A stretch of DNA of 64,000 nucleotides from Chromatiaceae bacterium (lineage in GTDB: Bacteria > Pseudomonadota > Gammaproteobacteria > SZUA-140), in NCBI GenBank assembly GCA_003232725.1, contig QIJH01000218.1, positions 3,429-67,428 on the forward strand, given 5' to 3'. The first letter of the stretch is position 1, and every line of letters begins with the position of its first letter. Both the position numbers and the translations under genes were made by a program. The notes beneath the pieces were generated by a model. The model was not told the origin of the DNA and ran no database searches. It was given only the letters and a program-made list of their open reading frames with translations. Below are positions 1 to 64,000 of this stretch, one piece after another.

Positions 1-1112
1 GACGTGTTTTAGGCGACGACACCCCCAAATACCTCAACTCCCCCGAGACCCCACTCTTTCACAAAGGGCGCGCACTTTACGGTCTGTTTGAGGCGCGCCA
101 GGCCAATCGAGACATCCAACGCCTACTGATCGTCGAAGGCTACATGGATGTGGTGATGTTGGCACAACATGGCATCCGTTATGCCGTCGCCACCCTCGGC
201 ACCGCCACCACCGTCGAACATTTAGAGTTAATGTTTCGCACCACCAGCGAAGTCGTTTTCTGTTTCGATGGCGATCGCGCCGGGCGCGAGGCCGCCAATC
301 GCGCGCTGGAAAACACCCTGCCCGCGATGCAGGCAGGCCGACAGGCACGCTTTCTGTTTCTGCCCGATGGTGAAGACCCAGACTCACTGGTACAAAAAGA
401 GGGCAAAGTAGCGCTCGAAGCACGCATTGATACGGCCGCACCACTCTCCACCTATCTCTACGAACACCTCGCTAAACAGGTCGACATGAGCAACATCGAT
501 GGGCAGGCGCGCCTGGTGGAACTGGCACGACCGCACCTCAAAAAGCTACCCACAGGCGTCTTCAAACATATGATGGTGACTCGCCTCGCAGAGATCACAC
601 GCATGGAAGAACGTACACTTAGCCATCTACTTGGCAGCAACGAGCCCATGACCACAAGCGCTCCTCGACCAAGCAAGCAGAGACCACGCGGCAATAAGCA
701 AGGCAAGCAGCCATCACTGGTACGCCAAGCGATCACCCTACTGCTCAACACCCCCGCATTGGCGCAACTTGAAGCAGAACCACAGCGCTTTGCCTCACTC
801 AATGCGCCCGGCATCACACTTTTAATCGAATTACTTGAAATGTTGAGAACCAGCCCACATCTCACTACCGGTGCAGTGCTAGAACGATGGCGTGAACGAG
901 AAGAGGGCCGCTATCTAGCTAAATTAGTACAGCAGGAAAACTTGGTCGACAATGAACATCAAGAGCAGGAATTTCGCGATCTGTTGCAGCAACTCTACCG
1001 TCAATACCGCACGCAACGGATTGAGTTCCTATGCAACAAACCAACATCTGAACATTCAAATGCCGAGAAACTGGAATTACAACGTCTACTTAAAGAGAAA
1101 TCAGGCATTTAA
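1..1112 (+). CDS. dnaG: DNA primase DnaG, C-terminal part (5' end lies outside window)
   Basis: Frame open from base 3. Translation ...LIVEGYMDVVMLAQHGIRYAVATLGTATT...FCFDGDRAGREAANRA matches the Toprim core and C-terminal DnaB-interaction region. Sits immediately upstream of rpoD as in the dnaG-rpoD operon. Confidence 0.9.
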   Translation, partial: RVLGDDTPKYLNSPETPLFHKGRALYGLFEARQANRDIQRLLIVEGYMDVVMLAQHGIRYAVATLGTATTVEHLELMFRTTSEVVFCFDGDRAGREAANRALENTLPAMQAGRQARFLFLPDGEDPDSLVQKEGKVALEARIDTAAPLSTYLYEHLAKQVDMSNIDGQARLVELARPHLKKLPTGVFKHMMVTRLAEITRMEERTLSHLLGSNEPMTTSAPRPSKQRPRGNKQGKQPSLVRQAITLLLNTPALAQLEAEPQRFASLNAPGITLLIELLEMLRTSPHLTTGAVLERWREREEGRYLAKLVQQENLVDNEHQEQEFRDLLQQLYRQYRTQRIEFLCNKPTSEHSNAEKLELQRLLKEKSGI

Positions 1113-1238
1113 TCACTATTAGCGTCGCCAAAGCGCCAAAGGCATGTTATTGGGCTTCTCAGACCCCACTGAAATGTTATAGAATAGCGGGCTATTTTTT
1201 GCTCACGCATCACTGTATGAAGGAAGGGCTCACGCCAC

Positions 1239-3044
<1,806 letters not shown>

Positions 3045-3069
3045 TCACTAGCCGCAACAGAAACAGCAA

Positions 3070-3098
3070 GGCGAAGCTAACCACTTCGCCTTTTTTGC
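3070..3098 (+). terminator. Rho-independent terminator downstream of rpoD
   Basis: ggcgaag-ctaacca-cttcgcc hairpin followed by TTTTTTGCTTTT. Confidence 0.6.
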
Positions 3099-3171
3099 TT
3101 TTATCACAACAGAATGACAAAAATCAGGTGACGTAGCTTTTAGCAAAACGTTATACTGCACACCCTAATAA

Positions 3172-3248
<77 letters not shown>

Positions 3249-3486
3249 TACGAATCAATAAGTTACACACCGTACCCGCTATCCAACAAAATTCATGGAA
3301 GCATTCCCATGAAATAAGCACGCTCCTTTCTTTTCTCGACATTAAAGATCAATCCTTGTGTTTAGCACACTAAACACTAAATATGTCATGTATGGTGGTT
3401 TAGCAATTTGCTATACACAACAAAATTTGAACATGATTCAACCCACACAACATCACTATGACCATTAAATACAAAGGGAGGCACGC

Positions 3487-3718
3487 TTGGAACCCTACCA
3501 ACCCCAAACACTCCCCCTTAAAAACCTGGATTACGCCAAACTAATCACCCTGGTTGGTGAGGCCAACGCTGCCTTAGCTGAATACAACGGGTTGTTACAA
3601 TCCATGGTAAATCCTGCTGTGATGCTATCTCCCCTTATCAACCAGGAAGCCGTGTTTTACTTGTATCGAGGGAACTCAGACCATCGTTGAAACAGTGCAG
3701 TGCACCGCCTGCCTATAG
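3487..3718 (+). pseudogene. Fic/DOC family protein remnant (Fic_N domain only, frameshifted and truncated)
   Basis: The 3487-3690 ORF (TTG start) encodes ...YQPQTLPLKNLDYAKLITLVGEANAALAEYNGLLQSMVNPAVMLSPLINQEAV, which has the Fic N-terminal-domain pattern. The expected continuation (IEGTQTIVETVQ) is in another frame (3665-3718) and then stops. No HPFx[DE]GNGR core follows. Confidence 0.5.
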
Positions 3719-3744
3719 CGTATAACAATATAAACAGTGATGAC

Positions 3745-3774
3745 GCTGGCAACAATCGCATCGCCGTTGCCAGC
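3745..3774 (-). terminator. Hairpin (9-bp stem gctggcaac/gttgccagc) downstream of the 3855-4130 minus-strand gene
   Basis: Perfect 9-bp inverted repeat with 12-nt loop. A U-rich tract follows on the minus strand. Confidence 0.35.
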
Positions 3775-3854
3775 GACTCCAACAAGAATCCCTGATTAAT
3801 GATTAGCAAACAAAAGATCAGCTAGTTACACCATCAACTCAAGTGATAGCGACC

Positions 3855-4130
3855 CTATCCCACCGCATCGCCTTCACCAGGTTTCTGAAGTTCCTGTGAC
3901 TCCTCTTCAATACGCCGCACCCCAAAGATCACCTTCGGCGGTATTCCCATTTCGAGATCGACACCATTAACACGATAGTTTGAACCGCGCTGTTTTAGGA
4001 TATCGTTCACCTTCTCCTGCTTTTTCATCGCCGCCATAATCGTATCCGCAATCAGCTCATCGCTGCTGAACTCGGTCGTTTTATCCATCACCTTGACGGA
4101 AAGTTCTTTTGCCTTGTCGAAGAATGCCAT
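3855..4130 (-). CDS. hypothetical protein (91 aa)
   Basis: ORF with an AGGGG RBS 6-7 nt upstream of ATG. Begins MAFFDKAKELSVKVMDKTTEF.... I recognise no family. Confidence 0.4.
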   Translation of the reverse strand: MAFFDKAKELSVKVMDKTTEFSSDELIADTIMAAMKKQEKVNDILKQRGSNYRVNGVDLEMGIPPKVIFGVRRIEEESQELQKPGEGDAVG

Positions 4131-4555
4131 CGCCTACCCCTATTAGTGATTACCGTTACCACAGCCGCCCGGTGAGCCCGCTGCTGAGGCGAGGGTCTTG
4201 TTGGCATCCTCAAAAAAGTCCTGCCAGCCACTGGCCATCGTATTTCCGATAAATAGCATCCACCGGTAACGCTGCGAGCTGTGGCAACACAACTTGCACA
4301 GACTGGTCCGCTTGCAACAGGCCGCATTCGTTACACTCCAGTTATAGAGATGGGTGTCACCTGAATTACTAACGATAACGCCTCCTCATCAAGACAAAAC
4401 GCACAGCCCATTCTCATGAGTTAAATAAAAACACAGCAAAAACAAACAATTTAATGTATAATTTGTCGCCTTGCTGGAATCATCCCGCAAGTTCGTGCGC
4501 CCTCTTAGACTCATATTGAGGTGCACGACCCTAGAACACTACAGGTATTTTACAG

Positions 4556-6409
4556 ATGTCATCACCCTCTGATAGCTTTTCGCAGCTAGCACTTTCCGCC
4601 CCTATCCTTCGCGCACTGGATGATGTTGGCTACGAGTCACCATCACCCATTCAAGCAGAAGCGATCCCGCATCTACTTGAAGGACACGACATTATAGGAC
4701 AGGCGCAGACCGGTACCGGTAAGACCGCTGCATTTGCACTACCGCTACTGAACAACATCGATCTAACACAAAAAACCCCGCAACTACTGGTACTGGCCCC
4801 AACACGCGAACTCGCGATCCAGGTGGCCGAGGCATTTCAGAGCTATGCACGTCACCTAAAGGGGTTTCATGTGCTGCCAATCTACGGCGGCCAAAGCATG
4901 GACACCCAGCTACGCCAGCTAAAACGCGGGGTACATGTCGTCGTGGGTACTCCTGGTCGCGTGATGGACCACTTGCGTCGTAAAACGATGTCACTCGCTG
5001 GCCTGAAATCACTCGTACTGGATGAAGCCGATGAAATGCTGAAGATGGGCTTTATCGATGACGTTGAATGGATCTTGGAACAGACACCAGAGACGCGTCA
5101 AATCGCGCTATTCTCAGCAACGATGCCAGATGTGATCCGTAAGGTTGCGAATCGTTACCTGAAAAACCCAAAGACGGTCAAGATCAAATCTGAATCGACC
5201 ACTGTTGATACCATCAATCAAAAATACTGGCAGGTCAGCGGCCTGCATAAGCTCGATGCGCTGACCCGCATCCTGGAAGTCGAAGAGCTCGATGCCGCAA
5301 TCATCTTTGTGCGCACCAAAAATGCCACCGCTGAACTGGCGCAGAAACTCGAAGCACGCGGCTATTCCTGCGCGGCACTGAGTGGTGATATCACTCAGGT
5401 GCTGCGCGAACGCACCGTTAATCAACTGAAAAAAGGGGTGATCGATATCATCGTTGCGACCGACGTTGCGGCGCGTGGCCTCGATGTGCCTCGCATCAGC
5501 CACGTGATCAACTACGACATCCCGTATGACACAGAAGCCTATGTTCACCGTATCGGTCGTACTGGTCGCGCCGGCCGCAAAGGCACCGCAATTTTATTTG
5601 TCGCGCCACGCGAGACCCGTATGCTGCGTGCGATTGAGCGCGCTACCAATAAAAAGATCGAGCGCATGCAACTGCCTTCGATTGAAGCAGTTAGCAACAA
5701 GCGTGTTACCGAATTTAAGCAGCAGATCCTCGATACCATCAAGTCTGAAGACCTAACATTTTTTAACGAAGTGTTGATGCAGATCGAAACAGAGCAGAAC
5801 ATCAGTCCAAATGATGTTGCCGCCGCACTCACCTATCTATTGCAGAAAGAACGGCCATTGATGCCTAAGGCGCAGGCGATGCCAAAAGACCGTAAAGCGC
5901 GTGACCGTACCGCGGACAACCGAGACCGCCCTCGCGAAAAACGTCCAGCACCTGGTTCACTCGGCAAGGCACGCCGTTTGAAAAAACATCCTGAAGTTGA
6001 AATGGCACGTTACCGTATTGAAGTTGGCAAGCATCATGAAGCTTCGCCAGGCGACATCGTTGGCGCCATTGCAAATGAAGCAGAGATCGACAGCCAGTAC
6101 ATTGGCGATATCAAACTCTATGATGACTTCAGCACTGTCGATCTACCCGCTGACATGCCAGCCGATGTCTTCCAGCTACTGAAAAAAGCCCGCGTACGCC
6201 AACAGGCACTAGCAATCTCAATCACTAAAGATGGCGCATTTGGCAATAAGGGCGGCGCAAGAAGTGGCACTGATAAAAAGCGTGAATTTTCCGACAAAAA
6301 AGGCGGTGATCGTCAAAAGAAATCGGGCAAAGAAAAATTCGTGAATAAAAAGGCCGCCAGTCAGGCTAAAAAACCAAAGAGCAAAGAACAAATCTCGCTC
6401 TCTAAATAA
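4556..6409 (+). CDS. deaD: ATP-dependent DEAD-box RNA helicase DeaD/CsdA
   Basis: Q-motif, motif I AQTGTGKT, DEAD (LVLDEADEM), SAT, HRIGRTGRAG. C-terminal DbpA-like RNA-binding domain and basic K/R/G-rich tail. 617 aa. Confidence 0.93.
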   Translation: MSSPSDSFSQLALSAPILRALDDVGYESPSPIQAEAIPHLLEGHDIIGQAQTGTGKTAAFALPLLNNIDLTQKTPQLLVLAPTRELAIQVAEAFQSYARHLKGFHVLPIYGGQSMDTQLRQLKRGVHVVVGTPGRVMDHLRRKTMSLAGLKSLVLDEADEMLKMGFIDDVEWILEQTPETRQIALFSATMPDVIRKVANRYLKNPKTVKIKSESTTVDTINQKYWQVSGLHKLDALTRILEVEELDAAIIFVRTKNATAELAQKLEARGYSCAALSGDITQVLRERTVNQLKKGVIDIIVATDVAARGLDVPRISHVINYDIPYDTEAYVHRIGRTGRAGRKGTAILFVAPRETRMLRAIERATNKKIERMQLPSIEAVSNKRVTEFKQQILDTIKSEDLTFFNEVLMQIETEQNISPNDVAAALTYLLQKERPLMPKAQAMPKDRKARDRTADNRDRPREKRPAPGSLGKARRLKKHPEVEMARYRIEVGKHHEASPGDIVGAIANEAEIDSQYIGDIKLYDDFSTVDLPADMPADVFQLLKKARVRQQALAISITKDGAFGNKGGARSGTDKKREFSDKKGGDRQKKSGKEKFVNKKAASQAKKPKSKEQISLSK

Positions 6410-6485
6410 AGTAGGCATTCACGCCTGGAATAAAGTCGTTGTTCCGGTATCCTAAAAAACCGGGACGGCGATCACTTTAACCAAC

Positions 6486-7730
6486 CTACCCTCGCAATAT
6501 CTTTTCTATCGCGTCAACATCTGCCTGTGCTGCCTCCAGCACACGCAATGTCATCTTTGGGCCAAGCCTGCCAAGCGAAAATTTAGTAAATGAAGGAACC
6601 GCATCGATTGCCGGATATTCCGCCATCTTCGGTGTATCGATAAAACTATAGAGCTGTGCCAATACAACCACATCGCAATAGTCAGGCTTAGGACCACCAT
6701 CGCGATACCAATCATGTGAACCACGCACCACATCGATCACATCCAGATCAAAATCCCAACGCCTCAACACTTGCACGCCCACCTCACAACTCAACTCTTC
6801 AATCACCTGACTCAACATTGCGGCATCTTCAACAAGCTCTGGGTATTTTGCCGCATAGTTAATCACAGGCAGCGCGCCAATGTTATATACTAACCCAGCT
6901 AACATCGCGCGATCTTCATCAAGCCCTCGCCCATGGCGTGAAATTACCGCACACAATGCAGCCAAGTGAGTACTACGCTGCCACGCTTTACGCATAAACG
7001 CTTGAAGCAATGGCGATTCGCTTTCGAATAACTGTTGTAATGAACAACCAATCACGAGATCCCGTGTCACCTGCAATCCCATTCGAGAGACTGCCATCTG
7101 GCAAGTGGTAATCGCCGATTTACCACGATACATAGGACTATTTGCCACCTTCAACAGACGTCCTGCCAACGGCGGGTCAGCCATCACGATCCGTGCCACT
7201 TCAGAAACATCAGACCCTTTATCCTTGACCGCAACCTGCACTTGCAGTGCGATATCAGGCAGACTGGGGATTTTAAGTTTACTGGCTTTTGAATCACGTT
7301 CAATATCGGCCATCAAATGCTCAATCAACGCCGCCTTATCGAGCGAAATATTGCCATCTATCTTATCTGGCGGTGGTGCATCACCCAGCGCCTTTCTCAC
7401 CTCATCATCACTCAAACGAAAAACAACCACTCGACTGCTAGCGCGAATCGTCCATTGGCAAGGCTTAGTGAAACTCAGCGGCAATTTAGCCTTATCAGTG
7501 TTTGCGCTCACCACCTCATCATCACGACCAGGCGCCACCATAGAGACATCGCCTGACACCAGAAAATAAGTCCAGGGCTCATTCGAACCGTGATGCGCGA
7601 TGGTCTCACCTGCTAGCAGCGTCTCAAAATAACTATCCCGAGAGAGCTGCAGTAACGCCACTGCATCAAGTTTATCCAGCGGGGAAAAGATGCCCATTAT
7701 GGCTGGATTGACCAGCTTATCCGTCTTCAT
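6486..7730 (-). CDS. cyclic-nucleotide-binding domain + HDOD domain signalling protein
   Basis: N-terminal cNMP-binding-like beta-barrel (ETIAHHGSNEPWTYFLVSGDVSMV). C-terminal HDOD-like helical domain (LPDIALQVQVAVKDKGSDVSEVARIVMADPPLAGRLLKVANSPMY...). Confidence 0.75.
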   Translation of the reverse strand: MKTDKLVNPAIMGIFSPLDKLDAVALLQLSRDSYFETLLAGETIAHHGSNEPWTYFLVSGDVSMVAPGRDDEVVSANTDKAKLPLSFTKPCQWTIRASSRVVVFRLSDDEVRKALGDAPPPDKIDGNISLDKAALIEHLMADIERDSKASKLKIPSLPDIALQVQVAVKDKGSDVSEVARIVMADPPLAGRLLKVANSPMYRGKSAITTCQMAVSRMGLQVTRDLVIGCSLQQLFESESPLLQAFMRKAWQRSTHLAALCAVISRHGRGLDEDRAMLAGLVYNIGALPVINYAAKYPELVEDAAMLSQVIEELSCEVGVQVLRRWDFDLDVIDVVRGSHDWYRDGGPKPDYCDVVVLAQLYSFIDTPKMAEYPAIDAVPSFTKFSLGRLGPKMTLRVLEAAQADVDAIEKILRG

Positions 7731-7845
7731 TTACTGCGCCTCACGTCAAAAATACCTCTACTAAGAAAGGTTATATCATCCATGTATTGATCATATAGCA
7801 AACACCAGAAAGAATATTAGCCAAATTCTAAGATGGCATCAGGGT

Positions 7846-8640
7846 TTATACTATAATTAGATAACACCCGATAACAAACAATAACAATGCAAAGCCCCTC
7901 TTCAACACCCTCGGTGACAATAATTGATGCGTCATTCGCGCCCCAAATGGCGCACATACAACACTACTTGTCACCACGCCAATCAATGCAGGCCAATACA
8001 GGTAACCACTGCTCCACTGGGGCAAGCCATCAGCACCTATACCGGCCAACCAATAACCCAGCGCACCCGCCATCGCAATCGGCAACCCACATGCAGCAGA
8101 GGTCGCAATCGCCTGACGCACAGCGACACCGCACCACAACAGAAACGGCGTAGTCATCGAGCCACCACCAATACCAATCAGCGCAGAGATCATCCCAATC
8201 ACACCACCGACACCGGCCAGCACAACACGACCAGGCAGGTGATGACCCACCTCAGGTCGCAACTCCAGTACCATCTGAAACGCCACCAACAACGCAAATG
8301 CCGCGAAGATTTTCTGCAGCCAGCCACTGGAAATTTGGCCTGCCAAAAATGCACCGCACAGTGCGCCCACCATAATCCCGGCGCTCAAGCGAACAACAAC
8401 CGCCCACTGCACCGCGCCATACTGGTGGTGGGTACGGATTGATGACAGTGAAGTTACCACGATCGTCGCCAGTGATGTCCCCAGTGCGAGGTGCATAATG
8501 ACACCCGGATCAAACCCTTGCGCTTTAAAAATAAACGCCAGCACTGGCACAATAATCAGACCACCACCAATACCAAACATTCCCGCCAATGTTCCCGCCA
8601 ACGCGCCCAGCAATAAATAATAGAGCAGCGCCTCGATCAT
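7846..8640 (-). CDS. TauE/SafE (TSUP, DUF81) family anion exporter
   Basis: 264 aa, multi-pass membrane protein with duplicated GxGGG-containing halves (MFGIGGGLIIVPVL...; LIGIGGGSMTTPFLLW). Confidence 0.8.
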   Translation of the reverse strand: MIEALLYYLLLGALAGTLAGMFGIGGGLIIVPVLAFIFKAQGFDPGVIMHLALGTSLATIVVTSLSSIRTHHQYGAVQWAVVVRLSAGIMVGALCGAFLAGQISSGWLQKIFAAFALLVAFQMVLELRPEVGHHLPGRVVLAGVGGVIGMISALIGIGGGSMTTPFLLWCGVAVRQAIATSAACGLPIAMAGALGYWLAGIGADGLPQWSSGYLYWPALIGVVTSSVVCAPFGARMTHQLLSPRVLKRGFALLLFVIGCYLIIV

Positions 8641-8766
8641 CGTTTACCCTAACCCCTCATTGAGTGCTAAAATCCCAAGGTTCAGTATAGCGCCTTTATA
8701 AAAAAGGTATGATCGACACGCTAACGTTATTTTTTGAGATCAATAGTGAAAATGGGGGAGAGGCAG

Positions 8767-9747
8767 ATGTATCCAAAGGTTTCAGCCACACATAATAAGA
8801 TTATTGCTGTTCTGGGCGGAAGCGGCTTTGTCGGACAACATTTAGTTCGCACACTGGTGGAAGCAGGCTATCAGGTACGCGTGCTGGCACGCCACCGCGA
8901 GCGTTGCCGTGAACTACTGGTGTTACCTCGCGTCAGCGTCATCGACACCAATATCATGACCCTCTCAAACCTGCACAAACACCTCGCTGGCTGCAGCGCG
9001 GTGATCAATCTAGTCGCCGTACTGAATGAAAATAAAAAAGGGGTCTTTCAGCGCCTGCATGTTGACCTGCCACAGATGATCATTGACGCCTGTGTCATCA
9101 ATAAAATTGACCGCGTGATTCACATGAGCGCACTCAATGCCTATTCAGGTAAAGCACCCAGCCGCTATCTCACCAGCAAAGGAAAAGGAGAAGACACCAT
9201 TCACACTGGCGCTGATGATGGGATCAATGTGACCACCCTGCGCCCATCTGTGATTTTTGGCCCTGGCGACAACCTCTTTAACCGCTTCTCATCACTGCTT
9301 AAATTTGTCACGCACCTGCCTTTGGCATGCCCCAACGCACGCTTTGCACCGGTCTATGTGAATGACGTGGTCGATGTCATTGTTAAATCGCTCAGCGAAA
9401 AGGCAACCTTCGGCCAACGCTATGACCTGTGCGGCCCTCGCGTCTATACCCTGCAACAGCTGGTCGAATTCACGATTAAGACACTCGGCATTAATCGCAA
9501 GGTGATCCCACTTGGCAACGGCACATCTAAATTAATGGCGCGTATCTTAAGCATCGCACCGGGCAAACCACTCACTTACGATAACTACCTCTCTATGCAG
9601 ATCGATAGCGTTAGCAACGAGAAATTTCCCACCATTTTTAACATCACACCGCAACCGATGGAAGCGATCGTACCACGCTACCTGATGAACCAGAATCAGC
9701 GCGGCCAATTTGATCGCTTCCGTCTTTATGCCGGGCGTGACGATTAA
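8767..9747 (+). CDS. NAD(P)-binding epimerase/dehydratase family protein (complex I NDUFA9-like SDR)
   Basis: Rossmann motif IAVLGGSGFVGQHLVRTL. Chosen start is the ATG preceded by GGGGGAGAGG; the ORF track started at an upstream TTG at 8734. Confidence 0.72.
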   Translation: MYPKVSATHNKIIAVLGGSGFVGQHLVRTLVEAGYQVRVLARHRERCRELLVLPRVSVIDTNIMTLSNLHKHLAGCSAVINLVAVLNENKKGVFQRLHVDLPQMIIDACVINKIDRVIHMSALNAYSGKAPSRYLTSKGKGEDTIHTGADDGINVTTLRPSVIFGPGDNLFNRFSSLLKFVTHLPLACPNARFAPVYVNDVVDVIVKSLSEKATFGQRYDLCGPRVYTLQQLVEFTIKTLGINRKVIPLGNGTSKLMARILSIAPGKPLTYDNYLSMQIDSVSNEKFPTIFNITPQPMEAIVPRYLMNQNQRGQFDRFRLYAGRDD

Positions 9748-9773
9748 CCTAAACGACTAAGGCACCACCGTAG

Positions 9774-10991
9774 ATGGAAATCTATATGGTCGGCGGTGCC
9801 GTTCGCGATAAACTGCTGGGGCTGCCCATCAAAGACCGCGACTGGGTGGTGGTGGGCGCAACCCCGGAAGAGATGCTCGCACAGGGATATACCCAGGTGG
9901 GGCAGGACTTCCCCGTTTTCCTGCACCCAGAAACAAAAGAAGAGTACGCCCTCGCACGCACTGAACGAAAAACGGCTACGGGCTACACCGGATTTGAAGT
10001 ACATGCCTCACCGGATGTGACTCTTGAAGAAGACCTTAAGCGCCGCGATCTCACCATCAACGCGATGGCACTCACCCTCAATGGCAATCTGGTCGACCCG
10101 CTCCACGGCGTGCGTGATCTGCAGCAGCAACTGCTCCGACATGTCTCGCCCGCCTTTATTGAAGACCCTGTGCGCGTACTACGTGTCGCGCGCTTTGCTA
10201 CACGCCTGGCACCATTAGGATTTACAATCGCGGAGGAGACACAAGCACTATTAAAAGAGATCGTCGAAGCCGACGAAGTGGACGCACTAGTGCCCGAACG
10301 CGTCTGGGCCGAGATCGAGCGTGCGCTCAATGAACCGCGCCCCTCAACCTTTTTCACCACACTACGCGAATGCGGTGCACTCGCACGCGTTTTGCCAGAA
10401 GTCGATGCACTCTTCGGCGTACCGCAACCAGAACACTATCACCCAGAAATCGATAGCGGTATTCACACCATGATGGTGCTTGATAGCGCAGCCACACTCA
10501 CCACCGATCCAGAAGTACGCTTTGCCGCACTCTGTCACGATCTGGGAAAAGGCAATACGCCACGAGACAAATGGCCTAGTCACCACGGCCATGAAGAACG
10601 CGGCGTGAAATTAACACAAACACTGTGCAAACGAATGCGTGTTCCAAAACGTTTCCAGGCGCTTGCAATACTGGTCGCACGTTACCACACTCATTGCCAT
10701 CGCGCCGCCGAACTCCGTTCAACCACGCTGTTAAAAACGCTAGAATCCCTCGATGCCTTTCGTCGTCCCGCACGCCTTGAACAGTTCCTTACTGCATGTA
10801 AAGCAGATTCACGCGGGCGCACGGGTTATGAAACCTGCGATTATCCACAGGCAGCACTCTTCTCACTTGCCTATCGCGCCGCAAATGCAGTTGATATTCG
10901 CACTATCGTTGCTCAAGGCCATCACGGTACAGCACTTGCCGACAAAATTCATGCTGCTCGCGCTCGCGCCATAAAGGTCGCCATTCAATAA
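9774..10991 (+). CDS. cca: multifunctional CCA-adding tRNA nucleotidyltransferase with HD domain
   Basis: [34 protein letters not shown]...[16 protein letters not shown] head domain plus C-terminal HD phosphohydrolase ([17 protein letters not shown]...CHDLGKG). Confidence 0.92.
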
Positions 10992-11113
10992 CCACCGCAT
11001 GCGCATCATTAAACTTTATCAATTCGCGTGCGATATAGGTATAATCGCTCGCAAGCGGCTCACGGCCACACAGGTCAACGAATATAATATTTGCCGCACC
11101 GCAAGAGAAAGAG

Positions 11114-11461
11114 ATGTCGCATAATTCCGGAAACAATCAGATTATCATTGAGGGCGTCTGCAACGACGGCAAAAAGTTCCGCCCGTCAGACTGGGTTGAG
11201 CGAATCTCATCCGCGCTAGCCAGCTTCGGCCCTGACCATAAATTACGCTACTCAGAACATGTCCAGCCCTGCATCATCAACGGCGCACGCTGTCTGATTG
11301 TTGCCAGAGGCCTCAGCCTTAACGACCCGGAAGCATTCAGCTTCATTCTACAGTTCGCACGCAAAAACCAGCTGCGCATCCAGGAAAAACACCTGATCAA
11401 AGAGTGGGGATATAACTTTCCTGATGATGACGATAACAACGAATTAATCGCAAACGGCTGA
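11114..11461 (+). CDS. DUF3579-like conserved hypothetical protein
   Basis: 115 aa. IIIEGVCNDGKKFRPSDWVERISSALASFGPDHKLRYSEHVQPCIINGARCLIV matches my recollection of the DUF3579 signature (GKKFRPSDWAERL...DH.L.YS..V.P). Confidence 0.5.
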   Translation: MSHNSGNNQIIIEGVCNDGKKFRPSDWVERISSALASFGPDHKLRYSEHVQPCIINGARCLIVARGLSLNDPEAFSFILQFARKNQLRIQEKHLIKEWGYNFPDDDDNNELIANG

Positions 11462-11682
11462 GAAATACCGCTATTCCCCTGCAAACCTAGCTGTTACAGC
11501 AAATAATAGACCACTATCTGCAACCAATTGAATTCCATCAGCATCCCCTGAAAACAGCTATTCCTTCTCTAATTTCGCCACTGCAAAACCTTGACTACAG
11601 CCACAGTCTCGTGACAAGCTGATCTTCCGCCGCGCTAACTTGCGCGAGGAAAGAGTCGGAAAAGACGTTTTGAACCAAACAT

Positions 11683-11943
11683 ATGGAGACCCATAATATG
11701 TACGGAAAACGACATCAATTAACGCATGAATTCCCGGACTTGCAACACGCCATCTATCAACTCAAAAACCAGGACAACGATTTTGCGTCTCTTTTAAAAG
11801 AATACGAGCACACAGACAAAACCATTCACGTGCTTGAAAAGCAACAACAACCTACCACCGATGCTCGTATGCTTGATCTTAAGGTGAAACGCCTAAACCT
11901 TAAAGACCAACTGTATAGTGAATTAAAACAGTATCACTCATAA
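11683..11943 (+). CDS. YdcH/DUF465 family protein
   Basis: 86 aa. HEFPDLQHAIYQLKNQDNDFASLLKEYEHTDKTIHVLEKQ...LKVKRLNLKDQLYSELKQ fits the DUF465 two-helix pattern. Confidence 0.6.
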   Translation: METHNMYGKRHQLTHEFPDLQHAIYQLKNQDNDFASLLKEYEHTDKTIHVLEKQQQPTTDARMLDLKVKRLNLKDQLYSELKQYHS

Positions 11944-12054
11944 TCGCTCAAACAATTCGACAATGGCAAACGGTAGACTCAATGTTAACTAACACCTCAT
12001 CACTAACGCGATATTGAAGTATTAGTGATGAGGTTCACGCCATACTGAAGCCTC

Positions 12055-12744
<690 letters not shown>

Positions 12745-12815
12745 TTAAAAGGACGCGTGGCAACAAACAAGGGCAGGCATTATACAAATTTCAACAGGAA
12801 ACTCGAAACAGAGTG

Positions 12816-13691
12816 TCACTGCCGAATTTGATTTCCCTCATTCTGATCATCGCGCCGAAAGAGATTATGATCCGCTAAGTACTCAAGAAAGCCACCACCA
12901 TCCCAATAAGTATACACCCCACCACTGCCACCCTGGTCTGGGCCAGTAGTATACGTATATTGCCCACCACTGACCGTTTGCTTAACCAGAGACTTATCGC
13001 TAAAGAAAGTCGGAATGGCATTGTTATCATAATCACCCTGGTCGCCAAAATTATCTGTCAGCAACTCAAATTGGTTTGAAACAATCCCAGGGGTATCTAT
13101 CGTGCCATAATCGATCATGCTCATGTCGATCTGGAAATCCATTCTCACATCAGCATTGGTGATCAGCTGGCTAATTAATGGCTTAAACTGAAGGCTATCC
13201 TTCAAAAACCACTGAGTAATTTCCTCATCCTTGATCATAGTTCTCATCACCACTCGCCTCGGGTTACCTGAACCACTTCCGTTAGCTAATCCACCAAGAC
13301 TATTACTGGCCGACCTGGGGAATGGGTCATAGAATCGACTCGCCTGATAACAGCAACCACTGGCATCGATGTAAACCTCTTGAGCAAAATCGCTATCTAA
13401 ATCACCAATAATTGAATGGTAATAGCGAATACCATCAATATAAACCACTTCCTGCAGGAACGGGGTTGGATCCGTGTATCGAGCATTACTACCACCCAAG
13501 GCACAACGCAATTCAGTCCCCCCGCGATTACAATCGATCGTTAAAACAGGATCCTCAGCCTCATTGACAAAACCAAGCTGAAAACCAGATTGTTCCGCCC
13601 AAGAGATGCTCACACACCAGATTCCAGCTAAAGCTGAAAACATGCCTATAAAGGCTTTATTTAACATTACACCCACCCTTAAACACTTCAA
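12816..13691 (-). CDS. secreted hypothetical protein (signal peptide; Gly/Tyr/Asp-rich C-terminus)
   Basis: Hydrophobic N-terminus ...FIGMFSALAGIWCVSISWA-EQ. No recognised domain. Flanked upstream by about 250 bp of AT-rich DNA. Confidence 0.55.
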   Translation of the reverse strand: MKCLRVGVMLNKAFIGMFSALAGIWCVSISWAEQSGFQLGFVNEAEDPVLTIDCNRGGTELRCALGGSNARYTDPTPFLQEVVYIDGIRYYHSIIGDLDSDFAQEVYIDASGCCYQASRFYDPFPRSASNSLGGLANGSGSGNPRRVVMRTMIKDEEITQWFLKDSLQFKPLISQLITNADVRMDFQIDMSMIDYGTIDTPGIVSNQFELLTDNFGDQGDYDNNAIPTFFSDKSLVKQTVSGGQYTYTTGPDQGGSGGVYTYWDGGGFLEYLADHNLFRRDDQNEGNQIRQ

Positions 13692-13942
13692 ACTACCATT
13701 AGTTTTTCATTCTAATGGCGATTCTAAACACAGAGCACATGTGTTTGTCAATCTAAAACAATGCTGTAAATCAGATAAAACTTAATGTTATCAATGAATT
13801 ATCAAAGCCAATGGGGCTCACGCCAGAAAAAGGGCATTTATTCTCAAGAAAATCACATACGTAATACCATGTTATTAATACAATTTTAAGAAAGAAAATG
13901 CAATCGAAAAGCCAATTGATCAACCTCGCTGATCAATTAACG

Positions 13943-14965
13943 CTATTCTAATTTTTGAGCGCGCTCAAATAATGCACTTACCGCATTCCGAGGAGGGCAC
14001 CCTTCGTACAAAACACGATACACTTGCTCTGCAATCGGCATCTCGACACCACACTGACGTGCCAGCAACAGCACCTCTCTGGCCGCCTGCACACCCTCAA
14101 CCGCCTGACCGATCGATTGCAGTGCCTGCTCCAACGTCTTGCCCTGTGCAAGCGCCAATCCCATCCGTCGATTACGTGACTGATTATCAGTACAGGTCAA
14201 TACCAGGTCACCCAGACCAGCCAAACCAGTAAAGGTATCCGCCTGCCCACCCAGCTCGACTCCCAGGCGCGTAATTTCAGCTAAGCCTCGCGTGATTAAT
14301 GCCGCACGTGCGTTCGCACCAAAGCCAAGCCCATCAGAAATACCCGCTGCGATTGCCAGCACGTTCTTAACAGCCCCGCCCACCTCAACACCCACCACAT
14401 CACTTGAACGATAGGCACGAAAGCAATCATTACTCAGCGCATCAGAAATATCTTGAGAAAATTGAGAATCGCCCGAAGCGACCGTTAGCGCCGTCGGCAA
14501 ACCAAGCGCAACTTCATGCGCAAAACTAGGCCCCGACACAACCGCAAACGACACCTCATCACCACAAACTTCTGCGGCAACCTGATGCAGCAATTTACCA
14601 CTACCAGGATCGAATCCTTTTGTGGCCCATGAGAGCCTTGCAGCCGTCCCCATTACAGGCCGGCACAGTGTCAGTACGGAACGAAATGCCTCGCTTGGCA
14701 CGACAACCATAATATCACCACAGATCTCCAGCACCTGCCTTAGATCAGCATTGATACTCAGACGATCAGGAAATGCTATATCAGGAAGAAAAGCAACATT
14801 ACGGCGCTGCTCTTGCATCCACGCAACTTGAGCAACATCATGACTCCACAAAACCACATCACGCCCATTGCGTGCGATCAATATAGCGAGTGCACTCCCC
14901 CACGAACCAGCACCTAACAGTGCAATTGGTAACTGAGAATGAGGCACCACTTCTCTGTCCAACAT
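13943..14965 (-). CDS. gpsA: NAD(P)H-dependent glycerol-3-phosphate dehydrogenase
   Basis: IALLGAGSWGSALAILIARNG Rossmann motif. Full-length 340 aa. secB-gpsA synteny. Confidence 0.93.
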   Translation of the reverse strand: MLDREVVPHSQLPIALLGAGSWGSALAILIARNGRDVVLWSHDVAQVAWMQEQRRNVAFLPDIAFPDRLSINADLRQVLEICGDIMVVVPSEAFRSVLTLCRPVMGTAARLSWATKGFDPGSGKLLHQVAAEVCGDEVSFAVVSGPSFAHEVALGLPTALTVASGDSQFSQDISDALSNDCFRAYRSSDVVGVEVGGAVKNVLAIAAGISDGLGFGANARAALITRGLAEITRLGVELGGQADTFTGLAGLGDLVLTCTDNQSRNRRMGLALAQGKTLEQALQSIGQAVEGVQAAREVLLLARQCGVEMPIAEQVYRVLYEGCPPRNAVSALFERAQKLE

Positions 14966-14987
14966 CGACCCCCCTCAGACGACTAAA

Positions 14988-15491
14988 TCAATGCTGAACT
15001 GACTCCTCGCCAGCGCCTTCCTGTTGCTTACGCTGTTGCTGCGCATACTCCGCATACAACGCATCGAAGTTAACTGGCGATAACAGCAACTGTGGAAAAC
15101 CACCTCGCGCCACCAAGTCTGAAATCGCCTCGCGAGCGAATGGAAATAGAATATTTGGGCAGACACTACCAACAATAGCGGGCAGCTCTTTTGGATCATA
15201 ACCAGAGATATTAAATATCCCACACTGCTGAATCTCGACAAGATAAGCTGTCTTAGCACCAATTTTTGCAGTCACCGTCACCGAAAGCATCACCTCATGA
15301 ACATCTTCACTCAACACAACAGCCTTATTTCCAAGCTGCATATTGGTTTCAGGCTGCCACTTTTCCTGAAAAATCAGTGGGGTATTGGGTGTTTCAAATG
15401 AGATATCTCGCATATATACTTTCTGTATCGAAAACTGCTTTCCACCTGCTGCCACCGCTGCCTGCTCTTTTTTTTCATCCACTTCTGACAT
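14988..15491 (-). CDS. secB: protein-export chaperone SecB
   Basis: FSIQKVYMRDISFETPNTPLIFQEKWQPETNMQL... acidic C-terminal tail. 167 aa. Confidence 0.93.
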   Translation of the reverse strand: MSEVDEKKEQAAVAAGGKQFSIQKVYMRDISFETPNTPLIFQEKWQPETNMQLGNKAVVLSEDVHEVMLSVTVTAKIGAKTAYLVEIQQCGIFNISGYDPKELPAIVGSVCPNILFPFAREAISDLVARGGFPQLLLSPVNFDALYAEYAQQQRKQQEGAGEESVQH

Positions 15492-15572
15492 TATCTACCA
15501 CCGATTAACAATAACTAGCATCCACTCAACAGAAAGTAAGCGTGACAAACGCTCACATCAAGATACATACAC

Positions 15573-16001
15573 CTACGACTCGATACTCAATGGAAAATTG
15601 GCGCTTTTCCACGTCAATAAACCACCCGATAGCTTATAAACCGATGCAAAACCCTGCTTCTGTAAAATAGCACCGGCACGCGCAGACTGCTGACCCGCTT
15701 CACAATAAACCACTAACGGACTCTCTTTCAAACTGTCCAATTCATGCAAGCGCTCTTCCAGCAAGCCAAAAGGGATATGCTTCGCATTAAGAATATGCCC
15801 TTTCTCAAAATCGCTATTATCACGCACATCCAGCACAACTGCATCATCACGGTTAATCAGCTGCACAACCTCGTTAGGCTTAATTTCTTTAAAGCCCAAT
15901 AGCTTAGGGCGAATCATATTCACCCCCAACAAGGTGAGCACAATGACCAGCGCCAAAAATAAAAGCCAATTATTTACAATAAATTCAAAAAACTGCTGCA
16001 T
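15573..16001 (-). CDS. rhodanese-domain protein with N-terminal membrane anchor (YibN-like)
   Basis: MQQFFEFIVNNWLLFLALVIVLTL... TM helix, then rhodanese fold with active-site Cys (VVYCEAGQQS). Start set at MQQFF, not the upstream ATG used by the ORF track. Confidence 0.72.
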   Translation of the reverse strand: MQQFFEFIVNNWLLFLALVIVLTLLGVNMIRPKLLGFKEIKPNEVVQLINRDDAVVLDVRDNSDFEKGHILNAKHIPFGLLEERLHELDSLKESPLVVYCEAGQQSARAGAILQKQGFASVYKLSGGLLTWKSANFPLSIES

Positions 16002-16215
16002 ATTATCACCACTCAACAATGTGCCGCAGCACAAATATCGCCAGCACACAAATAGACATCAAGAATGTCAGGACACACTAAAAGCACGCAGTCTAGCTCA
16101 TCTGCTATAGAATTACAGCGGGAAAATGCAATTAGACTATATTAAATACCAACAAGACCTACGTCACCAAGCACTGCTTAACAACCCATCAAACAAGCCG
16201 TACAAACAGCACTCG

Positions 16216-16533
16216 CTAGTCATGACAGATCACCTCTCTCATCATACCAAACAGCTCGACCATGCGGCTATCACTAAGTCGATACAGGACCCGGTTTCCA
16301 TCTTTTCGCGCCTTAATAAGCCCCTTACCTTTCATTATAGAAAGATGCTGTGAGATATTGCTTTGTGAAGCCTCCGTTGCCGCGACAATCTCTTGCACTG
16401 CTACCTCACCACTACCATCCCCCAGCATGCAGAGAATTTTTAACCTAAGTGGATGCGATAACGCCTTGAGCACCATTGATGTCTGCTCAAGGTCCTGATA
16501 ATCGACCTTCCCCACTTCTTTTACCCCCCCCAT
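16216..16533 (-). CDS. ArsR/SmtB family transcriptional regulator
   Basis: LKALSHPLRLKILCML...VQEIVAATEASQSNISQHLSIMKGKGLIKARKDGNRVLYRL winged-HTH signature. Confidence 0.8.
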   Translation of the reverse strand: MGGVKEVGKVDYQDLEQTSMVLKALSHPLRLKILCMLGDGSGEVAVQEIVAATEASQSNISQHLSIMKGKGLIKARKDGNRVLYRLSDSRMVELFGMMREVICHD

Positions 16534-16837
16534 GGTGATCCGACCCTTAACCAGTTATAATTTATTGTTATTTAAAGTGAATAAATCATTAGAAACTGCC
16601 GTCACCTTTAATTAACCTACATGACTTAGCCTTGAGAGTGTTAACCCAATAAAACCCTAGCTTCAATGATTAAACTTGTAGTACTCAAAGAAATTTTCAG
16701 TGGGCGACATAATAGAAGTACCAAAAACTAAATCAAGCACTGCAAACCCACCATCAATTCATATTATAACGAATAACTAAATTTCATAATGTAGGACTTT
16801 TCCTACGCAATAAACTGACAAGGACTTCGCTTTAAAA

Positions 16838-18400
16838 ATGAACTCCCCGGATAAATCAACAAGTTACAAACCAACCACGCTAATCATCCTTGATGGTTGG
16901 GGCATAAGCGAAAAAACAGATAATAATGCTATCTACCATGCAAAAAAACCTAACTGGGATAGGCTATGGGGAAAAAACCCACATACATTGATTCACGGAT
17001 CGGGCAACGAAGTTGGCCTTCCAGCCAATCAAATGGGCAATTCAGAGGTTGGCCACCTTAATCTCGGTGCTGGACGCGTGGTCAAACAGGAACTGACTCG
17101 CATCGATCAAGCGATCGAAGATGGCAGCTTCTGCAAAAACCAAGTGCTCGTTAGCGCCATCAAGCAAGCAATTGTAAAAGATAAAGCAGTGCATATAATG
17201 GGGCTACTTTCGAGCGGCGGCGTCCACAGCCACCAGTCACAAATTAAGGCAGCCCTCACACTCGCCATACAGCAAGGCGCAAAGAAGGTCTACCTGCATG
17301 CCTTTCTTGATGGGCGCGACACGCCGCCCAAGAGCGCCTCACCCTGGCTTGCAGAAATAGATGCGCTTTTTGCCGAACACAAACACCCGGGGCGAATTGC
17401 CAGTATCATTGGACGATTTTATGCGTTAGATCGTGACAATCGCTGGGAGCGCATTCAAACAGCCTATGAATTGATAGCCCTGGGCAGATCCGCCTTTCAG
17501 GCCAGCAACGCACTAGCAGGTCTAGAAGCAGCCTATCAACGTGATGAAACCGATGAATTTGTACAGGCAACCAGCATCATCCCCGCAGGCAAAGAAGCTG
17601 CCTGCGTGGAGTCTGGTGATACCATGATCTTCATGAATTTTCGCGCAGACCGGGCACGCCAAATTTCCCAGGCCTTTGCTGAACCCGAATTTACAGGTTT
17701 TGCCATCAAAGAGCGTCCAAAACTCGGGGCTTACATTAGCCTTACCGAGTACAAAAAAAGCCTGGAAACCGAGATCGCATTCCCCGCCACTCGCATGAAA
17801 AATGTTTTTGGCGAGTACATTTCGAACCTGGGATTGCAACAATTACGCATTTCAGAGACCGAAAAATATGCCCATGTCACCTTCTTCTTTAATGGCGGTG
17901 AAGAGCGTGCATTCGAGGGAGAAGAGCGCATTCTCATCGCATCGCCAAAAGTAAAAACATATGACCTGCAACCAGAAATGAGCGCCGCAGAATTAACCGA
18001 TAAACTGGTTGAGGCCATCACCAGCAAAAAGTTCGACACCATTATCTGTAACTACGCCAATCCAGACATGGTCGGCCACACCGGCAACCTTAATGCCTGC
18101 ATTAAGGCAATCGAAACCATCGACGCTTGTCTGGCACGCGTTCACGAAGCAATCACCGCCGCTGGTGGTGAACTGTTAATCACTGCTGATCACGGCAACG
18201 CAGAAAAAATGCGCGATGATAAAACTGGTCAGGCTCATACCGCACATACCGCCAATCCAGTACCACTCCTCTATATCGGTCGTGATGCGGAAATTTCAGA
18301 AGGTGGTAGCCTCTCTGACATCGCCCCTACCATGCTCTATTTAATGGGACTAGAGCAACCTGCTGAAATGACTGGCCGTTCACTACTGAAGTTAAAGTAG
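16838..18400 (+). CDS. gpmI: 2,3-bisphosphoglycerate-independent phosphoglycerate mutase
   Basis: [14 protein letters not shown]...[16 protein letters not shown]..., 520 aa; classic iPGM. Confidence 0.95.
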
Positions 18401-18413
18401 CAAGTGTAGTACC

Positions 18414-19643
18414 TTGATACTTCGTCTCTTTCAGGGCATGAGATCACAGCCAGCAAGCACTCCCCTAGGCGTTGCGAGCATCATACTCGTAACGCTTTTG
18501 CTGCTAACTGCTAGCCCCTCTCTGTTTGCCAATGCCAATGAACAGTCGAAAGAAGCAAAACTGCTACATTTAAAAAAACAGATCAGTGACGTTCGTACAA
18601 CACTGACAAAATCCACCAGCGAAAAGAACCGGCTACAGCACAAATTGCAAAAAAGTGAAACGGCCATTGGCAACATCAGCCGATCCCTGGCAAACCTCGC
18701 CAAACAACTGAAACAACAAAAACGTGACCTACGCAATCGCCAACAAGAGAAAAAACAAAAATCACGTGAATTAGCACAGCAACAACAACTGCTGGCACAG
18801 CAGATCCGCGCCAGCTACGCGATGGGCAATCAGGGCTACGCCAAACTATTCCTCAATCAGGAAGACCCCGCCGCGATTGGCCGTACCCTCATTTATTACG
18901 ACTACCTGAACCAGTCTCGCACACACAATATCAAGACGATCGATCAACGCATCACAGCGCTCTCACGCATCGAAACCGATATTCAACACAAGCAGCAGAA
19001 AATTACAGCGGCTCAACAACAGCGCAAAAAAGAGAAAGGTGCGCTAGAGAAACAACAGCGCTCACGAAAAACGATCCTTTCCAGCATACAGAAAGATATC
19101 AAGAATCAATCACAGCGGCTGGTTCAGCTCGAACAGGCGCGCAAAGACCTCCAGCGGTTATTAAAATCACTGAGTGAAGCCCTTGCAGACATTCCACCCG
19201 ATGTCGGCAATATCAAACAGTTCAGCCAGCTCAAAGGAAAACTCCTGCGCCCAACCAAAGGCAAGGTCAACAATCGCTTTGGCAAACGACGCACAGGTGG
19301 TGGTGGCATCAAATGGCAAGGAATCACTATCAAGGCTAAAACAGGCACCCAGGTCAATGCCGTTCATCACGGCAGAGTTGCCTTTTCCGACTGGCTACGT
19401 GGTTTTGGCTTACTGGTGATTTTAGACCATGGCGACGGCTACATGAGCCTTTATGGACACAATGAAAGCCTATATAAAACTGTCGGCGAATGGGTAGATC
19501 GTGGCGAGATCATTGCTACCGTTGGCGAGAGTGGCGGCCAAAGTAACAAATCCGCAAGAATGGCAAGCCGCAAAACCCTAGACCATGGCTGGCACGTCAA
19601 TAGCCACATATTAGCAACGACGGAAATATGGCGAAAACAGTAG
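18414..19643 (+). CDS. envC: murein hydrolase activator EnvC-like (coiled coil + degenerate LytM/M23 domain); 3' end appears frameshifted
   Basis: Signal peptide, long Q/K/E-rich coiled coil, M23-like C-terminal domain (GITIKAKTGTQVNAVHHGRVAFSDWLRGFGLLVILDHGDGYMSLYGHNESL). The conserved final motif (QIRKNGKPQNPRPWLARQ*) is read in another frame at 19547-19603. Confidence 0.75.
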   Translation: MILRLFQGMRSQPASTPLGVASIILVTLLLLTASPSLFANANEQSKEAKLLHLKKQISDVRTTLTKSTSEKNRLQHKLQKSETAIGNISRSLANLAKQLKQQKRDLRNRQQEKKQKSRELAQQQQLLAQQIRASYAMGNQGYAKLFLNQEDPAAIGRTLIYYDYLNQSRTHNIKTIDQRITALSRIETDIQHKQQKITAAQQQRKKEKGALEKQQRSRKTILSSIQKDIKNQSQRLVQLEQARKDLQRLLKSLSEALADIPPDVGNIKQFSQLKGKLLRPTKGKVNNRFGKRRTGGGGIKWQGITIKAKTGTQVNAVHHGRVAFSDWLRGFGLLVILDHGDGYMSLYGHNESLYKTVGEWVDRGEIIATVGESGGQSNKSARMASRKTLDHGWHVNSHILATTEIWRKQ

Positions 19644-19685
19644 TTTCTGATAAAGTTACCTCTGCGGACGCCGAAACCAAATCTA

Positions 19686-21005
19686 ATGGAGTGGAAAACA
19701 TCAATGCTACCTCAATCACGTAATATCCTGTTAGTGCTAATGGGGCTGGTAATAGGCTTCTCTTTGACCATCGGCCAACATGTATTTGCAGAGCGCGACG
19801 ATAACAACGCCCTTCCACTCGAAGAGCTGCGCGCCTTTACCGAAGTCTTCGCCAATATCAAAAATAACTATGTTGAAGATATCACTGACAAAGAGCTGCT
19901 GGAAAATGCCATTCGCGGTATGCTTTCGGGCTTGGATCCCCACTCATCCTATCTGGATGCTGATGCCTACAAAGAACTACGGGTCGGCACCTCTGGTGAA
20001 TTTGGCGGCCTTGGTATCGAGGTCAGCATGGAAGATGGCTTTGTAAAAGTCGTATCCCCCATTGATGATACTCCCGCTGATGCCGCAGGCATCAAAGCAG
20101 GCGACCTCATTATCCGTCTCGATGACACCCCCATAAAAGGACTCACACTCCGTGAAGCCGTCAACCTCATGCGCGGCAAACCGGGTAGCGACATCTTACT
20201 CACGATCGTTCGTGATGGCACCAATAGACCACTGAAAGTCACCATCACCCGCGACATCATTCAAGTTAAAAGCATTAAGTACGAAAGCCTCGAGCCTGGT
20301 TTTGGTTACGTACGCATTACCCAGTTTCAGTCTCACACCGGTAGCGACCTTAAAAAAGCAATCAACGAATTAAAGAAAGAGAATGATGGCGCGCTTAATG
20401 GGTTGATTCTTGACCTGCGTAACAACCCCGGCGGCGTATTAAACGCAGCATTCGAGGTATCAGATACCTTTCTAGAGCAGGGCATGATCGTCTACACCGA
20501 AGGACGCATTGATGACTCTGCCCTTGAATTCAAGGCCACACCTAATGACAGCCTCGAAGGGGCACCACTTATCGTACTGATTAACAGTGGCTCAGCTTCT
20601 GCGTCAGAAATTGTCGCAGGTGCACTGCAAGACCACAAACGCGCCGTCATCATGGGAAGCAAATCATTTGGCAAAGGCTCGGTGCAAACAATTCTGCCGA
20701 TGAACAACGGCGCAGCACTCAAACTCACAACTGCTCGCTACTTCACCCCTGCAGGTCGCTCGATTCAGGCCGAAGGTATCGTGCCGGACATTCCGCTTGA
20801 TCGGATCAATCTAACGGCCGCAAACGAACCTGAATTTGCGCCCGTCACTGAAGCGGATCTTGCTGGCCACCTGGACAGCGGCCAAGAGAGCAGAGGAAAT
20901 GATGCGGTTAATATTCAACAAGAGGAAAAACATCGCGTCGACCAAGACTACCAACTCTACGAAGCACTCAATCTGCTAAAAGGGCTGCACATCCTCATTA
21001 AATAA
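19686..21005 (+). CDS. ctpA: carboxy-terminal processing protease (S41 family, CtpA/Prc-like)
   Basis: N-terminal TM/signal, PDZ domain (GGLGIEV...GDLIIRLDDTPIKGLT), S41 catalytic region (LILDLRNNPGGVLNAA; GSASASEIVAGALQDHKRAVIMGSKSFGKGSVQ). Confidence 0.9.
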   Translation: MEWKTSMLPQSRNILLVLMGLVIGFSLTIGQHVFAERDDNNALPLEELRAFTEVFANIKNNYVEDITDKELLENAIRGMLSGLDPHSSYLDADAYKELRVGTSGEFGGLGIEVSMEDGFVKVVSPIDDTPADAAGIKAGDLIIRLDDTPIKGLTLREAVNLMRGKPGSDILLTIVRDGTNRPLKVTITRDIIQVKSIKYESLEPGFGYVRITQFQSHTGSDLKKAINELKKENDGALNGLILDLRNNPGGVLNAAFEVSDTFLEQGMIVYTEGRIDDSALEFKATPNDSLEGAPLIVLINSGSASASEIVAGALQDHKRAVIMGSKSFGKGSVQTILPMNNGAALKLTTARYFTPAGRSIQAEGIVPDIPLDRINLTAANEPEFAPVTEADLAGHLDSGQESRGNDAVNIQQEEKHRVDQDYQLYEALNLLKGLHILIK

Positions 21006-21016
21006 TAGTAAACAGC

Positions 21017-21186
21017 TAGTAACTATTCAGTTCACTCCTGAAATTTGTCATTTCTGCATTGAAAAATGATCATTTACACCTGTAAACTCATATTTTTCGC
21101 CTTGCATCCGAGGGCATAAAGAAACTGCCAAATTTCAGCAGCAATCTGAATGACATGGCTCTCTTTCACTATGCTGAATAGTTACA
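21017..21186. repeat. MITE-like inverted-repeat element, long copy (about 170 bp)
   Basis: 5' end tagtaactattcagttcactcctgaaat and 3' end tatgctgaatagttaca are shared with the element at 46408-46479. The termini are inverted repeats of each other (gtaactattcag / ctgaatagttac). Intergenic, between ctpA and yibQ. Confidence 0.6.
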
Positions 21187-21212
21187 ACAGCTAAAATAAA
21201 TTAACATCAACC

Positions 21213-22106
21213 ATGACTCTACGCCTAATACTCACGCTGCTGCTTGTTATCAGCACCACCAAACCGGGGCTGGCGGGCGATGCAAAGCTCGGCTTTGAGC
21301 GCCCGCCCGCCACTAACACCCAACAACCACTGCCTGCTATCAGTATTATCATTGATGACCTTGGCGAACAGCGCGTACTCGGTGAACGCGCCATTGCACT
21401 GCCCGGTGAAATCACCTATGCATTCCTGCCACATACCAGCCATGCCGTTCATCTGGCTGAGTTGGCACACCAGCTAAACAGAGAGGTGATGATACACATA
21501 CCGATGCAACCGGTCGGCGATAGCAGCCTCGGTAAAGGCGGGCTCACGCTCGACATGTCACAACAAAATTTTATTGCAACATTGAAAGACAATCTCAATG
21601 CCATTCCCCATATCAGCGGCATTAACAATCATATGGGCAGCCTGCTAACCCAACATCCAGAAAAGATGGTCTGGCTAATGCAAACACTCAGTGAAGAGCA
21701 TGATGATCTGTTTTTTGTCGATAGCCGCACCACTGAACACACCGTCGCCTATACCATCGCAGCCGAATTTGAGATCCCAAGAATAAACCGCAATGTATTC
21801 CTTGATAACATTCGCACTAAAAAGGAGATCGGCATACAGTTTAAACGACTACTCATCCTTGCAAAGCGTCACGGCACCGCCGTTGCCATTGGCCACCCTT
21901 ATCCAGAGACTCTCAAGTTTCTCGAGCAGATGCTACCCGCACTCCAACAGCAGGGTATCGAGCTAATCAAAACCTCCAGCCTCATCAAGCGTAAGCACCT
22001 ACTCGAGACCACTACCCCAGACACCATGCTCGCCGCAAAAGAGCGTCATAACAAAATAGGACTACCTCATACCGCTGAATCGCGAGCAACTTCGCTCATC
22101 CAGTAA
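21213..22106 (+). CDS. yibQ: divergent polysaccharide deacetylase family protein (YibQ-like)
   Basis: Signal peptide, ISIIIDDLGEQ...YAFLPHT...IHIPMQP...INNHMGS motifs of the YibQ family. Synteny with envC/ctpA. Confidence 0.85.
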   Translation: MTLRLILTLLLVISTTKPGLAGDAKLGFERPPATNTQQPLPAISIIIDDLGEQRVLGERAIALPGEITYAFLPHTSHAVHLAELAHQLNREVMIHIPMQPVGDSSLGKGGLTLDMSQQNFIATLKDNLNAIPHISGINNHMGSLLTQHPEKMVWLMQTLSEEHDDLFFVDSRTTEHTVAYTIAAEFEIPRINRNVFLDNIRTKKEIGIQFKRLLILAKRHGTAVAIGHPYPETLKFLEQMLPALQQQGIELIKTSSLIKRKHLLETTTPDTMLAAKERHNKIGLPHTAESRATSLIQ

Positions 22107-22191
22107 ACAGGAGTAACAATGGCAACAGTACTCGACCCATCGGCGCAAGATTGAAACAGAACGTGTGCGTTAGTGAACAGGCCCGCTTGTT

Positions 22192-23838
22192 TTAGTCGCG
22201 ACGTTCGTCACGCGGCCATGAAAACAGCAGCACAATAATCCCCATGCCTCCCAGACTCCAAGAGACCATCGAAGCACTACCTAATCCTAATAGTATAGCC
22301 GCACTGACAATCAATGCACTGCCCACAATTGCGGCATACAGACGTCGGTTTGAATCCCGCAACGTGTGCTCAATTTTACGTAGCTCTTGCGACTGCCACT
22401 CAATCTTCAATTCACCATCGCGCGCCTGCTGTAAAACATCATGCAGCAACACCGGCATTTCAGGTAGCCGTTCCAACCACAATGGCGCATTGCGTTTCAT
22501 CGAACTGACAAAGGCACGACCACCAATATTTTCATCCATCCAACGTTCCAGAAATGGTTTTGCCGTCTGCCACAAGTCTAACTCAGGGTAAAGCTGCCGC
22601 CCCAACCCTTCAATGTTCAACAGCGTCTTTTGCAACAATACCAACTGCGGCTGCACTTCCATATTAAAACGGCGCGCGGTTTGAAACAGGCGTAACAACA
22701 GTCGTCCAAATGAGATATCTTTCAGTGGCCGCTCAAAAATCGGTTCACACACACTGCGAATCGCTGATTCAAACTCATCAACTCGCGTCCCTTTCGGCAC
22801 CCATTCAGATTGTACATGAAGCTCTGCAACACGACGATAATCACGATTAAAAAAGGCCAGAAAGTTCTCTGCAAGGTAATGCTGATCATCCGGGCTCAAC
22901 GTCCCCATGATGCCAAAGTCGATCGCAATGTACTGCCCTTCCGCAGAAACAAAAATATTCCCAGGATGCATATCCGCATGAAAAAAGTTATGTTTAAAGA
23001 CTTGAGTAAAAAAGATCTCCACGCCCGTTTCAGACAATTTTTTAAGATCAACACCTTGTCGACGCAGCTCATCGATATCGCTAATCGGCGTACCAAAGAT
23101 ACGCTCCATCACCATCACATTACGGCGCGTTTGCGGCCAATGTATTTCAGGCACATAAAGCAGATCACTGCCTTCAAAATTACGCCGAAGCTGTGAAGCG
23201 CTCGCCGCCTCTTTCATCAGATCTAGTTCGTCATAGATGGTTTTTTCATATTCTGCCACCACTTCAAGCGGACGCAGGCGTCGTCCCTCTGACCAGTAAC
23301 GTTCAACCATCTCGGCCATAATATAAAGCAGACCAAGGTCACGCCTGATGGTTTTTTTAATTCCGGGACGCACTACTTTAACAATCACTTCAGTGCCATC
23401 AAGCAGTGTTGCCACATGTACCTGTGCGATCGATGCAGAGGCTAGCGGGGTTTCATCAAACGATAAAAAAACTTTATTCAGTGGCAGACCATAAGCCGCT
23501 TCGATAATACCGCGTGCTTCACTACCGGGAAATGGCGGCACGTTATCCTGCAGTTTTGCCAGTTCATCCGCAATATCATCCGGCAACAGATCTTTACGTG
23601 TTGAGAGGATCTGACCAAGCTTTACAAAAATCGGGCCCAGATCTTCCAACGTGCGACGCATACGCACGGGATGTGGTTCACGTACACGACTGCGGCCAAA
23701 CCAGTTCCATGGCAACAGATACAACAAAAAGCGGAACGGGCGAAACAGATGCATCTCCAGCACCACCTCGTCCAGCCCATGTTTAACTAAAATACGATTG
23801 ATATGCAGCAGTCGGAACAGCTGGCTGGGTTTAATCAT
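22192..23838 (-). CDS. ubiB: ubiquinone biosynthesis regulatory protein kinase UbiB
   Basis: ABC1/UbiB kinase-like domain ([32 protein letters not shown]...ASASIAQVH...[10 protein letters not shown]) and two C-terminal TM helices. Start taken at the second Met, adjacent to the ubiJ stop. Confidence 0.93.
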
Positions 23839-24470
23839 CACTCAACAGCGCCTCGCTGTGTTAACAGGCGTTGCACGCGCGCTTCCATCCGGTCCACATC
23901 ACTTCGCAGCGTATCAACCGCTTCCAGAAATGGCCCGACCTCTTCATAATGTGGTAACAAGCGACTCTCCTCTTGCAGGTATTCACTCACATCCTGTTCT
24001 ACCGTACTGCGTGTCTGTGTCGTCCAGTCGGCCGCGCCGCTCACCACGTTACCAATTTTATGCCCAACCACATCACCCACCAACTTTGCTATCTGCTCTT
24101 CCCAATCAAGGTCAAGGTTATTCATGATATCGCGGATATGCTGTCCGGTTTCTGTATCACCCTCAATCTCAACATCCCCCGAAAACAGCGCCTGCTGTTG
24201 ATCGCCACCCAATCCCATGCGCATCATCGACAGTGGTGCACCACGTAACCACACATCCACCTCACCATCAAATTCCGCGCGCAACTGCAGGTCAACGCTA
24301 TCCGGCAGCAGATAAAACTTAAGGTTCAAACCTAATAACTCAATGCCAACCACCTTGCCAGTGAGTGCGCGCACCCGCTGCAGTGCATCAGGATCAAACT
24401 GAAGGCAATGATTGATAGCCGCTTCAAATGCCGACAGCGATACTGTTTTAATCGATGATGTGATATCCAT
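23838..24470 (-). CDS. ubiJ: ubiquinone biosynthesis accessory factor UbiJ (SCP2 domain)
   Basis: 210 aa. N-terminal SCP2-like region ([37 protein letters not shown]). Position between ubiE and ubiB. Confidence 0.8.
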
Positions 24471-24506
24471 ATGACTAAACTCCAGATCAATAGTGGATCA
24501 ACAACA

Positions 24507-25249
24507 TCAGAATTTATAACCTTTATGCAACGCATAAACTCACAACGCTCAAAGCCTGCCGCTTGCATCATCCCCTTCAACGTCTCTTGATCAGGGTGCA
24601 TGCGAATTGATTCAGCAAGATAACGATAGCTATCTTCATCGTTGGCAATCAACTTTCCCATCAACGGTAATAATTTAAACGAGTAGGTATCATAAACCGG
24701 CTTAAGCGCGTCCATCGGCTTTGAGAATTCCAGCACCATCAAACGCCCACCGGGTTTCAACACACGGTAGATCGATGCCAGTGCTGCATCTTTATCAGTC
24801 ACGTTACGCAAGCCAAATGAGATACTGGCAAAATTAAAATAATTATCGGGAAAGGGCAGCGCCTCGGCATTCGCCTGCACATATTCGATGTTTCCAACAA
24901 TGCCACGATCGGTCAAACGCTCACGCCCCACCTTTAACATATTGGGATTGATGTCTGATGCCACCACCTTACCTTCTGACCCCACCATCTTTGAAAAACG
25001 TGCCGCAAGATCACCGGTACCCGATGCGAGATCCAACACCTTATGGCCCAGGCGAACACCACTGGTATCGAGCGCGACCTTTTTCCAGATGCGATGCACA
25101 CCCATCGACATCACATCGTTCATGATGTCGTAGTTTTTGGCAACCGAATCAAATACACCCGCAACACGTTTCACTTTCTCTTTTACATCGACCTGCTCAT
25201 ACCCAAAATGAGTCGTCTCATCTGAGGTGGTGGATTGTTTATTGGTCAT
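24507..25249 (-). CDS. ubiE: ubiquinone/menaquinone C-methyltransferase UbiE (3' end frameshifted in this sequence)
   Basis: SAM-MTase motifs ([15 protein letters not shown]; [20 protein letters not shown]; [13 protein letters not shown]). After ...MQAAGFE the continuous frame reads unrelated sequence to 24332, overlapping ubiJ by 138 nt. The conserved terminus [10 protein letters not shown] is in another frame, ending at 24507-24509. The coordinates given assume the conserved stop. Confidence 0.8.
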
Positions 25250-25609
25250 CCGTCACCTTCTGGCACAATACGTTCATGCCCGGCATCAATAAGACGCTGT
25301 AGATATGCCTGCCACATCGCTTCTTGATTCTGCCCCACACGGTAAAGGAACTCCCACGAAAAAAGCCCCGTGTTATGGCCATCATCAAAGTGAAGTTTCA
25401 CCGCATAAGCGCCAATCGGCTCAATCTCTGTAATATTGACCGCCTCTTTACCCACCTGCAGTGTCTCTTGCCCCACACCATGCCCCTGTACCTCAGAATT
25501 CACACGGCAAACGAAACTCTGCGCCGTTATTAAAGATCACTTCCAGCACCCGTGATTTTTGGTGCAGGCGAATATCGGTCGGGCGATGTTTTTTTGTTTG
25601 TACAGTCAT
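25246..25609 (-). pseudogene. DUF971 family protein, split between two frames
   Basis: N-terminal 38 codons (MTVQTKKHRPTDIRLHQKSRVLEVIFNNGAEFRLPCEF*, 25493-25609, AAGAG RBS) and C-terminal 85 codons (GTG at 25503: NSEVQGHGVGQETLQVGKEAVNITEIEPIGAYAVKLHFDDGHNTGLFSWEFLYRVG...). Together they make a normal-length DUF971, but in different frames. About six codons (LRVYSP-like) seem to be missing at the junction. Confidence 0.55.
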
Positions 25610-25630
25610 CTATTTCAATACTCTTAACAA

Positions 25631-26974
25631 TTAAAGGATATAACGGCTTAAATCTTCATCCTCAACCAGCTTACCAAGATGCAATTCAACATAATCGACA
25701 TCGATCGTGACGCTAGTACCAGAAAGATCGGATGCCTCATAAGACAGCTTTTCAAGCAGACGTTCCAGTACCGTATGCAAACGACGCGCACCGATATTTT
25801 CAGTTCGCTCATTCACCTGCCATGCCACTTCCGCCACGCGCGCAATCCCATCGGTCGTAAATTCAACAGTCAACCCTTCCGCTTCAAGCAGCGCGTTATA
25901 TTGCTCCGTAAGCGATGCATTAGGCTCAGTCAGAATACGCACAAAATCACCGACCGATAGCGCACTCAATTCAACACGAATCGGTAAACGTCCCTGCAGT
26001 TCAGGCACAAGATCAGAAGGTTTAGCAAGATGAAAGGCTCCGGAGGCAATAAACAGAATATGATCTGTTTTGATCATGCCAAACTTGGTCGAAACGGTAC
26101 AACCCTCAACCAACGGCAAGAGATCACGCTGCACCCCTTCGCGCGAGATATCTGCTCCACCGCCACCACCGCTATCACTGCGCTTGGTGATCTTATCGAT
26201 CTCATCAATAAAGACGATGCCATGCTGCTCGGCACGCTCTAGCGCTGCAGCCTTAATGCCCTCTTCATCCAGCAACTTAGCAGCCTCTTCTTCGCGCAAC
26301 ACGTTAAACGCTTCACGAATCGGCAGGCGTTGTTTCTTAGTGCGCTGGTTACCCATATTTTGAAACAATCCCTGCAGCTGACTGCTCATATCTTCCATAC
26401 CGGGCGGGGCCATAATTTCAACCCCTGCAGCACCCATGCTTACTTCGATTTCAATCTCTTTATCATCAAGGTCGCCTTCACGCAGTTTTTTACGGAATTT
26501 TTGACGTGTCGAGGAGCTATCACCAGTGCGCTGCACCGCACCATCAGCACCACGCGCAGGCGGTAACAAAATATCAAGAATACGCTCCTCCGCCGCATCT
26601 TCTGCACGATGCTTCATTTTCTTCATTTCAGTTTCACGCGTCAGCTTAATTGACACTTCCACCAGATCCCGGATGATCGATTCAACATCACGCCCAACAT
26701 AACCGACCTCAGTAAACTTGGTCGCTTCGACTTTGATAAATGGTGCATTCGCCAGCCTTGCAAGACGACGGGCAATCTCGGTTTTACCCACACCGGTCGG
26801 ACCGATCATTAAAATATTTTTCGGCGTCACTTCGTTACGCAGTTCTTCATTACTGATCTGTGCACGACGCCAGCGATTTCTCAGCGCAATCGCCACTGCA
26901 CGCTTCGCATCGTTTTGACCGATAATATGTTTGTCCAGTTCCTGGACGATCTCTCTAGGTGTCATTTCAGACAT
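25631..26974 (-). CDS. hslU: ATP-dependent protease ATPase subunit HslU
   Basis: [37 protein letters not shown]...[19 protein letters not shown]...[11 protein letters not shown]. 447 aa. Confidence 0.95.
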
Positions 26975-27024
26975 CGATTTCTATTCCCGCTAGTAATTTA
27001 ATAGTGATGTGAGTTGTCAAATGA

Positions 27025-27567
27025 CTAGTCAGCATCCAGTTCTTCAATGGTGAGATTGCTATTGGTAAAAACACAAATATCTGCCGCAATCCCCAACCCT
27101 TTTTCAACGATGGTGCGCGCATCATGCTCACTGTTTTCCAGCAGGGCACGTGCCGCCGCCTGTGCAAATGGCCCACCAGAACCAATCGCCATCAGGCTGT
27201 TTTCAGGCTCGATCACATCACCATTCCCGGTAATGATCAATGAGGTCTCTTTGTCCGCCACCACCAGCAGCGCCTCAAGACGGCGCAGCATACGATCGGT
27301 ACGCCAGTCCTTCGCCAGTTCTACCGCAGAGCGCGTCAAATTACCGGAATGTTTTTCCAGCTTCGCTTCAAAGCGTTCAAACAGGGTGAAGGCATCGGCT
27401 GTACCACCGGCAAAACCAGCGATCACACGACCATCATAGAGACGACGCACCTTACGCGCATTGCCCTTCATCACCGTATTGCCCATCGACACCTGGCCAT
27501 CACCACCGACAACAACCTTGCCGTTGCGACGCACCGATAAAATAGTGGTTCCGCGAAATTGCTCCAA
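27025..27567 (-). CDS. hslV: ATP-dependent protease subunit HslV
   Basis: [37 protein letters not shown]...[20 protein letters not shown] start gives a short MEQFRG leader before the catalytic Thr-Thr. Confidence 0.9.
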
Positions 27568-27752
27568 AACTAAAAACTCCCGAAAATTACGCTACCCGTG
27601 ACCAACCACGAAGAATTTGAACCTGAGATTGTACACCATCCCTGATCCCGCGAGAAAACTGGAAAAATGGCGCAATACGCGAATGGCACTTATCTTAAGC
27701 GCTCCCCGTCATTGCGGCCTGCTGTTAGCTGAAATCTATTCTTACCTCGCAT

Positions 27753-28721
27753 TTATTCCTTATCAGAGGTCGAGGGAGAGCGCTTTTTCGCCCGCGGATG
27801 CGCCTTGTCGTAGACCCTGGCAAGATGCTGAAAATCAAGATGGGTATAGATCTGCGTGGTGCTGATATCTGCATGGCCGAGCAGTTCCTGCACCGCACGC
27901 AGGTCTCCACTCGATTCCAGCATATGGCTGGCAAAGCTATGGCGTAACATATGAGGGTGCAGTGCCTCGGGCAAACCACGCTGTATCGCCCACTCACGCA
28001 AGCGCAGCTGAATCGCGCGATGCCCCAGCCGACGGCCCGCTTTACCCACAAAAAGCGCTGGATTATCAACATCAACCCATCCAGCGCGACATTGCAGCCA
28101 CTTATTCAGTGCTGCCAGCGCATATCGGCCAACCGGCACAATGCGGGTTTTACTGCCCTTACCAGTGATACGCACTACCGCATCGCGCCGGTCGATATCG
28201 TTAATATTTAATCCTGCCAGCTCCGCCAATCGCAGGCCTGACGAATAGATCAACTCCATCATGGTACGATCACGCAGCGCCAGCGGATCATTGTTATCGA
28301 CATTCAGTAACTGGCTCACCTGATCAACATCCAGCGTCTTCGGCAGCTTGCGCGCTGTTTTTGGCGCACTCACCCCCAACACCGGGTTGTTTTTCACCAC
28401 CCCTTCCCGCAGTAGATAATTGAAGAGTGTACGCAGTGCACAGAGCAGGCGCTGCAAACTGCGCCCACCAAGCCCACGACGGTGCAACTGCGCCACCACC
28501 CCACGCACATGATGTACATCTAGCCGCTGCCAACTATCGATTTCGTGCTCGTGGCAATAACAGACGACCTTTTGCAGATCACGGCGGTAGTTTTCCAACG
28601 TCAGCGGCGAAAGGCGGCGTTCGTTTTGTAGATAATCAAAAAAGGCCTCACCCCCATCAAACAGGGGATAGGCCTTTTGATCTGCAACCTTATCGGCCAT
28701 TAGGAGAGCATTAAATTTCAT
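27753..28721 (-). CDS. xerC: tyrosine recombinase XerC
   Basis: RLSPLTLENYRRDLQ... core-binding domain. Catalytic R..HxxR..Y region (LRHSFASHMLESSGDLRAVQELLGHADISTTQIYTHL). dapF-yigA-xerC synteny. The true start may be the Met at 28700. Confidence 0.88.
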   Translation of the reverse strand: MKFNALLMADKVADQKAYPLFDGGEAFFDYLQNERRLSPLTLENYRRDLQKVVCYCHEHEIDSWQRLDVHHVRGVVAQLHRRGLGGRSLQRLLCALRTLFNYLLREGVVKNNPVLGVSAPKTARKLPKTLDVDQVSQLLNVDNNDPLALRDRTMMELIYSSGLRLAELAGLNINDIDRRDAVVRITGKGSKTRIVPVGRYALAALNKWLQCRAGWVDVDNPALFVGKAGRRLGHRAIQLRLREWAIQRGLPEALHPHMLRHSFASHMLESSGDLRAVQELLGHADISTTQIYTHLDFQHLARVYDKAHPRAKKRSPSTSDKE

Positions 28722-29469
28722 CCCCGGCAGAGAGATGCGGGCGCAATTTACGAGTGATCAACGCACCCAGGTATTTAAGGAACACCGTGCCCACACCGGC
28801 ACAAAAACGCCCGGCATCTTTACTGCCAATCGCCAGCACACCCAGCGACACAGCCGCACTATCGCCTTTATCCCCCATCATCAAGGGCAGCTGTGCAACT
28901 GAACGAATGCCACTCTCTTGTGCGCTATCAAACAAGCAGGCCAATTCCGCATCGGTTAACACCCCGCAGGCAGGCTCGTCACCTTGGGTCAGATCTGCCA
29001 GTTTTTTAAACTGTTCGTCCTCCCGAGAGACAAACCTCACCTGCAGATCACCAATCAGGTCACTCTCCAGCGAAAGCGATGCCGGGTCAGCAAACAGGCA
29101 TAAGGAGACGCCATCGGCATTAAAGTCATCTTTAAGGCTCTGTTGGATCAGCGTTAACAGCGCCCCCAGCTCGTTGGTCTCCAGCAGCGCCAGCACCAGC
29201 TTTTGCAGCTTCACCATCAACACATCATTCACTCGTGCCACATCTATCAGTTCAGCCAACTGTTGTTGGTAACCTCCATTCTGCTCACGCAAAATGGCCA
29301 CCTGTCGCTCGATCAGCGAGACCGAAGCACCAGTGGTATGCGTCACCACCATTGTCGCCAACAGATCATCGCGGTCATTAAAAAACCCAGGGTTAGCGGC
29401 CAGATAATCCGCCACCGCTTTATCATCAATGGTTGGAATTTCGGCATTCTGATTTTGCTGCACACTCAT
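28711..29469 (-). CDS. DUF484 family protein (YigA-like, GAF-like fold)
   Basis: 252 aa. AVADYLAANPGFFNDRDDLLATMVVTHTTGASVSLIERQVAILREQN... conserved between dapF and xerC. Confidence 0.8.
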   Translation of the reverse strand: MSVQQNQNAEIPTIDDKAVADYLAANPGFFNDRDDLLATMVVTHTTGASVSLIERQVAILREQNGGYQQQLAELIDVARVNDVLMVKLQKLVLALLETNELGALLTLIQQSLKDDFNADGVSLCLFADPASLSLESDLIGDLQVRFVSREDEQFKKLADLTQGDEPACGVLTDAELACLFDSAQESGIRSVAQLPLMMGDKGDSAAVSLGVLAIGSKDAGRFCAGVGTVFLKYLGALITRKLRPHLSAGDEI

Positions 29470-30294
29470 AATTCGATTGTACCTTCATATACATGGGTAG
29501 CGGGACCTGTCATCCGCACCGAACTTTCATCACCAGCCCATCTTACCCAAAGCGAACCACCCGGTAAATCGACCAGCACCTCATCTTCCAATACCCCCCA
29601 ACGACGACCAACCGCTACCGCCGCACAGGCACCCGTTCCGCAAGCAAGCGTCTCACCCGCGCCGCGCTCAAACACCCGCAGGCGAATATGACGAGGGTCA
29701 ACCACCTCCATAAAACCCACATTAACACGCTCAGGGAATTTTACATGCGCCTCAATCTGCGGTCCAAGGCGCGCTACGGGCGCATCATCAATTGATGCCA
29801 CCTGCAATACCGCATGTGGATTACCCATCGACACCACACCGATCTCGTAAACGGCATCGTCAATATCAATCATATAGCGCGGCGCTTCCACCTCCGCAAC
29901 AAATGGGATTTCAATAGGCACAAACTGCGGCGCGCCCATATCAACTGTCACCTGACCATTGTTTTCCATCATTAGCTGAATAATACCGCCAGAGACCTCC
30001 ACCAATATCTGCGATTTTTTACTCAAATCATGCTCTCGCACATAACGGGCAAAACAGCGTGCACCGTTGCCACACTGCCCCACTTCACCGCCATCCGCAT
30101 TAAAGATGCGATAGCGAAAGTCCGCTTCTGCAGATTGAGCCGCTTCCAGCAGTAATAGCTGGTCACAACCCACCCCAATATGACGATCAGCAATAAAGCG
30201 GATCTGTGCCGCAGACAACGTAATTTCCTGATTGATCGCATCAATCACCACGAAATCGTTACCCAACCCATGCATTTTGCTAAATTTGATCACG
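29466..30294 (-). CDS. dapF: diaminopimelate epimerase DapF
   Basis: IKFSKMHGLGNDFVVIDAINQ...GNGARCFARYV (Cys73-like)...ACGTGACAAVAV (Cys217-like). Start set to GTG at 30294 (or ATG at 30276); the ORF track extends further upstream. Confidence 0.9.
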
Positions 30295-30424
30295 TTTTTC
30301 CGAGCACCTTTAATACTTTTGCCGAGTATACCCTGTAAGAGCAGCCTGTTTAAATCATTTGCTATAACACATTCCAATGTCAATAACGCTCACTCAATTC
30401 CAGCCAAACATCTATAATCCAGTC

Positions 30425-31162
30425 ATGACTCACACCATTGAACCTATCGGCATCGTCCACTCCTGCTTCAAGGAGCTCTTCGGCATCCCACGACAGCCAG
30501 GTCTGGTAAAAGCCGCACGCGGCACGATTAAATTTCATCCACCATTCAATCGTGCCGAGGCATTTAGCGGACTGGAAGGTATCTCTCATCTTTGGGTCAC
30601 CTTTGTGTTTCACAAAAGCCTTAACAACGAGACAAGCCTGACGGTGCGCCCACCACGCAAAGAAGGAAAACGGATGGGGGTGTTCGCGACACGCGCACCG
30701 AACCGGCCAAACCAGCTTGGCCAATCGGTCGTTGAACTCGAACGGATTGAGACGCGCAATGGAAAAACCATCTTACATATAAAAGGGCTTGACCTGATCC
30801 AAGGGACACCGGTGATCGATATCAAACCTTACATCCCTTATGTCGATTCAATCCCCAGCGCTCACGGGGGATTTGCGCATCTTGCGCCAGAACAACGATT
30901 GCAGGTTAGCTTTAGTGACAAGGCCAACCGACAGGTTGACTTATTTGAAAAGCAGCACCCGCAACTGCGCCAGTTAATTTCAGATATGCTGCAATACGAC
31001 CCTCGTCCTGTTTATGTGCGTAAACTTGCCAATAAAAAACAGTTTGGATTTTTTCTTTATGATTTAGATGTGAAGGTTGAGATTCTGGATAAAGGAATGG
31101 TGCAAGTCTGCAGTATTATACTTTCTGCACAGGCGGCAGAGCACGCTTGCTCCGCCCCCTAG
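30425..31162 (+). CDS. trmO: tRNA (N6-threonylcarbamoyladenosine37-N6)-methyltransferase TrmO (YaeB/TsaA family)
   Basis: IEPIGIVHSCFKELFGIPRQPGLVKAARGTIKF...GISHLWVTFVFHK...MGVFATRAPNRPNQLGQSVVEL...GLDLIQGTPVIDIKPYIPY matches YaeB. Start set at MTHTIEP. Confidence 0.85.
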   Translation: MTHTIEPIGIVHSCFKELFGIPRQPGLVKAARGTIKFHPPFNRAEAFSGLEGISHLWVTFVFHKSLNNETSLTVRPPRKEGKRMGVFATRAPNRPNQLGQSVVELERIETRNGKTILHIKGLDLIQGTPVIDIKPYIPYVDSIPSAHGGFAHLAPEQRLQVSFSDKANRQVDLFEKQHPQLRQLISDMLQYDPRPVYVRKLANKKQFGFFLYDLDVKVEILDKGMVQVCSIILSAQAAEHACSAP

Positions 31163-31260
31163 TACACCCAGCAGCCAAAAACCACGACATTGAAAGTTAA
31201 CGATAAATGTCGTTATTCGGCCCCATGTTCCTGTGTGGAGACGAATAACTCATCGATACC

Positions 31261-32094
31261 TCAAGTTTTCCAGTCAGGTACAACACCCTCGTCCATCATT
31301 TTGCTATTTTCGTTATAAATAAGCACTGTATCCGCGCTGATCATCTCAGGGTCAGCCACTGTCAACGCATATTCACCCACCAACGTACCATCGCCATGAA
31401 TCGTATTGGCTGGTGTATAGAGGGCATAGTTAAATGGAATTTGAAATGCGGTAAAGTTAAATTCATCTGCTGAGATTCGCTTTCCAATCACAATATAGCC
31501 ACCGCACTTTTCGGAGGTTGGAATATGCAGATGCGGAAAATCATGCGTCTCGATAAAAATTCCACCACCGCCATGAAGCTTCATCAGAAACTCTTTTTTA
31601 TAATTCTCTTTGTAGTCATACTTCATCAATACGATATCACATTTAGCGGTGGTGATAGTCAATCCATGGTTGTTTTCAATTAACTCAAGGCCGTAGTACT
31701 TCACATTTTCCGGTGTGGCCAACACTGTCGGAATATTAAATCCATCCGGAACCAGCAACGCGCCCAGGCCACTAAACACATTAGCACTAGAGCCGGCAAT
31801 TACCTTAATCCCTTTTTCTTTCACCTCTTTTTCGGTGTACCAGGTTGCCGCAACATTCACCATTTTCGGTATCGTATCATCCCGCTCAATACCTCTTTTG
31901 GAAGCCACATCAATCTTCCAACAAGGAACACCCTTCTCAATCAATGTCATACCGGCATCAGTCGTCATTGCAGTGACGCTTTTATCGGGCTTGCCATCTT
32001 TCACCGCATAACACGCAATATCAACACTTTTTAGTATCTCGTCAGCTTTCTCTGTTCTTGTAAAATAGACGGGGAAATCAAACGCTTCACTCAT
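31261..32094 (-). CDS. hypothetical protein (278 aa), AT-rich gene
   Basis: Starts MSEAFDFPVYFTRTEKADEILK.... Contains LHGGGGIFIETHDFPHLHIP. No family recognised. Composition visibly more AT-rich than neighbours. Confidence 0.5.
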   Translation of the reverse strand: MSEAFDFPVYFTRTEKADEILKSVDIACYAVKDGKPDKSVTAMTTDAGMTLIEKGVPCWKIDVASKRGIERDDTIPKMVNVAATWYTEKEVKEKGIKVIAGSSANVFSGLGALLVPDGFNIPTVLATPENVKYYGLELIENNHGLTITTAKCDIVLMKYDYKENYKKEFLMKLHGGGGIFIETHDFPHLHIPTSEKCGGYIVIGKRISADEFNFTAFQIPFNYALYTPANTIHGDGTLVGEYALTVADPEMISADTVLIYNENSKMMDEGVVPDWKT

Positions 32095-32216
32095 ACAGCC
32101 TTTCCTCCTTAATACAGGTTTTCGGAATATTATACAAATCATATATATCTCACTGTGCTATGATCTCTGCCACGGGTAAATCAGTCATATTCTAATATTT
32201 TTGCAAATGGTTCTAA

Positions 32217-33173
32217 TTGCAGTCAAGACGAAAAATGCGTGACCAAAATGAAATGGAAATTGATGATTCCGTCTATAAAACACTCCTGGAATCGACAAAT
32301 GCAATTCCATGGAAGATCGACTGGCAGAGCAAAAAGTTTACTTATATCGGCCCACAAATTGAATCCTTACTCGGGTGGTCAACATCAAGCTGGCACAGCG
32401 TTAACGACTGGGTTGAACGCATGCATCCTGACAACAGAGAATCTGTGGTTAATTTTTGCATTGCTCAATCACAGGCAGGCAACGACCATGAAGTGGATTA
32501 CCGCGCCCGAACAAAGGATGGCGGCTACATCTGGATTCGAGATGTCGTTCATGTCATTCGTAAAAATAACGAAGTTGAATCAATCATCGGCTTCATGTTT
32601 GATATTAGCGAACGAAAGAAAATTGAAGAGAAACTCATTCACCTACAAAAAGAACTCGAAGAACTCTCTTATAAAGACGCCCTCACCAACATCGCAAACC
32701 GCCGCATGTTCGATTCCATTCTCAAACGAGAATGGGCCAGCGCACAACGAAACCAGCAACCGATCGCACTCATCCTGCTAGATATCGACTTCTTTAAAGA
32801 GTACAACGATCACTACGGGCACATCATGGGTGACGACTGCCTGAAACAGGTCGCCAGGATATTAAGTAACGTCGCAACCAGGCCGCGAGACTTTGTGGCG
32901 CGCTTTGGCGGCGGGGAATTTGTGCTCGTTCTCTCTGATACGGATGAGGCATCAGCAATCAAAATCGCTGAAGAATGCCGCCGCGAAATCACTCAACATG
33001 CCATTCCTCACGCACAGTCAACTATCGGCCAAATACTCACCATTAGTGCAGGTGCGGGTGCCATCACACCATTAAAAAACGCTTGTCAAAAATATTTCAT
33101 CAGGCAAATCGACACCCTGCTCTATAAAGCGAAACTTCGCGGCAGGAATTGCGTTATCCACAAAGCATCATGA
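32217..33173 (+). CDS. PAS-domain protein with degenerate GGDEF domain (RFGGGEF)
   Basis: PAS fold (LLESTNAIPWKIDWQSKKFTYIGPQIESLLGW...DGGYIWIRDVV) then GGDEF domain (LTNIANRRMFDSIL...LILLDIDFFKEYNDHYGHIMGDDCLKQVA...ARFGGGEFVLVL). The signature is GGGEF rather than GG[DE]EF. Confidence 0.8.
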   Translation: MQSRRKMRDQNEMEIDDSVYKTLLESTNAIPWKIDWQSKKFTYIGPQIESLLGWSTSSWHSVNDWVERMHPDNRESVVNFCIAQSQAGNDHEVDYRARTKDGGYIWIRDVVHVIRKNNEVESIIGFMFDISERKKIEEKLIHLQKELEELSYKDALTNIANRRMFDSILKREWASAQRNQQPIALILLDIDFFKEYNDHYGHIMGDDCLKQVARILSNVATRPRDFVARFGGGEFVLVLSDTDEASAIKIAEECRREITQHAIPHAQSTIGQILTISAGAGAITPLKNACQKYFIRQIDTLLYKAKLRGRNCVIHKAS

Positions 33174-33496
33174 CAACAGAAAACCCTGACGCCACATATA
33201 TTTAGAAAACGGCTAACGACCTTACATATTAATACAGCCAAAACCAAACTAAAAATACGAATCCCATCAGCACGCCAGGCTGAAAGTGGCTTAAATGCCA
33301 TCATCAATAGCAGGCTTGATTCCAACCAAAGCAACCCACTGTTAAACCCAGCCTCACGCGACAAATGTAGCGCTTCAACTCCGACCTAATAAATTGGAAA
33401 TATCAATTAGTTTTAATAAATTAATTCATTAGAGCAATTAATTAAGACGATCTATTATATGAACCAGCATCACACCAACAAACCAAGGAGATCACA

Positions 33497-34510
33497 ATGA
33501 AATACCCAATTGCTGGCATCGTTTTACTGGCATCTACGCCAGCACTCGCGTTAGACGCCATCCCCGACAGCTTTCCAACACCAATGGACAACCCAATCAG
33601 CAACGCCAAAGTAGAACTCGGCAAGCAGCTCTTTTTTGATCCGCGCCTTTCGATTGATGGCACCGTATCCTGCAACTCATGCCACAACGTGATGGCGAGC
33701 GGCACCGATAGCCGCCCTACTTCTGTTGGTGTTAACGGCCAACGCGGCGGACGTAATGCACCGACCGTGTGGAATGCTGCATTCCTTAGCACCCAGTTCT
33801 GGGATGGCCGCGCCGCGACACTGGAAGAGCAGGCAAAAGGACCACCTTTAAACCCAATCGAGATGGGCATGCCAAATGCACAGGCGGTGGTTGATCGGCT
33901 CGAAAGCATTCCCGGTTACAAGGCACAATTTAATGCCATCTTCGGCGCGGTCTCTTACGACAACATGGCAAAAGCAATTGCCAGCTATGAGCGCACACTG
34001 ATTACCATTAACAGCCCGTTTGATCGTCACATGAAAGGTGATAAAACAGCAATGTCTGACAAAGCGATCAAAGGCATGAAGCGTTTCAATACCATTGGCT
34101 GCTCTGGCTGTCACAACGGCGTTAACTTTGCGGGGCCTGCACTTGCCACCGGTACTGGTTTCTTCCAGAAATTTCCACTGTTTAACAACCCGCTTATCGC
34201 TAAATACAACTTGGCAAAAGACAAAGGGCGCTATGAAGTAACCCAGGACAACGCCGACATCAACACCTGGCGTGTGCCATCACTACGTAACATCGCCACC
34301 ACCGCACCTTACTTTCACAACGGCGCAGTTAAAACCCTTGAGGAAGCGGTACATGTAATGGCAACTAGCCAGCTTGATAAAAAATTAAGTGATGCTGAAA
34401 TCAGCGAAATCGTTGCTTTCCTGGAATCCCTCACGGGTGAGTTTCCAGCCCAGACTATGCCTAGACTTCCTGGCATTACGGGTAGCAGCCTCGTAGGTTC
34501 AATCAAGTAA
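33497..34510 (+). CDS. ccp: di-haem cytochrome c peroxidase (CcpA/MauG family)
   Basis: Signal peptide; two CxxCH motifs (CNSCH, CSGCH); ...FFDPRLS...GRNAPTVWNAAF...FWDGRA...TAPYFHNGAV conserved CCP residues. Confidence 0.9.
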   Translation: MKYPIAGIVLLASTPALALDAIPDSFPTPMDNPISNAKVELGKQLFFDPRLSIDGTVSCNSCHNVMASGTDSRPTSVGVNGQRGGRNAPTVWNAAFLSTQFWDGRAATLEEQAKGPPLNPIEMGMPNAQAVVDRLESIPGYKAQFNAIFGAVSYDNMAKAIASYERTLITINSPFDRHMKGDKTAMSDKAIKGMKRFNTIGCSGCHNGVNFAGPALATGTGFFQKFPLFNNPLIAKYNLAKDKGRYEVTQDNADINTWRVPSLRNIATTAPYFHNGAVKTLEEAVHVMATSQLDKKLSDAEISEIVAFLESLTGEFPAQTMPRLPGITGSSLVGSIK

Positions 34511-34536
34511 CCAGGTTCAACCAGGTAATACGGATC

Positions 34537-34562
34537 AGCCGACCTTCATGGTCGGCTTTTTC
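34537..34562 (+). terminator. Rho-independent terminator after ccp
   Basis: agccgacc-ttcat-ggtcggct hairpin followed by TTTTTC. Confidence 0.7.
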
Positions 34563-35056
34563 ATTCACGAAATTTCATTTAAATATGACATACTGGCAGT
34601 ACTTTATCACGAACCGCCGCCGCCCATCATAGCCTGCACTACCTGTTTCTTAAGCGGTATTTGCATCGCAGAATTGGCTCGTATCTTGAACGCCTTAATC
34701 AGATATATACGCAGACACACAATACTAGCCACAACCAAGTATCGCACATTTCTAGCGCCCCCAGCATGATTCACCATCATTGATTCTCTCACAAATAGAG
34801 TCAAAAAAATCCGACACGGCCTTACTCAAATAGCAGCGATTCTGCAACAAACCACCGCCCAGCTTCATATAAATAACGATATAAAAATTAATGGTTCTAT
34901 TCACATGGCCGCCGTAATACCACACCAAAACACCCGAAAAAACAACAATATATATAAATCTAATAGACCTTAAAGATAAAGAAGACAATTAACGATAACG
35001 AAAGCAATAGATCACAACAGCACTGACCACAATATAAATTTAAACAGCCAAACAGC

Positions 35057-35797
35057 GTGAATAAAAACCAGACAACACAGCAATCAGCCACGGATGAAAT
35101 CAATGATTTTATCGAACCTTGCTTTCTCAATAGCAATCGTTGGATAAACACACCAGTCAATAACAACATCGCAAAAATAGCACATTACCTGTCACATAAA
35201 ATTTCCAAAATACCACTGGATTTGACAAGCCATGCGCAACGGATTTCTCTTTACCGCCACCAAGATGATGCTGAAAGTACATATGCAGCACTATTAGATC
35301 TTTTCCTTGTACTTGGCAACAAAGGCCTGCCATTACGCAAGCGCCTACTACGGCAAGCAGCATCTGTCATCAGTGCAGAAAACTATGGTTTTTTATCAAG
35401 CACGCTGCCAACGGCATTGGTCATCACATGCAATACACCACTACCACACCTTTCCGCACTAAGTCTTGGTAGAACCAGAGAAAAAGAGATCATACGGAAA
35501 ACCGATGACGAGCAGTCAAAAAAAAAGGAAGCACCACTATTGATCGTGCGCGACCTACTTAATTCAGGACAAATATCACAGGCACAGTCAATTCTGGAAC
35601 TCGCACTGCTAGCCGCACCGGATAACAATGATCTTAGCAACGAACTACTGCAGATCTATCATCATACTCACGATAGAAGCGGCTGCATTCAAATGCTTAA
35701 AAAATTGTCATCAGCTGCATTAGCAGGCCGAGAGAAATGGGCAGAACTGATTATCACACTCGACCAGGACAGCACGGAGCGCTCACTCAGTGCATAA
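35057..35797 (+). CDS. hypothetical protein, helical/TPR-like C-terminus (first gene of candidate GTPase operon)
   Basis: 246 aa ORF with GTG start and no clear SD. C-terminal ...AQSILELALLAAPDNNDLSNELLQIYHHT... resembles a TPR/FimV-C-like helical hairpin. No family assigned. Confidence 0.4.
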   Translation: MNKNQTTQQSATDEINDFIEPCFLNSNRWINTPVNNNIAKIAHYLSHKISKIPLDLTSHAQRISLYRHQDDAESTYAALLDLFLVLGNKGLPLRKRLLRQAASVISAENYGFLSSTLPTALVITCNTPLPHLSALSLGRTREKEIIRKTDDEQSKKKEAPLLIVRDLLNSGQISQAQSILELALLAAPDNNDLSNELLQIYHHTHDRSGCIQMLKKLSSAALAGREKWAELIITLDQDSTERSLSA

Positions 35798-36680
35798 ACA
35801 GAAAACAACCAACCCTATTAGAGTGACCACACTCGGTCTCGATGAGCGCTCACAAGAGGTGCTGAGAATGGCTTTTTCAAGCGTCGCAAAGGGCGAGTGC
35901 GTTTTATCCGATACTGCCTCAGCAGATGTTGGTCTCTGTAATATGGATAGCCACAACGCAAATACATTATGGAGTAAAAATAAAACACACTATCCCGAGC
36001 GCCCTATGGTTGTGATTTCAGTCAAAAATCCACAACTTGAAAATTGCATGTATGTAGCAAAACCGATTAACATCACCATGCTTGTCGATGCAATCAAGGA
36101 TGCCTTTAGTAGCAGCGCCATGCAGCATTCAGTAGCTCATGCAGTCAATGGAATGCATGCCAGTACACAGGAGCTTCATCCGCTACCCCAGCAACCAGAG
36201 AAACACATTCAAGAGACATCCATGGGTTCTCCTCTAACACCTGAGGAACAATGGAATGATGAAGGCCACTCGAGTATCAACTACTACTCTCCAGCAGATT
36301 ACCTGCAAGAAGAGCTACAAAACTCTGCCACACAGGCAAGTGAGAGAAATCTATCCGCACAATACTCAGTCAAATTGAACGACACCTGGCTACACATCAC
36401 TATAGATCCAATTCATAATAAAGTGGTCTCTGAAATCAGCGATCAAATACTTGAGTCTCTGTGTACAACACCACGCTACTGTATTGAAACCAAATCAAAA
36501 TTTCTTAGCAAAAACAGATCCCACTTTGATGTCTACCGAGGAGACAAACCCTATCATGAATGCACCATCGCTCAATTCATTTGGAAGGTAGCGCTCTGGA
36601 CATCTGCTGGAAGACTATCAAAAGAGATGAGCCCATCAACACTGGCCGAATTTAACACGCCTGACACGCTCAAAAAATGA
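35790..36680 (+). CDS. receiver (REC)-like domain protein with unknown C-terminal domain
   Basis: N-terminal ~110 aa have CheY-like topology: IRVTTLGLDERSQEVLRMAF...ADVGLCNMDSHNA (Asp at the phospho-acceptor position)...PMVVISVKNP...YVAKPINITMLVDAIKDAF (KP motif). The acidic pocket is partly degenerate. Overlaps the previous gene by 8 nt. Confidence 0.45.
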   Translation: MHKQKTTNPIRVTTLGLDERSQEVLRMAFSSVAKGECVLSDTASADVGLCNMDSHNANTLWSKNKTHYPERPMVVISVKNPQLENCMYVAKPINITMLVDAIKDAFSSSAMQHSVAHAVNGMHASTQELHPLPQQPEKHIQETSMGSPLTPEEQWNDEGHSSINYYSPADYLQEELQNSATQASERNLSAQYSVKLNDTWLHITIDPIHNKVVSEISDQILESLCTTPRYCIETKSKFLSKNRSHFDVYRGDKPYHECTIAQFIWKVALWTSAGRLSKEMSPSTLAEFNTPDTLKK

Positions 36681-36942
36681 TATCAGGATAGCAGCGCTGC
36701 TCTCCGAACAGCCAGCTGCACCAGCCCTTATTTCCAAGGTACTTGGGATACCAATATCTCAAGTCTTTTCTTTTTACGCGGCAGCACATGCACTCAATTT
36801 AGCCATGCCAGTCGTGAATGTGACAAAAAAACCAGCGTTTAATATTCAACAAAAAAGCAAACATCATTCATTATTTAGCAAAATACTCGAAAAATTTGCT
36901 GGTTAACACTAAACCACCTACCCATAAAGACACCCTTCGATC

Positions 36943-37491
36943 ATGCCTGGAAACAATCATAAAATAATATTCACTGGCCCTGTGGGCGCAGGAAAGACAG
37001 CAGCAATTAGCGCCATTAGTGATATTGCCGTTTTAAAAACGGATGAAAATGCACAGGACATGACCAAGAAACGCAAGCAGACAACAACCGTAGCGCTAGA
37101 TTATGGGCTATTAAAACTAGGGGAAGGGGAAGGGGAACGCATTCACCTCTATGGCACACCCGGCCAGGAACGTTTCGACTTCATGTGGGACATATTAACC
37201 AATGGTGGCCTTGGCCTAATCCTACTACTTGACAACTCGCGCTCAACCCCTTTTAAAGACATGAGTTTTTTTCTTAACGCATTTCGTGATTTTATTTGCG
37301 ATAACAAAATGGTCATTGGGGTTACGCACATGGAATACAACGAAACATCAAAAATAGAGTCGTATCATCAACAGTTACATAAACATGGCATCAAAGCACC
37401 CATACTAGAAATTGATGCGCGAGAAAAAAACGATGTCGAAACGCTAGTCAAAACACTTCTTTACTCACTTGACCCATGGCTGGGGCAGTAA
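36943..37491 (+). CDS. small Ras-like GTPase, MglA-like
   Basis: 182 aa. P-loop KIIFTGPVGAGKTAAIS; switch I Thr (TTTVALDYG); switch II HLYGTPGQERF, like MglA's TVPGQ variant of DxxGQ. Size and organisation like MglA/CvnD-type GTPases. No clear canonical NKxD. Confidence 0.7.
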   Translation: MPGNNHKIIFTGPVGAGKTAAISAISDIAVLKTDENAQDMTKKRKQTTTVALDYGLLKLGEGEGERIHLYGTPGQERFDFMWDILTNGGLGLILLLDNSRSTPFKDMSFFLNAFRDFICDNKMVIGVTHMEYNETSKIESYHQQLHKHGIKAPILEIDAREKNDVETLVKTLLYSLDPWLGQ

Positions 37492-38177
37492 TGAGTCAAT
37501 ACGAACTGATCGATACAAGGTTTGTCTTACCATCACCCGCAGGCACATATTACGCCATATCAAACCATCAAGAAGAGCGCTCCAGAGGGCTGCTACTTGC
37601 TTTAATGACACAAGCAAACAGTCAAAGAATATCCACAGAGACGCTTTCGATTTGGCTAGACGATGACAACATTGAAACGTCATTGGCACTGCTTCACAAG
37701 ATTCAACAATTAGGCTGGCTTAGACCAGATGATGAACAATCATCGGCCCCGACCGGGGCACTTGAAGAAATAATACCACCGCTACTGGCAACATTATGCA
37801 ACACAGAAAAAACACTACTTGCCGATCACCAGGGCTTTACACTCGCCGCTCACGGATTTACTCACGAAGCAGCCGAAGAGCTATCGGCTCTCAGTGCAGA
37901 CCTCATCGCTCTGAGATTACGGCACGGAAGTTTGCTCACTAAAAACCTTAAACTTAATACGCAAGCCATCGGCCTTATTGATGCCGCAGGCAATAGCCAG
38001 CTAGGGTTCTGGCCACTGCATATTGGCAAGCACTGCTTTACATTGGTAATGAGTGGCATACCGCAATTTAATCAAACCAGTTTTACCAATTTAATTTGGC
38101 TACTAACGACTCGTTATGGATCAAATGACAATGCTGCCAATTTGTCAATTCACGAAATATTTTACACAGATAAATAG
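37491..38177 (+). CDS. hypothetical protein, possible tandem roadblock/longin-like partner (translationally coupled to GTPase)
   Basis: ATG overlaps the GTPase stop (TAATG). 228 aa. Second half (LLATLCNTEKTLLADHQGFTLAAHGF...AIGLIDAAGNSQLGFWPLHIGKHCFTLVMSG) has a roadblock-like alternation. Confidence 0.45.
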   Translation: MSQYELIDTRFVLPSPAGTYYAISNHQEERSRGLLLALMTQANSQRISTETLSIWLDDDNIETSLALLHKIQQLGWLRPDDEQSSAPTGALEEIIPPLLATLCNTEKTLLADHQGFTLAAHGFTHEAAEELSALSADLIALRLRHGSLLTKNLKLNTQAIGLIDAAGNSQLGFWPLHIGKHCFTLVMSGIPQFNQTSFTNLIWLLTTRYGSNDNAANLSIHEIFYTDK

Positions 38178-38239
38178 ACTGAGCGACAACTTATTCAATA
38201 TCATCTACCACAAAAATTTTGAAACAAGGAGTCAATATA

Positions 38240-38602
38240 ATGCGAGCTGACATTTTAAATTCTATTCTATCTGAGTTGAACGGCACTTCAGCTGAAATAG
38301 AAGCATCAGCCATCTTATCGACAGATGGCCTCATGATGGCATCAATGCTGCCTGCTGGAATGGATGAAGATCGAGTGGGTGCAATGGCTGCGGCCATGCT
38401 CTCGCTCGGCGATAGAACATCTGAAGAACTCGCACGCGGTGGACTTGAACAAGTACTGATAAAAGGAGAAAAAGGCTACGTTTTGATGACGCATGCGGGT
38501 GATGAATCAGTACTATCAGTACTTGCCAAACCAAGCGCGCGCCTTGGGCTAATATTTTTAGATGTAAAACGTGCTGCAGAATCAATTGAGAAGCTGGTTT
38601 AA
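38240..38602 (+). CDS. Roadblock/LC7 domain protein (MglB-like)
   Basis: MRADILNSILSELNGTSAEIEASAILSTDGLMMASMLPAGMDEDRVGAMAAAMLSLGDRTSEELARGGLEQVLIKGEKGYVLMTHAGDESVLSVLAKPSARLGLIFLDVKRAAE is a textbook Roadblock/LC7 signature. AAGGAG RBS 8 nt upstream. Confidence 0.78.
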   Translation: MRADILNSILSELNGTSAEIEASAILSTDGLMMASMLPAGMDEDRVGAMAAAMLSLGDRTSEELARGGLEQVLIKGEKGYVLMTHAGDESVLSVLAKPSARLGLIFLDVKRAAESIEKLV

Positions 38603-38626
38603 ACCAATCACGACAGGAAAACTCAC

Positions 38627-39097
38627 ATGAAAGACATGATGCCTGACAATATTTCCGGCGAGTACCAAGAACATCTATTCAGCTACCATGATGGTACTCA
38701 GCGAAAAGCCCTTTTCACCAACATCGAAACACAACTACCAGAAGGCCGCCTGATTGTTTCTCGCACAAATACCGATGGCATCATTATTGATGTAAACCAG
38801 CCATTTATTGAAATGTCCGCTTATCATAAAGATGAGTTAATCGGCCAACCTCATTATATTCTTCGCCATCCAGATATGCCTGCCGCCGCATTTAGCGATC
38901 TCTGGAAAATGGTTCAACAGCGAAATAAATGGCATGGATACGTCAAAAATCTTCGCAAAGACGGTGGCTTTTATTGGGTATATGCGACCGTTATCGCAAA
39001 CATTCGGAAGGGTGACATCACTGGCTTTACATCTGTTCGCCGCCGTGCCTCGCGCGCTAAAATTAATGAAGCCGAAATTCTTTATCAAACTTTATAA
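38627..39097 (+). CDS. stand-alone Aer-type (FAD-binding) PAS domain protein
   Basis: RLIVSRTNTDGIIIDVNQPFIEMSAYHKDELIGQPHYILRHPDMPAAAFSDLWKMVQQRNKWHGYVKNLRKDGGFYWVYATVIANIRKGDITGFTSVRRRAS closely parallels the Aer N-terminal PAS (GQPHN.VRHPDMP.AAF.D.W...G.PW.G.VKNR.K.G..YWV.A.V.P). No transmembrane or output domain. Confidence 0.8.
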   Translation: MKDMMPDNISGEYQEHLFSYHDGTQRKALFTNIETQLPEGRLIVSRTNTDGIIIDVNQPFIEMSAYHKDELIGQPHYILRHPDMPAAAFSDLWKMVQQRNKWHGYVKNLRKDGGFYWVYATVIANIRKGDITGFTSVRRRASRAKINEAEILYQTL

Positions 39098-39111
39098 CAG
39101 GATCATCAACC

Positions 39112-39858
39112 ATGACCCACAACTTCACCGTCAGTCCAGACTTTAATCCAGGCCATATATCTGGTTGGTACATCTTCAATACATGGCTTCAACGCACCAT
39201 CAATGAAGAGCTCCACCTGGAACTCTACAATAGCGCTAGCGAACAACGAAAAGCGATCGCTGATGACCGGGTAGATTTAATTTATGCCAACCCTTATGAC
39301 GCGACAGCACTGGTAAGAGACAAGGGGTTTTTCCCTGTTGCACGTGCTGACAACAAAACAGACGAGGCCATCATCGCTGTCAATCATGAAAGCCCAATCC
39401 TCAATGTTGAACAACTCACAGATGGCACCAGAATTTCCAGCACCGATGACCCGGACGTACGCATGATGTGCATGATCATGCTTGAGCCTGCAGGGTTAAA
39501 TAAAAGTAACACCTCTACCACACAACGTGATGCTTACATTTTGATTGCCAAAGATCTTTTAAAAAACGACGCCGACGTTGGTTTCTTTCTCGAAGAGACA
39601 TACAACGAACTCTCAGACATGACAAAAAAACAATTAAGACCTATTGTGCACAGCCAAATTCATGTCATCCACCATCTACTGCTTGTCGGTCCTAAATTAG
39701 CACACAAAAAAGATGACATACAATCATCACTCCTTTCAATGGCTGATGACTCAAAAGGAGTCGGCGTATTAAAAAACCTGAACTTCGAACGCTGGGTAGC
39801 GGTTGAGCAGGAAGAAGCCGAATTCATGATTGACTTAATGGACACATTAGCCGAATAA
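39112..39858 (+). CDS. PhnD/SsuA-like (phosphonate-binding family) periplasmic-binding-fold protein lacking a signal peptide
   Basis: 248 aa. DLIYANPYDATALVRDKGFFPVARAD...AIIAV pattern of Phosphonate-bd/PBP type 2. N-terminus MTHNFTVSPDFNPGH... is not a signal peptide. Confidence 0.6.
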   Translation: MTHNFTVSPDFNPGHISGWYIFNTWLQRTINEELHLELYNSASEQRKAIADDRVDLIYANPYDATALVRDKGFFPVARADNKTDEAIIAVNHESPILNVEQLTDGTRISSTDDPDVRMMCMIMLEPAGLNKSNTSTTQRDAYILIAKDLLKNDADVGFFLEETYNELSDMTKKQLRPIVHSQIHVIHHLLLVGPKLAHKKDDIQSSLLSMADDSKGVGVLKNLNFERWVAVEQEEAEFMIDLMDTLAE

Positions 39859-39880
39859 CATTTCAGCAGACTGATGACAG

Positions 39881-41008
39881 CTATTGCTTAGATGCCTCTT
39901 TTTTAGAGTCGCGCAACCGCTGAAGTTTTTCAAGTATACGTTCCGCCCGACCAATATGCTCTAGCGCCTGCTCGTTGTCGGGTGCCAGTGCTAGCGCATT
40001 TTCCCAGGTACCTATTGCCTTCATATACTGTCCCTCTCCGTAATACTCGACACCCAGGGCAATACTCTCTTTCACCTGTTTATCCAGAAGAAAACTCAAC
40101 TGCTGTGCAAGCTCAATCTCACTCTCATTCAAATTACCTAACAACTTCAACCTGACAACATAATCTAATGCCCTAGTCAGCTCATTATTATTGACAGCCT
40201 TAAGCAAAGACACATTGAGAATTTTTTGCATCTTCCGTCTACTTTCAATCACAATTTGTTGCTGTCTGCGCTCATTTTCCACCTGGGACTGTAACTTTTC
40301 ATTCTCGATTTCTTGCTGTTGTTTCGCCAATAGCAGCTGACTCTCCACGACTGTTTGCTTAAGCTCGCCTATCATCGGCACTGGATTAAGCTGCCAGGCA
40401 AGGCTAAGCAACTCTTCCGCATGGAGGAAATCATCCTGTTCCAAGGCTGCTCGTCCATGTTCAGCAAGCAATTTAGCAACTTTCTTTGATTTATCTTTAT
40501 CTCTTTTCCAGCGGCCCTCTTTTAGCCAACTACCTGGGGTAATCAACGCCAACTCTTCCTGAACACTAATCGTATTACTCAACCACTCCGCTTGCATCAC
40601 TAACAAGTCCAATTCCAGTGCCGCAACCCGAATATTCTGTTTAAAATGCAGCGCCTGAAATGCTGAGTTAATCTTTTCACTATCTGGAATATTATTTAAT
40701 GCGGTTTGGTAGTATCGCTTGGCACGATACCACTCTCCTGCCTTCTCAAGCGCCCTGCCCTCCTCCAGTGTCTGCTGCTCATATATAACTGCCTGCTTAT
40801 CAATACCAGCGATTAACGCATTCACACTTGAATAGTCAGCGTGCGACTCAGGCACATGAGAAAGCACCACTTGCGCTTGTGCATACCGATCCCCCTCGAC
40901 AAGAGAGTCCACCTTTTCTAATACATTAGACGAACGCGCATCCATATACGCACAACCCTGTACAAATATCACCAACAAAATGAGAAAGGCTAATTTCACA
41001 TTTTTCAT
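39881..41008 (-). CDS. TPR-repeat lipoprotein
   Basis: Signal peptide with lipobox (LILLVIFVQGC). Multiple TPR-like repeats (AQ..LS...Y..AL, GEWYRAKRYYQTALNN, GQYMKAIGTWENALALAPDN). 4-nt overlap with the upstream cyclase gene. Confidence 0.65.
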   Translation of the reverse strand: MKNVKLAFLILLVIFVQGCAYMDARSSNVLEKVDSLVEGDRYAQAQVVLSHVPESHADYSSVNALIAGIDKQAVIYEQQTLEEGRALEKAGEWYRAKRYYQTALNNIPDSEKINSAFQALHFKQNIRVAALELDLLVMQAEWLSNTISVQEELALITPGSWLKEGRWKRDKDKSKKVAKLLAEHGRAALEQDDFLHAEELLSLAWQLNPVPMIGELKQTVVESQLLLAKQQQEIENEKLQSQVENERRQQQIVIESRRKMQKILNVSLLKAVNNNELTRALDYVVRLKLLGNLNESEIELAQQLSFLLDKQVKESIALGVEYYGEGQYMKAIGTWENALALAPDNEQALEHIGRAERILEKLQRLRDSKKEASKQ

Positions 41009-42477
41009 GTCGATACGGATACGTCGCCAGTATTCACAACCGTCGATATTGCATCATCGATCATCGCCTGCTGTTTTTCATCAACACCGCTCACATGGTA
41101 AGTCACCAGCGCTTCTTTTTTTCCTTTTAGTGAAATTTTCTTAAAGCGAGTACTAACGATACCCTGAGATTGCAGTGTAACATTCAGTTCATCACTAATT
41201 AGAATTTCGCCAGCATCCGCCGCAGAGGCAAGGCGTGATGCAGTATTAACCGCATCACCAACGACCGTATAGTCCATTCGCTCGGCAGCGCCCATATTAC
41301 CAGCCAGCATCATGCCACTATTAATACCAATTCTAAAACGAACTTGCGTCAAATTATCATTCGCCCTCTGGCGGTTAACTATTTTAACTAGCTTTTGAAT
41401 CGTAATCGCACATGCAGCCGCATGAAAGCTATGCTTGGCATCATCCTCCGGCACACCAAAGACAAGCATCGCACAATCGCCTATGTATTTATCAATATGC
41501 CCACCATAGCAATGTGCTGCCTGCGCAATAATACTAAAGTACTCATTCAGAAGACTATTCACCTGCTCCGGATGTAGCTCTTCCGAAAGCCGCGTAAAAC
41601 CAACGATATCTGCAAACAAAACACTCGCCTCAACATGATGCCCTCCCAACTTCACCTGGTTCAGGTTAGACAATACCGCCTTAGCTACTTTCGGTGAAAC
41701 GTAACGTGAAAATGTCTGCTCCACTTGCTCTTTACGTAACAGCCCTTCCGTCATTTCATTCATCGACTGCATCAGTGAACCCAACTCATCTTTGCGCTGA
41801 TCATTAAGGCGAACATGATAATCACCAGCCGAAATTGCACGGCCAGCATTAATCAATTGATGTATAGGGCGAGTTAAACGCTTACCCAATATAAAAGATG
41901 CTATAAAACCCAGAATCACTAACAACAATGTCGCGCCACCTACCGTGCGAATGGTCTCTTGCTGTGCCAACGTTCTTAAGCGTTGATCAAAAGTAATGAG
42001 CACATAACCTGTCGTCACATCCTTAAAAAACACCGGCTTGAAAAATGAAACCATATCAAGCGGCTCAGGAGCAACGCTATTTTCCTGCCATTCCAGTTTA
42101 ATTACACGCCCTAAGGCAGTGGCAATACGGTGGTCGTCCGGCACTGCACCCTTTTTCACCACCAGCTCTTTGTTCTCATTGTAAAGAGCTGCGCCAAGAA
42201 TCCCAGCTTCACCTGCAAGACTGTTCACCACAATCTCAAGATTAAGGTGATCATTGGCTAATAAGGGTTCACGGGAAAAGCCGGCCATCAACCTTAAAAC
42301 CGTATTTCCCGACTCACTCACCTGCTGCTCAAGAATATTACTTTGGTTGTGGACAATGAACAGCCCCAACAAACTCATCCCGCAACTAATCAATAAAGTA
42401 AAGACTAATGAGAGTTTATAGGCAATAGGGAAGTATGCCGGCAAAAATGCTGTCAGATTTTGGCGTAACTTTTTCAT
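41005..42477 (-). CDS. membrane sensor adenylate/guanylate cyclase (2TM periplasmic sensor - HAMP - class III cyclase)
   Basis: Two TM segments flanking a ~150 aa periplasmic region, HAMP (ILGKRLTRPIHQLINAGRAISAGDYHVRL), CHD cyclase domain (VLFADIVGFTRLSEELHPEQVNSLLNEYF...IGDCAMLVFGVP...RIGINSGMMLAGNMGAAERMDYTVVGDAVNTASRL). Confidence 0.85.
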   Translation of the reverse strand: MKKLRQNLTAFLPAYFPIAYKLSLVFTLLISCGMSLLGLFIVHNQSNILEQQVSESGNTVLRLMAGFSREPLLANDHLNLEIVVNSLAGEAGILGAALYNENKELVVKKGAVPDDHRIATALGRVIKLEWQENSVAPEPLDMVSFFKPVFFKDVTTGYVLITFDQRLRTLAQQETIRTVGGATLLLVILGFIASFILGKRLTRPIHQLINAGRAISAGDYHVRLNDQRKDELGSLMQSMNEMTEGLLRKEQVEQTFSRYVSPKVAKAVLSNLNQVKLGGHHVEASVLFADIVGFTRLSEELHPEQVNSLLNEYFSIIAQAAHCYGGHIDKYIGDCAMLVFGVPEDDAKHSFHAAACAITIQKLVKIVNRQRANDNLTQVRFRIGINSGMMLAGNMGAAERMDYTVVGDAVNTASRLASAADAGEILISDELNVTLQSQGIVSTRFKKISLKGKKEALVTYHVSGVDEKQQAMIDDAISTVVNTGDVSVST

Positions 42478-42903
42478 TAAGTTTCAGAGACTACCATCAC
42501 TACTCAGTTTTAAACACGTACGGCTGGGGCAACCTGACACCTTGCGTTACCAATAAGCCCGCCATCTCTCCATTTCAACAAACCAGCTTAACACTAGATA
42601 TATCGATAAAATTATATTAATCGATACTCCCCTATAAACCCTCTTTAAAGTCACAGTAGGTACAAAACACCAGCCACCCTACCAAACAACCGATCCAGCC
42701 CGTAAAACATACATCTAATTTATCTGGACTCAGCCAGATCGATACCAGACATCATGCACCATATAACGCAATTTATACAGCGACACCTGTAAACCAGCAC
42801 CTCTCATAAACCCCAAAACCATCTCACTGAGTGACTGGCAATCGTCGACGAATTATGTTGAGATTATTAAAGCCATTTCGCAGCCATAATATTTGGAGGA
42901 GTC

Positions 42904-43176
42904 ATGACAATGATATATACCAATGACCTGCTCGACGAACTTAATATCCTGCTGCAATTCAATCTAGCAACGACTCAGGAAGGGATTAAAATCCACCGTT
43001 CAGCGGGTACCACTACCATCGATGCCACCACACGCTTATTTAATAAAGGGCTCATCACTCAAACCGATGGGGGCTATCTCACTGATTTAGGACATATTGC
43101 TGCCGAACATGCTCAGAGCAGTTACACCATCCTGACACCCGCCCATGAATCATCACTAAAGCCAGCCTCAATGTAA
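42904..43176 (+). CDS. hypothetical protein (90 aa)
   Basis: Strong RBS GGAGGAG 4 nt upstream of ATG. MTMIYTNDLLDELNILLQFNLATTQEGIKIHRSAG.... No Cys, no C-terminal GG. Family unknown. Confidence 0.5.
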   Translation: MTMIYTNDLLDELNILLQFNLATTQEGIKIHRSAGTTTIDATTRLFNKGLITQTDGGYLTDLGHIAAEHAQSSYTILTPAHESSLKPASM

Positions 43177-43286
43177 ACGATACATCAACTATATAAAATA
43201 GCGAAAATGGTGCGATAAGGCCATTCAAGATGTGGCTGCTTTCATCTTAATAAACCATCCTATGAGCGCAATAAGGGACTAAAACG

Positions 43287-43892
43287 ATGAAAATCCAGGT
43301 GTTAACCAAAAAATTGCATGAACTCAAAGAAAAACAGCAGCAGATCGAAACGGCCTGGCGTAAAACAGGCAATCGTGAATTTCTTGAATTCATGGTGGAA
43401 TTACTCCCAAAAGCACTCAACGCAGAACGCTGCAGTATTTTCATCAACAATCCTGACAATAATAACGTCTGGATTCAATGTGGCACAGGGCTTCAGGAAA
43501 AACAGATCTCTGTACCCAAAGATAGCTCCATAGTCGGCAAAGTGATCGCCAGCGGTGAGATTATCATGGAAAACAACCTCGCCAATCAAATAGGTGCGCA
43601 CGACACAATCGCCTTTAAAACCGGTTTTACCTCTAAAAGCACCATCTGCGTGCCCGTATTAGGGGCAAAAACACAGCAGGTAGCGGGCGCCATTCAGGTG
43701 CTGAATAAACTCAATGCCGAATCTGCATTTACCCAGAACGACATTGAAATTGTCAAAAAACTAGCCCACCACCTCCAGGTCAATATCGAGAATATCTACC
43801 AACGCCAGGAGATGGCCAATATTGCTGCAGAGATCGGCAAGAAAGTGAGTCTCATCGAAGCCAAGCTAAAATCACTTGGGCATACAGAATAA
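43287..43892 (+). CDS. stand-alone GAF domain protein
   Basis: 201 aa. ...AERCSIFINNPDNNNVWIQCGTGL...SIVGKVIASGEIIMENNLANQ...TKSTICVPVLGAKTQQVAGAIQVLNK fits the GAF fold. Short coiled coil at both ends. Confidence 0.7.
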   Translation: MKIQVLTKKLHELKEKQQQIETAWRKTGNREFLEFMVELLPKALNAERCSIFINNPDNNNVWIQCGTGLQEKQISVPKDSSIVGKVIASGEIIMENNLANQIGAHDTIAFKTGFTSKSTICVPVLGAKTQQVAGAIQVLNKLNAESAFTQNDIEIVKKLAHHLQVNIENIYQRQEMANIAAEIGKKVSLIEAKLKSLGHTE

Positions 43893-44128
43893 CCCAATAC
43901 AGTGCCAGATGCATATATACAAATGGATTTAACAACCCTCGTCGTCAGGATCAGCAATGCTTTCTCCCCTAAAGATTTGTATACTAAGCAAACTTTATCA
44001 GCATACCGGTTAAGTATTCACGGGTTAACACCCACTGACAATGCGTGACATAACAAGACAGCGAACAATCAACAGAGGCTATGTGTTCGTTAGCAGACAA
44101 TCGCTAACTCGCTAGCCAGAGGAAGAAG

Positions 44129-45319
44129 ATGAAGGCCAAAGACCGCCGAATACAGGAACTGCGTGACACCATTACCGAGCTTTCACCGACCGAAGCGTAC
44201 GAGCTACAACAAAATGGTGCCACCTTGATCGACGTACGTGATAACGAAGAAGTTGCACAGGGCAGCCCAATTGGCGCACTACGTCTGGGGCGCAGCTTCC
44301 TTGAGCTCAAAATCGAAGAGCAGATCCCAGACACCGACCAAACCTTAATCATTATGTGTGCGGGCGGGATGCGTTCACTGTTCGCTGCCGATGGCCTGCA
44401 ACGCATGGGCTACAGCGATGTACGCTCGGTTGCCGGAGGCTTTAGCCACTGGAAAACAGAGGCACAGCCGTTTGAAATGCCGCGCATGCTTGACGCCACC
44501 GCGCGTGAGCGTTATGCCCGCCACCTCTCAATCCCCGATATTGGCGACAAAGGCCAGCTCAAACTACTCGACAGCAAGGTACTGCTGATCGGTGCCGGTG
44601 GCCTCGGCTCACCCAGCGCCTATTATCTAGCTGCAGCAGGTGTCGGTACCCTCGGCATCATCGATGATGATGTGGTGGACCGCAGCAACCTGCAGCGCCA
44701 GATTCTGCACACCGAAGATCGCATCGGCATGCCCAAGGTTGAATCGGCACGCATTGCGCTGGAAGCACTCAACCCGGACGTCAAGGTTGTCGCGCATCAA
44801 ACCCGTATCGATAGCAGCAATGTAGAAGCGCTCTTTGCCGATTATGACGTCATCGTCGACGGCTCAGACAACCTGCCCACCCGTTACCTGATCAACGACG
44901 CCTGCGTAAAGCTTAAAAAGCCCAATGTACACGCCGCCGTCTACCGCTTTGAAGGGCAGATCACTGTCTTCTGGCCAGATTACCAGGGCGACGTGCGCGG
45001 CTCCTGTTACCGTTGCATGTTCCCTGAGCCACCACCGCCAGAACTCGCGCCATCATGTGCGGAGGCTGGCGTACTGGGTGTGATGCCGGGTCTCTTTGGC
45101 CTGCTACAGGCGGTTGAGACAATCAAGATTCTACTCGAAATCGGTACACCACTAGTTAACCGCATGTTGCATTACGATGCACTTAGTGGCGAGTTTATGG
45201 AGATGAACGCCAAGGCCAACCCATCCTGTCGCCATTGCAGCGACGGTGCGGTGTTTCCTGGCTATGAAGACTATGCACAGATCTGCTCATCAACACCGCC
45301 GCCATCTGACGACAAATAA
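44129..45319 (+). CDS. E1-like adenylyltransferase of ThiF/MoeB family with N-terminal rhodanese domain and C-terminal CxxC...CxxC
   Basis: N-terminal rhodanese (active Cys in IIMCAGGMRS), then ThiF/MoeB Rossmann (VLLIGAGGLGSPSAYYLAAAGVGTLGIIDDDVVDRSNLQRQILH, active-site Cys in PSCAEAGVLG). Zn motifs CYRC and CRHC. Domain order is reversed relative to MoeZ/MOCS3. Confidence 0.85.
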   Translation: MKAKDRRIQELRDTITELSPTEAYELQQNGATLIDVRDNEEVAQGSPIGALRLGRSFLELKIEEQIPDTDQTLIIMCAGGMRSLFAADGLQRMGYSDVRSVAGGFSHWKTEAQPFEMPRMLDATARERYARHLSIPDIGDKGQLKLLDSKVLLIGAGGLGSPSAYYLAAAGVGTLGIIDDDVVDRSNLQRQILHTEDRIGMPKVESARIALEALNPDVKVVAHQTRIDSSNVEALFADYDVIVDGSDNLPTRYLINDACVKLKKPNVHAAVYRFEGQITVFWPDYQGDVRGSCYRCMFPEPPPPELAPSCAEAGVLGVMPGLFGLLQAVETIKILLEIGTPLVNRMLHYDALSGEFMEMNAKANPSCRHCSDGAVFPGYEDYAQICSSTPPPSDDK

Positions 45320-45325
45320 GCAAAC

Positions 45326-45355
45326 CCATCGCCACGTTAAATAGCGCGGCGATGG
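45326..45355. terminator. hairpin between convergent genes (8-bp stem ccatcgcc/ggcgatgg)
   Basis: Inverted repeat with 14-nt loop. No strong U-tract. Confidence 0.35.
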
Positions 45356-45364
45356 TCTTCTCAA

Positions 45365-45862
45365 TCAATCCTTGTTTCTAACCGTCTCTACGCCAAAAAA
45401 TAGCACCATCTGATCGCCAATCGCTGGCAATGCAAAGTTCATATCAAAATCTGAACGCTTGAATTTAGCAGTGACATCAAAGCCACACACGTACTTCTCT
45501 TTTTTTAGGGTCCAGCGGGTGGACACCACAATGAATACTTTCCACTTCCAGCACAGCATGCTTTGTCACACCCAGGATGGTTAAATCACCCTAGGAGCCA
45601 TCTTGCCTCCTTTATGAAACTCAACGGTCTTCGCTTGATAGGTGATCGCCGGAAACTCCATCGCATTCAGAAAGTCGATTGAACGCAGGTGGTCGTCACG
45701 TTTCCCCATGCAGGTATAAACGGACGCCGCATCGATCACAATATCAATCGAGCCTATGCTCGCCTTTCGATCCATCGTGCCGCACAATGCGCTCGCGCCT
45801 ATTGACGCCCTATTCCCCTTATGAAGGCGGAACAGGTTAAAAATAGACCGCTTACTCTGCAT
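45365..45862 (-). pseudogene. yceI: YceI-family (polyisoprenoid-binding) protein pseudogene: N-terminally truncated, at least two frameshifts
   Basis: Three frame pieces: ...IDAASVYTCMGKRDDHLRSIDFLNAMEFPAITYQAKTVEF; GDLTILGVTKHAVLEVESIHCGVHPLDPKK; KEKYVCGFDVTAKFKRSDFDMNFALPAIGDQMVLFFGVETV. Joined, they reproduce the YceI fold order. One shift falls in an A7/T7 run (45497-45505). The N-terminal signal-peptide region is absent. Confidence 0.65.
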
Positions 45863-46327
45863 CTAACGATAATATTTTTGCCACTCGTCTTTCGTGATTT
45901 TATACAGGACATGCTCTCTAAGGGGGTTACCCTCTGGAATAATAGGATGTTCAAAATTATCACCGGTGTCTGTCATTCCCAGGCGCGTCATCACTTGCCA
46001 TGATTTTTTATTGGTGACAGATGCAAACGAATAGAGCTTATCGAGCCCTAGCTCAGTGAAGGCAAACCTCATCGCCTCTTTAGCTGCCTCTGAGGCATAG
46101 CCACGCCCCCAGAATTCACTTCTCAAACGTCAACCAATTTCGACACAGCGCGATACTGGCAAGTCGTAGGTAGGCTTGTGCAGCCCGACAAAGCCGATGA
46201 ACTCTCCATCCACAATGGTTTCAGCAGCCCAGAGCCCCCACGATCTCTCTGTTATAAGCCGCTTTATTTTTTCAGCCATGGCATCACTCTCTTCACGGCT
46301 CAAAGTATTGGGGTAATACTTCATCAC
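45863..46327 (-). pseudogene. GNAT N-acetyltransferase (RimJ/RimL-like) interrupted by a single in-frame TGA at a conserved Trp position
   Basis: The 65-codon piece (..SWGLWAAETIVDGEFIGFVGLHKPT...CVEIG) and 87-codon piece (RLRSEFWGRGYASEAAKEAMRFAFTELGLDKLY...) are contiguous in the same frame, separated only by TGA where the EIGW.L motif expects Trp (TGG). Confidence 0.7.
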
Positions 46328-46407
46328 CTGTAACTACTCAGCGAGTAGTCAAAATTAACAGTGACTGCTCAGCTAACCCATCAACTCCCAGCATCTCATA
46401 AAAAATT

Positions 46408-46479
46408 TAGTAACTATTCAGTTCACTCCTGAAATCTGAATAGTTATATACCCATCTTCCATTATGCTGAATAGTTACA
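46408..46479. repeat. MITE-like inverted-repeat element, short copy (72 bp)
   Basis: Same 28-bp 5' end and 17-bp 3' end as 21017-21186. The interior is reduced to a second partial TIR copy (ctgaatagttata). Confidence 0.6.
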
Positions 46480-46911
46480 AAATTTATTATGCGCTACCCC
46501 GACAACATACTCTGTTTTATCTTCCAAGCACCCCTGTCAACTCGTAAATAATTTAAAGAGGAATGGACAGCGACGCTCCCGGGTTTCGCTTGCGCTCAAC
46601 CCAGGCTACACATATCAAATACCGTCATTCCGGCCAATAAGAATGGTGGGGGGGTGCCGGGATCAGGGTAAGCTGATCTCTGGTCCCAATCAATTCCAGC
46701 ACAAAACTTGATGAGCACTCGCAATAACACACCAATAAAAACTTAAACCTACTTGTTTTGAATGTAGCTGAGTGCTAGTTTAACGAAAAGGCCATCTATT
46801 TTTGAGCGGCGTAAAAATGCCCTAAATATACAATGTATGGCTGTCATATATCACAACCACACACGGCTGCATATCAACCGCTAATTCACTTAGCGATAGA
46901 GGAGTATCAAA

Positions 46912-46983
46912 TTGGATCTATTAATAGCAATCATCATCGTTTGGATTGGCTGGCTAATATTCCGACGCAAAGAAAAAAAGTAG
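46912..46983 (+). other. candidate small hydrophobic peptide (23 aa, TTG start)
   Basis: GAGGAG SD 7 nt upstream of TTG. Encodes (M)DLLIAIIIVWIGWLIFRRKEKK*, one TM helix plus basic tail, reminiscent of type I toxin / small membrane peptides. Unverified. Confidence 0.25.
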
Positions 46984-47045
46984 GGTATAGCAGGTTAAAT
47001 TTCACCATCAATACAAGTCGTATACCCAAGTAAATCTCTACCTGC

Positions 47046-47267
47046 CTGGATCAACTCATCAAGCAACATTTTAGCCGAACTAAACATGAGACTGGCATTG
47101 CGGAACTAATGCTACAAGGGTAGCCAGCCAAACGCATCGCAATAAAAACCAATGTCAGCCACGAGACGGTTAGATGGTATATAAAAAAGATCTGTGCAAA
47201 AAACCACTCGAATTCTCAAGCTGAATTTATCGTAAAACACTCCGCGGACTCGCTTCAAGCGCCTTAA
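47046..47267 (+). pseudogene. LuxR/GerE-type HTH remnant with in-frame TAG
   Basis: Reads LDQLIKQHFSRTKHETGIAELMLQG*PAKRIAIKTNVSHETVRWYIKKICAKNHSNSQAEFIVKH. This is the canonical LuxR C-terminal HTH (LT.RE.EI...G.S.KEIA..L.IS..TV..H...I..KL.V.....A), with a stop at 47121 and no upstream regulatory/receiver domain. Confidence 0.55.
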
Positions 47268-47361
47268 CTACAACCACATAGAGATTCACTACAAAGATAA
47301 ATCCAGGAAATACTTAACCCTTAGGAGGTACGAAGTATATAAAGCCAGTCATCACAGGGAA

Positions 47362-47814
47362 TCATTCAAAAACCACATCTTTATCTTTGATTGAAAATAC
47401 CAATTCGGAGACAATCTCAACACCCCTCTTCAGCTTGGGCAAGCCGACGCAACCACTCCAACGTGCTTTAGGCGCAAGTACTTTATGCTGTGAATAAATC
47501 TGATAGCCAGGAACTGCAAGATCATCGCTAAAACCCACTTGACGGGCAACAATATTCCACTCGACCAATGTGATCGTTTTATCACTAAAATTATCAACTG
47601 TTATTTTAAGTGGTGACGATCCGTCACAACTCCCCAACGAATACTCAACCGATACAGCCACCGCCTCAATTACTTTTTTTTCTGTCCAGTCCTGATAATA
47701 TAAAAACCCACCAATAGCACTTCCCGCCAACACCAACATACCAAGACCACCAAACATTTTCTTTGGAAAAATGATAAATAACGATAAGACTATCGCGATA
47801 ACCAGCCACTTCAT
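47362..47814 (-). CDS. hypothetical membrane-anchored protein (150 aa)
   Basis: Two N-terminal hydrophobic helices (MKWLVIAIVLSLFIIF..., GLGMLVLAGSAIGGFLYY), then soluble domain. No family recognised. Confidence 0.5.
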   Translation of the reverse strand: MKWLVIAIVLSLFIIFPKKMFGGLGMLVLAGSAIGGFLYYQDWTEKKVIEAVAVSVEYSLGSCDGSSPLKITVDNFSDKTITLVEWNIVARQVGFSDDLAVPGYQIYSQHKVLAPKARWSGCVGLPKLKRGVEIVSELVFSIKDKDVVFE

Positions 47815-47919
47815 GAATAACTCTCGATTTCACACATCATTTAAAAAGGAAGCAATACTCGAACAATAAACCATGCAGAAATTCAGCGTGAAGCATTACC
47901 TGGTCAAATAAAAACTACT

Positions 47920-48747
47920 TCACCATCGGTATCCACGGGCCAAAGCACGTGTAGAAAACTCTCGATCCTTCAAACCAACATTGACTTCAATATCTCGAGC
48001 ATCATAAACAATCGTTGAATTTGCCCTGAAGTTTTTCACAATCCCGGTCTCCCATACCCATGCCCCTTTGATTCGGCGCCAGGTGATAAACTGCTTTTTG
48101 ACCATCTTCATCTCTTTATCAAAATAGTCAACGCGACTTTCAAGGCAGTGTTCCCAATTTTCACCCTTACTAAACCATGAGATACGTTTTCCATAGACAG
48201 GATCATGTTTAGGAACACTTTCAACAATATAGAACACCTTTCCTTCCACGGTTCGTTCTTCAACGAAACGGTGTTCATCTTCATTGATATCACGCACCCG
48301 CAGGTCATCATCACTAAAGCCCCAATCCATCTCCTCAGGCGAACGTTTCGAGATTCGCTTTACAATACGCATCTCTGGCAAATAGACCCACTGATCTGCA
48401 AGCCTGTCGCTGCCATTAACATACCCCCAGCGCATAAAAGCCAATCCCTTGTTATGCGCTGATGCCGTGTAAAGCACGACTTTGTCGACGATGCCATCTT
48501 TACCGCCATAGTTTTTCCACAAACGCACATATTCACTGGAGACTTTTCGACCATTGGTAAGTGTACTGGTAACCAGCAAACGGGAACGCTGATCTTCCCC
48601 GCCATTTTTGTAATAACAATGCTCAACTATTTCAATACCACTTAATGGCCTGGTTATTTCAGTGCGCACTTCTGCCGCAAACGCAAATGGATAAAACAGC
48701 GCCAGAATTACCACTGAGATCACCTGATTAATGACTTGATGATTCAT
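47920..48747 (-). CDS. LolA-like outer-membrane lipoprotein-sorting family protein (secreted)
   Basis: Signal peptide (VISVVILALFYPFAFA). QWVYLPEMRIVKRIS...FSDDDL...FYIVESVPK...NVGLKDREFSTRALARG matches the LolA_like/outer membrane lipoprotein-sorting family pattern. Confidence 0.6.
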   Translation of the reverse strand: MNHQVINQVISVVILALFYPFAFAAEVRTEITRPLSGIEIVEHCYYKNGGEDQRSRLLVTSTLTNGRKVSSEYVRLWKNYGGKDGIVDKVVLYTASAHNKGLAFMRWGYVNGSDRLADQWVYLPEMRIVKRISKRSPEEMDWGFSDDDLRVRDINEDEHRFVEERTVEGKVFYIVESVPKHDPVYGKRISWFSKGENWEHCLESRVDYFDKEMKMVKKQFITWRRIKGAWVWETGIVKNFRANSTIVYDARDIEVNVGLKDREFSTRALARGYRW

Positions 48748-48789
48748 ATCTTACATAACTCCATTCTGCCGCCATTCGTTGAACCGGTC

Positions 48790-50280
48790 TTACTGCCGCC
48801 TAACTAAAGGCACTGCCATCAGTCCCAGAATCAAAATCAAAACAGCAGCATTACCGACCATTACATAAGGCGTAGTTCCTTGCATTGGCACTACAACATC
48901 ACTCAATGTTACCTCTTCAAATTGCGGCGCAATCGATTGGAAGCGCCCCTGATGGTCAATGATTGCAGAGACCCCGGTATTGGTTGCACGCAACAGTGGT
49001 CGGCCACTCTCTTTAGCGCGCATCCGTGCAATCTGCAGGTGTTGGTGCGGTGCACTTGAATCCGCAAACCAGGCATCGTTACTCACATTAACCAGTAACG
49101 TTGCCTCCGGTAGTTGCATAATCACCTCTTCACCAAAAGCATCTTCAAAACAAATAGAAATGCCAACCTTTTGCCCTGCTATTGGTAGCGGGCGCTGATC
49201 ATCCGACCCCGCACTGAAATCTGACATCGGCACCTGAATAATATCAACCAATACAGATAACCACGCTTTTAGCGGTAGATATTCGGTAAACGGCACCAGA
49301 TGGCGCTTGTGATAAAAGCCTGTGGCGCTACCGAGACTCATCATCGTGTTGTAGTACTGGCGCGTCTCCCCGTCGAGATAGACCAGTCCCAATAAGATAT
49401 CCGTATTATTAAAACGCGCCTCTTCAGCAAGCCCGGCAAGAAAATTGCTTGATTCATGAAAAAAACCGGGCAATGCCGTCTCTGGCCAGATGACCAGGTC
49501 GCTTTCCCAGCTTTCACGTGTCAGCTGTGCATACAGATCAATGGTGGGCACCTTCATTGATGGCAGCCACTTTAATTCCTGCGGGATATTACCCTGTATC
49601 AATGTCACCTTCATCGGTTCACCCGCAGGCGATACCCAGCTCAACTGGTTTGCCAACAAACCACCACACCACAACAGTGCCAACGCAACAATGTGAAATG
49701 ATTTTTGACCAATGTAGATATTGCGAATCACAATCGCGATAAATGCAGCGCTGAGTGCCACCGCAAGTGAAACGCCATAAACACCCAGTAATGAAGCAAA
49801 GCCGCCGAGCGGCGTTTCGATTTGGCTATAACCAACATTAAGCCACGGTAAGCCAGTGAACATCCAGCCACGGATCCATTCAAACAACACCCATACTGCC
49901 GGAAAACACCACAACAACGTCGCCGTGGCTGACAAATTAAAGCGCTGTCGAAACTTCACTGCCACGCCACCGGTCAGCGCAAGAAATGTCGCAAACAGCA
50001 ACACAAACATCGACGTGATAAAGAGTGACAACACAAAGCCAACATTGCCATAATGGTGCATGCTAATGAAAACCCACCACACACCGACACCAAACATACC
50101 GATGCCAAACAACAAGCCGCGCCACATCGCGCGGCGCGTAGTACTATGAAGCCAGATGAGAAAAATAGTGACTAACGAAACAATCGCCAGTGGATAAAAA
50201 TCATATGGCGAAAATGCAAACGGTAACAAGCCACCTGCGATCAATGCCAGTAAATCGCCGCGCCATGTTGCGATTATCAA
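48790..50280 (-). CDS. lnt: apolipoprotein N-acyltransferase Lnt
   Basis: Multi-TM N-terminal half, C-terminal CN-hydrolase domain (LVIWPETALP...ICFEDAF...). 496 aa. corC-lnt synteny. Confidence 0.92.
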   Translation of the reverse strand: MIIATWRGDLLALIAGGLLPFAFSPYDFYPLAIVSLVTIFLIWLHSTTRRAMWRGLLFGIGMFGVGVWWVFISMHHYGNVGFVLSLFITSMFVLLFATFLALTGGVAVKFRQRFNLSATATLLWCFPAVWVLFEWIRGWMFTGLPWLNVGYSQIETPLGGFASLLGVYGVSLAVALSAAFIAIVIRNIYIGQKSFHIVALALLWCGGLLANQLSWVSPAGEPMKVTLIQGNIPQELKWLPSMKVPTIDLYAQLTRESWESDLVIWPETALPGFFHESSNFLAGLAEEARFNNTDILLGLVYLDGETRQYYNTMMSLGSATGFYHKRHLVPFTEYLPLKAWLSVLVDIIQVPMSDFSAGSDDQRPLPIAGQKVGISICFEDAFGEEVIMQLPEATLLVNVSNDAWFADSSAPHQHLQIARMRAKESGRPLLRATNTGVSAIIDHQGRFQSIAPQFEEVTLSDVVVPMQGTTPYVMVGNAAVLILILGLMAVPLVRRQ

Positions 50281-50291
50281 GCGCAGCCCTC

Positions 50292-51239
50292 TTACTGATT
50301 AGTCGTTGAAGCAGTCGTGCCTTCTATCTGCAAGCTCATCTGCAGCAGATGAATACGTCGACTATCGGCATGCAGCACCTTGAAGTGGAAGCGGCCAAGC
50401 TCATATTTTTCACCGCGTTTAGGCAGGTGACCAAATGAGCGCATCATCAATCCACCAATCGTATCGCAATCTTCATCGCTGAGTTCAGATTCAAAATATT
50501 CGTTGAACTCTTCGATTGGGGTGAGCGCCTTAATGGTAAAGCTGACATCACTATGTTTCATGATATAGCTATCTTCCGCTACATCATGCTCATCGATAAT
50601 TTCACCGACAATCTGCTCCAGCACATCTTCAATCGTCACCAGACCGTCAATACCACCGTACTCATCAACGACAATCGCCATGTGATTTCGACTGGCGCGG
50701 AAATCTTTTAATAAAACATTGAGACGCTTGCTATCCGGGATAAATGCCGCCGGGCGCAGCACATCACGTACGTTAAAGGGCTTGCTGCCATCAAGCGCAT
50801 AGGACAACAGATCCTTTGCCAGTAGAATGCCCTCTACTTCATCCTTACCATCACCGATAACCGGAAAGCGCGAATGGGCTGATTTAACAATCACTGGCAA
50901 AATCTCCTTCAATGGCACATCACGTTCCACTACCACCATCTGCGAACGTGGAATCATAATATCCCGCACCTGCATCTCGGAAACCTCCAGTACCCCTTCA
51001 ATCATGGTAAGGGCATCAGCATCCAGCAGATGGCGCTGCTGAGACTCACGCAGGGTCTCGATAAGTTCTACACGATCCGCCGGCTCCTGTGCAAACGCCT
51101 TCTTCAGTTTTCCTAAGAAGCCATCTTTTGCAAGCGCCGGCTCAGGCGATCGGTCGCTGTTCATGGTTGTCCTATTCCTGGTTTCATTGGTTCTCCAATC
51201 ATCAAATCTAAAATCGTCTTCATCACTACACGAGGCCAT
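50292..51239 (-). CDS. corC: CorC/YbeX family Mg2+/Co2+ efflux-associated protein (CBS pair + CorC_HlyC)
   Basis: Tandem CBS domains ([17 protein letters not shown]...; [27 protein letters not shown]) and transporter-associated C-terminal domain. Confidence 0.9.
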
Positions 51240-51747
51240 CGTCCATATATGGGTCGTCGAATCCCAAGTATGCCATGATTTTTCCCTCTAAATCTTCCAT
51301 TTCACAGGCATCACTATCATCAATATGGTCATAACCACGCAGATGTAACACCCCATGCACTACCAGATGGGCCCAATGGGCACGCACAGTTTTACCTTGC
51401 GCCCGCGCTTCTTGCGCCACTAACGGAACGCAGATGATAAGGTCGCCCAGCAGTGGCAGTGGCATATCGGGCGGTGCCTCAAACGGAAATGAGAGAATAT
51501 TAGTCGGCCCCGGCTTATTGCGATACTGTTGATTAAGCGCAGCACTTTCATCGTTTTCGACCAGTCGAATGGTGAGTTCAACCTCATCCATTGTGCCTTC
51601 AAGTGCCGCCGAAACCCACTGTTCCAGGTCTGTCTGCACCGCTAGATCGGCATCTTGCGATTGCGACAATGCAAGCTGCAAATCTAGCACTAAGTCCAAA
51701 TCAGCACGCTCAGATTGACCTGGTTCAACGTCCACGCAACCCGCCAT
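51226..51747 (-). CDS. ybeY: endoribonuclease YbeY (16S rRNA maturation)
   Basis: HxxxHxxxxxH zinc motif ([15 protein letters not shown]). ~173 aa from the Met at 51747; the ORF track extends upstream into ybeZ. Confidence 0.9.
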
Positions 51748-52792
51748 CTTTCTCTTCCTGCGCCTCTTTGGCGGCATAGGCCTGCACAATGCATTGCACC
51801 AGCGGATGACGCACCACATCCTGCGACTCAAAGAAGGTAAAGCTAATGCCCTTGATCTCTTTCAGAACATCGATCACATGCCGTAGTCCCGAGACGCTAC
51901 CACGCGGTAGATCAACCTGTGTCACGTCGCCAGTGACTACCACGGTCGAACCAAAACCGACACGGGTCAGAAACATCTTCATCTGCTCAACGGTAGTATT
52001 TTGCGCCTCATCGAGGATGATAAAAGATTCATTCAAGGTACGACCACGCATATAGGCAAGCGGTGCCACTTCAATCACATTCTGTTCAATTAGTTTGGCA
52101 ACACGCTCAAAACCAAGCATTTCATACAGTGCATCATAGAGCGGACGCAGATAGGGATCGATCTTCTGTGACAGATCTCCCGGTAAAAAGCCGAGGCGCT
52201 CACCCGCCTCCACAGCCGGACGCACCAACAATATGCGACGCACCTCTTCCTTCTCTAATGCTTCAACCGCGCAGGCAACTGCCAGATAGGTTTTACCGGT
52301 ACCGGCAGGGCCAATGCCAAAGTTGATCTCATGACTCAAAATGCGCTGCAGATACAGCGCCTGATTAATCCCGCGCCCTTTGATACCACCCTTTTTGGTC
52401 TGAATCTGCACGCTCTCAACGACCTGCTGTTGCAACGCTTTCAACGCGGGCGCAGAGTGTAATGCCAGCTGAACCTGCGAAGGGGCGAGTGTTGCGCCAT
52501 CTGTTTCCGCATACAGCGTCGTTAATAGCTTACTGGCCTCGATCACGGCATCGGGTTTTCCCGCGAGGCGAAAATCATTACCGCGATTACTGATCTCAAC
52601 ACCAAAGTGTGCCTCGATCTGGCGCAGATGGCCATCAAACTGGCCACAAAGTTCAGCCAGACGCTGGTTGTCGACAGGCTCTAAAAGCAGCTCGCTAATC
52701 TGTTGATTATCACTCAAGACGGGATTCACATATATAGTTGAGAGGAAAAGAAAACGGTGCGTCTCGATGGCGCATGGGCTACATCTACGCAC
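51725..52792 (-). CDS. ybeZ: PhoH-like ATPase YbeZ
   Basis: Walker [14 protein letters not shown], PhoH signature ...[20 protein letters not shown]...[11 protein letters not shown]. The true start is probably internal to the 355-codon ORF. Confidence 0.9.
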
Positions 52793-52822
52793 GGTATGTC
52801 ATGTGCTGATACTGAAAGACCG

Positions 52823-54181
52823 TTATGCGACATGTCGTCCATTATTTGGCTCAATCACTGAAATCAGCTCACCACGCAGAGAATTAGGCAGCGCCTCGGT
52901 AATGCGCACATTGGCAAACTGGCCAATCAACGATTGATCCGCAGTGAAGTTCACCCAGCGATTATTGTCAGTACGCCCCGCCACTTGTGCCGAATCTTTT
53001 TTCGACACTCGCTCCACCAATACACGCTGCTCAGTGCCAACCATCGAGGCACTGATTTCAGCCGTCATCCCAACAATTCGCTGCTGCAGTTCCGCCAGAC
53101 GCTGCTGCTTAACCGCATGAGACACATCGTCAGGGAATACGGCAGCAGGTGTCCCAGGGCGCGCGCTATAGATAAAACTAAACGAGTGATCAAAGCCGAT
53201 ATCTTCAATCAGCGCCATGGTGGCACGATGATCGGCATCCGACTCTCCTGGAAAGCCGATAATAAAATCAGACGACATGCTGATATCGGGGCGAATGTCA
53301 CGTAGGCGACGGATCTTTGATTTATATTCCAGCGCGCTATGACCACGCTTCATCGCGCCCAAAATACGATCGGAACCACTCTGTACCGGCAGGTGAAGAT
53401 GACTCACCAGCTCCGGCACATCACGGTACGCTTCAATCAAGCTGTCACTAAACTCAACCGGGTGCGAGGTGGTGAAACGAACGCGATCGATGCCGTCAAT
53501 ACTTGCGACATACGTGATCAACAGCGCGAGATCTGCCTCAGTACCATCTTCCATTTCATGGCGATAGGCATTGACGTTCTGGCCCAATAGATTCACTTCA
53601 CGTACACCCTGGCTGGCTAGCGATGAGATTTCACTTAGCACATCATCAAACGGACGGCTAAACTCTTCACCACGGGTATATGGCACCACGCAAAATGTAC
53701 AATATTTACTACACCCCTCCATGATCGAGACAAACGCCGTCGGACCATTAGCCTTCGGCTCTGGCAGGCAGTCAAACTTTTCAATCTCTGGAAAGCTGAT
53801 ATCGATCACTGGCTGGCGCCGCTGCTTCACCGCGTTCAACATCTCTGGCAAGCGGTGAAATGTCTGCGGGCCAAACACCAGGTCAACAAACGGAGCGCGT
53901 TGACGAATCGCCTCACCTTCCTGACTTGCGACACAGCCTCCCACGCCAATTACGATGTTCGGCTGTTTCACTTTCATTTCGCGCCAGCGCCCCAGCTGGT
54001 GAAATACTTTTTCCTGTGCCTTTTCGCGAATCGAGCAGGTATTGAGCAGCAGAATATCCGCCTCTTCAGCAGAATTCACCTGCTGTGCGCCGTGCGATGC
54101 TGCAAGCACTTCCGCCATTTTGTCAGAGTCATATTCGTTCATCTGACAACCAAAGGTCTTAATAAATAATTTGTACGCCAT
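52823..54181 (-). CDS. miaB: tRNA-i6A37 methylthiotransferase MiaB
   Basis: MTTase N-domain ([14 protein letters not shown]), radical-SAM CxxxCxxC ([11 protein letters not shown]), TRAM domain. 452 aa. Confidence 0.95.
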
Positions 54182-54837
54182 CGTCGTGCTATTTCAAATC
54201 CAAAACTTACAATAAAGAACAGCTCAATTTACTACTTTTTCGGTGAAATTTCCAGTCAACCGCTCATATCCCGGCAGCCCGCCACTTAAATCAAACCTAA
54301 CCATTACGACTGTGAATTTGGCGGTTCAGAGCAATCTTACCTGCACTAAAACAGTAAAAACTTATACTGCTGAACAAGCAAGCATCAAACCAGCTAAATA
54401 AATCTGTTTAAAATCAACAAAAACAAATAATACGAGGCCTTTGCACCAGCAGTGATTTTGTTCTCGGGCACCAACAGTAGGCGCTTTAGGCGAGGCAAAA
54501 GCGCACGGAATGAGGGAGTTTATCGCTATAAATGACCGATTGAGACCGCTTTTAACACCGCCAAAGGGCAAAAGAACAATCGTGCAAAGATCTCAATACG
54601 AAGAATTCAAATCGCACTAGAATAGCGCGAAAAAAGTGACGGCGACTCTTTACTTGGTGTAATAGAGAATTACAAATAGCAAAAATCGTCCTACTATAGC
54701 CCACCTAAATGCGTTGATAGCGACTATCCACTCACAACCAAATTAGCCACATCTCTAAAATTCAGTTACCAGTAACACCTATCAACCCCATTGGGCTGTA
54801 GAACGACAACTGTCACTACCGGCAAACAACACCCATA

Positions 54838-55023
54838 TTAACGGCGTTTTCGACGATCCTGCTCTTCTTTCACATATACCAGCGACTCATCTTCTGGTGC
54901 CACATCTTCCGACCACTGTTTACTAGTGTCCGTTGACGATTTCAAATGAACAGCAACCGCTGCTCCAATAACACCGCCCAATGTGAAAGCCACCAATATC
55001 GCTTCTATCATCATGCCCATCAT
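54838..55023 (-). CDS. small membrane protein (61 aa)
   Basis: GGAGGA RBS, then MMGMMIEAILVAFTLGGVIGAAVAVHL (one TM helix, glycine-zipper-like) and acidic/basic tail. Family unknown. Confidence 0.4.
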   Translation of the reverse strand: MMGMMIEAILVAFTLGGVIGAAVAVHLKSSTDTSKQWSEDVAPEDESLVYVKEEQDRRKRR

Positions 55024-55326
55024 ATGCGTATCCTCCAATATTCAGGTTTACATCCTTGCCAAGCCATCCAACATCCTTTTGGAAATGGCCATTTCGAGAT
55101 CCTTCACTATTATTTAGCGGCTCGGATATGCCATTCCCTTAATTCAGTTAAAGGCATCGATCATGCCAATATCGAAAAAACACTAGAAACAATCAGGTAA
55201 AAGAAGGTAATAGACTGTATTGATAGAAAAAATTAACGGCGATCATGAAACATATTTTGCCCACATAAAATCGCGTCAGTACAAAAAAATGACGTTAGCT
55301 GTCTGTATCCAGCAGATCCAGCGCTA

Positions 55327-56115
55327 TTATTCTGCCAATTTGGCCTTCTGCCACATCGCCTCAAGCGCCGCCAAAGCGGCATCCTGAGGCAAAACCCCCA
55401 ATTCAACACACTGCGCCTCAACCAGACCAAAACGCCGCTCAAAACGCCGGTTCGCTTCACGCAGCGCGCACTCCGGGTCAATCGATGCGTGACGTGCAAG
55501 ATTACTCACCGCCTGCAACAGATCACCCACCTCATGTCGCATACGCAGGTCACCCTGATTTTGCTCAAGCACTTCCCGCACCTCGTCCAGCTCTTCCTGC
55601 ACCTTATCCAGTACCTGGTCAATTTCAGGCCAGTCAAAACCGACATGGGCCGCACGCTTTTGCAGCTTCACTGCGCGTGTTAACGCGGGCAGCGTCACCG
55701 CAACGCCACTCAAAGCACCCTGATGGCTGGCAGCGACACCTTTTTTTCGCCGCTCATCCGCCTTAATCTTCTCCCACGTAGCACCATGATCACTCGTAGC
55801 AGCGCGCGCATCATCAAACACATGCGGATGACGGCGAATTAATTTCTCCGCAATGGTTTCAACCACCCGCGAAAAATCAAAGAGCCCTTCCTCTTTAGCA
55901 ATCTGGGCATAAAACACTACCTGAAACAGCAGATCACCCAGCTCATCACACAGATCATCCATGTCACCACGCTCGACCGCATCCACTACTTCATAAGCCT
56001 CTTCAATCGTACAGGGCGCGATTGAACGATAGTCCTGCGCCAGATCCCACGGGCAGCCACTCTCAGGGGCACGCAATTGAGCCATCACTTCAAGCAGTTT
56101 TTTCATTTCATTCAT
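55327..56115 (-). CDS. mazG: nucleoside triphosphate pyrophosphohydrolase MazG
   Basis: Two MazG-like EExxE modules (...CPWDLAQDYRSIAPCTIEEAYEVVDAVE...DELGDLLFQVVFYAQ; ...VQEELDEVREVLEQ...HEVGDLLQAV). Confidence 0.9.
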   Translation of the reverse strand: MNEMKKLLEVMAQLRAPESGCPWDLAQDYRSIAPCTIEEAYEVVDAVERGDMDDLCDELGDLLFQVVFYAQIAKEEGLFDFSRVVETIAEKLIRRHPHVFDDARAATSDHGATWEKIKADERRKKGVAASHQGALSGVAVTLPALTRAVKLQKRAAHVGFDWPEIDQVLDKVQEELDEVREVLEQNQGDLRMRHEVGDLLQAVSNLARHASIDPECALREANRRFERRFGLVEAQCVELGVLPQDAALAALEAMWQKAKLAE

Positions 56116-56118
56116 AAG

Positions 56119-56379
56119 CTACGGTAACTCACCAATTTTCTCTAAACCGATAAGCTTATTATCTGCATCAAAACACAAGCTAAAAACACCATTGATCCCA
56201 TCATGCAATACAAAAGGCTGTAGACAACTCGCTGGGAATTGCACTCGACGACCATCGTGCGCATTCACAATTACCTGCTTCGCCTGCCCCTTATAGTAAT
56301 AAATATAATCTTCGGCAGAAATCCGAATCGCAAATCTAACCTGCTGAGCACTACCCACCATGGCAAACCACAACCTCAA
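56119..56379 (-). CDS. conserved hypothetical protein (possibly DUF2835-like), adjacent to mazG
   Basis: 86 aa: ...VRFAIRISAEDYIYYYKGQAKQVIVNAHDGRRVQFPASCLQPFVLHDGINGVFSLCFDADNKLIGLEKIG. Family assignment from memory only. Confidence 0.4.
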   Translation of the reverse strand: MRLWFAMVGSAQQVRFAIRISAEDYIYYYKGQAKQVIVNAHDGRRVQFPASCLQPFVLHDGINGVFSLCFDADNKLIGLEKIGELP

Positions 56380-57035
56380 TTACACAAAACAACACTCATC
56401 ACTCCTCGCTATTTTCCTGCCACTTAAGCAGAGCCGCTATCTTTTTTTCGACACAACCTTGCCTTATCCAATCCCCTCACAACGTTGAGACGCTCCCTTC
56501 CAGTCGCTCTTAGCAAAAGCTATCTCAGGCTAACAGGGATAGGACAAACACTGCACAGGACAAATCTCATAAATGCCACAGCGCATATATTCCTCTTACT
56601 TCCGCTAGAAAAACACATGTTTCATCATCACTTACAGCTACCACTCAATCTTCACCAAGTCGATCGAAAAAGATAACATCGCTTAAACCAGGCACAAGAC
56701 AGACCAAGAAAATGACCGGTTTTTCTCTCTCTTCGCTCGATACGTAACATAATAACCACCTATAAGGTAGCGCAATATCCCCCACATTCAGTACACTCAA
56801 AACGTGACGGCGCCTTTAAATATAGAGGGAGTTTGGTTTCATCGTTGAGTCGTTTCACCATGAATGATAATTTATTCGAAATTAATAGCCTTAATCTTAC
56901 TTTAAACGACACCGTAACAAACCGTTGCGCTTTATTAGACACGTTGCTATTCTGCCTTCATTGATATAACACGATACACGATTTTGTTTAACTGCATAGT
57001 TTAACGGCACACTTATAAAAACTGAGGAGACAAGC

Positions 57036-57425
57036 ATGGCTACTAAGAAAAAAGCGGCAACAAAGAAAAAGGCATCTAGCAAAAAAGCAGTTGCTGCTAC
57101 ACCTCGCGTAAAAGCGATCAAAGAGCCATTCACTCGTACCGCTCTTTTTGGTCACCTGTCTGAAAAAACAGGCCTGACCAAAAAAGAAGTCGCCTCAGTA
57201 TTTGATGAGTTAAAAGTCGTCATTGAGGGTCACATCAAAAAAGGTTCTGCTCAGGTATTTACCCTGCCCGGTATCCTAAAAGTAAAAGTGAATCGCAAGC
57301 CTGCTACTCGCGCCCGCAAAGGCACCAACCCTTTCACTGGCGAAGAGATGACTTTCAAAGCAAAACCAGCACGCAATGTTGTTAAGGTTCAGCCGTTGAA
57401 AGCACTGAAAGATATGGCATCGTAA
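57036..57425 (+). CDS. HU/IHF-family DNA-binding protein with N-terminal Lys/Ala-rich (histone H1-like) tail
   Basis: MATKKKAATKKKASSKKAVAATPRVKA tail, then HU fold (LTKKEVASVFDELKVVIEGHIKKG...FTLPGILKVKVNRKPATRARKGTNPFTGEEMTFKAKPARNVVKVQPLKALKD). Confidence 0.75.
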   Translation: MATKKKAATKKKASSKKAVAATPRVKAIKEPFTRTALFGHLSEKTGLTKKEVASVFDELKVVIEGHIKKGSAQVFTLPGILKVKVNRKPATRARKGTNPFTGEEMTFKAKPARNVVKVQPLKALKDMAS

Positions 57426-57535
57426 GACACCATCTCACTGGGCGGTACCACCATGTGCCGCCCAACTCGCTCCTGTCTTACTCAATCCGCGCTACCATTT
57501 CACATAGCTGGCATGAAAATTTCATAACCAGCCTT

Positions 57536-59734
57536 ATGTCCCGAATTATTCGAAAAACTTATTTACCCAGTATCACCGCATGCTTAGTATTATCTATTGC
57601 ATCAAACACTTGGGCTAGCCCCCCGCATAACCCTGACAACCCAAGCACGTCAATAATTGATCAGCAACGCGCCGATTTCGTGACAGCAGAGCAAATACTA
57701 CAGCGCGGCGCAATCACAAAATTTAAAAAATTAACGCATCAACTGCAAGACTACCCACTCTATCCGTATCTACGCTATGAGTATCTACGCACACGGCTGC
57801 ATCAACGGCCAGCGCAAGAGATCAATACATTTATCGATACCTTTCATGATAGCCCACTCAGTTCACGACTCCATTTTCGCTGGATCAAGAAGCTCGCACA
57901 AAATGGGCGCTGGAAAGAGGTTGAGCAACATTACCGGCCAGACAATAATGTCACACTAGCCTGCTACTACCGCCGCGCCCTCCTCAAGAGAGGTGATCAG
58001 GAAGCGGCCTTCGATGGCCTTCAACTGTTATGGCTGGTAGGCCATTCACAACCGCGCGCCTGCGACCCACTATTTACGGCATGGTACAACGCAGGCTTTA
58101 TCGATGATGCTCTCGCATGGCAACGCATTCAACTGGCGATGGATAAACGCAAACTCACGCTGACACGCTACTTAACCCGCTTTCTATCCAAAAAAGAACG
58201 CGTCTGGGCCAACAAATGGATTGAAGTCCACCACAAACCGTCACGCATTCTCTCGACAAAGCGTTTTGCCAGCGAACATCCCATGCGTAACACCATCATC
58301 GTACACGGTCTAAAGCGCATGGCACGCACCAATCCTATCAAAGCCGCTAACAGATGGCAGGCAGAAATAAGCGCCCGCTACCCGTTCAGCGATGATGAAA
58401 TCAGCAGTGTTGAGCGCGCCATAGGAATGACCATGGCGCTACGTCACAAACCCGAGGCGCTCAGCTGGCTTGCTGTGCTTGCAGAAAAACCAGCCGATCA
58501 GTCACTACGCGAATGGCGTGTGCGTACCGCACTCAATCAGCAAAACTGGGATGCAGCACTGGCCTGGCTCGATCAATTAAACGACGACGAACAGCAAATG
58601 ACACGCTGGCAATATTGGCGCGCGCGCGCACTAGCGGCACTCGGCCAGCAAATAGAGGCCGAAGCAATCTACAATACCCTGGCGATGAGTCGCGGTTACT
58701 ACGGCTTCCTTGCCGCCGACAAACTCGCCCGCCCTTACCGCTTTGAACATGCTGCCTTACTACAAAATGAAGAACTCGCCAGCAACATTGAACAACGCCC
58801 CGGTATTTTAAGAGCACGCGAACTATTTATTCTTAAACGTGCGGTAGAGGCTCGACGAGAGTGGTTTCACGCCACTCAGCACATGAGTGAAGCACAACTT
58901 CACCAGGCCGGACAATTAGCCCATCACTGGGGCTGGCATGATCGCGCCATCCTGACCATTGCCCGTACTAAACATCGCGATGACCTCAATGTGCGTTTTC
59001 CACTTGTCCACCAAAACAAGATCATACTCAAGGCCAATGAAAACAATGTCGATGCGGCCCTCGCCTTTGCATTGATTCGCCAGGAGAGTGCCTTCACCCC
59101 CGACGCCCGCTCCAGCGCCGGTGCCATGGGGTTAATGCAGCTAATGCCACGCACCGCCACACAGTTAACATCTGGCACGGGTATTCGCATCAAAAATCGC
59201 ATGCAACTGATCGATATCGATACCAATCTAAAACTCGGCATGAAGCATCTAGGCAAAATGATGAAACGCTTCAATAACAATCCGGTTCTCGCTCTCGCCG
59301 CCTATAATGCCGGTGAGTCCAGAGTCAAACGCTGGATTCCAGACAATAAACGGGTCGCGGCAGACCTATGGGCCGAAACCATTCCGTTTAAAGAGACGCG
59401 CAACTATATTCAAAACATCATGCTCTTTACCCCCATCTACGAACAGCATCTGGGCCGACCACTGACCCCACTGGCACAACGCATGGTACCGATCGGCACC
59501 TCACCGTCCGTTATCACACAGAAAACCGATGAAAATTTGCCCGCTCAATCTGCCCCCAACACTGCTGATACCATTAAAATTTATAGCCCCACGCCCATCA
59601 AAAATAGCACCACAACCCCGCTAAGCAACGACCAGCAGGTGGAATCGCCTAAAAAAGATGATGCAAATGGCGTTAAAACAATGCAACATCACGACACCAT
59701 AACCCTTAGTCATTCTAAACGGGAGGGGATCTAG
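57536..59734 (+). CDS. slt: soluble lytic murein transglycosylase (Slt70-like) with low-complexity C-terminal extension
   Basis: Signal peptide (MSRIIRKTYLPSITACLVLSIASNTWA), superhelical U-domain, SLT catalytic domain (ALAFALIRQESAFTPDARSSAGAMGLMQLMP...AAYNAGESRVKRW). ~80 aa S/T/P/N-rich tail. Confidence 0.85.
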   Translation: MSRIIRKTYLPSITACLVLSIASNTWASPPHNPDNPSTSIIDQQRADFVTAEQILQRGAITKFKKLTHQLQDYPLYPYLRYEYLRTRLHQRPAQEINTFIDTFHDSPLSSRLHFRWIKKLAQNGRWKEVEQHYRPDNNVTLACYYRRALLKRGDQEAAFDGLQLLWLVGHSQPRACDPLFTAWYNAGFIDDALAWQRIQLAMDKRKLTLTRYLTRFLSKKERVWANKWIEVHHKPSRILSTKRFASEHPMRNTIIVHGLKRMARTNPIKAANRWQAEISARYPFSDDEISSVERAIGMTMALRHKPEALSWLAVLAEKPADQSLREWRVRTALNQQNWDAALAWLDQLNDDEQQMTRWQYWRARALAALGQQIEAEAIYNTLAMSRGYYGFLAADKLARPYRFEHAALLQNEELASNIEQRPGILRARELFILKRAVEARREWFHATQHMSEAQLHQAGQLAHHWGWHDRAILTIARTKHRDDLNVRFPLVHQNKIILKANENNVDAALAFALIRQESAFTPDARSSAGAMGLMQLMPRTATQLTSGTGIRIKNRMQLIDIDTNLKLGMKHLGKMMKRFNNNPVLALAAYNAGESRVKRWIPDNKRVAADLWAETIPFKETRNYIQNIMLFTPIYEQHLGRPLTPLAQRMVPIGTSPSVITQKTDENLPAQSAPNTADTIKIYSPTPIKNSTTTPLSNDQQVESPKKDDANGVKTMQHHDTITLSHSKREGI

Positions 59735-59771
59735 CAACGCAGCCTCTCACGGCAGCGCTGTACCACCCATT

Positions 59772-61259
59772 ATGCACATACCAGCGCCCAATCTTTCTGC
59801 ACCTGAAATACCCGCCGTGCCAACAGTGGTACCACTCACTCGTCCCACGCGTGTTATTGCCATCAGCAGCGGCAAAGGGGGTGTCGGTAAAACCAGCGTC
59901 AGTACCAATCTTGGCATCGCACTCGCTACATTAGGCGCAAAGGTCTGTATCCTGGATGCGGATACCGGCCTCGCCAATATCAATATCCTGCTAAACCTGA
60001 GGCCAGAGTTCACCATCGAACACTTGCTAAACGGTGAAAAAAATATCGATGAAATCATCCTCGACGGCCCTAATGGCATCAAGGTCGTACCCGCTGCATC
60101 TGGTATCTCAGAATGCGCAGCACTCAACCAGGAACAGCATCAAATATTATCAAAAGCGCTATCACAGCTAGAATCGCGTTTCGACTATCTGCTAATCGAT
60201 ACTGCGGCAGGTATCGGAGAAACCGTATTAGCGTTTCTCGCCTCGGCACAATACTGCGTTCTGGTGATCACACCTGAACCGACCTCACTCACTGATGCCT
60301 TTGCGCTCATACGAGTGATGAAACGTAAACAACTCAAACAGCCGATCTACACCATTGTGAATCGCGCCGCTAGCCCACAAAAGGCAAATGAAGTGTTCCG
60401 TCGTTTTTCTGCTGCCGCAAAAAAATACCTGCAGATTCGTATTGGTTACATGGGCAGTATTGCGGAAGACCCAATGATTAGCAGTGCTGTTTGCCTGCAA
60501 ACCCCGCTCATCATTGCACAACCTCAAAGTCCTGCAAGTCAATGCATTCAAGCACTGGCCACGCGCATCGACAACAAACTTGTCGCCAGTAAAAAACCAC
60601 ACCATTTCAGCAAATACTGGCACGATAAGGGCCAGTCCGATAGTGATGCGAGTAATATTTCTATCCCTGGAACCACCGCTGATGCCACTTCCAGTACGGG
60701 ACTCTCTGGCGACTATCTATCCGTCGCCATCCTCTCCTATTTACAGTATCCCGAAACCAGAGAAGCAGAGGCTAAACAGCTATTGCAGCCACTTATCGAT
60801 GCGGGGTTTGAGCGCTTTGGTGCGGCTGCATTTAACCTGCCTGCAACAGCAGAGCCGGCGAAGAGAACGGCCTCGGCACCAATACAGACAACAGAAACCA
60901 CATCAGATATCTCACACCTGCTCTCTGATATTGAAGAACCCGAAGCAAAAAAAATCATTCAACAACTGGTTTCTCGACACCAGCGACTATTTAAAAAATC
61001 GCCGCTAAACCTTGAAGGCACACTCCTCGAAACCCTGTGCCAAACAGAAATAAGTGAAACGCAATGTTCTGTCATGCTTGAAACCTTACAGCAATACTAT
61101 CGTAAGCACTTTGGTGATCATGAGCAGGATGAAAAAGTAAAACTGATCGAAACCTTGACTGAATTCTCACAGCAGATCCAACAACGAGAAAAGCAACTCG
61201 ATAACGACCTGCAACGGCTCTCAGACATGGTGCAAAAATTCAGCGATACCCATCCATAA
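59772..61259 (+). CDS. MinD/FlhG/ParA-like P-loop ATPase with ~220 aa C-terminal extension
   Basis: Deviant Walker A SSGKGGVGKTSVSTNLG, ILDADTG, LLIDTAAG of the MinD/FleN family. After ~residue 275, a serine/acidic linker and a helical domain of unknown family. Confidence 0.75.
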   Translation: MHIPAPNLSAPEIPAVPTVVPLTRPTRVIAISSGKGGVGKTSVSTNLGIALATLGAKVCILDADTGLANINILLNLRPEFTIEHLLNGEKNIDEIILDGPNGIKVVPAASGISECAALNQEQHQILSKALSQLESRFDYLLIDTAAGIGETVLAFLASAQYCVLVITPEPTSLTDAFALIRVMKRKQLKQPIYTIVNRAASPQKANEVFRRFSAAAKKYLQIRIGYMGSIAEDPMISSAVCLQTPLIIAQPQSPASQCIQALATRIDNKLVASKKPHHFSKYWHDKGQSDSDASNISIPGTTADATSSTGLSGDYLSVAILSYLQYPETREAEAKQLLQPLIDAGFERFGAAAFNLPATAEPAKRTASAPIQTTETTSDISHLLSDIEEPEAKKIIQQLVSRHQRLFKKSPLNLEGTLLETLCQTEISETQCSVMLETLQQYYRKHFGDHEQDEKVKLIETLTEFSQQIQQREKQLDNDLQRLSDMVQKFSDTHP

Positions 61260-61278
61260 TCGAATCACACTATTACAA

Positions 61279-63060
61279 TCACTCTTCCGTTGGCGGCGGT
61301 GCAACGCTAAAGACTTCATCCAATGAGGTGATCCCCTTGGCCACCTTCTGCAGGCCACTAATCCGCAACGGCCGCATGCCCTCTTTTTGCGCCTGCTGCC
61401 GAACCTGTGCAATATCAACCTTTTGATGACGCAACTGCTCCCGCAGGCCACTCGACAACGTCATCATCTCATAGATACCCACACGCCCCGCATACCCTGT
61501 TTGGCGGCATTCCAGACAACCATTTGCCACCATGATCTTCTCTGGCATCACACTCTTCCATGGCTGGCTCAACGCCTGCCATAGCTCTTTATCAGGTGCG
61601 ACTGGCTGTTTACAATGCGGGCATAGCGTCCGTACCAGGCGTTGCGCCACCACCCCGATCACAGAGGCACTGATCATGTACTGCGGCACACCGATCTCGA
61701 GCAGACGCGTAATCGCCAGCACAGCATCATTAGTATGCAATGTCGATAACACCAGGTGGCCGGTTAACGCCGCCTGTATCGCTACTTCGGCCGTTTCACG
61801 GTCGCGTATCTCACCCACCATAATAATGTCCGGATCCTGCCGTAACAGTGCACGCACACCATCTGCAAAGGCAAGATCAATATTATGCTGCACCTGCATC
61901 TGATTAAAGTCAGGCACCACCATCTCAATCGGATCTTCAATGGTGCAGATATTCAACTCAGGCCTGGCGAGGTGCTTCAACGTTGAATAAAGCGTGGTTG
62001 TCTTACCGGAGCCGGTCGGCCCTGTCACCAGGATAATACCGTGCGGCTTATCGATCATCCCTTTCCACTGTGCAGATTCTGCCTGACCAAAACCGAGATC
62101 AGAAAAATTCTTCACCAAAATATCAGGGTCAAAAATACGCATCACCATCTTCTCACCAAAGGCCGTCGGCATCGTTGAGAGGCGCAGCTCGACCTCTTTA
62201 CCATTCGGTGCTTTGGTCTTGAGGCGGCCATCTAGCGGACGCCGCTTCTCAGCCAGATCCATACGCCCCAAAATTTTAATGCGACTAACCACTGCCGCCA
62301 TCACCGTCGCCGGCAGCTGATACACCTGATGTAACATGCCATCGATGCGGAAGCGGATATTACCTTGCTCACGCCGTGGTTCTAAATGGATATCACTCGC
62401 GCGCTGGTCAAAGGCGTATTGCAACAGCCAGTCCACAATATTAACCACATGCTGATCATTCGCATCCAGGCTACCCGTCTTGCCCATCTCCAACATCTGT
62501 TCAAGATTATTGATCTCACCAGGCACCGTGCCATGCTGATCATCGTTGGCCCCCACCACTGATTTAGAGATAGCGTAAAATTCAACACGAAAACGTTCAA
62601 TGTCGGCGGGACTGGTAATCTCAAGCCGAATCTCTTTATTCAGGATATGCTCAAGCTCTTTCATCCACGCGACCTGATAGGGTTCCGCCGTTGCGATCAC
62701 CACATGAGAAACGCCCATTTCAATCGGCAGGAGTTTATTTCGCTCAGCATAACTATAGGAAACAACCGCCGCAATACGCGCGACATCCACCTTTAATGGA
62801 TCAATACGGCGGTAAGGGATTGAAAGCTTGTCGGCCAGCCACTGGCTCAGAAAGTCCTGGGTTAACACTTGTGGTGGCTGGGTGACGGTGCTCAGCTCAT
62901 GACTCGCCACAATCGCAAATGGGTGCTGATCGCCCGTATCGCGAAAACGCGCCTTAAGCATCAGCATCTCATGCTGTTCTTTATCAATCAGGCCATCGGC
63001 GTGCAGTTGATCACTGATTTCGTCAAGCCTGATACGGCGTGATTCGCCCGTCACACCCAC
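61279..63060 (-). CDS. GspE/PilB/MshE-family secretion ATPase with N-terminal T2SSE_N-type domain and C-terminal zinc-finger
   Basis: N-domain (RIRLDEISDQLHADGLIDKEQHEMLM...), Walker A LVTGPTGSGKTTTLYS, Asp box, Walker B IIMVGEIRD, His box. Tetracysteine CPHC...CLEC. 593 aa. Confidence 0.85.
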   Translation of the reverse strand: MGVTGESRRIRLDEISDQLHADGLIDKEQHEMLMLKARFRDTGDQHPFAIVASHELSTVTQPPQVLTQDFLSQWLADKLSIPYRRIDPLKVDVARIAAVVSYSYAERNKLLPIEMGVSHVVIATAEPYQVAWMKELEHILNKEIRLEITSPADIERFRVEFYAISKSVVGANDDQHGTVPGEINNLEQMLEMGKTGSLDANDQHVVNIVDWLLQYAFDQRASDIHLEPRREQGNIRFRIDGMLHQVYQLPATVMAAVVSRIKILGRMDLAEKRRPLDGRLKTKAPNGKEVELRLSTMPTAFGEKMVMRIFDPDILVKNFSDLGFGQAESAQWKGMIDKPHGIILVTGPTGSGKTTTLYSTLKHLARPELNICTIEDPIEMVVPDFNQMQVQHNIDLAFADGVRALLRQDPDIIMVGEIRDRETAEVAIQAALTGHLVLSTLHTNDAVLAITRLLEIGVPQYMISASVIGVVAQRLVRTLCPHCKQPVAPDKELWQALSQPWKSVMPEKIMVANGCLECRQTGYAGRVGIYEMMTLSSGLREQLRHQKVDIAQVRQQAQKEGMRPLRISGLQKVAKGITSLDEVFSVAPPPTEE

Positions 63061-63639
63061 TGTGATATCTCCATTTACATACCCCCAGCCTAAAGATTCG
63101 GTTTTGTCGCTTATTCACCATTAAAACCACAATAAAAACAACAAGCCACACCATAGTAACGGCAGCGTTCACCCCAATGCCAGTCCATATAGCAGATATC
63201 CCACGATATTCCAGACACCCATTGCACCGCGAGGCATTCGCAGCAACAGAATCACCATCTAGCCCACCGTTAGCCGAGCAACGATAAAGCCAACTCAGCA
63301 CCGCTTAATGAATGTAAAGAAAAATGAGAACCCTCCGATAAAACGATTATGTGAACTGCAGATTATCGATGATTTCAATCCCATCGTAACGAAAACCGAG
63401 CGAAAACCAGCCATACTCGCGCTAGCGCTTTAGCCACAGATACAAGGTGACGAATGGAATTCGCACCTGCAACACCAAAAGGAATTGGCGATGAAAAACC
63501 ATCAAAAATGTCGCGCCCTGATCAGTACTCAGATCACATCACCATGCCTCATAGGCATCACAGATAGCAACAACGTTATTTCTCAAAAAGCAATACTGGC
63601 CATCACGCCATATTACCGCCAGCAGGGAAATGAAAAACC

Positions 63640-64000
63640 GTGAATGCATCTTCAGAAAATGCTATTCCAACTCGCAGTAAATCACGCGTCTCGCTCGCTC
63701 GTAGTTTATTTTTATGGTTTTTACTGCTGTCACTACTGCCAATGACACTAACCGCATGGATGGGGTATCGTCAAGCAAGTAATGGACTTCACGAAACCGT
63801 CTCAAAAAAACTTGAGCAAGACGCCCGAGACAGTGCAAGATTTGTCCGTAACTGGTTTAACTACCGCTTTATGGATATCAACAGCCAGGCGGAAAATCAA
63901 CGTAATGCCGACTTCCTAACATCCTTAAAAAAAGAATATAAAGCCAGCCGTAGCAGCCTCGCTGAGTTTACCAAAAGCGAACGTTGGCGAACACTAGTAA
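63640..64000 (+). CDS. membrane sensor protein, N-terminal part (3' end outside window)
   Basis: GTG start. ...SRVSLARSLFLWFLLLSLLPMTLTAWMGY TM helix, then periplasmic-type region. Truncated by the window end. Confidence 0.35.
   Translation, partial: MNASSENAIPTRSKSRVSLARSLFLWFLLLSLLPMTLTAWMGYRQASNGLHETVSKKLEQDARDSARFVRNWFNYRFMDINSQAENQRNADFLTSLKKEYKASRSSLAEFTKSERWRTLV

Follow-up and report, generated by a model that had tools for sequence, protein, structure and literature searches.

A predicted winged-helix and Roadblock protein, coupled to an MglA-family GTPase gene and probably the long MglB-like paralogue of a Group 3 system

The closest described relatives of the gene analyzed here belong to the Group 3 MglA systems, which Wuichet and Søgaard-Andersen (2014, PMC4316618) describe as confined "almost exclusively" to beta- and gamma-proteobacteria. 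Table S2 of that paper gives the gene order DUF>MglA>MglB>MglB for Neisseria (NMB0476 locus), Leptothrix, Acidithiobacillus, Methylomicrobium alcaliphilum, Methylomonas methanica and Teredinibacter. The MglBs of these two-MglB systems are reported there as two clades, apart from the MglBs of single-MglB systems, and the DUF protein, which has a wHTH-like region, is proposed as a transcriptional output. In Snodgrassella the pair was named mglB-1 and mglB-2 in a 2024 paper (PMC11112851), where earlier Tn-seq is cited for both genes being beneficial for gut colonisation. In Neisseria meningitidis, NMB0477 is annotated as a GTP-binding protein. NMB0478 was obtained from an inner-membrane fraction; a South-western overlay showed it to bind DNA without sequence specificity, and its null mutant was wild-type in piliation and competence (PMC2885667).

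The regulators of related GTPases have been described in other lineages. MglB binds one MglA per asymmetric dimer, and both GAP and GEF functions are ascribed to it (PMC11016934). In the actinobacterial conservons, which belong to the sister Group 2, the Roadblock protein MfpD is the GAP and the HTH-type DUF742 protein MfpC is the GEF. Eukaryotic Roadblock platforms are heterodimeric, LAMTOR2/3 being a heterodimer of this kind.

Here we analyzed a gene, hereafter the target, which lies between a GTPase gene and a short Roadblock gene in a genome assembly of a Chromatiaceae bacterium (GCA_003232725.1, contig QIJH01000218.1). The window, that is the whole stretch of DNA which was analyzed, is 64,000 nucleotides long. 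The features are collected in Table 1, in which all positions are those of the window.

Table 1. Features of the target locus, with their positions in the window, strand and basis
Feature	Position	Strand	Basis
TPR-containing protein, first gene of the module	35057..35797	+	weak Pfam TPR_19 match; 67/67 evaluable loci; fusions P0258 and P0292
"DUF" gene of Group 3 systems, REC-like N part and wHTH-like C part	35790..36906	+	translations; alignment; description in PMC4316618
Small Ras-like GTPase, MglA family, Group 3 type	36943..37491	+	Pfam ATP_bind_1 and Ras; PDB matches to Rab/Sec4 and MglA; motifs
TAATG junction, one-base overlap of GTPase stop with target start	37489..37493	+	sequence; spacers in 74 homologous loci
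Target gene (long MglB-like paralogue, predicted winged-helix and Roadblock domains)	37491..38177	+	ORF; homologues; AlphaFold2 model
N-terminal winged-helix domain of the target (predicted), residues about 11-80, acidic, family-specific	37521..37730	+	
C-terminal Roadblock/LC7 domain of the target (predicted), residues about 91-210	37761..38120	+	alpha-beta-beta-alpha-beta-beta-beta-alpha
Short canonical Roadblock/MglB-like protein, 120 aa	38240..38602	+	Pfam Robl_LC7 E=2.3e-17; alignment; conservation
Stand-alone PAS protein, accessory	38627..39097	+	Pfam PAS_3/PAS_9; 37/61 evaluable loci
PhnD-like substrate-binding-fold protein, accessory	39112..39858	+	Pfam Phosphonate-bd E=1.8e-33; 38/61 evaluable loci

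The target frame encodes 228 amino acids and, judged from its sequence and that of its relatives, it is a real and clearly coding gene. The search returned 270 target-related protein clusters (E<=1e-3), the best 120 of these 270 spanning E=7e-50 to 7e-147, and relatives are encoded in at least 499 species-level genomes. Among the matches listed, every named entry is a "hypothetical protein" except for one UniRef "Roadblock/LC7 domain-containing protein". NCBIfam gave no match for the target, and a single-sequence PDB search with it returned nothing meaningful. An alternative in-frame ATG is present at 37476, 15 nt upstream of the ATG at 37491; since each of the 49 homologues in the alignment starts at MS.Y.L, 37491 is favoured as the true start.

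The junction of the GTPase and target genes was read directly from the sequence. The GTPase stop codon TAA occupies 37489-37491 and the target ATG 37491-37493, which confirms the stop/start overlap described in the sequence-only reading of this DNA. The distance from GTPase stop to target ATG lies between -23 and +6 nt in all of the 74 loci where it could be measured, and between -8 and +6 nt in 72 of them; the spacer from the target to the short Roadblock gene runs from 19 to 287 nt, with a median of 81. Tight coupling of the GTPase and target genes is thus conserved across the family. What the overlap points to is translational coupling between the two genes; the stoichiometric co-expression expected earlier, with a defined ratio of the two proteins, goes further than this evidence. 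The short Roadblock gene has its own Shine-Dalgarno sequence, AAGGAG at 38226-38231, ahead of its ATG at 38240. A promoter and terminator scan of 34500-40100 found nothing above chance except a hairpin resembling a terminator, which follows the peroxidase gene upstream.

The surroundings of the target were surveyed in a sample of 80 species-level loci. The commonest gene orders were TPR>DUF>GTPase>target>Robl>PAS>PhnD (32 loci) and TPR>DUF>GTPase>target>Robl (26 loci). The GTPase gene was found upstream of the target in 77 of the 80 loci and the short Roadblock gene in 77 of the 80, so the target is clearly a regular member of homologous loci; its absence from them would have spoken against the sequence-only reading. 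The TPR gene was present in every one of the 67 loci with enough flank, and the PAS and PhnD-like genes in about 60% (37-38 of 61 evaluable). The target has the same neighbours in the window as in Methylomagnum, Methylobacter, Sedimenticola and a Methylophilaceae MAG, with differing outer flanks, and the hosts include Thiotrichaceae, Methylococcales, Chromatiales, Methylophilaceae and Neisseria. The N-terminus of the PhnD-like protein, read directly, has no obvious signal peptide.

The DUF gene of the window appears frameshifted near 36628, its N part running from 35790 to 36680 and its C part from 36628 to 36906 in another frame. Both parts are in one frame in 66 of 69 other loci, the nearest relatives included. 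DUF parts were detected in 70-74 of the 80 loci, and the alignment has a variable linker between the conserved regions. The members of the module are conserved to very different degrees, the median identity to the window proteins being 78% for the short Roadblock protein, 61% for the GTPase, 47% for the target, 32% for the TPR protein and 25-39% for the DUF protein. The short Roadblock protein, which carries an invariant Asp-Gly pair, D29-G30, is 75-97% identical across loci, and in relatives where the target is 68-69% identical it is still 97.5% identical.

The GTPase of the window carries the motifs GPVGAGKT (G1), TTT in the context KQTTTV (G2, with Thr and no Arg finger), GTPGQ (G3), THME in place of NKxD (G4) and DAR (G5). 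Over 77 loci, GTPGQ and DAR were each found in 76, and [NT]KxD in only 7, the G4 motif having the form T[QHK][MT][DE]. As described in PMC4316618, such motifs define Groups 2-5 of the MglA family, and specifically Groups 2 and 3, and on its motifs the window GTPase fits the published definition of Group 3 MglA. A GTPase locus on a Ralstonia megaplasmid (40% identity) has another layout and no target homologue.

In the Methylobacter and Neisseria loci the GTPase gene is followed by the target homologue and then by the short Roadblock gene. Taken together with the published order DUF>MglA>MglB>MglB, this arrangement makes the target the first of the two "MglB" genes, and we regard it as very probable that the target is the longer of the two MglB-like paralogues in a Group 3 system. 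The primers published for N. meningitidis NMB0478 find their matches in the Neisseria locus at the beginning of the target orthologue and inside it, which indicates that NMB0478 is the Neisseria orthologue of the target. The suggestion that the target could represent an unrecognised regulator class is therefore not borne out, because these loci were catalogued in 2014, with the family listed as one of two MglB homologues coupled to a Group 3 MglA (PMC4316618). The family is under-studied rather than a new class.

The structure of the target was predicted with AlphaFold2 from the alignment of 49 sequences, and the model, a confident one, has two domains (pLDDT 86.9, pTM 0.83). The N-terminal half is modelled as a strand and four helices with a wing. 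In structure comparison it matches winged-helix domains and no Roadblock domain, so this half is, by structure prediction, a winged helix with a fold different from Roadblock. The C-terminal half is, in the same model, a Roadblock fold. The expected division into a roadblock-like C-terminal half and an unrelated N-terminal half was thus upheld by structure prediction of both parts, and the tandem-roadblock architecture was not, as a second Roadblock in the N-terminal half is ruled out by the winged-helix fold. The gene next downstream, taken for a Roadblock gene in that reading, is one by its Pfam match.

Conservation in the N-domain peaks at the PTPAGAYYA segment (0.80). The domain is acidic throughout the family, with a mean net charge of -3.5 and a pI of 5.4; helix 61-73, which occupies the recognition position, carries -1.3 and the wing -0.8. 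When 35 N-domains were scanned against Pfam, the DNA-binding HTH families HTH_Crp_2 and MarR_2 were matched by only one of them each. A classical DNA-binding winged helix is disfavoured by the acidic charge; the overlay assay with NMB0478 keeps this reading alive. The N-domain resembles the RiPP-recognition elements, which bind peptides, and the winged helices of Npr2/Npr3. Homology of the N-domain to DUF742/CvnC was also considered and is not indicated by Pfam, hhalign or exhaustive HMMER. DUF742 (PF05331) was matched by none of the 35 N-domains in Pfam at E<=10, and hhalign of the N-domain with a profile built from 27 DUF742 sequences aligned 12 columns at E=0.18 and a probability of 0.3%, a single-sequence comparison likewise giving no link. 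The exhaustive HMMER search with the N-domain profile returned mainly proteins of the target family's length.

The kinship of the target to known Roadblock families is visible only through weak Pfam matches, a PDB profile match and structure. Pfam Robl_LC7 scores 15.7 bits on the target (E=0.013), which is below the gathering cut-off of 23, and weak matches occur in 29 of the 49 homologues, the best at 4.9e-5; the Pfam model is reported to miss some MglB homologues (Wuichet and Søgaard-Andersen 2014, PMC4316618). The PDB profile match is to CvnB5, at E=0.12. Comparisons by hhalign were insignificant both with the short Roadblock family (E=0.17) and with Streptomyces CvnB (E=0.66). Within the domain, mean column identity peaks in beta1 (K.LLAD, 0.92), in the first half of alpha2 (HEAAEELSALSADL, 0.91) and in beta4 (SQLGFWPL, 0.87). 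An Asp-Gly pair is conserved, according to PMC4316618, in MglBs coupled to Groups 2-5. In the 49-sequence alignment of the target family G115 is invariant and is preceded by Q, H, E, D or L, and D112, three residues before it, is present in 48 of the 49, giving a D112-x-x-G115 arrangement instead of Asp-Gly.

Two proteins of the representative library, P0258 (474 aa) and P0292 (470 aa), are fusions of the TPR protein to the target. In their N-terminal parts, some 190 residues of each align with the TPR protein of the window, with identities of 27-31% and E values of 5e-16 and 3e-14. The target is matched by the remainder of P0258 with 39% identity (E=3e-49) and by the P0292 locus (L013) with 34% (E=4e-30). 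P0268 (359 aa) is a candidate third case, having only a TPR match and the N-domain of the target. By Rosetta-stone reasoning such natural fusions, which occur in some lineages, suggest a physical partnership of the TPR protein and the target.

A role as regulator or partner of the GTPase, as the sequence-only reading had proposed, appears to be the best reading of the target. Our preferred explanation, which we hold with slightly more belief than doubt, is that the target is a long Group 3 MglB-like paralogue acting in a heteromeric, GTPase-regulating Roadblock platform; the heteromeric mechanism taken by itself is put forward tentatively, with doubt and belief close to balance and doubt a little the stronger. 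The Roadblock domain of the target would bind the GTPase by its most conserved surface, made up of the beta1-beta2 hairpin and the first half of alpha2, and this would be, to judge from published structures, the face that MglB uses on MglA. The target would be one specialized protomer of a heteromeric platform formed with the short Roadblock protein, for which the asymmetric MglB dimer and the LAMTOR2/3 heterodimer are precedents. Through GAP activity, nucleotide exchange or both, this platform would determine whether the GTPase is in its GTP or its GDP state. The acidic winged helix would act as a protein- or peptide-docking module rather than a DNA-binding one, holding the TPR protein or an extended peptide and tying the platform to the rest of the module. 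Several observations count against this model. The target has D112-x-x-G115 where the short Roadblock protein keeps the invariant DG, and with the Asp of the pair missing in the target it may be the short protein that is the actual GAP. Evolutionary rates differ greatly between the two Roadblock proteins, as their median identities show, and their profile similarity is insignificant. The translational coupling of the target is to the GTPase and not to the short Roadblock gene, and DNA was bound by the Neisseria orthologue in the South-western overlay.

The same observations can be arranged differently. If labour were divided as in a conservon, the short Roadblock protein would be the GAP and the target the GEF, its winged helix standing in for CvnC/MfpC (DUF742) and its Roadblock domain serving only for docking to the GTPase or to the GAP. 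The arrangement is drawn by analogy with the sister Group 2 system, where a Roadblock protein is the GAP and an HTH protein the GEF; we consider it unlikely, as the searches for a DUF742 relationship found none and as single-MglB Group 3 systems without the target still keep the DUF protein with its wHTH-like region (PMC4316618), so that a different component could be the GEF. The target may otherwise be an adaptor like MglC, a catalytically inert Roadblock paralogue which binds the short Roadblock dimer and/or the TPR protein and localises or scaffolds the module. MglC of Myxococcus is described as such an MglB paralogue (PMC7949163), and the faster evolution of the target, the scaffolding link to which the TPR fusions point and the missing canonical Asp would all agree with it. 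We judge this reading quite unlikely, for the universal translational coupling is to the GTPase, and the Roadblock domain is most conserved at the first half of alpha2 and beta1, the putative GTPase-binding face.

A DNA-binding output controlled by the GTPase, in which the winged helix binds DNA and the Roadblock domain couples this binding to the state of the GTPase, has the fold of the N-domain in its favour, and likewise the solid-phase overlay in which NMB0478 from the inner-membrane fraction bound DNA (PMC2885667). That binding lacked sequence specificity and the null mutant was wild-type for piliation and competence (same source), the domain is acidic family-wide with a net negative helix in the recognition position, and the neighbouring DUF protein already has a wHTH-like region and is itself proposed as the transcriptional output (PMC4316618), so this reading seems to us very improbable. 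A bolder form of the heteromeric model would see the two-Roadblock Group 3 module as a bacterial counterpart of Ragulator/GATOR, in which an obligate Roadblock heterodimer docks the GTPase and the winged helix recruits the TPR scaffold and supplies the GEF function that belongs to CvnC/MfpC in actinobacteria. The long chain would then act both in nucleotide exchange and in the GAP platform, with PAS and PhnD-like proteins as the cytoplasmic sensors in control. We offer it as speculation and consider it rather improbable.

Parts of this picture may be new. Within the literature searched, as far as its texts were accessible, no description was found of the winged-helix identity of the N-domain, of the constant TPR partner and the TPR-target fusions, of the accessory pair of PAS and PhnD-like genes, or of the family-wide stop/start coupling of GTPase and target; the winged-helix domain, the fusions and the tight coupling are possibly novel. 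Hundreds of species of beta- and gamma-proteobacteria carry Group 3 MglA systems, among them methanotrophs, sulfur-oxidising symbionts, Neisseria and Snodgrassella, a symbiont of bees. Viewing the long "MglB" as a winged-helix and Roadblock protein leads to concrete hypotheses on how a prokaryotic Ras-like switch is wired, and the Group 3 module is a simple setting for asking whether heteromeric Roadblock platforms, a hallmark of eukaryotic Rag/Rab regulation, already exist in bacteria.

Among the known systems, the two-MglB Group 3 systems (PMC4316618; Neisseria NMB0476-0479; Snodgrassella mglA/mglB-1/mglB-2, PMC11112851) are the target's own family. They share with the window the order DUF>GTPase>long Roadblock>short Roadblock, the GTPase motifs (GTPGQ, Thr in G2, a non-NKxD G4 and DAR) and the same beta- and gamma-proteobacterial taxa, and on the published descriptions there is no essential difference. 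MglB of Thermus thermophilus and Myxococcus xanthus is a single-domain homodimer which acts as a GAP with GEF-like activity on Group 1 MglA; compared with it the target adds a predicted winged helix, has D-x-x-G for the usual Asp/Gly and adjoins a second Roadblock paralogue, and Group 1 MglA has an intrinsic Arg finger where the window GTPase has Thr. The conservons (CvnA-D; MfpB-E) differ from the window module, which is without the histidine kinase CvnA and has TPR, REC-like/wHTH, PAS and PhnD-like genes instead; in the target the HTH-type and Roadblock parts are joined in one chain, and the Pfam, hhalign and HMMER searches detected no sequence similarity of the winged helix to DUF742. The eukaryotic and Asgard Roadblock/longin regulators (LAMTOR2/3, the C-terminal domains of RagA/C, Nprl2/Nprl3 of GATOR1, and Mon1-Ccz1) resemble the target at the level of the fold only, at 8-16% identity, and both their GTPase clade and their cellular context differ from those of the target.

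No protein of the module is under tighter constraint, as judged by sequence identity, than the short Roadblock protein, whose conservation is extraordinary. Its identity was 96.7-97.5% in the relatives (loci L014-L017), in which the target, the winged-helix and Roadblock protein, showed 68-89% and the GTPase 79-92%, and its median identity over 77 loci was 78%. The start codon was placed at the ATG, as indicated by the homologues and by an AAGGAG Shine-Dalgarno sequence, and the TTG at 38219 chosen by the ORF caller was set aside.

Features of the module and its surroundings (window coordinates)
Feature	Position	Strand	Remark
PAS-GGDEF diguanylate cyclase	32217-33173		
Di-haem cytochrome c peroxidase	33497-34510		
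Terminator-like hairpin	34537-34557		after the peroxidase gene
DUF gene	35790-36906		REC-like N part, wHTH-like C part; upstream of GTPase
Short Roadblock	38240-38602		120 aa from ATG 38240
Stand-alone PAS protein and PhnD-like substrate-binding-fold protein	38627-39858		downstream of module
TPR protein	39881-41008	minus	N-terminus looks lipoprotein-like
HAMP-containing class III nucleotidyl cyclase	41005-42477	minus	

A frameshift near 36628 divides the DUF gene of the window: the ORF of the N part has 296 aa and terminates at 36680, whereas the C-terminal part, which is conserved (WPNLTRL...ISKVLGIPISQVFSFYAAAHALNL...), runs on in another frame to 36906. Both parts lie in a single frame in 66 of the 69 other loci, including the nearest relatives L014 and L015. 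The frameshift reflects either a mistake in the assembly or an inactivation of recent date. The gonococcal copy of the module, which looks decayed, lies at 6001-7551 of locus L009 from Neisseria gonorrhoeae record NZ_CP119140.1, which is labelled as a plasmid yet is 2.17 Mb long. The GTPase match there is distributed over two frames (6001-6150 and 6141-6518), and the target orthologue, the NMB0478 equivalent starting at ATG 6530, changes frame at about 6690-6705, within its winged-helix domain. The short Roadblock seems to be undamaged; PAS and PhnD-like genes are absent downstream of it.

In about 60% of loci the module is followed by the PAS and PhnD-like genes, and in a Methylophilaceae MAG the short Roadblock, PAS and PhnD-like trio is placed upstream of the TPR, DUF, GTPase and target genes. 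The PhnD-like protein has no obvious signal peptide. In Methylobacter a protoglobin gene (L005 8223-8780) is located between the short Roadblock and PAS genes, which suggests cytoplasmic small-molecule or gas sensing as the input of the module. Other signalling genes were observed on both sides of the module in the window (32217-34510 and 39881-42477); other genomes do not share these flanks.

The TPR protein is naturally fused to the target in the library proteins P0258 (locus L012) and P0292 (L013 4083-5495), and P0268, having a TPR hit and the N-domain of the target, was grouped with them. At L013 transcription of the short Roadblock is divergent, the fusion is preceded by a 589-aa protein that carries a proline/glutamate-rich repeat, and no GTPase was detected within 13.5 kb.

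A related GTPase (40% identity) was found on the Ralstonia solanacearum megaplasmid (L011, 5608-9696), where no target homologue is present. A small protein is encoded upstream of this GTPase, the gene of a 436-aa protein overlaps its stop, and about 1.9 kb downstream there is a Roadblock homologue that shares 40% identity with the short Roadblock. This arrangement differs from that of the window's module and possibly represents a further variant among Group 3 systems.

Follow-up and report, generated by a model that had tools for sequence, protein, structure and literature searches.

Organization of the locus

The PAS gene, here called F (38627-39097, plus strand), lies in a window of 64,000 nucleotides, the whole stretch of DNA that was analysed. 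It encodes a stand-alone PAS protein of the Aer type (FAD-PAS cluster 14) with 156 amino acids. The open reading frame starts with ATG and ends with TAA, and a ribosome-binding site (AGGAAA) is located 8 nt upstream of the start codon. The usual home of F is a seven-gene operon with the order A-B-C-D-E-F-G.

Gene A (35057-35797, plus strand), the conserved first gene of the operon, encodes 246 amino acids with weak TPR-like similarity (TPR_19 at 8.5e-4, under the Pfam cut-off), and a weak homologue was found in Neisseria. Gene B (35790-36906, plus strand) corresponds to the "DUF" protein of Group 3 MglA systems and features a receiver-like N-terminus, a variable linker, and a C-terminal winged-helix-like domain. 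Its alignment showed conserved D-E, D53, S77, and K91-P92 positions, together with weak matches to Response_reg, HTH_20, and MarR. A resemblance of its C-terminus to CvnC (DUF742) was suspected and is not claimed here, there being no Pfam match. Within the window, B is frameshifted by a 17-nt deletion: positions 35790-36680 encode 296 amino acids, and the last 89 amino acids are encoded in another frame (36637-36906). The frameshift may mean that this organism has an impaired system, or it may reflect an assembly error.

Gene C (36943-37491, plus strand) encodes a small GTPase of the MglA family and of the Group 3 type. Its motifs are the P-loop GPVGAGKT, the G3 motif GTPGQERF, in which Thr replaces Asp, a degenerate G4 motif (THME), and the G5 motif DAR (EIDAR); a homologue search intended to reach distant relatives of C gave close relatives only. 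Gene D (37476-38177, plus strand) encodes a second, atypical MglB-like protein, composed of an N-terminal domain of about 90 residues and a C-terminal Roadblock-like domain. Weak matches to Robl_LC7 were present in 19 of the 25 members of its alignment and matches to LAMTOR5 in 7 of them, and a sequence search of D against PDB chains gave nothing useful. Gene E (38219-38602, plus strand) encodes a Roadblock/LC7 protein of the MglB type (Pfam Robl_LC7, 2.3e-17). Its true start is likely the ATG at 38240, giving 120 amino acids as in the homologues, and its PDB matches were 7f8m (6e-26) and CvnB5 3leq (1e-10). E stops 24 nt before F, which confirms the position directly downstream of a Roadblock gene that a first-pass annotation of this DNA had reported. 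Downstream of F, gene G (39112-39858, plus strand) encodes a cytoplasmic binding protein of the PhnD/PtxB/AioX fold with 248 amino acids and without a signal peptide.

No match to HATPase, HisKA, or DUF742 was detected in the operon proteins, and a search for ABC transporter genes in the operon found none. Scanning the inside of the operon for promoters and terminators gave nothing above the shuffled background. The sole notable site of that scan, a terminator-like hairpin, was located upstream of gene A (34537-34557).

F is a single-domain PAS protein

All Pfam matches of F (PAS_3 at 1.4e-12, PAS_9, and PAS) fell inside residues 45-134, and no further domain was detected. The protein consists of a β-hairpin extension (residues 1-30), an Aer-like N-cap (31-42), the PAS core (43-140), and a C-terminal helix (143-154). 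According to the alignment and the AF2 model (pLDDT 93.6), the N-terminal hairpin is particular to the F family. The top solved relative was the PAS domain of Escherichia coli Aer (8DIK, E 3.6e-30), which aligned without gaps to residues 34-156 of F. Superimposition of the AF2 model on 8dik_A gave 0.9 Å over 126 columns, with a target TM of 0.96 and 42% identity.

[quoted passage not shown] The motif that it had pointed to, GQPHYILRHPDMPAAAF...W...VKNLRKDGGFYWV, was found in F, and the absence of HAMP, MCP, and membrane segments held true, none being detected in the protein. Because the gene starting at 39112 is in a different frame and the length of the family is constant, no in-frame fusion to a downstream domain was missed.

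The F family is large, with no fewer than 567 genomic relatives. Over the 120 best hits, the length ranged from 154 to 185 amino acids, with nearly all homologues between 156 and 163. Family members carry the label "aerotaxis receptor" from the source annotation pipelines. Comparison of F with its nearest relative (locus L003) gave a dN/dS of 0.15. F is thus a real single-domain PAS protein on which purifying selection acts.

G is a cytoplasmic protein with a phosphonate-binding fold

Pfam assigned G to the Phosphonate-bd family (PF12974, a two-lobe fold) at 1.8e-33. In the AF2 model (pLDDT 93.7), the first β-strand is formed by residues 3-7, so there is no signal peptide, and all 120 homologues listed had 245 to 258 amino acids. 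The top Foldseek matches were PtxB, ArrX, PhnD, and AioX, with a TM of about 0.82, and a search of G against PDB chains by sequence gave nothing useful.

The oxyanion ligands of E. coli PhnD are presumably Y47, Y93, S127-S129, and H157. When the two proteins were compared in a profile alignment, which was weak (6 bits), S127-T128-S129 of PhnD aligned with D115-V116-x of G, and F42, D84/E85, and Y142 of G were located at other ligand positions of PhnD. Judging from these residues, the oxyanion site has apparently been lost in G. Since G is cytoplasmic and seems to lack this site, it is not a component of phosphonate transport. Its closest multidomain relatives are STAS fusions, which places G in a clade of cytoplasmic signalling proteins with the "phosphonate-binding" fold, whose members are mislabelled in genome annotation as substrate-binding proteins of ABC transporters.

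The F-G pair is accessory to a Group 3 GTPase core

We surveyed 82 loci related to F, 47 of which had at least 5 kb of sequence on each side. G was located at most 67 nt downstream of F in all 80 testable loci; the gap had a median of 13 nt, and in 11 loci the start and stop codons overlapped. In 70 of the 82 loci, the Roadblock gene E preceded F by no more than 1 kb. Among the 47 loci with long flanks, E was present in 45, C and D in 42 each, and A in 39. The complete order A-B-C-D-E-F-G was repeated in Methylococcales, Thiotrichales, Sedimenticolaceae, Rhodocyclales, and other groups. In about 80 species, F was always paired with G, usually within a Ras-like GTPase operon, and the two genes stayed joined when the operon was permuted.

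E accompanied the pair in split operons (L045, L070, L075, L063, and L073), and L063 and L073 have E-F-G only. In L035, L069, and L076, F-G stood alone among housekeeping genes, and at least three loci with the pair had no GTPase gene inside 10 kb, so that F-G may act on different or further targets. Genomes with such an isolated pair include Methyloglobulus morosus KoM1 and Ca. Methylomicrobium oryzae RS1. Neither F nor G was present in the systems of Neisseria (L083), which has A-E, and Ralstonia (L084), which has C, E, and a weak D; both were found through a plasmid collection that included mislabelled Neisseria chromosomes and a Ralstonia megaplasmid. Because the core occurs in Neisseria and Ralstonia without the pair, and the pair occurs alone in three loci, F-G is an accessory module of the Group 3 core.

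Co-variation between the operon genes was examined by partial mirror-tree (partial Mantel) analysis, in which shared history and rate effects act as confounders for genes of the same operon. The partial Mantel r for F-G was 0.41, and 0 of 2000 permutations were as high. Residual co-variation was significant for G-D (0.42) and, although weak, also for F-E (0.18, p ~0.005). The GTPase C showed significant residual co-variation with D (0.52) and with E (0.42), and the partial correlations of F-C and F-D were not significant. Rosetta-stone fusions of F-G, F-E, or G-D were sought among the 120 best homologues of F, the 120 best homologues of G, and 150 G representatives, and none was found; the long relatives of G carried STAS and not PAS domains. 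The first-pass annotation had proposed that F signals to the PhnD-like protein or to the GTPase module. That route fits the constant presence of G, the frequencies of the Roadblock and GTPase genes, and the residual co-variation, which was significant for F-G and weaker for F-E.

As judged from sequence comparison, we consider that the F-G pair probably combines a soluble FAD-PAS redox sensor with a PhnD-fold protein and serves as an accessory input to the Group 3 MglA GTPase system, with a probability of roughly 0.58. The pair could instead be an autonomous cytoplasmic two-protein sensor whose target (e.g., a kinase, a cyclase, or a regulator) is encoded elsewhere, its location beside the GTPase genes reflecting shared regulation. 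Such independence would agree with the loci in which the pair stands alone among housekeeping genes or is accompanied only by E, with the lack of significant F-C and F-D correlations, and with the STAS partner-switching domains, as opposed to GTPase parts, to which G relatives are fused. However, most loci with long flanks (42 of 47) contain C and D, in one tight and co-directional operon, E is kept with F-G through rearrangements, and the residual co-variation of G-D and F-E is significant; we therefore regard an autonomous sensor as rather unlikely.

An accessory input to a GTPase also has to be weighed against a role of F in energy taxis, in which it would act, like CetB, together with a CetA-like HAMP-MCP transducer in the membrane whose gene is located elsewhere. 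CetB proteins are likewise Aer-like FAD-PAS proteins that stand alone and are similar in size to F, one of them (CetB2) binds FAD, no solved structure is closer to F than that of Aer, and the label given to the family by annotation pipelines points the same way. Nevertheless, no MCP signature was found in the whole window, an MCP-like ORF was present within 10 kb of F in only 2 of the 82 loci and in neither adjoined F in the manner of cetBA, and the neighbour of F is invariably G and not a HAMP protein. In addition, the family has its own N-terminal hairpin, and the β-sheet position equivalent to Aer N98, which we take to be a HAMP contact, is Thr in 115 of 120 family members. These counts, together with the absence of any HAMP or MCP gene from the operon, agree with the first-pass view that F has no transducer partner there. 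A CetA-like MCP was sought as a partner of F in the window and in all loci, and none adjoined F. A taxis function is thus improbable, and F probably feeds redox information into a bacterial G-protein switch instead of serving chemotaxis.

The putative flavin pocket of F is conserved

Residue conservation was counted over 120 members of the F family with 57-100% identity. The equivalents of Aer R57/H58/D60, the FAD-contacting residues that the first-pass annotation had singled out, are R80/H81/D83 in F, and the flavin contacts H53/W70/N85/R115 in the Aer crystal structure correspond to H76/W93/N108/R138. Each of these residues was kept in 110-120 of the 120 members; H76, W93, N108, and R138 were found in all of them and R80 in 117. 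F contains the Trp/His/Asn triad by which FAD-PAS cluster 14 is defined. The substitutions S28G and A99V stabilise the isolated Aer PAS domain, and F has the matching residues G51 (120/120) and V122, whose column was nearly invariant in a 32-member alignment. From these residues we infer that F binds FAD.

The invariance or near-invariance of the flavin-contact residues over the 120 members implies selection on the pocket. This pattern argues against F being a PAS fold without flavin, or with another ligand, that acts as a structural adaptor between the Roadblock protein E and G, a role that we consider very improbable even though Aer PAS, when isolated, needs stabilising substitutions to bind FAD well. 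F might also signal laterally to a HAMP domain in the adjacent cyclase I, a convergently encoded TM-HAMP adenylate/guanylate cyclase (41005-42477, minus strand, 1.9 kb downstream of F). Such signalling would resemble the PAS-to-HAMP mechanism of Aer and CetAB but is hardly credible: I is encoded on the opposite strand, orthologues of I (4e-286) and of its neighbour, the TPR-lipoprotein H (5e-175), occur only in the nearest relative (L003), and among the 47 loci with long flanks H was found in 1 and I in 4, the latter otherwise as weak, domain-level matches (e.g., 1e-08 in L020), so this cyclase was rejected as a partner.

Proposed mechanism

If F-G is an accessory input to the GTPase system, the pair would engage both Roadblock/MglB-type proteins differently depending on the redox state of the flavin in F and, possibly, on a small ligand of G, with G contacting D and F contacting E. 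D and E would in turn set the nucleotide state of GTPase C, and the REC-wHTH protein B would relay the output, which is probably transcriptional; A is a putative scaffold. The scheme starts from established features, namely the PAS fold and conserved flavin contacts of F, the obligatory F-G linkage, the operon architecture, and the accessory nature of the pair, and it predicts that F is occupied by FAD, which proteins are in physical contact, in which direction the signal travels, and what the output is.

A more far-reaching possibility, which we put forward tentatively, is that bacterial Ras-like GTPases have, in the E-F-G trio, a hitherto unrecognised sensory front end, in which redox state and a metabolite would gate the GAP/GEF action of D-E. 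Here, the degenerate PhnD-fold protein G would bind a cytoplasmic metabolite, the Roadblock heterodimer D-E would act on the MglA-type GTPase, and the GTPase would then govern the REC-wHTH regulator. If true, this would constitute a kinase-independent, G-protein-based pathway for energy or nutrient sensing, and by analogy it would recall the eukaryotic Rag-Ragulator system, in which subunits with the Roadblock fold link sensors with small GTPases.

Many beta- and gammaproteobacteria have Group 3 MglA systems, for example Neisseria, Xanthomonas, Stenotrophomonas, and Acidithiobacillus. The subset with a flavin sensor provides the first concrete, testable hypothesis for what a Group 3 G-protein switch senses and includes genetically tractable methanotrophs (Methylomonas and Methylomicrobium). 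Our literature search for functional studies of MEALZ_246x, Metme_1347, NMB0476-9, XAC4010, or PDB 7F8M found none.

Comparison with known systems

F resembles the E. coli Aer PAS domain in fold (0.9 Å), sequence (39-42% identity), N-cap, C-terminal helix, and flavin-contact residues. However, Aer is a membrane receptor of 506 amino acids whose PAS domain passes its signal to HAMP and MCP domains of the same polypeptide, whereas F is a soluble protein of 156 amino acids with an extra N-terminal β-hairpin and without HAMP or MCP. The midpoint potential of Aer is near -290 mV. CetB (from Campylobacter jejuni, and CetB2 from Magnetospirillum) is, like F, a stand-alone Aer-type PAS protein, so that this protein type is in itself already known. 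CetB transfers its flavin redox signal to a partner that is encoded by another gene. The gene cetB overlaps or directly adjoins the gene of this partner, the TM-HAMP-MCP protein CetA, whereas F adjoins the gene of a cytoplasmic PhnD-fold protein in a small-GTPase operon. With this, the partners of stand-alone Aer-type PAS proteins would extend past chemoreceptors.

G shares the two-lobe fold of AioX, ArrX, PhnD, and PtxB (TM about 0.8). These four are periplasmic oxyanion binders, whereas G has no signal peptide and no adjoining ABC genes. AioX and ArrX are sensors of arsenite and arsenate, and the fold can therefore serve signalling and not transport.

Actinobacterial GTPase conservons (CvnA-D) have in common with this operon an MglA-type GTPase, a Roadblock protein, and a small stand-alone accessory protein formed by a sensor domain, which in the case of CvnF8 is a GAF domain. 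Conservons contain the histidine kinase CvnA and the DUF742 protein CvnC, and their GAF sensor acts on the kinase; in contrast, the operon of F has no kinase, and its sensor is a pair of a PAS protein and a binding protein.

The operon core corresponds to the Group 3 MglA systems, defined computationally in 2015 by Wuichet and Sogaard-Andersen (PMC4316618). Their layout is a DUF protein (REC-like plus wHTH), followed by MglA and two MglB proteins, and Metme_1347 and MEALZ_2464 (Methylomonas and Methylomicrobium) are listed as members (PMC4316618). B-C-D-E has this same layout, and GTPase C shares the TxxGQ G3 motif, the deviant G4, and the DAR G5. The published description of Group 3 includes neither a PAS nor a PhnD-like part (PMC4316618), and F-G is an addition to these systems in a subset of them.

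Gene order around the PAS protein

F, the PAS protein encoded at 38627-39097 (+), has an ATG start preceded by an AGGAAA ribosome-binding site and a TAA end, and its dN/dS of 0.15 against the nearest relative identifies it as a real gene under purifying selection. The database search returned 4527 matching proteins, the best 120 of which were 60-100% identical to F, all single-domain, and 154-185 aa long (nearly all 156-163 aa, against 156 aa for F). At least 567 relatives were found in species-representative genomes, with hosts in Thiotrichaceae, Ca. Thiodiazotropha, Sedimenticola, Thiothrix, Thiomargarita, Neptuniibacter, Methylobacter, Methylomonas, Methylocaldum, Zoogloea and other Rhodocyclales, Competibacteraceae, and Gallionellaceae. 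Context loci were drawn from the 80 best of these relatives, and the neighbouring proteins of the window were searched against all ORFs of 82 related loci.

A gene for a PhnD-like protein, G (39112-39858, +; 248 aa, Phosphonate-bd PF12974), lay directly after F in all 80 loci with enough contig, at a gap of -11 to +67 nt (median 13 nt, 11 start/stop overlaps). The Roadblock/LC7 gene E (38219-38602, +) was located at most 1 kb upstream of F in 70 of the 82 loci. Of the 47 loci with at least 5 kb on either side, all had G, 45 had E, 42 each had the GTPase C (36943-37491, +) and the second Roadblock-type protein D (37476-38177, +), 39 had the weakly TPR-like A (35057-35797, +), and 29 had the fast-evolving REC-wHTH protein B (35790-36906, +). 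The usual order was A-B-C-D-E-F-G, as in Methyloterricola oryzae, and permuted operons still held E-F-G, namely E-F-G-A-(B)-C-D in Zoogloea and Ca. Methylophosphatis and A-D-E-F-G-B-C in Methylophaga. E-F-G stood alone in two loci (L063 and L073), and F-G alone amid housekeeping genes in Methyloglobulus morosus, Ca. Methylomicrobium oryzae, and a Chromatiaceae MAG. All five genes from A to E had homologues in Neisseria gonorrhoeae (54% identity for the GTPase), with no F- or G-like genes found downstream in that locus; in the Ralstonia solanacearum megaplasmid locus, C and E were present along with a weak D, and both F and G were missing. Because of these loci and of those with F-G only, the organization is one of nested modularity, F-G inside E-F-G inside A-G, and the F-G pair is accessory to the GTPase system. 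The solitary F-G pairs would suit an autonomous sensor with targets elsewhere, a reading that we consider possible but unlikely given how regularly E accompanies the pair.

In the gonococcal locus (L083 6992-7527), the GTPase homologue was split into overlapping ORFs (6992-7234 and 7159-7527) and B likewise looked fragmented, suggesting that the system is decaying in this organism. The record is a 2.17-Mb chromosome mislabelled as a plasmid in PLSDB.

The first-pass annotation had described F as a PAS domain with no transducer partner, and this was borne out: no MCP signature was detected within the window, and an MCP-like ORF occurred within 10 kb of F in just 2 of 82 loci. A role like that of CetB, the stand-alone Aer-like PAS partner of the TM-HAMP-MCP protein CetA, would require a distant MCP and is quite unlikely.

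Fold and predicted flavin site of F

Pfam assigned PAS models alone (PAS_3, 1.4e-12; PAS_9; PAS), all inside residues 45-134, and NCBIfam gave only sub-threshold matches to PAS portions of bigger flavin/redox sensors such as NifL and YtvA. Among solved structures, F matched 8DIK, the PAS domain of E. coli Aer, best (E 3.6e-30); full-length Aer ranked next, ahead of MmoS and NifL. The alignment with Aer was gapless, F numbering being Aer numbering plus 23. The AlphaFold2 model, built from a family alignment of 32 sequences (mean pLDDT 93.6), superimposed on 8dik_A at 0.9 A over 126 columns (target TM 0.96, 42% identity), and the next structure matches were all flavin-binding PAS or LOV domains. 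The Pfam result and the single-domain homologues agree with the earlier view of F as a PAS domain only, and a missed in-frame fusion was discarded because the next gene is in another frame and homologue lengths are uniform. A conserved N-terminal extension of ~30 residues (consensus MxDMNPDDIxGEYRExTLxYHDGxxRKVL), which Aer lacks, was modelled confidently by AlphaFold2 as a beta-hairpin with strands 14-19 and 25-30.

In the Aer PAS crystal structure, N85 contacts flavin N3/O4, H53 stacks, R115 contacts N5, R57 the pyrophosphate, and W70 and M69 the adenine (PMC9668731); a PAS-family survey defines the Aer-like FAD cluster 14 by Trp, His, and Asn (PMC10468136). Across 120 family members, H76, H81, W93, N108, and R138 of F were present in 120/120, the R80 column held R in 117 and K in 3, and the D83 column D in 110 and E in 8; L92 is a further counterpart of the Aer flavin contacts. 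Loss of flavin-contact residues was looked for, and these residues were kept in the family (n=120); that F is a flavin-less adaptor is very improbable. The Aer PAS domain on its own, along with its binding of FAD, has been stabilized by three substitutions, S28G, A65V, and A99V, and F matches two of them: Gly is native at Aer position 28 in 120/120 members, and Val (V122) occupies Aer position 99 in a column almost invariant among 32 aligned members. These residues fit a domain that evolved for stand-alone life.

The partner protein G

The AlphaFold2 model of G (pLDDT 93.7) opens with its first beta-strand right at the start, so a signal peptide is predicted to be absent. All 120 listed homologues were 245-258 aa long. 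Foldseek retrieved PtxB, ArrX, PhnD, AioX, and XAC2383 (TM ~0.82, 13-19% identity). AioX and ArrX are sensor partners, not transport proteins, and would thus provide a precedent for signalling by the G fold. In a weak profile alignment with E. coli PhnD (6 bits), Asp-Val-x of G fell on the Ser-Thr-Ser oxyanion loop, and the PhnD ligand residues Tyr, Tyr, and His were matched by Phe, Asp/Glu, and Tyr; phosphonate or phosphite binding by G therefore appears doubtful.

A profile search of 1.8 billion representatives showed that the nearest multidomain relatives of G are cytoplasmic fusions of 367-665 aa, in which one to three N-terminal STAS (anti-sigma-antagonist) domains precede the PhnD-like domain (P0430, P0434, P0436, P0447, P0453, P0454, P0459, P0469, P0470, P0474, P0480, P0485, P0490, P0491, P0493, and P0496). 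W19, N23-T24, and D84-E85 of G also occur in these proteins. Their position as nearest relatives would make G a member of a cytoplasmic signalling clade of the PhnD fold, and the fusions point to a clade of partner-switching sensors within PF12974 that is annotated as transporter binding proteins. The database label 'ABC transporter substrate-binding protein' for G is misleading.

The GTPase operon is a Group 3 MglA system

C is an MglA-family GTPase whose P-loop is GPVGAGKT and whose GTPGQERF motif has Thr where Asp is usual; its G4 is degenerate, and its G5 motif is DAR. E is a canonical Roadblock protein with the conservon protein CvnB5 among its best structural relatives. Its match to the solved 7F8M ('Robl_LC7 domain-containing protein', 120 aa; E 6e-26) was far better than those to MglB or CvnB5, and no paper naming this entry was found. 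D combines an N-terminal domain of ~90 aa with a Roadblock-like C-terminal domain (weak matches in its family to Robl_LC7 in 19/25 and LAMTOR5 in 7/25). In B, a receiver-like N-terminus in which the acidic pair, Asp, Ser, and Lys-Pro are conserved is joined through a variable linker to a conserved winged-helix-like C-terminus. In the window, a deletion of 17 nt compared with L003, the nearest relative, shifts the frame of B, leaving 296 aa (35790-36680) with the last 89 aa in another frame (36637-36906). This final portion is well conserved (88% identical to L003), and the frameshift could be an assembly error or recent decay into a pseudogene or split gene.

The operon core corresponds to the 'Group 3 MglA system' (DUF > MglA > MglB > MglB) defined computationally by Wuichet and Sogaard-Andersen, which is nearly confined to beta- and gammaproteobacteria, has a deviant G4, a DAR G5, and a REC-like plus wHTH 'DUF', and includes Methylomonas methanica Metme_1347 and Methylomicrobium alcaliphilum MEALZ_2464 (PMC4316618). 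Literature searches turned up no functional work on any locus of Group 3.

Co-variation and a proposed signalling path

Mirror-tree analysis of the 57 loci containing C, D, E, F, and G used partial correlations of pairwise distance matrices, each controlling for the remaining three proteins, and 2000 permutations of the labels. The highest values were obtained for C-D (partial r 0.52), C-E (0.42), G-D (0.42), and F-G (0.41), none of them reached in any of 2000 permutations; F-E gave 0.18 (p about 0.005), and F-C, F-D, G-C, G-E, and D-E were not significant (0.03-0.10). Because these correlations remove shared history and rate effects only in part, they are soft evidence; they suggest a chain from F-G to D and E and on to C, in line with the synteny hierarchy.

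We infer the following path, F-G to D/E to C to B. F would bind FAD and, like Aer and CetB, report on the redox or energy state of the cell, working in complex with G, which may contribute a metabolite input. The pair would engage the two Roadblock proteins (G with D, F with E), of which GAP or GEF-like control over the MglA-type GTPase C is expected. C would then act with B, perhaps also with A, most likely on transcription.

The operon surroundings are rich in second-messenger and redox genes. Upstream are a PAS_3-GGDEF diguanylate cyclase (32217-33173, +) and a secreted protein with two CxxCH motifs (33497-34510, +) that resembles a di-haem cytochrome c peroxidase. Downstream and convergent to the operon are a TPR lipoprotein (39881-41008, -; 375 aa) and a TM-HAMP class III adenylate/guanylate cyclase (41005-42477, -; 490 aa), overlapping by 4 nt. 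Orthologues of this convergent pair were found in L003 only; in the 47 long-flank loci the lipoprotein occurred in 1 and the cyclase had 4 matches, otherwise weak and domain-level (e.g. 1e-08 in L020). Both were therefore rejected as module members, and signalling from F to the HAMP-cyclase can practically be set aside.

Comparison with known systems

A stand-alone Aer-type FAD-PAS is already known in CetB of Campylobacter, and CetB2 of Magnetospirillum was shown to bind FAD and CetA (PMC2628428, PMC12442639). On Sulfuricurvum kujiense plasmid pSULKU01 (L086 3483-4665), a nap (periplasmic nitrate reductase) operon includes a gene for a further stand-alone Aer-like PAS protein, distinct from F (174 aa, 52% identical to F over residues 33-156). 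It comes immediately after napD and before a Crp/Fnr regulator gene, another non-chemotaxis setting for such sensors. Taken by itself, the observation is therefore of a known kind. Three things appear to be undescribed: the F family, marked by an N-terminal hairpin; the obligate pairing of F with a cytoplasmic PhnD-fold protein that probably lacks the oxyanion site; and the recruitment of this pair, as an accessory module, by Group 3 MglA GTPase systems, whose published description makes no mention of a PAS or PhnD-like component (PMC4316618). A published analogue of such an accessory sensor is the stand-alone GAF protein CvnF8, which in some actinobacterial conservons modulates the system's kinase and has been proposed as a sensory input (PMC13343842). 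With the F-G pair, a widespread, uncharacterised G-protein system of bacteria gains its first input hypothesis that can be put to the test.

Follow-up and report, generated by a model that had tools for sequence, protein, structure and literature searches.

The YceI-like periplasmic polyisoprenoid- or lipid-binding proteins (PF04264), represented by E. coli YceI (1Y0G), Thermus TT1927b (1WUB) and PDB entry 5IXG, and the PA3944-type GNAT proteins (PDB 6EDD) are the closest described counterparts of the two genes considered here. The former are matched by the intact YceI orthologue of a related genome, L010, with E-values from 3e-33 to 1e-18, and the latter are matched over the full length by P0001 (E=2.7e-49), a protein that is itself the best match of the GNAT sequence at our locus. 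Further points of comparison are the contingency genes with homopolymer tracts of Neisseria, Haemophilus and Campylobacter, MITEs and the adjacent deletions mediated by insertion sequences, and the GNAT genes carried as integron cassettes. The window, by which we mean the whole stretch of 64,000 nucleotides that was analysed, carries at this locus a gene of each of the two protein families, and both depart from their described counterparts. The yceI copy retains its orthologous position beside thiF but differs from the known proteins in that its first ~57 codons, signal peptide included, are missing and in that it carries two frameshifts and a stop, so that it would be unable to form the closed beta-barrel. 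The GNAT copy differs from the PA3944 type in that its N-terminal ~33 residues are gone, it is broken at an invariant Trp and it lies outside any cassette array. We consider it very probable that this interval holds the remains of two genes, neither of them functional, which a rearrangement left behind at a variable junction of the chromosome. The features of the locus are as follows.

44129 to 45319, plus strand: intact ThiF/MoeB-type adenylyltransferase with an N-terminal rhodanese domain (Pfam ThiF 6.3e-82, Rhodanese 2.6e-14).
45326 to 45355, unstranded: GC-rich hairpin between the convergent stops of thiF and yceI (inverted repeat I6 with a terminator-like minus-strand match).
45365 to 45779, minus strand: yceI pseudogene remnant, codons ~58-195 of a 195-codon gene, with stop TGA at 45365-45367.
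45500 to 45506, minus strand: A7 tract, seen as T7 on the plus strand and longer by one A (+1) than the A6 of L010, an insertion that brings reading back into the original frame.
45590 to 45602, minus strand: first yceI frameshift, the junction of a 4-bp deletion, aligned as GATGGC----TCCTAGGGTGA vs GATGGCGACAGCCCATGGTGA, with gap placement ambiguous by a few bases.
45780 to 45862, unstranded: filler of 83 nt that separates the stop of GNAT from the yceI breakpoint, matching neither yceI orthologues nor the flanks of GNAT homologues.
45863 to 46329, minus strand: GNAT pseudogene remnant (Acetyltransf_3, PA3944/RimJ-RimL-like), residues ~33-188 of 188 aa, with stop TAG at 45863-45865.
46130 to 46132, minus strand: premature TGA at the position of the invariant Trp (TGG) in the EIGW motif.
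46717 to 46981, unstranded: start of the conserved right-hand block common to L009, L010 and L089 (BLAST synteny).

The YceI-like coding sequence lies on the minus strand and can be read only by switching among three frame segments, which when joined match the Pfam YceI profile with E=5.4e-22 over positions 38-147 of 150. Membership of the family is indicated both by this profile match and by the conserved position, convergent after thiF, that the gene shares with 10 relatives; the RDDHLRS motif and the C-terminal strands are kept. What a functional YceI has in addition, namely a complete open reading frame and an N-terminal signal peptide, is absent. The intact orthologues begin MKKLSL...ASA, and in comparison with them the window copy has lost ~170 nt at its 5' end, corresponding to ~57 of 195 codons, with the start codon and signal peptide included; BLAST homology of the remnant stops at 45775-45779 in eight relatives and at 45747-45750 in L093 and L094. 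The DNA was aligned with the intact orthologues of L010, L011 and L012, which placed the 4-bp deletion (GATGGC----TCCTAGG) near 45596/45597, where there is no homopolymer. Beside it, a TAG at 45591-45593 remains in frame after repair of both indels, and the repaired translation reads S* ahead of GDLTILG. In the A tract, the alignment column is CCT-AAAAAAG vs CCTAAAAAAAG, the run being A6 in the closest orthologue and A5 or interrupted in the others. The gene thus carries three or four independent disabling lesions, of which the 5' truncation with loss of the start codon is one. The idea that the -4 and +1 indels form a function-preserving compensating pair was rejected, because the original frame meets a stop four codons past the deletion and the TAG persists in the repaired frame.

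The GNAT-like frame, also on the minus strand, runs from 46324 to the terminal TAG and is broken once, by the internal TGA. When this stop is read as Trp, the translation matches PF13302 (Acetyltransf_3) with E=2.7e-27 from profile position 25 of 138, and PF00583 with E=7.2e-12; the late profile starts of both GNAT (25/138) and YceI (38/150) therefore hint at absent N-termini. A search of a large protein collection returned 1674 GNAT homologues at E<=1e-10, nearly all of them 186-190 aa long, with P0001 at the top (83% protein identity). At the DNA level, comparison with L001-L004 gave one 455-nt HSP of 84% identity that spans 46329-45875 and begins 97 nt into the homologue gene, which means that ~33 codons are missing; in the protein alignment the first Met of the window copy corresponds to homologue residue ~35. 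Upstream of 46329 there are in-frame stops and no similarity to the lost part of the gene, and no usable ribosome-binding site was found ahead of the internal ATG. The Trp of the E[IV]GWRL motif is present in all ten aligned homologues, and the stop of the window falls at exactly that column: L001, the closest homologue, has TGG there and the window has TGA, a single G-to-A change (surrounding DNA GGTTGGCGT vs GGTTGACGT). The GNAT remnant has, moreover, three private changes at otherwise invariant alignment positions, vs 0-1 in its eight nearest homologues. It is a member of Acetyltransf_3 by profile, without the full-length fold and open frame of that family, and its disabling lesions are two, the 5' truncation with start codon loss and the TGA.

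These results bear on a preliminary description of the same DNA, which had presented yceI and GNAT as adjacent pseudogenes. That classification is upheld by the lesions, as are the statements that YceI is readable only by joining three frames and that one of the shifts sits in the T7/A7 run; the two halves of the GNAT gene do belong together, since both align to one protein within a single HSP. Other statements need amendment. The signal-peptide end of yceI is missing as described, with a loss that is far larger and reaches to 45779, and the TGA does replace the Trp of EIGW, at 46130-46132 rather than 46127-46129. The claim that GNAT was intact except for this TGA does not hold, the first ~33 codons being gone as well in comparison with homologues of 187-188 aa, and with it falls the picture of one lesion per gene. 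The comparison with orthologues that the description had proposed, made with 10 related metagenome genomes, found intact yceI genes of 193-195 aa, against which the lesions of the window stand out as three or more.

Three shorter GNAT entries (153-159 aa; P0089, P0036 and P0020) start from the same Met and raised the possibility that a 5'-truncated GNAT is a natural short form, which was ruled out. For P0089 and P0036 (153 aa; L169 2900-3000 and L174 2900-3000), the DNA ahead of the annotated start encodes, in frame, the full N-terminus of a ~187-aa protein, so that both are gene-calling artefacts. The third entry (159 aa; L176 2440-2560) has its own nonsense change, TGG to TAG at the Trp of LRQW, a motif near the N-terminus, after which the gene caller restarted at the internal Met. 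The L176 gene, in a cassette-like context, is an independent pseudogenisation of the same family.

Related loci were fetched by means of the intact ThiF, which converges on yceI and serves as a conserved left anchor (92-96% protein identity to L009-L012 and L089-L096), yielding 12 close relatives, all of them uncultured gammaproteobacteria known from MAGs or metagenome contigs. A sequence of the same species was not among the matches: exact-sequence look-ups with ThiF, the 93-aa ORF, the 87-aa GNAT C-terminal ORF and a 150-aa neighbour came back empty, and the best protein matches are 82-83% identical. An intact yceI of 193-195 aa occupies the same convergent position in 10 of the 12, that is, in all whose contig holds the whole gene; the contig of L092 ends within yceI, and L009, the closest relative (96% ThiF identity), is without yceI and has only ~78 bp from thiF to the next conserved block. 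The hairpin between the convergent stops is probably a terminator common to thiF and yceI. In the relatives, the next gene past yceI is a conserved membrane-protein gene of 275-298 aa, followed by variable content. Both flanks of our interval are collinear with the relatives, and the 937 bp between them (45780-46716) are unique to this genome among the compared loci, as judged by BLAST synteny; the GNAT is therefore foreign to the locus, and none of the 12 related loci has a GNAT there. The genes do not form an ancestral pair: yceI, whose product is a periplasmic polyisoprenoid-binding lipocalin, is native, and GNAT is foreign.

The region from yceI to the conserved block is an indel hotspot. 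Its content differs in every relative (L009 9202-9280; L010 9957-11929; L089 6850-8332; L090 6862-9990): both yceI and the membrane-protein gene are gone from L009, an additional ORF of 183 aa is present in L010, L090 has an unassigned ORF of 567 aa, and in L011, L090 and L094 an acyltransferase-like gene follows instead. In L092, an insert of ~150 nt, palindromic, lies between thiF and yceI. Short stretches of the unique DNA, 45785-45814 and 46577-46630, have matches in intergenic DNA of the relatives, where they occur in either orientation and at places that are not homologous; the first recurs in L094 (8182-8210) and L090 (9850-9822), and further matches fall in L090 9934-9987, L091 4261-4303 and L010 ~11000-11044. 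These short sequences may represent a lineage-specific REP-like element. As repeat families of the window itself they were discarded, 45785-45809 and 46582-46609 each being found once in it.

Other observations concern the surroundings. On the plus strand at 46912-46983 there is a mini-ORF of 23 codons, predicted to be hydrophobic ((L/M)DLLIAIIIVWIGWLIFRRKEKK), with a GGAG-like ribosome-binding site ahead of it. The mini-ORF is kept in L009 (9478-9549), its DNA block is kept in L010 and L089, and the product may be a small membrane peptide. Upstream, the cluster at 36943-39097 includes a small Ras-like GTPase (36943-37491) and a Roadblock/LC7 protein (38219-38602) that together resemble an MglA/MglB pair, and beside them a PAS-domain protein, a HAMP adenylate/guanylate cyclase (41005-42477) and a GAF protein make up a signalling cluster.

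The unique DNA upstream of the GNAT remnant contains a small MITE, with a sister copy elsewhere in the window.

46330 to 46350, unstranded: short palindrome (I5) containing the 12-mer GTAACTACTCAG (46330-46341), which resembles the MITE terminal repeat with one mismatch and abuts the end of GNAT homology at 46329.
46402 to 46486, unstranded: MITE copy of 69 bp (46410-46478), whose 12-bp terminal inverted repeats, GTAACTATTCAG/CTGAATAGTTAC, are perfect and which is flanked by the 8-bp target-site duplication AAAATTTA.
21019 to 21185 (21011 to 21193 with its duplications), unstranded: sister MITE copy of 167 bp with perfect 12-bp repeats and an 8-bp duplication AACAGCTA.

The 69-bp copy has a third internal repeat at 46436-46447. 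Terminal inverted repeats, a target-site duplication, multiple copies and no coding capacity together identify the element as a MITE, and its GTAA start and 8-bp duplication presumably recall the ends of the IS66 family. The terminal repeat was found in none of the 88 other loci searched. With described MITEs and IS-mediated adjacent deletions the window shares two copies that have both inverted repeats and duplications, and a repeat-like end placed exactly at the gene break; it differs from them in that a parent insertion sequence or transposase was not found in it. The role of the MITE in the GNAT truncation is circumstantial, because the lone 12-mer at the break has one mismatch and no target-site duplication.

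As regards the source of the GNAT gene, its nearest homologues (L001-L004) lie on short, repeat-broken contigs of small genes in the same orientation, each followed by an attC-type imperfect palindrome (TAACAAGGCCCAT...ATGGGCGACGTTAGC), and are on that account integron cassettes. Clear attC sites lie at L001 640-770 and 1350-1460 and at L002 645-760, and these GNAT genes have as neighbours a dCMP-deaminase cassette and a second GNAT cassette. L005-L008, with their small, unrelated genes in one orientation, may likewise be long arrays of cassettes. Other GNAT homologues have ordinary chromosomal contexts. The window copy differs from integron GNAT cassettes in several respects. On inspection, no R''/R' pair or matching palindrome was visible in the 83 nt past its stop; no integrase domain was present in the 35 window ORFs scanned; and its flanks are core genes collinear with the relatives instead of an array next to intI. 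A cassette origin is thus inferred only from the relatives, because no attC remnant was recognised beside the window gene. We offer only tentatively, as a reading that is rather unlikely in its full form, that the fragment might be a stray cassette gene outside an integron, lodged at an indel hotspot and clipped by an undescribed IS66-like MITE family active in this deep-sea gammaproteobacterial lineage.

The yceI and thiF block is 86% identical to L010, the remnant being about as similar to its orthologues as the intact neighbour gene is. Pairwise dN/dS is 0.13 for GNAT against L001, which indicates that most of the GNAT divergence arose under selection and that inactivation is recent; for yceI it is 0.12 against L010, only slightly raised over the 0.09 between L010 and L089, so that this loss also appears young. 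When the yceI changes are polarised with outgroups, 16 non-synonymous and 13 synonymous changes fall on the window branch vs 4 and 12 on the L010 branch, a difference that is not formally significant (Fisher p=0.066); one of the window changes turns a Gly that is identical in L010-L012 into Cys. The preliminary description had called these early-stage inactivations, which is apt in one sense only, that of the remaining similarity and the low pairwise dN/dS of 0.12-0.13, as each gene has by now accumulated several lesions. Overall, this is ordinary, recent gene decay and not a genetic switch.

The lesions, the synteny and the foreign origin of GNAT are established by these comparisons, and from them we infer the following order of events, the part of the MITE included. 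This genome would have lost ~170 nt from the 5' end of yceI along with the genes on that side, and in their place there would have come 937 bp (45780-46716) of DNA, foreign or repetitive, that included the 5'-truncated GNAT, whose own truncation may have been caused by insertion of an element into the gene followed by deletion or by recombination between element copies. Once free of selection, yceI would have gained the 4-bp deletion, the adjacent TAG and a +1 slip in the A6 run, and GNAT its TGG-to-TGA change. No working protein is expected from either remnant, since each is without an in-context start codon, lacks a promoter-like site and retains only part of the fold.

The alternative that the genes are intact in the organism, and that the A7, the TGA and the two junctions are sequencing errors or chimeric joins at repeats, deserves the most attention among the competing explanations, although we regard it as improbable. 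A +1 in a homopolymer is a classic error type, MITE repeats adjoin one of the junctions, and the sequence apparently comes from an uncultured lineage, all close relatives being MAGs or metagenome contigs. Nevertheless, an artefact would have to account for five or more independent lesions that differ in kind and all fall within 1 kb (the -4 deletion, the TAG, the G-to-A change and two truncations), both flanks are collinear with the relatives, and the other 23 A7/T7 runs of the window leave long ORFs unbroken. The raised non-synonymous changes, too, fit a real relaxation of selection. The surrounding genes (miaB-phoH-ybeY-corC-lnt, a LolA-like gene, ubiE/ubiJ/ubiB and hslU) are core housekeeping genes with unbroken ORFs, which indicates that the assembly is not riddled with frameshifts. 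Even if the A7 or the TGA proved to be a sequencing error, this would not change the verdict that both are pseudogenes.

Slightly less probable again is co-option, in which the remnants would have acquired a new function, for example through the 93-aa ORF at 45581-45862 or as an antisense or small RNA. That ORF is uninterrupted over 93 codons and has its ATG immediately past the GNAT stop, which is what gives the idea its appeal; against this, its first 28 codons are filler DNA without homologues and its exact sequence has no match on record. As for an RNA, Rfam gave no match in the region above chance, the one hit being a chance-level miRNA match over the MITE hairpin, and at the gathering threshold the only structured RNA is a tRNA-Met at 3172. 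No promoter-like site adjoins either remnant.

The preliminary description had also suggested that the homopolymer could be a phase-variable switch, slippage in the A tract turning yceI on and off as in a contingency gene, and this we find hardly credible. The window does resemble the contingency genes in having a frameshift within a coding poly-A run, and the -4 and +1 indels total -3; it differs from them in that the gene is destroyed in other respects as well, with a tract that is short and unconserved, and in that expression signals are absent. Removal of one A would leave a gene that still has no start, no signal peptide and ~57 codons fewer, together with the -4 frameshift and the in-frame TAG, and since a repair of the tract cannot restore a gene that lacks its 5' end, a switch is excluded: the other lesions outlast tract repair, whereas in a phase-variable locus tract length alone toggles an otherwise intact gene. 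A run of A7 is in any case short for an efficient slippage tract, the 10 intact orthologues have only A5-A6 or interrupted runs that are ordinary Lys codons, and upstream of the yceI remnant there is no promoter-like site. Finally, recoding (decoding of UGA as Trp, or readthrough, in GNAT; programmed frameshifting in yceI) has a negligible probability of yielding functional proteins here: UGA followed by C, as in the window, is a leaky context in some bacteria and Trp is the residue expected at the GNAT TGA, but TGA is used normally as a stop in the window itself (in the yceI remnant, for one, as in its orthologues), GNAT lacks its first ~33 codons and a usable ribosome-binding site before the internal ATG, and the shifted yceI segments meet stops in the alternative frames.

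The reading as two gene remnants at a rearranged junction has its significance mostly in annotation: both should be labelled as pseudogene remnants, and not as genes, frameshift candidates or phase-variable loci. For the biology of this uncultured lineage, the thiF-to-lnt junction emerges as a recurrent gain-and-loss spot that a small MITE with clean target-site duplications may be shaping, and cassette-type GNAT genes appear to reach non-integron sites. Should the stray-cassette proposal be true, the locus would provide a concrete case of cassette DNA leaking into core chromosome junctions via MITE-mediated rearrangement.
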